Translations under genes and position numbers: made by a program
Part shown: positions 1-27,105 of the stretch, piece by piece
Position numbering within the stretch: position 1 is the first letter of the stretch
How the letters are laid out: each line of letters opens with the position of its first letter
Assembly (NCBI GenBank): GCA_023137195.1
Contig: JAGLPV010000028.1
Coordinates: 1-27,105 of the forward strand
Source: Candidatus Aenigmatarchaeota archaeon
GTDB taxonomy: Archaea; EX4484-52
Length of the DNA: 27,105 nt
Direction of reading: 5' to 3'
Notes under the pieces: generated by a model
Databases searched by the model: none
What the model saw: only the letters and a program-made list of their open reading frames with translations
What the model was told of the DNA's origin: nothing

Positions 1-328
1 CCAAGGGTGGGGGTGTTCACCCATTAAAGAGGATCATTAGCTGGGTTCAGAACGGCGCGAGCCAGTTCGGTTGCTATCTGTTGGAAGTGTCGATGTCTGA
101 GGGCAAACTCTGGAGAGTACGAAAGGAACACCAGAGTGGAGCCAATAGTGAACCAGTGATCTTACAAGGTCTCTGGGTAGCCACGCTCTAAGCGATAAGA
201 ACTGAAAGCATCTAAGTTCGAAGCGTCCCCCGAAAATAGACATGTAAAGTCCTTGTATAAGACAAGGTTGATAGGCTGAAAGTGTAATGCAAGTAATTGT
301 TTTAGCTGATCAGTACTAACAACTTTTG
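1..328 (+). rRNA. 23S rRNA, 3' portion (domains V-VI; 5'-truncated by the window, 3' end approximate)
   Basis: A-loop TGTTC (14-18), GCTGGGTT (40-47), H93 GGC-GCGA-GCC-A, archaeal-type GGTTGCTATCT, sarcin-ricin loop AGTACGAAAGGAAC (116-129) closed by CTCTGG/CCAGAG, CTGAAAGCATCTAA, GTTGATAGG and GTACTAA near the 3' end. Confidence 0.97.
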
Positions 329-443
329 GTATGTGTATTCCAAACCTAGAAACTATTAAACCTATGATTTCTCTTATTTTTTTATTGTTGTTAAAATTAT
401 GGATAAAATATGGAAGTTTATCTTTTTTTTACTCATAATTAAC

Positions 444-480
444 TTCTGCGTAAAAAGTCGTTAATAACTATTTTTAGGCA
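444..480. repeat. Direct repeat copy A flanking the Doc cassette
   Basis: TTCTGCGTAAAAAGTCGTTAATA (444-466) matches 1326-1348 at 21/23 positions, with weaker similarity continuing to about 480. Confidence 0.6.
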
Positions 481-547
481 AAAAGATAAATATATAAGTG
501 TGATAGTTGCTATTCATATAATAATAAGTTAATTAAAAGGGGTAAAT

Positions 548-652
548 ATGGGAAAAAATGAACTAAACATAGAAGATATAGTCAAAGAAGATTTAAACAG
601 ATTTATCTATACTCATAAAAATAAAAAATTAATTGATTCATTGGCAGATTAA
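548..652 (+). CDS. 34-aa small protein, putative minimal Doc antitoxin (not in the ORF track)
   Basis: ATG 548, TAA 650-652, SD-like AAGGGGT upstream. MGKNELNIEDIVKEDLNRFIYTHKNKKLIDSLAD. The C-terminus resembles the helical ...LxxLAx tail of Doc-partner antitoxins. Confidence 0.5.
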   Translation: MGKNELNIEDIVKEDLNRFIYTHKNKKLIDSLAD

Positions 653-660
653 ATTAATGT

Positions 661-1257
661 TTATTCTTCATTTTTATTCAAATCTTGTTGCATTTTAATT
701 ATTTCTTTTTTTAATTCTTCAGATACTACTAATTTGGAGATGTGTTTTTGAATAAAATTCTGACAATCCAGTTCTGTTTTATTACACTTTGCTACAGAGG
801 TTATAAATTTATAAGATTCATTAAACGGTAAATTTCCAATAGTGTATCCATTATATTCTAAGAAAGAATTACATGCTATTATGGCTGTTCTTTTATTTCC
901 ATCTGAAAAAGGATGTTTTGATGTGATATTATAAAAAATAAATGCAGCTTTTTTTCTCAATTTTTCTTTTTTATTTTCTGAATCATTATACATTTCTTTA
1001 ACATATTCCATTGTGTAATTCAAATTACTTTTGGACATATACCCTTTGCTTATTGGGTCATCGCTTTGTTCATACATTTTTATTATCAAGTTTCTCAAAA
1101 CAGAGATGTAATGTACAGATAAGTATATTATATCCTTATTTTCAAAATAATTTTTATTTTCTTTTTTAATAAATTTATCAAAAAACATATTAAAAAAAGA
1201 AGCAATTTTTATAAAATAATTATCTACTTTGTTTGATTCTTTTTTTTCTTTAGACAT
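661..1257 (-). CDS. Fic/Doc family protein (Doc-type toxin)
   Basis: Motif HPFSDGNKRTA (Doc-type K) preceded by KAAFIFYNITSK. Likely start is ATG 1257 (the ORF track starts at TTG 1296). Confidence 0.88.
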   Translation of the reverse strand: MSKEKKESNKVDNYFIKIASFFNMFFDKFIKKENKNYFENKDIIYLSVHYISVLRNLIIKMYEQSDDPISKGYMSKSNLNYTMEYVKEMYNDSENKKEKLRKKAAFIFYNITSKHPFSDGNKRTAIIACNSFLEYNGYTIGNLPFNESYKFITSVAKCNKTELDCQNFIQKHISKLVVSEELKKEIIKMQQDLNKNEE

Positions 1258-1325
1258 AGTATTATTATAATTAAAATAATTTAAAATATTGCTCAATATA
1301 ACTTATTTTTCCTGAAAAGTATATA

Positions 1326-1360
1326 TTCTGCATAAAAAGTTGTTAATACTTTTTTGGTAA
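1326..1360. repeat. Direct repeat copy B flanking the Doc cassette, with palindromic core AAAAAGT-N7-ACTTTTT
   Basis: 21/23 identity to 444-466; perfect 7-bp inverted arms at 1334-1354. Confidence 0.6.
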
Positions 1361-1379
1361 GAGTCATGTATAAAAAGAG

Positions 1380-1751
1380 TTATAATGAATTAAGATGGTT
1401 TTCTATTTCTTCATGTGTCCTGCATGTAGTTGCTCTTCCGGCTTTTATATCTTTATCTGCTCTTTTTATGCTTTCTATTGAGTCTTGATTATTCAGGAAA
1501 ATGAATTCTTCTATTTCTTCTCTCACATCTACTTCTTTATTGAATTGAATAATTCCTGATGTCTCATCAGTCAGATTTTTTGGCTCCGGAAATTCCTCTA
1601 AATAAAGTTCTGTTGCTTCTTTTAAATTTTCAATTGCTTTATCTATTGTTTTTCCTTGGCTTATTGTTTGAGTTTCGGGACATTTGGCGACATACATATC
1701 TTCTTCTTTGTGTATAATTGCACTAAATATAGAAGTGTCTTTGTTTTTCAT
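1380..1751 (-). CDS. HicB-like (UPF0150) antitoxin with an atypical C-terminal extension
   Basis: N-terminal FSAIIHKEEDMYVAKCPE...SQGKTIDKAIENLKEATELYLE is the HicB-like signature. Confidence 0.82.
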   Translation of the reverse strand: MKNKDTSIFSAIIHKEEDMYVAKCPETQTISQGKTIDKAIENLKEATELYLEEFPEPKNLTDETSGIIQFNKEVDVREEIEEFIFLNNQDSIESIKRADKDIKAGRATTCRTHEEIENHLNSL

Positions 1752-1824
1752 GCCATTGGTAAACGATAGAAATTTATATACTTATCCATGGGAATATAAT
1801 CTACAAAACTATTGCACTATGCGC

Positions 1825-2154
1825 TTATCCTAAAACTAAAACTTTTTTAATCATCCTTTCAATTTCTTTTAATGTATTGTTTTCAAGCACGCCCATTTTA
1901 CTAATCAATCTTTTTCTGTCAATAGCGCGCATCTGAAATGTTAGAGCAATAGATTTTGATTTCAATCCATTCAATTGTGAAGGAATTACTTCAATTGTAT
2001 GGATGAATCTTAGTGCCTGTATGTTGGAGGTAAAGGGGATAATGATTACTGTATTTGCTTCGCTTTCTGAAAGAATGAGAACTGGTCTTGTTCCTCCCTG
2101 CTCATGACCATTAGCCAGAGGAATTTTTACAAACCATATATCTCCTTTCTTCAT
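1825..2154 (-). CDS. mazF: PemK/MazF family endoribonuclease toxin
   Basis: MKKGDIWFV...GHEQGGTRPVLILS...IIPFTS...QMRAIDRKRL...G pattern. Confidence 0.92.
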   Translation of the reverse strand: MKKGDIWFVKIPLANGHEQGGTRPVLILSESEANTVIIIPFTSNIQALRFIHTIEVIPSQLNGLKSKSIALTFQMRAIDRKRLISKMGVLENNTLKEIERMIKKVLVLG

Positions 2155-2357
2155 AGTGATTTTTCAAAATTATTCAAGGCTTCATCGCTCAAATCATCCC
2201 ATATGTTAAGTTCCTGCTTTAAGTTTATTTGTTTTTGGATTGTGTCAATATAAAGCAAAACTGCTCTTTCCATAATCTCTGTCTCATCGAAACCAAGCGT
2301 TTTTGATGCATTTTTCAGTTTTTCACTTGTTGTTTTTGTTAGTTGCATTCTTGCCAT
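2151..2357 (-). CDS. Putative antitoxin of the MazF toxin (RHH-like N-terminus, acidic C-terminus)
   Basis: ATGA overlap with mazF; C-terminal WDDLSDEALNNFE; likely start ATG 2357, about 25 bp after a TATA box. Confidence 0.72.
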   Translation of the reverse strand: MARMQLTKTTSEKLKNASKTLGFDETEIMERAVLLYIDTIQKQINLKQELNIWDDLSDEALNNFEKSL

Positions 2358-2378
2358 AGTAGTAATGGACGACAAAAA

Positions 2379-2388
2379 TTTATATAAT
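2379..2388 (-). promoter_or_regulatory. Archaeal TATA box for the antitoxin-mazF operon
   Basis: TTATATAAA on the minus strand about 25 bp upstream of ATG 2357; a homologous copy lies at 1772-1781 upstream of the hicB-like gene. Confidence 0.55.
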
Positions 2389-2389
2389 T

Positions 2390-2550
2390 ATCCACGGAAG
2401 ACAATCCACGGGAAGACACAAGAAGACACAGGAACATAGAGGAAGCGAATAAATCGGTTTCTATCGGTTCCGTGCGTTCTGTAGATTAGATTGGTTTTTT
2501 AACTGTTTCTTTCCCTCCAGTTCCCGTGGGTTCCGTGCGTTCCTGTGGAT
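2390..2550 (+). repeat. Palindromic element R1 (compound/nested)
   Basis: Two left ends (ATCCACGG at 2390 and 2404) and two right ends (GGTTCCGTGCGTTCTGTAGAT 2466-2486; TTCCCGTGGGTTCCGTGCGTTCCTGTGGAT 2521-2550). Confidence 0.9.
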
Positions 2551-2589
2551 AAAAGAGAATGGTTAAAAAATGTAAGGGTAAAAAGGTAT

Positions 2590-2979
2590 ATGGAAGATGC
2601 GTCTGCCAAGAAATGGTTATACAATGAGTTGACTGATAAAATTATTGGTGCGGCGATAGAGGTTCATCGTCAATTGGGGACTGGTTTTTTGGAGTATGTT
2701 TACGAGGAGGCTTTGTGCCATGAACTGGATTTGAGAAAAATTTCTTTTGAACGTCAAAAGGAACTGGATATTCATTATAAAGAATTGGTGATACCTCGAA
2801 AATACAAACCGGATTTGATTGTAGAGGATAAGATTATAGTTGAATTGAAGGCAATATCTGTGTTGTGTGGGATTGAAGAGGCGCAGTTGTTGAATTATCT
2901 GAAAGCTACGAATATGCGGGTCGGGTTGTTGTTGAATTTCGGCAGGAAGACTATCGATGTGAGGAGGAAAATTCTATGA
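2590..2979 (+). CDS. GxxExxY family protein (PD-(D/E)XK nuclease-like)
   Basis: LTDKIIGAAIEVHRQLGTGFLEYVY, PDLIVEDKIIVELKA, QLLNYLKAT...GLLLNFG. Likely start is ATG 2590 (the ORF-track GTG 2545 lies inside repeat R1). Confidence 0.93.
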   Translation: MEDASAKKWLYNELTDKIIGAAIEVHRQLGTGFLEYVYEEALCHELDLRKISFERQKELDIHYKELVIPRKYKPDLIVEDKIIVELKAISVLCGIEEAQLLNYLKATNMRVGLLLNFGRKTIDVRRKIL

Positions 2980-2981
2980 CA

Positions 2982-3081
2982 ATCCACGGGAAGACACAGG
3001 AAGGCACAGGAAGGCGTAGGAACCTAGGGGAAAAAGAATCACTTTCTCATGGTTCCCGTGGTTTCCGTGCGTTCCGTGGAT
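2982..3081 (+). repeat. Palindromic element R2
   Basis: AATCCACGG (2981-2989) / CCGTGGATT (3074-3082) perfect terminal inverted repeat; left arm (GxCACAGGAA)n, right arm TTCCCGTGGTTTCCGTGCGTTCCGTGGAT. Confidence 0.92.
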
Positions 3082-3103
3082 TTTATTGGGGGAGTGAGTT
3101 AAG

Positions 3104-4537
3104 ATGAATCAGGATGAATTGAAAGTCATATTACAAAAAGGAGAAGGGCAATTTATAGAATTTAAAGAATCTGCAAAGGGTCTTGACAAAGAGATAGTTG
3201 CTTTTGCAAATGCGGGCGGAGGAAAACTCTTTGTAGGGATAAGTGATAAGAATGAAATAAAGGGAATTAATATTACAAATAAGCTAAGATCTGATGTGCA
3301 GGATATTGCGAGGAATTGCGACCCTTCTGTGAAAATTGATTTAGAGGAAATAGATAATATTATGCTGGTGAGGGTAGAAGAAGGAACAGACAAGCCGTAT
3401 AAATGCAGGGAAGGATTTTATTTAAGACAGGGCGCAAATTCCCAGAAACTAAAGAGAGATGAAATAATTGATTTTGCGATAACTGAAGGCAAAATTAAAT
3501 TTGATTGCCAGATAAACAATAAGTTTGATTTTCTCCAGGATTTTGACGAGGAAAAATTAGATAGATATCTGGAACTTGCAGGAATAGAAAAAAATATTAG
3601 TGTGGAAAGTACATTGGTCAATTTGGGTGTGGCTGTAAAAAAGGGGAAAGAATTTTTCTTTAATAATACAGGGGTTCTTTTTTTCTCCAAAAACCCGGGA
3701 AATTTCTTTTTTTCATCAAAAGTTATCTGCGTCAATTACCAGACTGATGAAAAAGTGAATATCCTCGACAGGAAAATATTTGACCAGGGGCTTATTGATA
3801 ACATAGAAGAGGCAATTAATTATGCAAAGAAGCACATTGATACTGAATTTGAAATTAAAGATTTGGCAAGAAAAGAGATACCTCAATATCCATATGAAGC
3901 AACCAGAGAATGTATAGTCAATGCTATTATGCATAGGGATTATTTTGACGATACGGGGGATATTTTAATAGAGATATTTAAGCACAAAATAGTTGTGTCC
4001 AATCCCGGTGGTCTGGTTAGTGGATTGAAGCCTGAAGATTTTGGAAAAGTCAGCAGGACAAGAAATACTCTTGTTGCTGACCTGCTATTGAGGACAATAT
4101 ATGTTGAAAAACTTGGGACTGGTATCAATAGGATAAAAAACCATATGGAATCGGCAAATCTTCCTGCTCCTTTATTTGAGTACGACAAGCATTCTTTTTT
4201 TGTAACTTTGTTTGATAAGAGTTATGTGGAAGGCGAGAAGGTAGGAGAAAAGGTAGGAGAAAAGGTAGGAGAAAATCAAAAGAAAATATTGAGATTAATT
4301 AGGGAAAATGCATATATTACCTATAATGAACTGTCAGAGAAGATTAAGATAAGTGAAAAAAGCATTTATCAGAATATCTCAAAATTAAAGGAGAAAAAAA
4401 TCATTGAAAGAATTGGTCCGGACAAAGGGGGCTACTGGAAACTATCCACGGAAGACACAGGATGCGGGAAAATCAATAGATTTTCTGCACATTCAACTTC
4501 GTTGAATGACACACAGGAACATAGAGGAAGCGAATAA
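3104..4537 (+). CDS. AlbA_2 (Schlafen-like) domain + RecG-C/HATPase-like domain + C-terminal HTH protein (often annotated ATP-dependent DNA helicase RecG-like or transcriptional regulator)
   Basis: GEGQFIEFKE...AFANAGGG.LFVG; REcIVNAIMHRDY; SNPGGL; RN.LvADL; EKLGTGI; HTH ending RIGPDKGGYW. Confidence 0.9.
   Translation: MNQDELKVILQKGEGQFIEFKESAKGLDKEIVAFANAGGGKLFVGISDKNEIKGINITNKLRSDVQDIARNCDPSVKIDLEEIDNIMLVRVEEGTDKPYKCREGFYLRQGANSQKLKRDEIIDFAITEGKIKFDCQINNKFDFLQDFDEEKLDRYLELAGIEKNISVESTLVNLGVAVKKGKEFFFNNTGVLFFSKNPGNFFFSSKVICVNYQTDEKVNILDRKIFDQGLIDNIEEAINYAKKHIDTEFEIKDLARKEIPQYPYEATRECIVNAIMHRDYFDDTGDILIEIFKHKIVVSNPGGLVSGLKPEDFGKVSRTRNTLVADLLLRTIYVEKLGTGINRIKNHMESANLPAPLFEYDKHSFFVTLFDKSYVEGEKVGEKVGEKVGENQKKILRLIRENAYITYNELSEKIKISEKSIYQNISKLKEKKIIERIGPDKGGYWKLSTEDTGCGKINRFSAHSTSLNDTQEHRGSE
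4232..4275 (+). repeat. In-frame 12-bp tandem repeat (GEKV)x3
   Basis: GAAAAGGTAGGA units encoding GEKVGEKVGEKVGE in the linker before the HTH. Confidence 0.85.
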
Positions 4538-4598
4538 ATAGGGTTTCTGACTGTTTCTTTTTCACCGGTTCCCGTGGGTTCCGTGCGTTCCCGTAGAT
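4444..4598 (+). repeat. Palindromic element R3 with internal double-hairpin module
   Basis: ATCCACGGAAGACACAGGA...TTCCCGTGGGTTCCGTGCGTTCCCGTAGAT; internal GAAAATC-AATA-GATTTTC and CATTCAAC-TTC-GTTGAATG. Confidence 0.93.
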
Positions 4599-4772
4599 AT
4601 CCACGGAAGACACAGGATGCGGGAAAATCAATAGATTTTCTGCACATTCAACTTCGTTGAATGACACACAGGGACATAGAGGAAGCGAATAAATAGTTTT
4701 CTAACCGTTTCTTTCCCATCGTTTCTTATCGTTTCTCATCGTTTCCCGTGGGTTCCGTGCGTTCCTGTGGAT
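4599..4772 (+). repeat. Palindromic element R4, tandem copy of R3
   Basis: First 98 nt are 97/98 identical to R3; the spacer carries ATCGTTTCYY x3 (4718-4747); ends GTTCCTGTGGAT. Confidence 0.93.
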
Positions 4773-4801
4773 TGTTTTCAGGGCGAGTGAATTGGGGCGT
4801 C

Positions 4802-4817
4802 GGTAAAGATTTATAAT
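4802..4817 (+). promoter_or_regulatory. BRE + TATA box for the flippase gene
   Basis: GGTAAAGATTTATAAT about 22 bp before ATG 4838; a similar GTAAAGATATTTATAAT lies at 6001-6017 before the acetyltransferase. Confidence 0.55.
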
Positions 4818-4837
4818 TCTACATCTCTAAACATGTT

Positions 4838-6004
4838 ATGAAAGCAAAACTAAAATCCCTGTTGCAAAGCGACCTGTTAATCAATTCAGGGATGATATTT
4901 TCTGCTTCGTTTTTCGGGGCGTTGTTTATGTTTGTTTCTAATTTGGTTCTTTCCCGGGTGTTTGGTCCTGCTGATTTTGGGATGTATAAGACTGTGTTGG
5001 GGTTGTTTATGTTTGTTCCTGCGCTGGTTGATTTCGGGGGGTCGGCTACGTTGACTAAGTATATTGCGGAGTTTTTGGCGAAAAAGGAAGAGAGGAAGAT
5101 TAATTATCTTGTGCGGTTCTTTTTTAGTGTTAAGGTTACTGCGTCTTTTGTTGTGGGGGGGCTGGCTTATTTGTTCCGGTCTGAGATTGCGGTTGTGTTT
5201 TTGAAGGATGCGTCTTTGGCTTATCTTGTTTTGCCGGGGGCGGTTCTGGCTGTGTTTGCTGTATTTGAGTTGTCGAAGCCTGTCGTTACGGGGTTTCAGA
5301 AGTTCAAACTGTTGAGTGTGTCTAACTTTCTTAGTGCCGGGGCGATAGGGGTTGCTTCTGTGGTGCTTGGGTATTATTGGGGGGTGTATTGGGCTATTGT
5401 CGGATGGGCTGTCGGGTATTTTATCGGGAATTTGATTAATTTTAAGTTTATGGTTGATTGGGGGTTGTTCCGGAAGGTTGAAAGGTTTGATATAATGAGC
5501 GTGTTGAGGAGGTATAGTTTGCCTATGTATGGGATGTATCTTTTGAATATGTTTAATGTTGTGATTATTCCTGTTTTGTCGTTGTTTTTTGCGCCCGTGT
5601 TGATTGGGTATTATGGGTTTGCTTGGACTTTTTATGCCGGGATTTTGTTGATTCCTGCGGCTTTATCAAGAGTTTTATTTCCTAAAATATCGGAATTGAT
5701 TGGGAGGAATGATTTGAGAGGGGCTCAAAATATTCTTAAAAAGATATTTTTGTATTATAGCATAATAGTTTTGGTTGGGATAGTCGGAGTTTTATTCCTT
5801 TCTGAATTTGTTGTTATGTCGGTTGCTCCTATGTATTTGCCTGGTTTGTTCATTTTTAAGGTATTGAATATTACTGGGCTATTGTTAGGGTATTTGTTTA
5901 TATTGAATGGTTATTATAATGGAACGGGTCAGGTTAAAAAGAGCATATTGTCTATGGTAATTTACAATGTGTTGTTGCTGATAGTGAGTTTTTGGATTAT
6001 GTAA
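4838..6004 (+). CDS. Oligosaccharide flippase (Wzx/MOP family)
   Basis: About 11-12 hydrophobic segments; SRVFGPADFGMY, DFG...LTKYIAE, GYY..A...IP.ALSRVLFPKIS. Confidence 0.88.
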   Translation: MKAKLKSLLQSDLLINSGMIFSASFFGALFMFVSNLVLSRVFGPADFGMYKTVLGLFMFVPALVDFGGSATLTKYIAEFLAKKEERKINYLVRFFFSVKVTASFVVGGLAYLFRSEIAVVFLKDASLAYLVLPGAVLAVFAVFELSKPVVTGFQKFKLLSVSNFLSAGAIGVASVVLGYYWGVYWAIVGWAVGYFIGNLINFKFMVDWGLFRKVERFDIMSVLRRYSLPMYGMYLLNMFNVVIIPVLSLFFAPVLIGYYGFAWTFYAGILLIPAALSRVLFPKISELIGRNDLRGAQNILKKIFLYYSIIVLVGIVGVLFLSEFVVMSVAPMYLPGLFIFKVLNITGLLLGYLFILNGYYNGTGQVKKSILSMVIYNVLLLIVSFWIM

Positions 6005-6035
6005 AGATATTTATAATTGAGGAATAGTTGATAAT

Positions 6036-6557
6036 ATGATTGAAGTAAATTCTCCCAGAAAAGGAGTGTCCACAACAGCACGAATTATATTGTTATTTTT
6101 CGAGGGATATGAATTGATTAAGCAAAAGGCAAGATACCTTCTTTTAAAACGCGTTTTCAAAAAATGCGGTCGGAATGTAATTATTAGGAAAAATGTGTGG
6201 TTTGTGTATCCAGAGTATATTGAGGTAGGAGACAATGTTTCTATTAATAATTCTTGTTTTTTTGAAGGGGGCAGTGGCATAAAAATAGGAAATTGTGTGC
6301 GTATGGCACATTGTGTTTCTATTATTTCAAGAAATCATTCATTTGCTAAAAGAGACATACCCATCGTAGAACAGGAATTTACTGGGGCTGTTGTTAGTAT
6401 AGGAGATGATGTTTGGTTAGGAGCAAAGGTCACCGTATTGCCAGGTGTGTCTATTGGAAAAGGGTCTGTTATAGGGGCTAATTCTGTTGTGACGCATGAT
6501 ATTCCACCATATTCTGTGGCTGTTGGTTCTCCGGCTAAAGTAATAAAAAAAAGATGA
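6036..6557 (+). CDS. Hexapeptide-repeat (LbH) sugar O-acyltransferase
   Basis: IGDDVWLGAKVTVLPGVSIGKGSVIGANSVVTHDIPPYSVAVGSPAKVIK. Confidence 0.92.
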   Translation: MIEVNSPRKGVSTTARIILLFFEGYELIKQKARYLLLKRVFKKCGRNVIIRKNVWFVYPEYIEVGDNVSINNSCFFEGGSGIKIGNCVRMAHCVSIISRNHSFAKRDIPIVEQEFTGAVVSIGDDVWLGAKVTVLPGVSIGKGSVIGANSVVTHDIPPYSVAVGSPAKVIKKR

Positions 6558-6560
6558 TTA

Positions 6561-8258
6561 CTATATTTCATCAGTTTCTTTGTTTATAGAATATAAGAAA
6601 TCTCCTGAATCGTAGATTTTATCGAGATAAGATATATTATTCATGCTATTTGTTATGTTTGTGTTTATAGGTTTTAGATGAAAATTAAATGAATAGAATA
6701 CTTTTTCGGTCATGTCTTTTGTGATTAGCATATATTCGGCACCCCTGTCGTCTATTATCGACATAAATTTTGGGACATCATAATATAATTCCCTAACTAG
6801 GATTGCAAGGTTAGTGCCTTGGTATGAGCCAGATACTATTGTCATCGGTCTTCGATTATTATTTATTAGATAAGAAGATGATTTTAAGTCAGACCAGATT
6901 ATTGATTCATCTGGGGTTAGTTTCATAAGCGTGTCGTATGTGTTGATGTTTCGGTCATCGTATATTTGGTACATGTTTGTAGAGGAAGCGTACAAAGGGA
7001 TGAAGACAAGAGCACATACAATAATTGTTGTATAAAACAAGACAATATATTTTTTATTTTCTTTATAAAGTGTAGGAATAATAATACATAGTCCGAATGT
7101 AATTAGCCAGGGTAATCGGTCTAAAGAATTAGTGGCAGTTAAAAGAGGGAACAAAAGCATTAGCATTAGCATATAGCTATGGATTATATATGTTGTATTC
7201 GAAAGGATCATTTTGTGAGATTTAATTTTTTTGAATTGGTTATATAAGTAAATTAAATAGACAATCATTGAATAAAACAAGAAGCTCATTAGAGAGAGCA
7301 AGTATGTTTTGGATTGCACAAAAGTAAGACTCATTGTACTGCTTATGTCTTGCGATAATAATTTATGAGAGAGGTAATAGGTTAAAAAATGTTTTATTGA
7401 TCCTATTATGTCTGCAAATATTTCAAAACGGTATTTGATTAGGGCAAAGGGTCCGATGCCCAAAACGATTAAGATAATTAATCCTGCTAATAGGATAAAA
7501 CCCAGGAAGATTATATTTTTGGAGCGCAATTGCTTTTTTATTGAATGTTCAATTTCTATGTTCTTATTTATGTGAGAAAAAAGAGCGTATAAAATCAGAA
7601 TGCATATTGTTGAAAATAAGTATGTGCTTAGAATGTATGAAGCTGTGTTGTAGATATGCATGACGAGAATATAGAATAAAATGCCGACAAAAAACCACAT
7701 TAATGACCATGAGATTTTTTTTGATTTCATTAATTGATAAATAATATACATTGTGAACATTAAAGCAAAAAATATAAATCCAGAAGCAGTAGGTAATAAA
7801 AATAGCATTATTGGATTTAATAAGAATAGTATGATGATTGTCATCAATAATGGATAATCCTGTTTTTTATCTTTTATAATTACATACAAAAATAAAAGTC
7901 CTATTGTATTTATGAGTGCCAGAAAAGGATATTTTAATAAGAATAAAGGTGTTACATTCATAAAAAATGCCAATACAACAAATAAGTATTCTAATGCAGG
8001 TTTGGAGCGGGCATAATTATTTACATGTCCTTCCAGTGAATAAAAAGTAGTATCTGCTATTGTTCCAAAATCTATTTGTGATATAAAAGAATTTTGTTGC
8101 AGCTGTTCGGATACATACAGATTTTTAAAAGACCACACTCCGGCATGATATTGATTTCCTAGTAAGTTAAATAAATTTAGTGCCAAGACTAGATAGGTTA
8201 GAATAAGAATTATAGATATAGTTTTTTTATTCAGTATATTCTTAGGTTTTATCATCAT
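6561..8258 (-). CDS. Polytopic membrane protein with C-terminal soluble domain (possible GT-C/Wzy-like)
   Basis: More than 10 hydrophobic segments, an N-terminal external loop and a C-terminal TPDESIIWSD...YMLITK...LDKIYDSG domain; last gene of the glycosyltransferase operon. Confidence 0.65.
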   Translation of the reverse strand: MMIKPKNILNKKTISIILILTYLVLALNLFNLLGNQYHAGVWSFKNLYVSEQLQQNSFISQIDFGTIADTTFYSLEGHVNNYARSKPALEYLFVVLAFFMNVTPLFLLKYPFLALINTIGLLFLYVIIKDKKQDYPLLMTIIILFLLNPIMLFLLPTASGFIFFALMFTMYIIYQLMKSKKISWSLMWFFVGILFYILVMHIYNTASYILSTYLFSTICILILYALFSHINKNIEIEHSIKKQLRSKNIIFLGFILLAGLIILIVLGIGPFALIKYRFEIFADIIGSIKHFLTYYLSHKLLSQDISSTMSLTFVQSKTYLLSLMSFLFYSMIVYLIYLYNQFKKIKSHKMILSNTTYIIHSYMLMLMLLFPLLTATNSLDRLPWLITFGLCIIIPTLYKENKKYIVLFYTTIIVCALVFIPLYASSTNMYQIYDDRNINTYDTLMKLTPDESIIWSDLKSSSYLINNNRRPMTIVSGSYQGTNLAILVRELYYDVPKFMSIIDDRGAEYMLITKDMTEKVFYSFNFHLKPINTNITNSMNNISYLDKIYDSGDFLYSINKETDEI

Positions 8259-8264
8259 ATTAAA

Positions 8265-9518
8265 TCACATTAATTTCTCGTATGTTTTTATTATTTGGTC
8301 AATAATCGGTTTTGAGTTACATTGTTTTCTGGTTTTTTCTGTATTTTTGGTTATTTTCTCTCTTAATTTGTTATTATTTATTAATTCTAATATGCTGTCT
8401 GCAAGTTTTTTAATATCTCCCACATCAACTAATAGTCCTGTATCTCTGTGTTTTACAATCTCGGGAATTCCGCCACTGTTGTATGCAATCATTGGTTTTT
8501 TGAAATATGCCGCTTCTATTGCTACGCGAGGGAATGGTTCGGGATATGTGGAGGGACAGGAAACAATATCACAGTTTATATATTCGTTCTGTACTTTATT
8601 GATTGGTATTTTGCCTACAAATTCAACAAATTTGATTTTGTTTTTTTTGACAAATTCTTTTAATTTTTTTTCAAGAGGACCGCCACCAACAATTCTTAAT
8701 TTTATGTTTTGGTTATTTTTATAAACTATTGAGCAGGCAGATATTAAATCAAAAATACCTTTTTCAATGCTTAAACGTCCGATATATAATATCCCCGTTT
8801 TATTATTCTTTTTTTTATTACTTGGTTTTATCGTTTTTATATTTGGTAAAATATTAGGTATTGCTTCTATATTTTTGGAGTCAAATTTGTTTTTTAATAA
8901 GAGGGATTTTACAAATTTACTGACTGTAAATATATGCGTTGCTTTTCTTAATTTTTTTTGTCGATATATTGTGTTTATATATGCAATGATGGACCAGAGA
9001 AAATATAATCCATTTTTGCTTCCATACAAGAGTTCGGCATGTTTTGTATGGCACAAAACACAATATGGGGAAAATTTGCAGTCTGCTTTTTCATTGTATA
9101 ATTTAATACAGGATCTCATTGGACAGATGGGCCAATAATCCCTTATGTGGGCTATTGAAGGAATTCCTGCTTTTTTTGCGGCAAGGATAGTTCCTATTGC
9201 AACATCCCGTCCACTTGCGTGAAATAAATCGAAATTTTCTTTTTTGTTGAGAGATAATATTTGTTTTTTGATAAAATACGTTGTTAATGGCAGGCACATT
9301 AATCCTTCTTTTATTGTAAAAAAATCTAAACTGGTGATGGTTCGATGGACAGTTACTTGATTTATTTTTTCCACGATTTTTTTGTTATTCAAACATCTTG
9401 TCAATACATGAACGTTTATCTTCCTTTTTGCTAATTCTTCAGCCATTATTTTAGTGCTTACTTCTGCGCCACCTTTGATTGTTGGAGGATAATTTTCTAT
9501 AAGTATAAGTATTTTCAT
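8265..9518 (-). CDS. Glycosyltransferase family 4 (GT-B)
   Basis: YPPTIKGGAE; YIGRLSIEKG; PSTYPEPFPRVAIEA; GGIPEIV. Confidence 0.93.
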   Translation of the reverse strand: MKILILIENYPPTIKGGAEVSTKIMAEELAKRKINVHVLTRCLNNKKIVEKINQVTVHRTITSLDFFTIKEGLMCLPLTTYFIKKQILSLNKKENFDLFHASGRDVAIGTILAAKKAGIPSIAHIRDYWPICPMRSCIKLYNEKADCKFSPYCVLCHTKHAELLYGSKNGLYFLWSIIAYINTIYRQKKLRKATHIFTVSKFVKSLLLKNKFDSKNIEAIPNILPNIKTIKPSNKKKNNKTGILYIGRLSIEKGIFDLISACSIVYKNNQNIKLRIVGGGPLEKKLKEFVKKNKIKFVEFVGKIPINKVQNEYINCDIVSCPSTYPEPFPRVAIEAAYFKKPMIAYNSGGIPEIVKHRDTGLLVDVGDIKKLADSILELINNNKLREKITKNTEKTRKQCNSKPIIDQIIKTYEKLM

Positions 9519-10666
9519 TGAACTACCCCCTTAAACAGTTTTTCTGTTTTATCTATGACCTTTTTCCAGTCGTATTTTTTGGATTCTTTGAGTCCGTTTT
9601 TGCTTAATTTTTTCCAGAGTTCTTTATTATTCAATAATTTTTTTATGGCGTTTGCTAAGAGTAAAGGATTTTTTGGTTCAATTAAAAGACCAGTTTTATT
9701 ATTTTTTATTACATAAGGAATACCGCCGATTTTTGTTCCGATTACAGGGCCCCCACATGCCATTGCTTCTAGTAATACCATGCCGAATCCTTCCTGTTCT
9801 GTGGTTGTTGGCAATACAAGAATATCTGCACTTTGATAATATTTAGGCAATGTTTCATCTTTTACAAAACCTGCGAATATTGTGTTTTTGATATTTTGTT
9901 TTTCGCATAGTTTTTTGTATTCTTTTGCATCTCCTTTTCCTACAAGGATAAGATGCGTATTTTTATTTGTTTTATTGACTTTTTTTATGGCGTTTATCAA
10001 TACATCAACCCCCTTGTGTTTATGGAATGTTCCCATGTGTCCCACAAAGAGGATAGTTTTTGAGTTTTTTTTTAGGTTGTATTTTTCTAAAATGTATTTG
10101 CTTTTTTTTGGCTTAAATTTAGTTAGGTCAATTCCCGGGGGAATCCATGAGAGTTTGTTTTTGTGTTTTTTTAAGAATCTTGATTTGTTAAAGCAGAATG
10201 GTGATGGCGTGATAATTTTTGTGCTGTGTTTTAGAGTTAGGGAATTAAAAGTAGGGTTGTACAGATTGCAAAGAAAATTTACAATCTTGTTTGGGTGTAC
10301 ATTGTCATTGTGGTAAGTTAAAATGAAAGGTACTTTTTGTCTTTTGGTGGCATAACATGCCATATCTGCATAATAAGGGACCGGGGTGTTGGCATTTACC
10401 AAGTCGAATTTTTCTTCTTTGAGAAGTTTTGAAATTGTGAAGTACAGGTTTAGTTTTATTGGTGTGTTGGAGAGTATAAAATCTGGTTTTTGGCGGATTA
10501 TTTTTATTCCGTCGATTGTTTCTGTTTTATTCTTTCCTTCTTTTGTTGAGCATAAGACCGTTATTTTATGTCCTTTTTTGATTAGACCTTTTGATAAATT
10601 GTATGCGTAGTTTTCTGCCCCGGCAATATTGGGGAAAAAATAAGGGCAGATCATTAGTATTTTCAT
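9515..10666 (-). CDS. Glycosyltransferase family 4 (GT-B)
   Basis: PYFFPNIAGAE; HKGVDVLI; EGFGMVLLEAMACG; GGIPYVI. Confidence 0.94.
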   Translation of the reverse strand: MKILMICPYFFPNIAGAENYAYNLSKGLIKKGHKITVLCSTKEGKNKTETIDGIKIIRQKPDFILSNTPIKLNLYFTISKLLKEEKFDLVNANTPVPYYADMACYATKRQKVPFILTYHNDNVHPNKIVNFLCNLYNPTFNSLTLKHSTKIITPSPFCFNKSRFLKKHKNKLSWIPPGIDLTKFKPKKSKYILEKYNLKKNSKTILFVGHMGTFHKHKGVDVLINAIKKVNKTNKNTHLILVGKGDAKEYKKLCEKQNIKNTIFAGFVKDETLPKYYQSADILVLPTTTEQEGFGMVLLEAMACGGPVIGTKIGGIPYVIKNNKTGLLIEPKNPLLLANAIKKLLNNKELWKKLSKNGLKESKKYDWKKVIDKTEKLFKGVVQ

Positions 10667-13600
10667 TATTTCACCTCTAATGTTCCGATGATATCTGGCT
10701 CATCTAAACTTACTTTTGGCTTTTCAATATTTGTTTTCGGGATTATTTCAAATATATAATCATCTGATTTTATTACTGTGATATTTCCTATAATCTGACT
10801 ATTCTTTCCATTAACCAAATAAAGTCTTTCTCCTGTTTTTTTGTCATACAAACCTATTTTTATTTTATAATTGCCTTCTTTAACAGTTGGAACATTAATA
10901 TTATATTCTTCTTTTATTATTTCTCCTATATTCCATTGAGAGGTAGGATAAACCACATACTCAGGTTCATGGTCCTGTTGAAATGTCACTTTATTCTTTT
11001 CATCAAGGAAATGGACAAAGACAGTGTAATTGATATTTATTTTATCGATAGATTTCCAAAAACCTGTTATTTTAAATGAATCTCCTGTTTTTAATTCTTT
11101 TTTATCTAAATTGTGTCCTAAAAATATGATTTTGTCATCGTAAATATCCAATGCTTTGTTTGATATATTTGACTCTTGAATGATAATGTTCAAAAGTGTT
11201 TTATTGATTTTTTGAGTTTCTCCGATTACTGGAATTCTGCCTTTTTCAGGAATATAAAAGCCAATATTTAATGAATATTCTCCAATGGCATCATTTGATA
11301 TAACTGTTTGTGTTTCTTTGAATATCTGTCCTTCCTTCCATTGGCTTGTTGGGATAGAGGGCATATGGTCATTTTGAAAACCACTTTTTCCACTATCATT
11401 CCTGAAATGAACAAAAATCATGTAGTTTTGATCTGTTTTGTTTAAGCAGGTCCAGTAATAATTGATTTTGAATTTTTCTTTCTGTTCTATTTTTGTTTTG
11501 TTTAAGTCATATCCCAAAAATTCAAATGTGTTGTTGTAATTTATATTTTGCGGATTTTGAATTTTTGGTGTTTGGTTCAAGAGTTCATAATTTTGATCTA
11601 TCCTCGGCAGTCGTCCTTTTTCATTATATAAACCAACTTTAATGAAATATTCATCTGGTTTTATCTCATCCCAAATGCGAACATCGTACGTTTCTTTTAT
11701 TATCTCCCCTGGTTTCCATTTAGATGTATCATAAAAATCATAAAATGGCATATGATCATAGCCAAAAACAATATCTCTTGATTCATTCAAAAAATGAACA
11801 AAAACTTTATAGCTCTCATTTACTGATTTTAAAGATTTCCAATAATAAGTGATTCTGAACAGATTTCTATTATCTCCAGGAGTATATATTTCAAATATTG
11901 ATTTGTTATTCATCTTACGATTCAAATCATAACCTAAAAATTCTATCTGGTTGTTGAAGTTTATTTTTTTTGGATATTGAATAGAAATATTTTTTGTTTT
12001 AGAAATGAAACTCCATCTAAAATTAAATTTTTTTATTGCATCAACATCATTTGTTAATATAATCATATCTTTGGTATAATAATACTTCTTCATATGGTAC
12101 ATGGCAGTACTATTATCCACAGGTTTAATCTTTTTAATGTCATTATATTTGTCGGCTTTCATTAAAATAAAAACACTTTTATTGGAGTTAAGAGCATTGA
12201 TTATTTCTTTTTTATTGGTCGTATATTTCTTTTCCCCGTTTAATGAATCTAAATAATAATAATCCCATGCAGAAATATCTGTCTTTTTAAAATATGAAAT
12301 TATTTCATAATCATTATGATTTGTTGATTTTAAATCATTAACAAATTGGTGTATAGGAATAATATGCGTATGATATGTTGTAGATACAGCAATATGAGAA
12401 GAAATCAATATAAGATAAGTTATTATCAATAAAGGTATAAAACGCATTATTGTTTTATTTGCCGTGTATTTTATTACTAAATTAATTACGAAAAAGAGCA
12501 GTACTGTGAGAATAACTGCTTTAGATAAATATGTTTGGTTTAATAGGTAATCATTAATAAATTTTATAGATAACTCGATCTTAGGATAGTGGGGATCAAA
12601 TTGAAATTTAGATATTATCGTCACAAATAGAGCAGTAATGGGTAAAAACATAAGAGTTTGAATAAGAATATTTTTAGTTTTATGAATAAAGTCATAAGAC
12701 AATTTAGCAATTAGAATACATAGTGCTGGATATAAAGGGATGATATAATTTGTGGTTTGTCCTTTAGCGTATGTAAAAATTGTAAATACGACAAAAATCC
12801 AACTTAAAAGAAATAAATATTCTTGTCTTTTCTTATTTTTAAATATATTTACTAGTCCATAGATTATTGCAAATAGTGCAAATAGTGCCCATGGATAAAA
12901 ACCCGCATTAATAATATGCAAATAGTATGTTTGTGAATAATGTCCGAAATATTCCTGTGTTGCCCTTATTATAACGTCCTTATTCATTGCATACAAATAT
13001 TTATCTTTATACAACAAATATTGTGATAAAAACCATGGTACTGAAAATAATAACACCAACGGAGAGGATAGCAAAAAATGTTTGTTTTTTAATATTTTTA
13101 AATTTTTTGTTAAAATCAGATATAATATAATTATGAATATTGGTAATGCCCCAGCAACACTTTTTGTTAATATCCCCAAACCAATAGATATGGCGGATAA
13201 ATAGTAATATTTGGGAGATTCTTTTGCCTTAATAAACGAGAATAATGATAAAGTAATTAGAAACACCAATAAACCATCTGTTTCTCCTGTTCTTGCACAG
13301 TGTTCAAATAAGTATTGCGTACATGTCATAAGCATTAAAGAAGCTAAAAAGCCAACATATTTGTTAAATAACTTTCTGCCTAAAAAATAGACCAATACTA
13401 TGGTCAATAGTGCCGCAAATGCAGAGCAAAATCGTGCATTGAATTCATTTATTCCAAAAAATTTGAATATTGTGCCAGTTAGCCAGAGTTCTAATGGTGG
13501 CTTATCTAAGAAAATTTCTCCTTTCCAATATGTATTGAACCAATCTCCTGTTTTTAGAAATTCTTTTGAAACTTGAGCATGAATTGATTCATCGCCCAAT

Positions 13601-14730
13601 AAGCTACTTGTCCCTAAATTATGGAACAAAATAAAAGATGAAAGAACTACTAAAACAAAAACATGAAAATAACTGCTTTTGGCAATAGCAATACTTTTTT
13701 CCTTTAAACTTTTCTTTTTGAATTCCTCGATTCCATGCTTAATAGAGAAAATTTTGATTAAGAAAAATATTTTAAAATCATAATAAAAATTTCTTAGTTT
13801 CTCTTTTACTGTTTCTTTTCTTTTTCCTGACTCTTTTTTCGTAGATTTTTCAAACCAGTGTGTCTTTTTACAAAACGAATTTTTTAATACAACAACATAT
13901 TTCTTGACTTTTTCTGTAATTGCCTCTTTTTCGGAAAAGTGTCCAGACTGCTCTTTTTTGTCTCTCTTTAAACTGTTTTTAAATTTCTCAAAAAAACATT
14001 TGATTCTATCTTTCATGTCTTTTTTCTTTTTTTTGAATTTAGGATAATTCAATCTGGTCTTAATCAATCCAACAAACATCATTGGTGCTTCTTTGAGCGA
14101 AAAAGAAGAATTATCCTGATGCACCCACTTTATTGGGATTTCTTTTATTTCAAACCCATGTCTCTTTATCCTCCACAACAATTCAACATCAAATTCAAAT
14201 CCATTTGTTTTTAATTCAGGCAAAACATCATCAATAGCTTTCTTGCTAAATACTTTTGCGCCGCATTGAGTATCTTTCAAATCAAGCCAGAACATAAATC
14301 TTACAAGATAATTAAATACAATGCTGCCAATATTCCGAAACGCATCTGGTTTTTCTCCAACTATAGCACCTTTAATTCTCCTTGAAGCAATGGTACAGTC
14401 CGTACAACTGTTTATTATTTTTTCAAATTCTATTGGACCGATAGAATCATCAGCATCAGTAAAACCGATTTTATCTCCTTTGGCAAGACCAAAACCTTTT
14501 TTTATTGCCCCTCCTTTTCCTAGTTTTTGAGCAGAATAATAGCATTTGATTTGCTTGTATTTTTTGGATAGTTTTTCTACTATTTTTTTTGTCTTGTCAT
14601 GTCCTTCGACAACAACAACCATTTCGAAATTATATTTTTTGCTTTTGAAATAAGAAGCGTATTTTTCTAATACTGGTTTAATTCTTTTTTCTTCGTTGTA
14701 GGCAGGTACAATAATAGATACTTTCTTCAT
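10666..14730 (-). CDS. Fusion protein: GT2 (dolichyl-phosphate glycosyltransferase-like) + ArnT/PMT-like GT-C transferase + three repeated extracellular beta domains
   Basis: VSIIVPAYNEE, GKGGA, FTDAD, DTQCGAK, FEFDVELL; then DESIHAQVSKE, DKPPL..W, EFNARF.SA, GLGILTK; then three FLG(Y/H)xL...W...Y.VFVHF...DH.P...SxW..G repeats. Confidence 0.9.
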   Translation of the reverse strand: MKKVSIIVPAYNEEKRIKPVLEKYASYFKSKKYNFEMVVVVEGHDKTKKIVEKLSKKYKQIKCYYSAQKLGKGGAIKKGFGLAKGDKIGFTDADDSIGPIEFEKIINSCTDCTIASRRIKGAIVGEKPDAFRNIGSIVFNYLVRFMFWLDLKDTQCGAKVFSKKAIDDVLPELKTNGFEFDVELLWRIKRHGFEIKEIPIKWVHQDNSSFSLKEAPMMFVGLIKTRLNYPKFKKKKKDMKDRIKCFFEKFKNSLKRDKKEQSGHFSEKEAITEKVKKYVVVLKNSFCKKTHWFEKSTKKESGKRKETVKEKLRNFYYDFKIFFLIKIFSIKHGIEEFKKKSLKEKSIAIAKSSYFHVFVLVVLSSFILFHNLGTSSLLGDESIHAQVSKEFLKTGDWFNTYWKGEIFLDKPPLELWLTGTIFKFFGINEFNARFCSAFAALLTIVLVYFLGRKLFNKYVGFLASLMLMTCTQYLFEHCARTGETDGLLVFLITLSLFSFIKAKESPKYYYLSAISIGLGILTKSVAGALPIFIIILYLILTKNLKILKNKHFLLSSPLVLLFSVPWFLSQYLLYKDKYLYAMNKDVIIRATQEYFGHYSQTYYLHIINAGFYPWALFALFAIIYGLVNIFKNKKRQEYLFLLSWIFVVFTIFTYAKGQTTNYIIPLYPALCILIAKLSYDFIHKTKNILIQTLMFLPITALFVTIISKFQFDPHYPKIELSIKFINDYLLNQTYLSKAVILTVLLFFVINLVIKYTANKTIMRFIPLLIITYLILISSHIAVSTTYHTHIIPIHQFVNDLKSTNHNDYEIISYFKKTDISAWDYYYLDSLNGEKKYTTNKKEIINALNSNKSVFILMKADKYNDIKKIKPVDNSTAMYHMKKYYYTKDMIILTNDVDAIKKFNFRWSFISKTKNISIQYPKKINFNNQIEFLGYDLNRKMNNKSIFEIYTPGDNRNLFRITYYWKSLKSVNESYKVFVHFLNESRDIVFGYDHMPFYDFYDTSKWKPGEIIKETYDVRIWDEIKPDEYFIKVGLYNEKGRLPRIDQNYELLNQTPKIQNPQNINYNNTFEFLGYDLNKTKIEQKEKFKINYYWTCLNKTDQNYMIFVHFRNDSGKSGFQNDHMPSIPTSQWKEGQIFKETQTVISNDAIGEYSLNIGFYIPEKGRIPVIGETQKINKTLLNIIIQESNISNKALDIYDDKIIFLGHNLDKKELKTGDSFKITGFWKSIDKININYTVFVHFLDEKNKVTFQQDHEPEYVVYPTSQWNIGEIIKEEYNINVPTVKEGNYKIKIGLYDKKTGERLYLVNGKNSQIIGNITVIKSDDYIFEIIPKTNIEKPKVSLDEPDIIGTLEVK

Positions 14731-15713
14731 TTCAACCCACTCCTCCAGTAAACAACCGAACCGATAATTAGAAAGCTGACATAGCTTATGAGCCTGTCTA
14801 AAATAGCAACAGATGCCGAAACATTAACTCCATAACCCATGAACACCAGAACTCCTGCAACTGCAAACTCAACTGCTCCAAGTCCCGAAGGTGTCAGAGG
14901 AATAGAACTCAACAGCGAAGCCAAAAGCCCGATAAATATTATCAAATGCAGTGGAACAGTTAAACCCAATGCAAGTGTTACAAAGTACAATCTTAATATA
15001 TCACTTATCCATCCGATAAGCGTCAAACTCCCGAGTGCTGGCAGTTCCTTAAATCCAATGGATTTGGAAAGCCCATGCTCAAACTCTCGGATTGCTGTCT
15101 CAAATTTTGCAGGCAGAAAAGAAATTATCCTCTCTCTTTGCCTGTTCAAAAACACCAAAGACAAAAGTGCAATCAAAAGAATCGCATATCCATATTCAAT
15201 GCTGACTAAAATATTCTGCGGTATCATGCTTCCAAAAACCATAATTCCGCTGATGCTCAGCATCACAATCAAAAATATTATGTCTGCCAATCTCTCGACA
15301 ACAACAGTGCCGAGCACTCTTGAAATAGTGATTTTATAATTCTTCCTGACTAAATATCCTCTGTAAACATCCCCGAGCTTTGCAGGGACAAGACAATTAA
15401 CAAAGTAAGCTAAAAACCATATCTCTGTAATGTCCTTTAATTTTCCCTTGAAATTCACATTTTCCAGCAGGAGTTTCCACCTGTAGCCACGGATTGGGAC
15501 AGAGGCATAATAGACAATAAAGGCAAGGATTAAGTAAAAGATATTTGCGCTTTTGATGATTGAAATGGTTTTTCCAACATCAATTATTGTTGCAAGGATA
15601 TAGAGAACTATGATTGAGACTAGAAAAGACAGAATTGTCTTTTTGCTTTTCAGTCTCTTTAATAAGTCTATTTTTCCATCCATACTACTAACCAATCTCC
15701 TCTTTTCTATCAT
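14727..15713 (-). CDS. Lysylphosphatidylglycerol synthase TM-region (UPF0104, flippase-like) protein
   Basis: RGYRWKLLL, N.LVPAKLGDVYR, VVERLAD, PLTPSGLGAVE, DRLISY. Confidence 0.9.
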   Translation of the reverse strand: MIEKRRLVSSMDGKIDLLKRLKSKKTILSFLVSIIVLYILATIIDVGKTISIIKSANIFYLILAFIVYYASVPIRGYRWKLLLENVNFKGKLKDITEIWFLAYFVNCLVPAKLGDVYRGYLVRKNYKITISRVLGTVVVERLADIIFLIVMLSISGIMVFGSMIPQNILVSIEYGYAILLIALLSLVFLNRQRERIISFLPAKFETAIREFEHGLSKSIGFKELPALGSLTLIGWISDILRLYFVTLALGLTVPLHLIIFIGLLASLLSSIPLTPSGLGAVEFAVAGVLVFMGYGVNVSASVAILDRLISYVSFLIIGSVVYWRSGLK

Positions 15714-15749
15714 TTAATACAGTTACAATAATTTTTATCCTTTTTCATA

Positions 15750-16976
15750 TTATCTATTATCTTTTTCCAAAAAATAATTGAGTTGATTTTTTATTATATC
15801 CTTTAATTTATATTCTATCTTAAATCCTAATTTTTCTATCTTTTCTGTATCAGATAATAAGATTGGAACTTCTGCCGGTCTGAATCTCTTTGAATCAAAT
15901 TCAATTGGAATTTTACCTTGATCGGTATGAACCCATATTCCTTTGTCTTCAATGGAAAAGTTCAGTTTTTCTTTGAGCATTAATGCATCTACTTTGGTCT
16001 TTTCAAATTCAACGCCAAAGAATTTTGACATATCTATTTCAGTTGGATTTTCCACAACTTTGTTGTTTTTTATGCTTTCAATTTTTTTTATTTGCCATCC
16101 TGCGTTTTCCAGGCTCAATAAAATATAACTTAAAATTGAATTAGTTCGCATTGATCCCTGGTTGTAGACTTCTCCTGGTTTTCCTTTCTCTGCAAGAAGG
16201 CAATAGCCTTTTACTACATCCATTACATAAGTCCAATCGCGGAAGGCGTTTACATTTCCTATAGTGATTTTATTGACTTCGCCCAGTTTCAATTGCATTA
16301 CTTGTTTTGTTACGACAGAGGTGACAAACATAGTTCCTCTGCCTGCGCCTTCATGATTAAAACCCCTGGAAACTATTGTTTTTAATCCATAACTATGGTA
16401 ATAATTTCTCATCAAATAATCACAATGAATTTTACTGACCGCATAAGGAGACATTGGTCTTAATGGATTTGATTCTCTGATTGGAAGTTCAGGGATATTG
16501 GTCGGTTCCGGGAAAATTGTTCCGTATTTGCTTACAGCTTTTTTGTATTGTTTGTCTGATGAAAAAACCAAGCCGTACTCTTCACCTGATCCTGCAAAAA
16601 CAATCGTTGGATTTTGGTTTTTGATTCTTATTGCTTCAAGTAAATTTGCTGTTCCTCTTGTATTGCTCTCTGTTGTTTCCAATGGGTGGCTGAAAGACCG
16701 GGGGATAAAAGACTGCGCGGCAAGATGAAATACAAAGTTCGGTTGCGATTCATCTAATGCAAGACCAAGACTTGAGATGTCGGTTACATCTCCTTCAATT
16801 AACTTTACTTTGTTGTGTATGCCCCTGCACAGGAGATTCTTTGAAACAACCCCGTCTGCCCTCCTTCGAATTAATCCATAAACATTTGCTTTTTTATCGA
16901 GTAGATGTTTTGCTAAATAAGAGCCAACAAACCCATTTACTCCGGTTATCAATATATTTTTATTTTTCCATTCCAT
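15750..16976 (-). CDS. gmd: GDP-mannose 4,6-dehydratase
   Basis: ITGVNGFVGSYLA, HLAAQSFIPRSF, PMSPYAVSK, FNHEGAGRG..FVT, GN..AFRDW, RPAEVPIL. Likely start is ATG 16976 (ORF track 16997). Confidence 0.85.
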   Translation of the reverse strand: MEWKNKNILITGVNGFVGSYLAKHLLDKKANVYGLIRRRADGVVSKNLLCRGIHNKVKLIEGDVTDISSLGLALDESQPNFVFHLAAQSFIPRSFSHPLETTESNTRGTANLLEAIRIKNQNPTIVFAGSGEEYGLVFSSDKQYKKAVSKYGTIFPEPTNIPELPIRESNPLRPMSPYAVSKIHCDYLMRNYYHSYGLKTIVSRGFNHEGAGRGTMFVTSVVTKQVMQLKLGEVNKITIGNVNAFRDWTYVMDVVKGYCLLAEKGKPGEVYNQGSMRTNSILSYILLSLENAGWQIKKIESIKNNKVVENPTEIDMSKFFGVEFEKTKVDALMLKEKLNFSIEDKGIWVHTDQGKIPIEFDSKRFRPAEVPILLSDTEKIEKLGFKIEYKLKDIIKNQLNYFLEKDNR

Positions 16977-16989
16977 TTTTACCACACAT

Positions 16990-18126
16990 TTAATCAATCA
17001 TAATTTTATTATAAAAAGCCTCTGTTCTTTCTGCTATTTTTCCCCAGCAAAATTCTTTTGCATCTTTTTTTGCTTCTTTTTTCATTTTTTTTAAGACCTC
17101 TTCGTTTTCAAGTAAATACACAATTTTTTCTGCGATTTTTTCTTTTGATAGTTTAGTTACATATCCATCAATCCCGTCCGAAACAAATTCAACTGTTGCA
17201 TTATCCTTATGTTTTACTGTTATTACTGGTGTCCCACAGCAAAGTGCCTCTACAGCGACCATGCCAAAACCTTCGCGAGAGGATGGCAGGACAAATAATT
17301 TTGAGGATTTCATATATGAATGAACATCATCTACAAATCCAAGGAAATCAATATTGTCTGTTATTTTCAATTCTGATGCGAGTTGTTCTAATTTTATTTT
17401 TTCAGATCCATCTCCAATTAACCCGAGCTTTATTTTCGGGAATTTATTTTTTGCCAAGGCAATAGCGTTTATCAGAACATCAATATTTTTGTGTTCTGAA
17501 AGTCTGCCTGCATAAAGCACATCATATTTTTTTGGTGCTTTTTCAATATTTTTTATTTTATCAATATCAACGCCATTGTAAATTATGACACCTTTCCTGA
17601 GTTTTTTTCTTGTATGTCCCGAATTTACAATAAATTCATTTGGCAGTACAGAGCATATTTTTTCATTTACGAATCCTGCGGTTCCTTTCAAAAAGCCGAA
17701 ATATTTGCACCAGTATTTTAATCCCCATACTTCGTGCCATGTTGCAATAAGTGGTTTTTTCTTTAAAATGCAGTATGCCTTTGCGACATAGATTGGGAAA
17801 AAAGGGAACTCACTTACATCGACAATGTCATAATCTTCTTTAAATAGTGGTTTAATTAGACTTAATGAAAAATCAATGGCTTGTGATATCTTTCTTTTTC
17901 CGTTAGAAGAATATAATTTGTGCGGTTTGCAGACACCGTGAAGGATTAGATTTTCATTGATTTTCAAATCAGTTTCTCCTTTCCAGAATTTCATACAGTA
18001 GATGTGCACATTGTTGGATTTTGATAGTCGCGTTGCGATTTCACTGATTCTTTTTTCTACGCCTCCTTTGACATAAGGGTAATATACATCAGTAATCATT
18101 GCGATTTTCATAAATAAGTCACTCAT
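16990..18126 (-). CDS. Glycosyltransferase family 4 (GT-B)
   Basis: YYPYVKGGVEKR; YAGRLSEHKNID; PSSREGFGMVAVEALCCGTPVI. Confidence 0.94.
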   Translation of the reverse strand: MSDLFMKIAMITDVYYPYVKGGVEKRISEIATRLSKSNNVHIYCMKFWKGETDLKINENLILHGVCKPHKLYSSNGKRKISQAIDFSLSLIKPLFKEDYDIVDVSEFPFFPIYVAKAYCILKKKPLIATWHEVWGLKYWCKYFGFLKGTAGFVNEKICSVLPNEFIVNSGHTRKKLRKGVIIYNGVDIDKIKNIEKAPKKYDVLYAGRLSEHKNIDVLINAIALAKNKFPKIKLGLIGDGSEKIKLEQLASELKITDNIDFLGFVDDVHSYMKSSKLFVLPSSREGFGMVAVEALCCGTPVITVKHKDNATVEFVSDGIDGYVTKLSKEKIAEKIVYLLENEEVLKKMKKEAKKDAKEFCWGKIAERTEAFYNKIMID

Positions 18127-18154
18127 TTATTCTATACTTTTAAAAGAACAAAAC

Positions 18155-18193
18155 TATATAAACGTATGGTTTTTTACTATTTTTAAGTGGTAA
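18155..18193 (-). promoter_or_regulatory. TATA box plus upstream operator-like palindrome (copy A of a 39-bp duplication)
   Basis: TTTATATA on the minus strand about 29 bp before ATG 18126; 36/39 identical to 20120-20158. Confidence 0.6.
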
Positions 18194-18207
18194 CAGAATC
18201 TATCTCA

Positions 18208-18373
18208 ATTCACGGAACGCACGGAACCCACAGGAAGCGGATTCATTCTCTTCTTCTATGTTCTTGTGAGTTATTCAATGAAATTGAATATGCAGAAAAT
18301 CATAGAAAGTCATCGGTCTTTGACCGATGTGCGGAAAATCAAAGATTTTCCTGCATTCCCGTATCCTGTGGAT
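18208..18373 (-). repeat. Palindromic element R5 (same family as R1-R4, minus orientation)
   Basis: Reverse complement reads ATCCACAGGATACGGGAATGCAGGAAAATCTTTGATTTTCCGCA...CACAAGAACATAGAAGAAG...TTCCTGTGGGTTCCGTGCGTTCCGTGAAT. Confidence 0.9.
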
Positions 18374-18374
18374 T

Positions 18375-19310
18375 TTATTGGGTCTGTTTTTTTGACTCTT
18401 TAATAAGCTCATCAATCCCGTCCTCAAGGCTGTGCTTTGCTGTAAATCCAATGGTTTCTTTTGCTTTTTTCGTATCCGCAAGAGTGTGCATTACATAACA
18501 TTTAATTGGATTTGGAATTACATGTTCCTTTTCAATAGTGGTTCCAAGTTTTTTATTTAAAATATCAATCATTTCATTTATTGTGTATGATTTTCCTGTT
18601 CCTGCGTTGATGAAGTCAGAAAACCCGTTTTTGCCTTCGAGGTGTTTCATCGCGAGGACAAATGCTTCTACAATATCGTCAGCATAGGTAAAGTCGCGGG
18701 TCTGGTTTCCGTCGCCGTAAACGACCGGCTTTTTCCCGTCCTGCAAATCCCACATGAACTGGGATATTAGGTTTGCGTATGTTTTTTTTGCTTTTTCTTT
18801 CTTGCCGTATACAGAGAATAATCTTAATCCTATGACATTTACACCGTGCTGGTTGGCGTACAGTTCAGATATCCTTTCCATTCCATATCTTCCTTCTGTG
18901 TAGTAGTCCGTTACCAGGACTTCCATCTTTTCGTGGTGGTGTGGTTCCTGACCGGAATATACAGAAGAGGTTGATGCAAAGACAACCGGTATTTTTTTTG
19001 ATTTGGCTTTTTCAAGTACATTGATATGCTCGTTTATGATTTTGCCCACCAGAGACGGGTCTTTCTTGTACATTGGCGAGGATGAAGAGATACCGAGGTG
19101 GTAAATTCCGTCAACGTCCTCAAATATTTCATCATTAAAATCTATGTCAAGCACATCTGATTCAATAAATTTTGCATCAGGATGCACGTTTTCTTTTGAG
19201 CCGGTATGTAAATTATCTATGATTATGACTTCGTTGCCTTCTTCTATCAGTCTGTCTGCCAGGGTTGATCCTACAAACCCGGCTCCGCCGGTTACTATGT
19301 ATTTTTTCAT
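18375..19310 (-). CDS. NAD-dependent epimerase/dehydratase (extended SDR)
   Basis: VTGGAGFVGS, IDNLHTG, ASTSSVY, LRLFSVYG, YGDGNQTRDFTY. True start is ATG 19310 (ORF track 19379 overlaps the upstream gene). Confidence 0.92.
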   Translation of the reverse strand: MKKYIVTGGAGFVGSTLADRLIEEGNEVIIIDNLHTGSKENVHPDAKFIESDVLDIDFNDEIFEDVDGIYHLGISSSSPMYKKDPSLVGKIINEHINVLEKAKSKKIPVVFASTSSVYSGQEPHHHEKMEVLVTDYYTEGRYGMERISELYANQHGVNVIGLRLFSVYGKKEKAKKTYANLISQFMWDLQDGKKPVVYGDGNQTRDFTYADDIVEAFVLAMKHLEGKNGFSDFINAGTGKSYTINEMIDILNKKLGTTIEKEHVIPNPIKCYVMHTLADTKKAKETIGFTAKHSLEDGIDELIKESKKQTQ

Positions 19311-19312
19311 AT

Positions 19313-19990
19313 TTATTTCCCTCTTTTTGTTAATTTCTTTTTTATCAAAAATCCTAAATTTAAAAACCCGTCTTTCCATGCGCAGAGTTTTACAGTTCCT
19401 GTCCTTATTTTGTAATGGACAGGCACTTCTTTTACCTTGAATCCGTTTCGGAAAGCTTCTATCTTGATTTCTTCTGAAAATGGCATCCCGTCGCTTGTCA
19501 GCTCCAGGTCGTCAAGGAGTTTTTTCTTAAATGCCCACATGCCGGACTGGGAATCGTTGATATTGGAAGAATGCAGTAGATTCATTATTTTTGTCAGGAT
19601 TTTGTTGCCAATAATATTTCTTGGTGTCATTGCATTTGCTTCCATGCTTGCGAACCTGTTTGTTGTGATGAAGTCGAGATTTTCTTTTATGAGCATGTTT
19701 ACCAGTTCAGGTATTTTTTCAGCAGGATAAGTGTTGTCTGCGTCAAGAGTCACAATTATGTCTCCTTTTGCATGTTCAAATCCTGTCCTATATGCTCTGC
19801 CGTATCCCTTTCGTTTTTCAATTATTACGCGTGCTCCCCTGGATTCTGCTATTTTGACAGTGATGTCATGTGAGTCTCCGTCGACAACTATTATCTCTGT
19901 TTTTCCCGGGAGTTTTCTCAGGGGGATTGAGTCAATCACTTTGCCGATTCCGGATTCCTCGTTTAATGCAGGTATTATTATGCTTATCAT
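19313..19990 (-). CDS. Glycosyltransferase family 2 (dolichol-phosphate glycosyltransferase-like)
   Basis: ISIIIPALNEE, VVDGDSHD, GYGRAY, TLDADNTY, DSQSGMWAF. Confidence 0.93.
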   Translation of the reverse strand: MISIIIPALNEESGIGKVIDSIPLRKLPGKTEIIVVDGDSHDITVKIAESRGARVIIEKRKGYGRAYRTGFEHAKGDIIVTLDADNTYPAEKIPELVNMLIKENLDFITTNRFASMEANAMTPRNIIGNKILTKIMNLLHSSNINDSQSGMWAFKKKLLDDLELTSDGMPFSEEIKIEAFRNGFKVKEVPVHYKIRTGTVKLCAWKDGFLNLGFLIKKKLTKRGK

Positions 19991-20119
19991 ATTCTGTTTT
20001 ATTAATTTATAGTTTCAATAAAAATCATGCAGTTTTTTATAGGTATATAGGAGCATGATTTTTTTGATGTTGTATCTGATGTTATTTATACTATTTGTTA
20101 TACAATAGAAAAGAGAATT

Positions 20120-20160
20120 TATATAAATGTATGGTTTTTTACTATTTTTTAGTAGTAAAA
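20120..20160. promoter_or_regulatory. Copy B of the 39-bp promoter/operator duplication; TTTTACTA-N8-TAGTAAAA palindrome
   Basis: 36/39 identity with 18155-18193; perfect 8-bp arms at 20137-20144 and 20153-20160. Confidence 0.55.
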
Positions 20161-20248
20161 ATTAACTTTCACAAAATGTTATTTTTTTTTGAATTTAGTT
20201 TTGGATTTTTGCAGGTTGTATTTATATGCTTTTTCTCAAATTAGAGAT

Positions 20249-20467
20249 ATGAAAGATAAGGATTTTACTGTTTTGATTGAGCAGGGAGAAGATGGCATGT
20301 ATGTTGGAATAGTTTCGGATATTGATGGATGTCACACACAGGGAAAAACAATTCCTGAAGTTTTAGAGAGAACAAAAGAAGCTATAGAAGTGTGCATGGA
20401 ATCAGGAGACAAGGAAATTGTGCCGTTGGAGTTTGTTGGCGTTCAAAAAATCAGGGTTGTAGTATGA
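20249..20467 (+). CDS. HicB-like (UPF0150) antitoxin
   Basis: FTVLIEQGEDGMYVGIVSDIDGCHTQGKTIPEVLERTKEAIE...FVGVQKI; likely start ATG 20249. Confidence 0.88.
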   Translation: MKDKDFTVLIEQGEDGMYVGIVSDIDGCHTQGKTIPEVLERTKEAIEVCMESGDKEIVPLEFVGVQKIRVVV

Positions 20468-20510
20468 TAAAATTGTCCGGAATGGATTTATGCAAAGATT
20501 GGGTTTTTCC
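20464..20510 (+). pseudogene. Possible hicA toxin remnant
   Basis: An ATGA overlap with the hicB stop reads MIKLSGMDLCK, followed by out-of-frame TTG GGT TTT (LGF). This resembles the HicA N-terminus (xSGxELxKxLxxLGF); the rest is absent. Confidence 0.4.
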
Positions 20511-20533
20511 AAGGCTTATGCTTTTTTTTAAAT

Positions 20534-21529
20534 TTAGAGCATTTTGATGATGTCAATTACTCTGCATGAATAGCCCCATTCATTGTCGTACCATGCGCCT
20601 ATTTTCAGGAGTTTTCCGTTGATTACTTTTGTCAGGTTGGCGTCAAAGATAGAGGATGCCGGGTTGTCTATGATGTCCCTTGAGACAAGAGGGTCCTCGG
20701 AATATTCCAGGACTCCTTTCATATGATGCCGAGAGACATTTTTGAATAGCTTGTTCACTTCTTCTGTTGTGGTTGCTTTTTTTACGTTGCAGACAAAATC
20801 AGTGAAGGATCCGTCCGGTGTCGGGACACGGACTGCAATGCCGTCCATCTTTCCTTTTAACGTGGGGATTACTTCTGATACTGCTTTTGTGGCGCCGGTC
20901 GAGGTCGGTATCATTGAGAGTGCCGCGCTTCTTGCACGCCTTAAATCACTATGAGGGGCATCTAATAATTTCTGGTCTCCGGTATATGAATGTACTGTTG
21001 TCATGAATGCACTGACAATGCCGAGGTTGTCTTCCAGTACTTTGGCGATAGGTGCAAGGCAGTTTGTTGTGCATGATGCATTTGATATTATGTTGTGTTT
21101 TTTCGGGTCGTATTTGTCTTCATTGACTCCTTTTACAACAACAAAATCAACTTTATCTTTTGCAGGCGCAGTAATTATCACTTTTTTTGCTCCTGCATCA
21201 ATATGCTTTTGAGCTCCTGCTCTTGACCTGAAAAAGCCTGTTGATTCAACTACTACTTCTGCTCCTGTTTTTTTCCATGGCAGTTCTGTTGGGTCTTTTT
21301 TTGCAAAGACAGGGATTTTTTTGCCGTTCACTATTATGGCATTTTCTTCGCAGGAAACAGTTCCGTTGAATTTCCCGTGGACTGAATCATATTTCAAGAG
21401 GTATGCCAGTGTCTTTGTGTCTGTCAAGTCATTTAGTGCGACAAATTCAATTCCTGGGTCATCAAAACCTGCTTTAAAAACCATCCTTCCTATCCGTCCA
21501 AAACCATTGATTGCAACTTTTTTTACCAT
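20534..21529 (-). CDS. gap: Glyceraldehyde-3-phosphate dehydrogenase, class I (bacterial type)
   Basis: AINGFGRIGR, LLKYDSVHG, SNASCTTNCLAP, RVPTPDGS, WYDNEWGYS. Confidence 0.97.
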   Translation of the reverse strand: MVKKVAINGFGRIGRMVFKAGFDDPGIEFVALNDLTDTKTLAYLLKYDSVHGKFNGTVSCEENAIIVNGKKIPVFAKKDPTELPWKKTGAEVVVESTGFFRSRAGAQKHIDAGAKKVIITAPAKDKVDFVVVKGVNEDKYDPKKHNIISNASCTTNCLAPIAKVLEDNLGIVSAFMTTVHSYTGDQKLLDAPHSDLRRARSAALSMIPTSTGATKAVSEVIPTLKGKMDGIAVRVPTPDGSFTDFVCNVKKATTTEEVNKLFKNVSRHHMKGVLEYSEDPLVSRDIIDNPASSIFDANLTKVINGKLLKIGAWYDNEWGYSCRVIDIIKML

Positions 21530-21541
21530 AATAAATAATAT

Positions 21542-21583
21542 AATAGTTTACAATATTTATAAATATATCTTCTTGTAACTATT
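21542..21583. promoter_or_regulatory. Putative bidirectional promoter between gap and the GT28-like gene
   Basis: Perfect palindrome ATATTTATAAATAT (21553-21566) in a 54-bp divergent intergenic region. Confidence 0.55.
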
Positions 21584-22666
21584 ATGAAAGTCTACATCTC
21601 GTGCAATGGTCTGGGGCTGGGGCATGTAGGGCGGTCTTTAGCCTATGCAAACAAATTGAGGGATAGGGGTGATGAAGTTGTTTTTGCTTCATGGGGTCCT
21701 GCTGTGAAGTTTGCAAAAGGAGAAGGATACCGGTGCTATCGTCTCCCGGCTGTCGACTGGTATGATAGAGATGACGGGTCTTTGGATTTTTTCAGGACTG
21801 TTCTTTACAGCCCGTTAATCTTATATCGGATGCTGAAATTGTTGAAGGAAGAAAGACAGATTATTGAAAAAGAAGCTCCTTCAGTTGTTGTTTCAGACAG
21901 CAACTTCGGGCATATCGCGGCAAAAAAACTAGGTATTCCTTCAATTTTCCTGACTCACCAGATAACATTCAGGCAGGGTGGAAAACTGCTCGATAAAATA
22001 TTTGGTTTCCTGCACAAAAGCAATTTTTTAAAGGCAGACAAGATTTGCATAAATGACCTCAAATACCCGGACAATATTTATTCCCTTTCTGTTTTGGAAA
22101 ATGAGAAAGCAATATGCGTTGGTCCTTTGATCCGGGTTAACCCGGGCATACAGCAGAAGAAAAACAAAAAAAAGATGTGCTTTATCCTGGTTTCCGGTCC
22201 AAAGCAAAGTCCTTATGCATTTGAAAAAGAGATTCTTGGCGTGGAAGATGAGTTGCATGGGATGGAGGACTGGGAGTTTGTCATAAAGACTCCTTCGGAA
22301 ATTGAGGGAAAAGGCAATATTCGTTATGTCCGGTGGCTGGACAGTGTGCATGAATATTTATGTAAATGCGATGTTTTTGTGTCCAGAAGTGGATATTCTA
22401 CTGTATGCGATGCGCTCGCGTATGCCAGGAAGAGTATATTTATACCACAGATAAATCAAAGGGAACAGGAAATAATCGCAGATTATCTCGACAAAAAGCA
22501 GATGGCTGTTGCGTTAGAGCAAGGAGAAATGAAAAAACTGCCCGGGTTGATTAAAGAGTCGTATGAAAATACCAAAATGCAGGAAAAATTAGATGAATTT
22601 TCCTCTTTGATTGGGAAAAATAAAGGGGCGGAAAATATTATCCGGGTTATTGATGATTTAAAATAA
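21584..22666 (+). CDS. GT-B glycosyltransferase, GT28/MurG-like
   Basis: NGLGLGHVGRS, VVVSD, FVSRSGYSTVCDAL...IP...QREQ. Confidence 0.85.
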   Translation: MKVYISCNGLGLGHVGRSLAYANKLRDRGDEVVFASWGPAVKFAKGEGYRCYRLPAVDWYDRDDGSLDFFRTVLYSPLILYRMLKLLKEERQIIEKEAPSVVVSDSNFGHIAAKKLGIPSIFLTHQITFRQGGKLLDKIFGFLHKSNFLKADKICINDLKYPDNIYSLSVLENEKAICVGPLIRVNPGIQQKKNKKKMCFILVSGPKQSPYAFEKEILGVEDELHGMEDWEFVIKTPSEIEGKGNIRYVRWLDSVHEYLCKCDVFVSRSGYSTVCDALAYARKSIFIPQINQREQEIIADYLDKKQMAVALEQGEMKKLPGLIKESYENTKMQEKLDEFSSLIGKNKGAENIIRVIDDLK

Positions 22667-22749
22667 GCATTATGAACCGAAAGATTTATATAATTTAAAA
22701 TGACATTTATAGTAATATATAGTATATATTGATTATATAAGGTAAAAAT

Positions 22750-23313
22750 ATGGAAAAGGAAACAAAAGTATTTGTAATTGCAGTTAGTTTATTGATTGTT
22801 GTTGGAATGCAGGGATATGCTGCTACATCCGATGAACATACAACATCGTCCAATGTGACGATAAGTAATTATGTGGCAGTAGGTCTGTCGACAAATCTGT
22901 CAACCGGAATTTTGTTTGGTGAGATAGATCCAAATACACTCAACAATAATGCGACGCATGATTATGATGGAGCAGCCAGTGCGACAACATATTATGTTGA
23001 TGTGAGTAGTGACAGTAATATAAACATAGATATGTGTATAAAGGACAATACGCATTTAACAAGAACAGCAGGCGGAGTGATTGCAAATGGAAACTACACA
23101 TGGGCGGACAATGCAACGGCAAATTCAGTTGCAATGAGTCCGGCAAATAGTTATGTTATGCCTACAGCTTACCATAGAACAAATGTAACAGATATTGCAC
23201 CCGGATCCAATGATTATTTCAGGTTCTGGTTGGATGTACCAGGCGGACAAACACCAGGTAGTTATAATAATACTGTGTATTTCAAAGGCATAGTTACTGC
23301 AGGTTCCTGTTAA
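22750..23313 (+). CDS. Secreted beta-sandwich surface protein (putative filament/pilin-like subunit)
   Basis: Signal peptide ending GYA-A, no membrane anchor, 7 N-x-S/T sequons, ILFGEIDP near the N-terminus, FWLDVPGGQTPGSYNNTVYF at the C-terminus; CCGAAAGATTTATATA promoter-like motif upstream. Confidence 0.75.
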   Translation: MEKETKVFVIAVSLLIVVGMQGYAATSDEHTTSSNVTISNYVAVGLSTNLSTGILFGEIDPNTLNNNATHDYDGAASATTYYVDVSSDSNINIDMCIKDNTHLTRTAGGVIANGNYTWADNATANSVAMSPANSYVMPTAYHRTNVTDIAPGSNDYFRFWLDVPGGQTPGSYNNTVYFKGIVTAGSC

Positions 23314-23328
23314 TCAATAAATCAAAAT

Positions 23329-24000
23329 ATGAAAACGAAATCAAGAGTGTTATTTTTTTTTATAATTATCTCTTTATTGATTATGCCTCTTTTGACATAT
23401 GCAACCGTAGGTATAGGGATCAAATGGTTTACAGATACAGAATTTGTGTCTGAGAATTCGCAGAAATGCATATCCTATGGTCTTTACAATCCTTTTGATG
23501 AAGATGTAATCGGGTATTTGACCGCAACAAAAGGTTTGGAAGATATTTATGAAGCAGAAGATTCTAAATTAATTTTTGCCGGGGTGGCAAGCAATAAATC
23601 TATAGGTACGAAAATATGTTTTAGTATCCCCCAGGTTTACGAAAAGGATTGTCTTATAGGTAATATATTTTTGTGCAAAAGAACGTGTGAAGATGGAGTG
23701 GGAATACCTCTTGTTCGGGATGAAGATTCAATAACAGGCAAAGCTGAATTTAAAAAGATAATTTATGAAGGAGAAGTAATGGCGTCATATACTCTCAACA
23801 CCGGTGGAGGGGCTGTTGGTTCAGCGACAGGAACATCATTTGCAGCACCATTGAAATTAACAGTCCGGTGCGAGGCAGAGGAAAGAAACTGGATGCCGGT
23901 ATATATAGTACTATTGGTATTGATAATATTGATGTACCTGGCGGTGTTGAAAAGAAAAAAAAGGGATAAAAAAGATGTATGGAATTACAAAAAGAAGTAA
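23329..24000 (+). CDS. Secreted protein with C-terminal transmembrane anchor and basic tail
   Basis: N-terminal signal peptide, Cys-containing beta-rich domain, WMPVYIVLLVLIILMYLAVL followed by KRKKRDKK. Confidence 0.8.
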   Translation: MKTKSRVLFFFIIISLLIMPLLTYATVGIGIKWFTDTEFVSENSQKCISYGLYNPFDEDVIGYLTATKGLEDIYEAEDSKLIFAGVASNKSIGTKICFSIPQVYEKDCLIGNIFLCKRTCEDGVGIPLVRDEDSITGKAEFKKIIYEGEVMASYTLNTGGGAVGSATGTSFAAPLKLTVRCEAEERNWMPVYIVLLVLIILMYLAVLKRKKRDKKDVWNYKKK

Positions 24001-26119
24001 AAAATATTTTTTTTTTATAATAATTTTTGCGATTTTTTCTCCATTAGTTAGCCATTGCTATGACGAGCATTCTGTATATTCATCAACAGATATAAAAGAA
24101 GATTATTGCACATTGAATGTAAGCCCTCTTCAGATAAATATCTCTGTTCTTATTGGCAGTTCTAACTGCAGTTATTTTAGCGTGTATGCAGGAGATGACG
24201 GGAATTATCTAAATGTCAATTTAACAACAGCGGATTACAGAAACTGGACTGTGGTTAATAAAACTTACCTGGAATTATTGCCTGCCAAAACATATAATGT
24301 GAGTTTTAATATAACTGTCTGGGAAGTGCCCTCTCCCAAGACGCATAATTCTTTGATTTATATTAATTCTACAGACGGGCAAAGCAAGCATGTAAATATC
24401 ACAACAACTGTGGTTGGTGTCGGAAGAATAAACCTGACGGTAAATGATACTTCGGGAAATAAAATAGGAAATGCAAGTGTTTTTATCTGGTGTCCTGGTT
24501 CAAATTATTCCGGTTTTACTGACAGCCAAGGCAATTTTTTGTCTGGCTGGCTTCCTGAAAACAATTATACAATCAATGTCTCAAAGGATTGTTATGGTAA
24601 CGAGAGCATGTATGTTGAAGTATGCAATGAAAGCACATTTGATTTCCATATTACATTGAGTCCCGAGTTTCCCCCTTATTTTACCAATATTTTTCCTATA
24701 ACTGGCTCATATACCCACAGGAGCGACAACAATCCAACCCCTACACAAAATGTGGATTTTTGGGTATATGTCAGCGACGATGATAATACGCCTGATGAAC
24801 TGACAGTGATGTTTTATTATTCTACAGATAATAAGCAGACATGGCTTAGCAAAGAAATGAGTTATGATAATATGACAGACACGTGGAATACGCAACTGGG
24901 CAACTATGCGCCCCAGACAGCAGTGTATTATTATGTTACGGCGACAGATAATATTACAATCGTCCGTACGCCTGTGATAGGTTATGATTATCTTGTGTGG
25001 GACAATCCACCCATCCCTCCTTCATCAAGCACTTCTTCGGGGGGCAGTGATGAAGGAGGTAGTTCTTCTTCAGGCGGGGTGCTGCCAAGACCAGAGACTG
25101 ATGATATTTTAAGGATAGAAATAATAAAATATCCCCTGGAAATAAAGGCAACACAAGGGGATTCAAAACTTTTTTCCGTCACTGTAAAAAATACAGGCAA
25201 TATTACTTTGAAAAATATCCGGCTTTATATCGGAGGTCTTTTTCCTACTAAGATAAGTCCTGTAGAAATTGAAGAGATGGAGCCTGGTTCAAGGAAACTT
25301 TATCTGGTTGAAATCAATGTTTCAGAAGATACGGAGCCTGGAAATTACACCCTGTTGCTAAAGGCAATTTCGGATGAGACAAGTGCAGACAAGACAACAA
25401 CCCTTATTGTTCTTAAGAAAGCAGACAAACCGCAGGAAAATTTAACGAATGAGGAATTGAGGAGAGCGTTGGATGAGTTAAAGCAAATGATAGATATTGT
25501 CTGGGACGAGGCAGTGAGGACAGGGCTGAAAGGAAAAAACGTCACGAAAGTTTTTGAAATACTTAAAGAGACAAAGGAGTCTTATGCTCTTGCGGAAGTT
25601 TACTTTGGAGAAAAGGATTATGACAGGACATGGACCCAGATAGGGAAAACAAAAAAATTATTGGAAGAAGCTGTAAAAGAATTAAGCAGGTTAAAGTTCC
25701 CTAAGTTGATTTGTCCTATTATAAATCACTCTTTTTTGTCTATTTGTGTTTTATGGTGGATTTTAATATTGGTTCTTCTTGCGATAACTTTTGTTTTGTT
25801 TTTTGAAAGAGAGAAATTCAGGAGCCTTTTGAGGGCGATGAGGAAAACAGAGGAATGGCGCAGGATAAAGGAGCGGATAAGGGAAAGAACAAAGAGAGAT
25901 TCACCCGGCAGAATGTCGATACACGATATGATCAAGGAGTATCATTACATACTAAGAAAAATGAAGGAAAAAGAGAAAAAAGGAGAAGATGTGCGTCTCA
26001 TAAAAATGCGTACAGAGACTCTCCTGGATGAGATAAAACTATTGAAAAATTCAGGCGAAAAAAGAAGAGAAAACATGAAAAAGAAGCTCCGAAGAATGAA
26101 GGAATTATTGAGTGATTGA
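23975..26119 (+). CDS. Multidomain membrane-anchored surface glycoprotein (Ig-like, carboxypeptidase-regulatory-like and CARDB/NEW3-like domains, helical stalk, TM)
   Basis: Signal peptide; many sequons; TDSQG.F; Ser/Gly linker; VKNTGNITLKNI...PGNYTL; amphipathic helices; TM near aa 590-612; charged cytoplasmic tail. Confidence 0.82.
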   Translation: MYGITKRSKKYFFFIIIFAIFSPLVSHCYDEHSVYSSTDIKEDYCTLNVSPLQINISVLIGSSNCSYFSVYAGDDGNYLNVNLTTADYRNWTVVNKTYLELLPAKTYNVSFNITVWEVPSPKTHNSLIYINSTDGQSKHVNITTTVVGVGRINLTVNDTSGNKIGNASVFIWCPGSNYSGFTDSQGNFLSGWLPENNYTINVSKDCYGNESMYVEVCNESTFDFHITLSPEFPPYFTNIFPITGSYTHRSDNNPTPTQNVDFWVYVSDDDNTPDELTVMFYYSTDNKQTWLSKEMSYDNMTDTWNTQLGNYAPQTAVYYYVTATDNITIVRTPVIGYDYLVWDNPPIPPSSSTSSGGSDEGGSSSSGGVLPRPETDDILRIEIIKYPLEIKATQGDSKLFSVTVKNTGNITLKNIRLYIGGLFPTKISPVEIEEMEPGSRKLYLVEINVSEDTEPGNYTLLLKAISDETSADKTTTLIVLKKADKPQENLTNEELRRALDELKQMIDIVWDEAVRTGLKGKNVTKVFEILKETKESYALAEVYFGEKDYDRTWTQIGKTKKLLEEAVKELSRLKFPKLICPIINHSFLSICVLWWILILVLLAITFVLFFEREKFRSLLRAMRKTEEWRRIKERIRERTKRDSPGRMSIHDMIKEYHYILRKMKEKEKKGEDVRLIKMRTETLLDEIKLLKNSGEKRRENMKKKLRRMKELLSD

Positions 26120-26254
26120 CAAGGGCAAAAAATGTCTATTTAAGAAAGAGAAAAAAAGAGTTTAACTTTTCTGTTTTTCTTTTTAGAGTGCTGTTTTTTA
26201 TATTTTCCGTCGTGTAAACAAAAAGATATATAAACATAATAAACACTATTTTGT

Positions 26255-27105
26255 ATGCGAAAAATCGATGAAAAATCCTGTGTATTTTATGGCAAGATAT
26301 GGGATTTTTTGGCATTATATTTAGGGTATTTTGCACAAAATTCACGCTTTATAGACGGGAAGAAAAAATCGCAGACGAACCTCAGATTTAACGCTTTTGT
26401 ATTGGCTTTTATTGTTATTTTTGCATCATTATTTCTTATTTCTTCAACTACTGATTTTTGGACATACGGGATGAAAAAAACAGACATCATTACAATAAAT
26501 TCGCCTGTTTCAGATTTGGTTTTTGATTCCGGAAATATTTTAATAAATGTAACTTCCCTGGTGGCAGATATTGATTACATCTACGTGTCTGTTTTTCAAA
26601 ATAAGACAATAATAAATTCAACAGCAATCCGGATAAACAAAGAGATGAATAAAACAACAGTGTCGGATTTATTTGTTTTATATGACGGAATGTATAACAT
26701 TACATTTACGATATATGGTTCGGAAGAGAATGATACATTGTCTACTGTTTATGTTGTAGAAAATGTTTCTGTGGTAACGAGGATGAGTAATTCCCCTGCT
26801 GAATTAGAAGACAATAATACAATCATTGAAAACAAGACATTGTCTGAAATTCCTCAAATATACGAGATTGTTTCAAATTCTTATTCTATATTTTTGGGAG
26901 ACATATTGTCTGTTTTTGCAAGACTGAGTTATTCAGACAAGATGCCTGTCCAAAACAGCACGCTTACTTACCTGGAGGGTCAGATGATTTTGGGTCGCAA
27001 CAATACAGATTCAGACGGATGGTCTGTGTTGAACATAAATACAAGCAACAAAACAGTTGGAAATCATACGATTAATGTGACTTCTGTTTTTGGGACATAT
27101 AATAC
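26255..27105 (+). CDS. Large surface protein with N-terminal TM and Ig-like domains (3'-truncated; not in the ORF track)
   Basis: Frame is open from ATG 26255 to the window end: MRKIDEK...AFVLAFIVIFASLFLIS...ITINSP...DGMYNITF...TDSDGWS...GNHTINVT; TATA-like GATATATAAA about 22 bp upstream. Confidence 0.8.
   Translation, partial: MRKIDEKSCVFYGKIWDFLALYLGYFAQNSRFIDGKKKSQTNLRFNAFVLAFIVIFASLFLISSTTDFWTYGMKKTDIITINSPVSDLVFDSGNILINVTSLVADIDYIYVSVFQNKTIINSTAIRINKEMNKTTVSDLFVLYDGMYNITFTIYGSEENDTLSTVYVVENVSVVTRMSNSPAELEDNNTIIENKTLSEIPQIYEIVSNSYSIFLGDILSVFARLSYSDKMPVQNSTLTYLEGQMILGRNNTDSDGWSVLNINTSNKTVGNHTINVTSVFGTYN

Follow-up and report, generated by a model that had tools for sequence, protein, structure and literature searches.

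Hairpin repeats that recurrently bracket GxxExxY genes in unrelated microbes suggest an undescribed gene-plus-repeat mobile system

The window analyzed here (the whole stretch of 27,105 bases, from a Candidatus Aenigmatarchaeota archaeon) carries the array R1-GxxExxY-R2-AlbA_2-R3-R4, an order that the first-pass annotation of this DNA had read correctly, and a separate element, R5 (Table 1). The array region lies downstream of an rRNA operon, and toxin-antitoxin genes are also present. A profile built from the alignment of R1-R5 recovered exactly five full-length copies in the window (E 5.5e-52 to 2.8e-20), at the positions originally proposed, and no further full-length match in the window and the other loci combined (354,948 bases in total), where only matches of right-arm length were obtained elsewhere. 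The co-orientation ascribed to R1-R4 holds, all four lying on the plus strand, and R5 is here corrected to the minus strand. A conserved right arm was likewise borne out: the 12-mer TTCCGTGCGTTC has nine matches with at most two mismatches, six of them exact, against 0.80 expected, and nine or more were reached in 0 of 100 shuffles. The common start had been drawn one base too long, as ATCCAC(G/A)GG; since R1, R3 and R4 have ATCCACGGA as their 5' end, the start shared by R1-R5 is ATCCAC(G/A)G. With ends of GTGGAT, GTAGAT or GTGAAT, the elements thus read ATCCAC(G/A)G...GT(G/A)(G/A)AT.

Table 1. Hairpin elements and genes of the array, and the solo element R5, in the window.
Feature	Position	Strand	Assignment	Basis
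R1	2390..2550	+	composite hairpin element	fold and profile match
GxxExxY gene	2590..2979	+	PD-(D/E)XK, PF13366 / TIGR04256; 129 aa from ATG 2590 (most likely start)	
R2	2982..3081	+	short-type hairpin element	fold and profile match
AlbA_2/Schlafen + HATPase_c_4 + wHTH gene	3104..4537	+		profile matches
R3	4444..4598	+	long-type hairpin element, small hairpin modules inside	fold and profile match
R4	4599..4772	+	long-type element	fold and profile match
R5	18208..18373	-	solo long-type element	fold and profile match

Each of the five elements folds into a long imperfect hairpin, with z-scores of -3.0 to -5.7 when folded as RNA and -1.5 to -5.0 as DNA, and with similar z-scores and energies on both strands. 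Read along the sense strand of the adjacent gene, the first arm is G/purine-rich and the second C/pyrimidine-rich. R1-R5 are members of a family of non-coding hairpin elements in which either arm repeats a unit of about 9-10 nt two to four times in tandem. R1 has a composite structure: a long R3-like frame, whose left end resembles those of R3 and R4 and whose right part is 82% identical to the right part of R3, encloses a short element of R2 type at 2404-2487. R3 and R4 directly abut, and the left 99 nt of R4 are 99% identical to R3. R2 sits between the two genes, 2 nt past the stop codon of GxxExxY and 22 nt ahead of the AlbA_2 start; R5 begins 2 nt past the stop of an epimerase gene (18375-19379, minus strand), with no GxxExxY gene nearby. 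Of the five elements, only R1 and R2 adjoin the GxxExxY gene, an arrangement with a chance probability of P = 0.01 in the window. No target-site duplication is visible at the five copies. A scan against Rfam at the gathering threshold returned only LSU rRNA at 1-339 and no covariance-model match on R1-R5, and of the four matches that an E-value scan of 2300-4900 produced (best E = 0.44), none came near its gathering score, and they were taken as chance. The R4 query had no match in 72,556 plasmid records, and literature searches found no relevant paper on the arm sequences, nothing relevant on ANME-1 palindromic repeats and nothing joining an XK nuclease with extragenic palindromic repeats.

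The GxxExxY gene product matches Pfam PF13366 with 144 bits (cut-off 22; E 3.2e-42) and NCBIfam TIGR04256 with 151.9 bits (cut-off 35; E 8.3e-45). Its listed open reading frame starts at GTG 2545, within the end of R1; ATG 2590 is most likely the true start, because relatives are typically 128 aa long. The catalytic residues E35, D75 and E85-x-K87 are all present, and across 37 sequences G30, E35, Y38, D75 and K87 show no variation and conservation of E85 reaches at least 90%. The structure model is confident (pLDDT 92.8) and retrieved only PD-(D/E)XK folds with Foldseek (Cas4 4ic1, RecE, lambda exonuclease, Hjc), all generic matches with TM of at most 0.55; a sequence search of the PDB gave nothing at E <=1. 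Tandem two-domain forms account for 34 of 150 family representatives, and in these the first domain has kept and the second has lost the catalytic residues, which fits a dimer that needs one active site. The GxxExxY/PDDEXK_3 family comprises 20,009 representative clusters (50% identity) at E <=0.001. The nearest named relatives of the window are archaeal, and the GxxExxY-hairpin system occurs in bacteria as well. No GxxExxY match was found in 50,697 phage records, and among the 72,556 plasmid records matches were confined to eight, from chromosome-like 'plasmids'. Profile searches of PADLOC (0 families) and PHROGs gave no match either, and a reading as an anti-phage defence system was dropped for this reason. 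The function of GxxExxY/PDDEXK_3 is listed as 'Unknown' in the available part of a 2012 survey of PD-(D/E)XK proteins, and the literature retrieved under GxxExxY, PDDEXK_3, PF13366 and TIGR04256 contained incidental mentions only, with no role or link to repeats described.

The AlbA_2 open reading frame extends 94 nt into R3, which provides its last 31 codons and the stop. Used as a control gene, it gave no comparable signal: none of six AlbA_2 relatives scored above 22 on similarity between upstream and downstream flanks, inverted or direct. This gene probably lies outside the system. A Pfam scan of 24 open reading frames of the window returned no integrase, recombinase or transposase family and no Y1_Tnp match.

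The association between gene and repeat was analyzed at 11 GxxExxY loci from nine organisms, consisting of the window and all ten places found in the plasmid records with three different queries (two of which gave the same eight records as the first); the sample is small, and three of its loci come from one replicon. Loci were ranked by a combined flank score over 200-nt flanks, taken as the best of inverted similarity between the upstream and downstream flanks, direct similarity between them, and self-hairpin formation. A score of at least 34 was reached at 9/11 GxxExxY loci and 5/68 control ORFs (Fisher 4.7e-7, Mann-Whitney 2.7e-6). This score supersedes a version with 120-nt flanks and no self-hairpin term (p = 1.9e-4), which missed loci with a complete one-sided hairpin. 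A strict periodicity test identified 5/11 GxxExxY loci compared to 3/71 controls (p = 7.7e-4), and by eye flanking arms of tandem 8-11-nt units are seen in all 11. The association thus recurs in nine organisms representing seven phyla or lineages.

The arrangement of gene and arms varies among these loci. At two of them (L036 and L037) the GxxExxY gene stands between two complete hairpins, and at four it lies within a split hairpin. In Bacteroides finegoldii, gene-bearing and solo copies share the ends TTCACCACAGAGGA...TCCTCTGTGGTGAA. The hairpin end sequences of other lineages differ from those of the window. The G-rich arm is 5' in the sense of the gene in 14 of 16 informative cases. Purine arms carry GGAGG-like runs just upstream of the GxxExxY start codon. 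Mismatches in the stems are G.T in 14 and A.C in 13 instances, a balance that gives no strand-specific signal, so that roles in DNA and RNA are indistinguishable. Beyond the GxxExxY loci, a 20-nt right-arm pattern retrieved 21 loci from genome contigs of unrelated taxa, of which about 12 are real hairpins of the window type and the rest likely chance or coding matches; a GxxExxY or AlbA_2 gene was present within 6 kb at none of the 21. Some solo hairpins sit between divergent genes.

The relation of gene to repeat was particularly evident in Gemmatirosa, one replicon of which encodes three GxxExxY paralogues, each beside a different multi-copy hairpin family. Across two replicons these families occupy at least 40 and at least 40, at least 40 and 25, and 7 and 10 places, respectively, and solo hairpins are far more numerous than GxxExxY genes; the second replicon contains all three hairpin families and no match to three GxxExxY queries. 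In 150 kb of the replicon with the three paralogues 16 hairpins were detected, compared to 0 in shuffled sequence, and five of them lie within 250 nt of the three GxxExxY genes, where 0.27 would be expected (P = 4.7e-6). Just two pairs of hairpins in this stretch are less than 2 kb apart; both bracket GxxExxY genes, and no other gene is bracketed. Other hairpin families, for which no partner gene was evident, also occur in these 150 kb. The three paralogues are mutually 33-59% identical, and the closest two (59%) have unrelated arms.

At two sites the unit of gene and arms can be compared with relatives that do not have it. The radA-[arm-ORF-arm]-FAD gene arrangement of Bacteroides finegoldii corresponds to radA and the FAD gene separated by 13 nt in Parabacteroides distasonis, and the fabD-[arm-ORF-arm]-fabG arrangement of Sphingomonas parapaucimobilis to a short fabD/fabG spacer devoid of arms in S. 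paeninsulae. Arm-ORF-arm has therefore been gained or lost as one unit at both sites, in comparisons that cross species or genera and would accommodate a two-step history. No target-site duplication is visible at the two filled sites.

As a proxy for arms in the wider family, ORFs continuing through the arms were collected from 150 family representatives, giving 32 N-terminal and 39 C-terminal extensions. A 3-residue periodicity was found in 5/32 N-extensions (0.28 expected) and 14/39 C-extensions (1.6 expected), and the peptides followed the polarity of the arms: purine-arm peptides occurred in 9/32 N-extensions compared to 1/39 C-extensions, and pyrimidine-arm peptides in 12/39 C-extensions compared to 2/32 N-extensions. 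Among close homologues the strict periodicity was seen in none of seven extensions, whereas a motif test found purine-arm peptides in 4/7 and two more resemble an in-frame pyrimidine arm by eye. Read-through 'fusions' of GxxExxY to housekeeping enzymes have arm-like linkers. For annotation this means that arms in frame make ORFs look falsely extended at the N- or C-terminus, or falsely fused to housekeeping enzymes.

Taken together, the proposal that GxxExxY is the partner of the elements is supported in one part and lacks support in another. A specific, non-random link is seen in the cross-taxon counts, on the Gemmatirosa replicon, at the two indel sites and in the excess of solo hairpins over genes. 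The expected co-phylogeny of repeat and protein was not found: protein identity and flank similarity are uncorrelated (Mantel r = 0.047, p = 0.37, n = 11) and, given also the unrelated arms of the closest Gemmatirosa paralogues, simple sequence-specific co-evolution is not supported.

The recurrent bracketing of GxxExxY genes by hairpins in unrelated microbes suggests an undescribed gene-plus-repeat mobile system. Our best explanation, held with moderate confidence for the whole including its mechanism, is a gene-repeat partnership resembling REPIN-RAYT, with a different nuclease fold. The analysis establishes the repeats, their link to GxxExxY genes, the presence or absence of gene and arms as one unit, and a catalytic motif that is intact; binding, cleavage and the mode of spread are inferred. 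On this view arm-GxxExxY-arm would be the coding form, with hairpin-GxxExxY-hairpin taking its place in the window, and the far commoner solo hairpins would be its ORF-less relatives. GxxExxY, a small PD-(D/E)XK nuclease that may work as a dimer, would recognize the folded or iterated arms and nick or cut at or near the element ends, and cutting would lead to the hairpins and the gene's own cassette being copied or relocated into short intergenic spacers at gene ends. If functional, such a partnership would mean that the long-lived intragenomic replicator of the REPIN-RAYT type had been invented twice, independently, the second time with another nuclease fold. In many phyla it would account for a class of intergenic hairpins and for odd ORFs that are extended or look like a 'fusion', and it would make available for study a compact nuclease guided by structure or by repeats. 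A further step, which we put forward tentatively, is that arm-GxxExxY-arm (about 450 bp) might be an autonomous mobile element with a nuclease or nickase of about 125 aa and PD-(D/E)XK fold as its sole protein, giving rise to REPIN-like, ORF-less hairpins in the intergenic spacers of Bacteria and Archaea. If true, this would add to prokaryotic mobile DNA a class that is new and unusually small, and would provide a role for the family with its 20,009 representative clusters.

The same two components could be related differently. PD-(D/E)XK homing endonucleases exist, and the hairpins could be host repeats in their own right, propagated or maintained in some other way, while GxxExxY would be a selfish gene for a nuclease of homing type with a preference for landing in them or next to them, for example by cutting the hairpin and being copied in at repair. 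We consider this unlikely, though it agrees with the surplus of solo hairpins, also on the Gemmatirosa replicon with no GxxExxY match, with close paralogues in unrelated hairpin families and no co-phylogeny signal, and with the gene lying within a split hairpin at four loci. However, the relatives at both empty sites are devoid of arms as well as of the ORF, so that at least there, barring a two-step history, the arms did not predate the gene, and no near-identical gene copies were seen at several hairpins of one genome, as the divergence of the Gemmatirosa paralogues illustrates. Alternatively, GxxExxY could be a small mobile cassette whose arms act in cis, serving as stems for transcript processing, stability or translation control in the manner of the stems in 23S rRNA intervening sequences, which RNase III cuts; solo hairpins would be scars of ORF loss, and the nuclease would be directed at another cellular target. 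The gene does lie within a stem, between operon genes that run in the same direction (fabD-fabG, radA-FAD gene), a setting in which polar effects would be limited by looping out, and the 5' position of the G-rich arm and the GGAGG-like runs of purine arms just ahead of the start codon point the same way, as does an analogy with the Coxiella 23S intervening sequence in the available text of PMC4990558. We nevertheless regard these cis-acting stems as quite improbable: on the sense strand G.U-compatible mismatches are not in excess of A.C, both strands fold with like energies, some solo hairpins lie between divergent genes, and scars alone fail to explain at least 40 well-kept places per replicon for one family.

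Two further readings were weighed. One takes the elements for MITEs or REP-like repeats of an ordinary kind, unrelated to GxxExxY, which in the window adjoin the gene by coincidence, the region past the rRNA operon being rich in junk; this is disfavoured as very improbable. Three of the elements, R3, R4 and R5, are not in contact with the gene, toxin-antitoxin genes share the region, the adjacency in the window alone reaches only P = 0.01, and arm-bearing loci elsewhere have no gene within 6 kb; yet the cross-taxon tests, the within-replicon test and the empty sites speak against coincidence, R4 is unmatched in the plasmid records and no transposase family occurs among the 24 ORFs scanned. We give hardly any credence to an integrase-less integron-like cassette array (CALIN) in which the hairpins would serve as attC sites and the two genes, GxxExxY and AlbA_2, would be cargo. 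Its appeal lies in the co-oriented succession gene-hairpin-gene-hairpin-hairpin, with imperfect palindromes of 100-174 nt after each gene. The attC core is RYYYAAC...GTTRRRY, whereas the ends here are ATCCAC...GTGGAT; the 24 ORFs scanned include no integrase or recombinase Pfam family, and the attC analogy first drawn for the window is unsupported on both counts. Moreover, R5 and the hairpins found in other genomes stand alone, scattered among housekeeping genes, and in 150 kb of Gemmatirosa GxxExxY is the only bracketed gene.

Among known systems, the REP/RAYT logic proposed at the outset is matched, with a PD-(D/E)XK protein replacing the Y1 transposase. As in REP/REPIN-RAYT systems, multi-copy intergenic palindromes combine two inverted arms into a long hairpin (five copies in 27 kb here, at least 40 places per replicon in Gemmatirosa), and a few enzyme genes are bracketed by their own repeat type, with several gene-family pairs in one genome, as for the three Gemmatirosa paralogues and their three families. 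REP sequences are single GC-rich palindromes headed by GTAG. Here, in contrast, the arms are tandem 8-11-nt units with purine/pyrimidine asymmetry, and the enzyme is a PD-(D/E)XK protein of about 125 aa rather than a Y1/HUH transposase (IS200/IS605 TnpA-like). The near absence of GxxExxY from the plasmid records and its absence from the phage records searched also resemble REPIN-RAYT systems, described as mostly vertically inherited in the available text of two reports (PMC3337134; bioRxiv 10.1101/2022.05.22.493013).

A coding form of about 450 bp accompanied by short ORF-less forms with common terminal inverted repeats, as in Bacteroides finegoldii, recalls MITEs and their autonomous insertion sequences, as does the presence or absence of the GxxExxY unit as a whole; unlike these, it shows no visible target-site duplication and has no known transposase fold acting alone. 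To our knowledge, a coding form of this size would be far smaller than any insertion sequence. In the intervening sequences of 23S rRNA, too, a small selfish ORF, there of the S23p four-helix-bundle family, occupies the loop of a long stem that interrupts a host transcript. That of Coxiella is, in the available text, a 428-nt selfish element with an ORF (PMC4990558). The present elements differ from these in that they lie outside rRNA, carry another ORF family and have many dispersed ORF-less copies. Integron cassette arrays share with the window imperfect palindromes after each co-oriented gene, and differ in their attC core and integrase, in contrast to the dispersed single copies found here. 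Finally, BOX, ERIC, Correia and RPE elements are modular, enzyme-less repeats, intergenic near gene ends, with modular interiors and occasional read-through into ORFs. R1-R5 are likewise modular, lie near gene ends and are read through, as by AlbA_2 into R3; unlike those repeats, they belong to a type beside which a specific protein-coding partner recurs.

Five hairpin elements, R1 to R5, had been placed in the window by the first-pass annotation, and sequence inspection and alignment confirmed their coordinates. R5 kept its position but was reoriented to the minus strand, and the common start, given as ATCCAC(G/A)GG, was shortened to ATCCAC(G/A)G because three elements begin ATCCACGGA. A profile built from the alignment, scanned against the window and all other loci then collected (354,948 bases in total), recovered exactly these five as full-length matches (E 5.5e-52 to 2.8e-20); outside them its matches reached right-arm length only. 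For the right-arm 12-mer, 9 occurrences with no more than 2 mismatches were counted versus 0.80 expected, a number reached in 0 of 100 shuffles. Two size classes were distinguished, a short one of 84-100 nt (R2, inner R1) and a long one of 155-174 nt (R3, R4, R5, outer R1) with additional small internal hairpins. Each arm repeats units of about 9-10 nt in tandem, CAC(G/A)GGAAG-like on the left and TTCCGTG(N)G-like on the right, and all five elements fold into long imperfect hairpins (z-scores -3.0 to -5.7 as RNA, -1.5 to -5.0 as DNA).

Positions of the hairpin elements and of neighbouring features in the window
Feature	Position (nt)	Strand	Remarks
Large-subunit rRNA, 3' end	1-339		best score with archaeal model (266 bits)
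Toxin-antitoxin-type run, rRNA to R1	661-2375	minus	
Doc/Fic	661-1296	minus	
HicB-like	1380-1751	minus	
MazF	1825-2154	minus	
Small ORF	2151-2375	minus	74 aa; upstream of MazF, overlapping MazF start
R1	2390-2550		composite: short R2-like element (2404-2487) inside long R3-like frame
R2	2982-3081		short class
AlbA_2	3104-4537	plus	Schlafen-type
R3	4444-4598		long class
R4	4599-4772		long class
Glycosyltransferase ORF	10666-14730	minus	1354 aa; family-2 glycosyltransferase domain and PMT_2 (dolichyl-phosphate-mannose transferase-like) domain
39-nt direct repeat	18155-18193, 20120-20158		copies 92% identical; starts TATATAAA
R5	18208-18373	minus	long class; 2 nt past epimerase stop
Epimerase gene	18375-19379		stop codon 2 nt from R5

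The array R1-GxxExxY-R2-AlbA_2-R3-R4 follows the toxin-antitoxin-type genes, and the remainder of the window, which contains R5, is a polysaccharide/glycosyltransferase cluster. GAPDH and many glycosyltransferases gave ordinary Pfam matches, and none of the 24 window ORFs scanned matched a transposase, integrase or Y1 family. Both copies of the 39-nt direct repeat, which may be a duplicated promoter, are intergenic in the glycosyltransferase cluster, one of them adjoining R5. ATG 2590 is the most likely start codon of the GxxExxY gene, for a product of 129 aa, since its relatives are typically 128 aa long. Without reaching a stop, the AlbA_2 ORF enters R3 by 94 nt (4444-4537), so that R3 provides its final 31 codons and stop; the element thus lies exactly at the gene end.

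The AlbA_2/Schlafen protein may be of a defence type. Its N-terminal 385 residues match a PADLOC model named pAgo (E = 3.1e-27), and a further match of the protein is to phrog_12156, 'DNA helicase' (E = 7.3e-82). A 12-nt tandem repeat within its gene (4228-4275) encodes a repeated EKVG-like tetrapeptide directly before the C-terminal winged-helix domain. On a Chlorohelix plasmid, an AlbA_2 relative is closely preceded by a small, one-sided hairpin with AATCCCGCA-type repeated units (locus L034, about 1420-1475).

The GxxExxY protein of the window matches PF13366 (E = 3.2e-42) and TIGR04256 (E = 8.3e-45), and its nearest named relatives, at 72-78% identity, belong to Methanophagales archaea. 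Together with the archaeal rRNA score, these relatives make an archaeon of similar kind the probable host, despite the ordinary Pfam matches of GAPDH and many glycosyltransferases. An alignment of 37 sequences has G30, E35, Y38, D75, K87, N116 and F117 without exception and E85 in at least 90%, so the PD-(D/E)XK set E...D...ExK is intact. The predicted structure is confident (pLDDT 92.8), and a structure search returned generic PD-(D/E)XK proteins only (Cas4 SSO0001, RecE, lambda exonuclease, Hjc; TM up to 0.55), with no match in a PDB search by sequence or in PADLOC and PHROGs. For PDDEXK_3, the 2012 PD-(D/E)XK survey has 'Unknown' under function and notes 'multiple transfers'. Tandem two-domain forms of 250-295 aa make up 34 of 150 representatives (P0121-P0270). 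Their domain 1 keeps the catalytic residues (E 33/34, D 31/34, E 30/34, K 31/34), while domain 2 has mostly lost them (E 6/34, D 5/34, K 5/34) and retains G, Y and NF, a pattern that would fit a dimer requiring one active site.

A total of 72,556 plasmid records were searched with the window protein and, as further queries, two distant members of the family; each query returned the same 10 places in 8 records, all of them large, non-mobilizable, chromosome-like replicons or contigs. GxxExxY is nearly absent from plasmid records, and it had no match in the 50,697 phage records searched. Together with the window these places make 11 loci in 9 organisms (the window, Spirochaetota, Fusobacteriota, four Bacteroidota, Gemmatimonadota and Pseudomonadota), unbiased as to flanks because they were selected on protein similarity alone. 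Arm-type repeats were seen by visual inspection at 11/11 loci. At four the gene sits within a split hairpin, purine-rich arm upstream and pyrimidine-rich arm downstream: Bacteroides finegoldii, Bernardetia, Sphingomonas (right arm inside the annotated ORF end) and Treponema (weak, 11-nt arms). Four others have complete hairpins on both sides, namely the window, two Gemmatirosa paralogues and Prevotella nigrescens, the last with three tandem copies downstream. For the third Gemmatirosa paralogue the complete hairpin is confined to the downstream side; in Persicobacter a hairpin precedes the gene and arm-type repeats follow it, and on the Fusobacteria plasmid the gene is flanked left and right by direct repeats about 50 nt long.

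Enrichment of palindromes at GxxExxY genes across taxa, which the first-pass annotation had proposed to test, was seen with a combined score of 200-nt flanks (best of upstream/downstream inverted similarity, upstream/downstream direct similarity and self-hairpin). Scores of at least 34 were reached by 9/11 loci, all except Treponema and Persicobacter, versus 5/68 control ORFs of the same loci (Fisher 4.7e-7, Mann-Whitney 2.7e-6), and several of the passing controls are solo hairpins of the same genomes. Strict 8-11-nt tandem periodicity was found at 5/11 GxxExxY genes versus 3/71 controls (p = 7.7e-4), one of these three being the gene adjoining R4. AlbA_2 served as the comparison for a different accessory gene: none of the 6 relatives examined (of 115 matching records) exceeded 22 in upstream-versus-downstream flank similarity.

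Two comparisons of filled and empty sites delimit the unit. Bacteroides finegoldii has radA, arm-ORF-arm and a gene for an FAD-dependent protein, whereas in Parabacteroides distasonis the two outer genes lie 13 nt apart without arms; in Phocaeicola massiliensis this position is taken by an unrelated ORF of 215 aa. Likewise, the order fabD, arm-ORF-arm, fabG in Sphingomonas parapaucimobilis corresponds in S. paeninsulae to fabD and fabG with a short, armless spacer between them. Arms and ORF therefore make up a single indel unit, some 440-470 nt long, located between the stop codon of one gene and the start of the next, with no target duplication visible at the filled sites compared. A solo hairpin 2.3 kb away in B. 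finegoldii has 14-nt ends identical to those of the gene-bearing copy.

Plasmid 1 of Gemmatirosa kalamazoonensis encodes three GxxExxY paralogues, each adjoining a hairpin family of its own; the arm units are CACGCGGAT, CGCAGAGGA and GGACTGAAGAA. All three families are multi-copy and were found only in the two Gemmatirosa records; over the two replicons they number at least 40 plus at least 40, at least 40 plus 25, and 7 plus 10, rough counts because palindromes can count on both strands and some figures are lower bounds. A generic periodic-arm hairpin detector run on 150 kb of plasmid 1 found 16 hairpins and 0 in block-shuffled sequence. Only two pairs lay less than 2 kb apart, and both bracket GxxExxY genes, across gaps of 517 nt and 502 nt; a hairpin follows the third gene at a distance of 74 nt, and no other gene in the 150-kb sample is bracketed. 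Five of the 16 are no more than 250 nt from one of the three genes, versus 0.27 expected (P = 4.7e-6). Further families, with units like ACAGGATGA and CGTGGCTG, occur without GxxExxY beside them in the sampled 150 kb (L038-L040). The paralogue between the CGCAGAGGA hairpins is apparently frameshifted (two tblastn pieces; L036, 1441-1869), and that family is nevertheless the most abundant seen.

A GxxExxY search of 1.84 billion proteins gave 20,009 clusters at E up to 0.001. Some predicted proteins read through the arms, so that their extensions inform on flanking DNA; in a proxy sample of 150 representatives, 32 N-terminal and 39 C-terminal extensions of at least 12 residues were counted. Three-residue periodicity was present in 5/32 N-extensions versus 0.28 expected from shuffles, and in 14/39 C-extensions versus 1.6 expected (maximum 5 in 200 shuffles). 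Purine-arm peptides occurred in 9/32 N-extensions versus 1/39 C-extensions, pyrimidine-arm peptides in 12/39 C-extensions versus 2/32 N-extensions; on back-translation these extension and linker peptides would derive from arms. Ten of 21 longer relatives (P0271-P0280), several named Methanophagales, are apparent precorrin-2 methyltransferase-GxxExxY fusions. In the two read, the linker is an arm-like peptide that is also the N-extension of close homologues, and four other 'fusions' read have similar, arm-like linkers. The methyltransferase cases are probably a conserved insertion at the gene end rather than true fusions.

A genome contig scan with the 20-nt right-arm pattern gave 21 loci in unrelated taxa. 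About 12, with contexts read by eye, are hairpins of window type, one arm bearing CCACGGAA-like and the opposite arm TTCCGTGG-like units (Vicinamibacterales, 4 loci; two Thermoplasmatota; Ohtaekwangia; Leyella; a gammaproteobacterium; a planctomycete; Opitutaceae); the remainder resemble chance or coding matches. Ordinary housekeeping genes lie on both sides of these hairpins. In two Leyella stercorea genomes (L008, 5730-6310; L014, 5231-5555) the hairpin stands between LOG-family and peptidase S46 genes, and the length difference of about 150 nt corresponds to two further pyrimidine-arm copies. In two Streptomyces genomes (L012 and L019, near 6001) the pattern falls within tandem GTTCCGTGC-like 9-mers with no obvious complementary arm.

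A partnership of gene and repeat, comparable to REPIN-RAYT or to a MITE with its autonomous element, is the reading with the best support: a small coding unit bounded by arms, many ORF-less hairpins bearing those arms, and a gene that is rare in the plasmid records and missing from the phage records searched. The GxxExxY nuclease would bind the hairpins themselves and nick or cut at or near their ends, and cutting would presumably spread the hairpins and the nuclease's own cassette; we give this activity an even chance. The first-pass annotation had likewise made GxxExxY the enzyme that cuts or propagates R1 to R5, and the co-phylogeny of protein and repeat that it proposed to test did not emerge (Mantel r = 0.047, p = 0.37, n = 11, for flank similarity versus protein identity). 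Arms are unrelated between the closest two paralogues (59% identity), and CRCAGAGGA-type arms are common to one cross-phylum pair, Bacteroides and a Gemmatirosa paralogue (47% identical). The co-phylogeny and paralogue results count against a simple enzyme-substrate story.

Homing of the GxxExxY gene into hairpins already present would suit the second Gemmatirosa replicon, which carries the hairpin families and no GxxExxY match; the empty sites compared have no arms, and we consider homing rather unlikely. That the arms are cis-acting transcript stems and the solo copies scars is more doubtful still: the G-rich arm precedes the other one, read in the sense of the gene, in 14/16 informative, non-independent cases (p = 0.004), but stem mismatches have no strand bias (G.T 14, A.C 13), R1 to R5 have similar fold energies on both strands, and no result favours an RNA role over a DNA role. 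Coincidental adjacency of hairpin and gene, with 0/21 right-arm-pattern loci having a GxxExxY or AlbA_2 gene within 6 kb on one side and the flank and plasmid 1 statistics on the other, is very improbable.

An integron-like array has the least to commend it and is extremely improbable; R1 to R4 do form an array with genes, but the attC analogy drawn in the first-pass annotation fell, as the features of integron attC sites are lacking in the window elements. The literature searched contained no description of a GxxExxY-hairpin system, although the TIGR04256 curators' text and papers beyond that literature might bear on it; searches on PF13366, TIGR04256, the arm sequences and 'XK nuclease' with 'extragenic palindromic' gave nothing relevant, and a mention of GxxExxY in a reverse-transcriptase paper is incidental. 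ORF-bearing intervening sequences of 23S rRNA (PMC4990558) are alike in having an ORF within a stem. The partnership of GxxExxY and hairpins is not a member of REPIN-RAYT, because its enzyme is not a Y1 transposase, and its likeness to that system (PMC3337134; bioRxiv 10.1101/2022.05.22.493013) lies in the mode of working.

Follow-up and report, generated by a model that had tools for sequence, protein, structure and literature searches.

The double-hairpin module found in the window (that is, the whole stretch of 27,105 nucleotides of a Candidatus Aenigmatarchaeota archaeon analysed here) is probably a variable internal block of a genus-specific, non-coding mosaic repeat, which appears as a hybrid between MITEs and the REP/BIME type of palindromes. 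The compensatory changes observed in the stems of the module are genuine, and they belong to repeat DNA, so that annotating the module as an RNA gene should await expression data.

Elements and hairpin module in the window

The window is a contig (C21) of a DPANN genome, hereafter G000, of 1.42 Mb with 35% GC, 57 contigs and 84.8% completeness; it opens with the 3′ end of an archaeal 23S rRNA (1-339, matched in Rfam), and the DNA runs that contain it are cold-seep metagenomes; among the runs recorded for positions 2300-6100, none is of RNA. Elements of the family start with ATCCAC and end with GTGGAT or a near variant, and inward of both ends phased 10-nt subrepeats (CACRGGAAS, two to four at each end) build imperfect inverted arms of ~30-40 nt. 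Terminal inverted repeats, a feature of MITEs, are present (ATCCACRGGAAS... versus ...GTTCCGTGCGTTCCNGTGGAT). Five such elements are found in the window. R1 (2390..2550, forward strand) and R2 (2982..3081, forward strand) have no hairpin module, and R2 is short, with its left end 2 nt past the stop codon of a PDDEXK_3 gene. R3 (4444..4598, forward strand) is a full repeat element with the inverted ends ATCCAC...GTAGAT, whose first 94 nt are the last 31 codons and the stop codon of the open reading frame at 3104-4537. The same module occurs again 155 nt downstream in R4 (4599..4772, forward strand), a second copy in tandem with hairpin 1 at 4618-4644 and hairpin 2 at 4645-4663, while R5 (18208..18373, reverse strand) begins one base past the stop codon (18377-18375) of an epimerase gene. 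The whole of R3 folds as a long hairpin of which the two small hairpins are side branches (z -3.4), and the module is placed between two subrepeats of the left arm. Across the family, hairpin units are usually located in one arm and rarely in both, the only case of the latter being at C3:525-791.

In R3, hairpin 1 (4463..4489, forward strand) is formed by a 12-nt 5′ arm TGCGGGAAAATC (4463-4474), the loop AATA and an 11-nt 3′ arm GATTTTCTGCA (4479-4489), with one unpaired base and one G-T pair, and its 3′ arm doubles as the prefix of the first unit. Hairpin 2 (4490..4508, forward strand; CATTCAAC-TTC-GTTGAATG) has an 8-bp stem and a 3-nt loop and belongs to stem type a. On the reverse strand, R5 carries its own hairpin 1 (TGCAGGAAAATC-TTT-GATTTTCCGCA, 18330..18355), an internal unit of type c (CATCGGTC-AAA-GACCGATG, 18311..18329) and a terminal unit (18272..18301) in which the prefix GATTTTCTGCA is followed by a type b hairpin (TATTCAAT-TTC-ATTGAATA, 18290-18272). 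The hairpins cited in the original prediction were recovered letter for letter at their positions and both are far above chance, with three occurrences of the motif GAAAATC-N3/4-GATTTTC in the window where shuffled sequences predict 0.01. Its further claim, that R3, R4 and R5 carry the module and R1 and R2 lack it, is borne out by the alignment of the five elements (one unit in R3, one in R4, two in R5 and none in R1 and R2), and a covariance-model search of the window contig found units at those four places only. Folded as single-stranded DNA, both hairpins of the module form on either strand (z ~ -6).

At the scale of the family, the module begins with a purine-rich leader ATGCGRGAAAATC, of which the ATGCGGGA part is often duplicated, followed by a 3-5 nt loop and by 1-4 head-to-tail units. 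Each unit measures 35-38 nt. It opens with the prefix GATTTTCYGCA; the 8-bp stem comes next, its two strands joined by a loop of 3 nt (5 nt in rare cases), and AC with a short linker closes the unit. Hairpin 1 results from the pairing of the leader with the prefix of whichever unit stands first, and the prefixes of later units are unpaired. The geometry proposed for this first hairpin needs amendment: the hairpin is there, but it is no perfect palindrome, since 12 nt of the 5′ arm face 11 nt of the 3′ arm in 31 of the 31 copies examined, leaving an unpaired base that is a purine in 29 of them. A second type of hairpin 1 (GCGAAAAAAGC...GCTTTTTTGCA) differs at two pairs, both compensated, and one variant displays a T6 run on both strands.

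Compensatory changes in the stems

In G000, 49 units were identified by profile search and 51 by the covariance model (~50 units in 1.42 Mb), the model being built from 48 of the 49 profile-search units after exclusion of one unit at a contig end (C15). The stems are of few types, namely type a (CATTCAAC, with loop TTT or TTC), type b (TATTCAAT, loop TTC), type c (CATCGGTC, loop AAA) and type d (CATCTGTC, loop AAA), together with the further stems TATTGGTC (loop AAA) and TATTCGAT (loop TTC). The two compensatory pairs that had been proposed between the CATTCAAC and TATTCAAT stems are real, and both single-pair intermediates between types a and b occur.

Within the 48 units, 96.7% of 360 stem cells of hairpin 2 are paired, compared with 78.0% in shuffles, and none of 500 shuffles reached 96.7%. 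Both-sided changes were observed at 6 of the 8 pairs, and pairing falls to 17-43% when the partner column is slid by 1-3 positions. Because the seed set had been selected for pairing, sites were also ascertained by the prefix alone: 35 of 146 such sites carry an 8-bp, 3-nt-loop hairpin with at most one mismatch, whereas only 11 of 4,997 random GCA sites do so, and 26 of these 35 hairpins are perfect (the remaining sites of the 146 resemble background). In addition, a metagenome scan using a pattern that ends at the first three stem bases found two stretches, one of which has a new, fully paired stem (TATTTTAC-TGC-GTAAAATA). To link the stem types, our own count on the 48-unit alignment requires a minimum of nine separate double changes; note that the unit copies are related, so that cell counts exceed the number of independent events. 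The earlier view that structure is kept over sequence is supported by the pairing excess, the both-sided changes, and the slid and prefix-only controls. Hairpin 1 represents weaker covariation evidence than hairpin 2: in an alignment made without four leader-less arrays (C4_555, C7_11628, C39_5527, C48_8451) and with two internal leader hairpins added, its pairing is 93.8% versus 89.7% in shuffles, and the double changes come mostly from one variant.

Matched changes could also appear without any constraint if, during replication, one arm of a palindrome were copied from the other by template switching. The high share of perfect hairpins among the prefix-ascertained sites, as well as the existence of few discrete and perfectly paired types, would agree with such a process, and so would the mismatches: 17 of 384 hairpin-2 cells are unpaired (5 G-T, 7 A-C and 5 other), and since an A-C is a G-T on the opposite strand, neither strand is favoured. 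We nevertheless consider template switching improbable as the explanation, because efficient correction would erase both the unpaired base and the G-T pairs that hairpin 1 keeps, because conservation extends to the prefix, loop and suffix, which are not palindromic, and because uncorrected mismatches are found in copies of the sister species (G003, of the same genus). It should be noticed that template switching concerns the upkeep of pairing and is compatible with the reading as mobile repeat DNA.

Array organization and dependence on the host element

The arrays follow a recognizable grammar. A CACRGRA subrepeat of the host element lies within 22 nt downstream in 28 of 33 arrays, and the leader ATGCGRGA stands upstream in 25 of 33; the two arrays that have neither leader nor upstream and downstream subrepeats are degenerate copies. 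Each of the 11 multi-unit arrays ends with a unit of type a or b, and none with type c or d. Three arrays from different loci share one succession of types: d first, then c, and finally a or b. The same stem types recur across loci, neighbours inside one array differ, and the C/T position of the prefix varies with the type of hairpin behind it.

These observations bear on the suggestion of a nested element, in which the hairpin unit would be a miniature mobile element in its own right and would home into the larger one. The suggestion draws on the optional nature of the module, on unit numbers that differ at orthologous spacers, on identical unit types at many loci, and on the position of the R3 module between two identical 8-nt sequences (ACACAGGA) resembling a duplicated target; however, these 8 nt are the host's own 10-nt subrepeat. 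The original prediction proposed to look for the module outside the host element, and none was seen there, the only context-less arrays being the two degenerate ones. Moreover, a common order of types across loci is expected from whole-array copying with trimming, and the covariation of the prefix with the hairpin that follows it also speaks against an autonomous unit. The array grammar suits a history in which arrays travelled with their host during copying and were afterwards shortened or lengthened at their repeated prefixes; it fits a free homing element less well. A nested mobile element seems to us a poor candidate, with little chance of being correct.

Genomic placement and the question of an RNA form

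The units are intergenic, except in R3, which overlaps the 3′ end of a gene. Spacers containing units were classed with a crude ORF model (at least 110 aa), which gave 15 convergent, 7 co-directional and 2 divergent spacers (n = 24), six loci being left unclassed since they lie at contig ends or were otherwise unassignable; against a background of 183 of 1,072 spacers, convergent spacers are enriched with an odds ratio of 8.7 (p 5.7e-7). Among 55 family ends, 15 are no more than 3 nt from the stop codon of a gene whose reading direction leads into the element (offset 0 in six cases, a one-base overlap in six and +1 or +2 in three). The corresponding frequencies are 14 of 488 for other AT[CT][CT]AC sites that lie outside ORFs and 114 of 5,000 for intergenic positions drawn at random. 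As an example, the whole gap between two stop codons in contig C57 is filled by an element. At 22 of 31 loci, a gene ending 15-75 nt ahead of the first unit reads into that unit in its sense orientation. No tRNA gene was found within 400 nt of a unit or end (0 of 32). TA or TAA often occurs just before the element end. Matching flanks on both sides were seen by eye in only 2-3 of ~10 elements, and the one empty site is too diverged to be read; no consistent target-site duplication was readable in the element flanks.

The enrichment in convergent spacers and rarity in divergent ones, the ends adjoining stop codons and the sense-reading genes upstream of first units would all be expected if the module acted as an RNA 3′-end cassette, in which read-through transcripts end in hairpins 1 and 2, thereby stopping transcription or blocking exonucleases, the repeat being kept as portable and as useful in both directions between convergent genes. 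On balance we regard this explanation as unlikely. The sense orientation in convergent spacers is set by the geometry of the element and is thus uninformative, and in co-directional spacers the units are sense in 5 cases and antisense in 2. In addition, R1 and R2 occupy the same kind of place although they have no module.

The stems themselves send a mixed signal in this regard. In hairpin 1, G-T pairs exceed A-C cells by 18 to 5 (~10 to 2 when three degenerate copies are removed), counts that come from related copies and in which the register of the unpaired base is ambiguous. This excess, together with the constantly kept asymmetric base, hints at a strand-specific single-stranded form that could be RNA, and the T6 run of one hairpin-1 variant would also suit transcripts ending there. 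Against a cassette of this kind, hairpin 2 has no wobble bias, both strands fold equally, and the stems are decayed in the sister species. A scan for bacterial-type terminators, which takes no archaeal signals into account, flagged neither hairpin.

The original prediction had also offered a structured non-coding RNA as an alternative, and this idea gained no ground. No match besides the 23S rRNA end was obtained in the window with Rfam 15 at the gathering score, and none on the elements at E-values up to 1 over 2350-4850. Combined with the lack of strand bias in hairpin 2 and the partly decayed copies of the sister species, these results disfavour the reading of the module as a dedicated non-coding RNA.

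Distribution and turnover between species

The repeat is confined to the genus among the genomes searched. The covariance model gave 51 matches in G000, 7 in G003, one weak match in G001 and none in G002 (the latter two being further genomes compared), and 38 other genomes of the order were all without a match. The weak match in G001 was rejected on inspection, as it has neither the hairpin nor the host context. The end motif has the same distribution limits as the units, and a lone arm adjoining a TAA stop was found in G001. When a collection of genome contigs was scanned with the hairpin-1 pattern, 51 stretches matched and one of them belongs to the family (L110, from a DPANN-labelled MAG). 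The other 50 correspond to bacterial sequences, either coding DNA or an unrelated Clostridia repeat, none of them with hairpin 2. Two scans of viral contigs returned one chance match each, in apparently unrelated DNA without the repeat architecture.

For 5 of the 7 G003 loci, the orthologous spacer of G000 also contains an element, which indicates that most copies are old and stable and that the family predates the split of the two species. Unit numbers at orthologous spacers differ, with 4 versus 1 at C3 and 3 versus 1 at C38. One G003 element of ~204 nt stands opposite a 22-nt gap in G000, with boundaries blurred by divergence, and another stands opposite 1.4 kb of different sequence. Between the spacers of the two species, a single presence/absence difference was identified. 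Several hairpin stems of G003 are imperfect and partly decayed. The family gains and loses units as well as whole copies, and it is not uniformly preserved. The gene order around R3-R5 is different in G001-G003.

Many contigs of the G000 assembly end at these repeats. Four cold-seep DNA runs (X1-X4) compared with positions 2300-5000 gave short pieces only, which break at the repeats; the joints are most readily interpreted as further family copies, so that the R3 and R4 variants are not cleanly readable there.

Candidate partners and comparison with known repeats

The search for a mobilising partner in G000, which is 84.8% complete with contigs breaking at repeats, gave no match to a Y1 transposase (PF01797), a TnpB-type protein or DDE_3. 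Four DDE_Tnp_1 matches were obtained, without a listed family end nearby, and no transposase-sized ORF was found between paired family ends. A Y1 transposase was rejected as partner for G003 as well, in which only a 71-aa fragment with an internal stop occurs, with no repeats beside it. The PDDEXK_3 gene (2592-2979), the sole copy in G000, lies between R1 and R2. This nuclease was not found in G001-G003, although G003 has the repeats; the partner link is therefore unsupported, and the nuclease was rejected as partner of the repeats.

In bacteria, REP palindromes have a conserved GTAG or CGTC tetranucleotide at one end (PMC3733652), the gene of RAYT (a Y1 transposase, PF01797) is flanked by repeats (PMC2817692), and REP, BIMEs and REPINs are described as mobilised by RAYT (PMC2817692, PMC3116915, PMC3733652). 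REP-like palindromes are reported from Euryarchaeota and Crenarchaeota genomes, with no mention of DPANN in the passages on them (PMC12306157). Like REP, BIME and REPIN sequences, our units are short, hairpin-forming extragenic repeats present in tens of copies, lineage-specific and located behind genes, with several stem classes joined in mosaics. In contrast to REP, they have YGCA before the stem and AC after it in the 48-unit alignment, with no GTAG or CGTC tag, and they sit in one arm of a larger element with inverted ends in an archaeal host. No Y1 transposase accompanies them, since none is found in G000 and that of G003 is a decayed fragment away from the repeats, and the units follow each other head-to-tail on one strand, unlike the alternating layout reported for BIMEs and REPINs. 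Out of four REP-family features, one was found (the short multicopy extragenic palindrome), whereas the tag, the RAYT and the alternating layout were absent.

The elements also resemble prokaryotic MITEs (PMC10969869, PMC3184786): they are non-coding, 100-180 bp long, bounded by imperfect terminal inverted repeats and intergenic, often at contig ends, with one copy fused to a gene end. Unlike in MITEs, their ends are built of phased 10-nt subrepeats and an expandable hairpin array lies inside. Moreover, neither a consistent target-site duplication nor a parent insertion sequence with the same ends was found, and membership in the MITEs is incomplete for this reason. A CRISPR array was rejected as an identity, the units being spaced by 37-39 nt with only 5-9 nt conserved linkers and no unique spacers.

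Integron attC sites offer another point of comparison. In these sites, conservation of the fold exceeds that of the sequence, and one strand is marked by a base left unpaired on one arm. By analogy, the module may be likened to attC in its conserved fold and its unpaired base; it differs in that no context of cassettes or of an integrase was noticed and in that its units form arrays within a repeat instead of lying between gene cassettes.

Discussion

To our knowledge, small palindromic repeats are well studied in a few bacteria and hardly in archaea. A full-text search retrieved no literature on extragenic palindromic repeats in DPANN archaea, and none on Aenigmarchaeota repeats among the matches listed. 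Under the reading that we favour, a variable internal block of a mosaic repeat, the elements would propagate as DNA and settle in the very short spacers downstream of genes, in many cases at a TAA stop or beside it. The 11-nt prefixes, being repeated, would let arrays gain or lose units through recombination or copying from one prefix to another. The hairpins would be kept since a copying or processing activity, or replication itself, acts on the single-stranded form, and any role at mRNA 3′ ends would be a by-product.

A bolder proposal goes beyond this mobile repeat DNA. In these archaea, which depend on hosts, the units may serve as handles of a structure-specific machinery independent of RAYT, in which the bulged leader would mark the strand and delivery to the TA(A) of stop codons would rebuild the stop and create a shared convergent 3′ end. 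We put this forward as speculation and think it quite unlikely to hold in full. If it were true, hairpins with 8 bp and 3-nt loops would be recognised in single-stranded DNA or RNA, and the repeat would amount to a portable cassette for gene ends that has been domesticated, with no described archaeal precedent.

The chief value of the finding is a negative one, as real compensatory changes turn out to lie in repeat DNA. The repeats are also a practical nuisance, because assembly contigs break at them. DPANN genomes are tiny and tightly packed, so that a family of repeats filling the spacers becomes visible in the architecture of the genome, where it touches stop codons and even supplies the 31 last codons of one gene.

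Host-repeat ends and coding sequences

An end of the host repeat, the genus-specific element with inverted ends ATCCAC...GTGGAT, is about 10 times likelier than a control site to coincide with a stop codon, as measured genome-wide in G000, the window's own genome. At C57:20868-21121 of this genome, a single element forms the whole gap between two convergent stop codons, and within the window, the module-bearing copy R3, hairpins included, supplies the final 31 codons and the stop (4444-4537) of the ORF at 3104-4537, which encodes an AlbA_2/HATPase_c_4/HTH protein. This ORF also contains a 12-nt tandem repeat (x3; GGTAGGAGAAAA), in frame, at 4228-4275. Elsewhere in the window, a 39-nt direct repeat occupies two spacers (18155-18193 and 20120-20158, copies 92% alike), the former copy lying just past the right end of R5, another module-bearing element.

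Transposase remnant and other recurrent sequences

In the sister species (G003), an IS200-type Y1 transposase is represented by a decayed fragment of its C-terminal part (1501-1671 of stretch L067, from G003:C64), with an open frame of 71 aa that includes one internal TAG. A second recurrent module, ATCCACAAGATTCTTGCGATTAACACAAGAT, often preceded by GAACCGTTGAA and often adjoining host-repeat copies, was found at no fewer than 13 loci in G000 (e.g., C8:18625, C14:7395, C17:34909, C26:9895, C28:78, C34:15010, C37:11005/24994/32655, C38:2202, C42:2976 and C47:99) and is present in G003 too. A bacterial repeat family unrelated to the archaeal host repeat has the hairpin GTGCAAGAAAATC-N3-GATTTTCTGCACAT in common with it; in the bacterial family, ~70 nt of conserved sequence come after this hairpin, with 11 loci in one Clostridia MAG (stretches L095, L098, L099, L112, L114-L116, L120, L124, L135 and L136) and further loci in two other Bacillota MAGs.

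Gene content at the window start

Exactly between the module-less elements R1 and R2 lies the sole PDDEXK_3 (GxxExxY-type nuclease) gene of G000 (2545-2979, with a probable start near 2592), a family of which the genus's three other genomes (G001-G003) yielded no member when searched. At 661-2154, past the 23S rRNA end and before R1, there are genes for a Fic-domain protein, a weak HicB-like match (under Pfam's cut-off) and a MazF/PemK-like toxin. The initial five kilobases of the window look like an accessory island.
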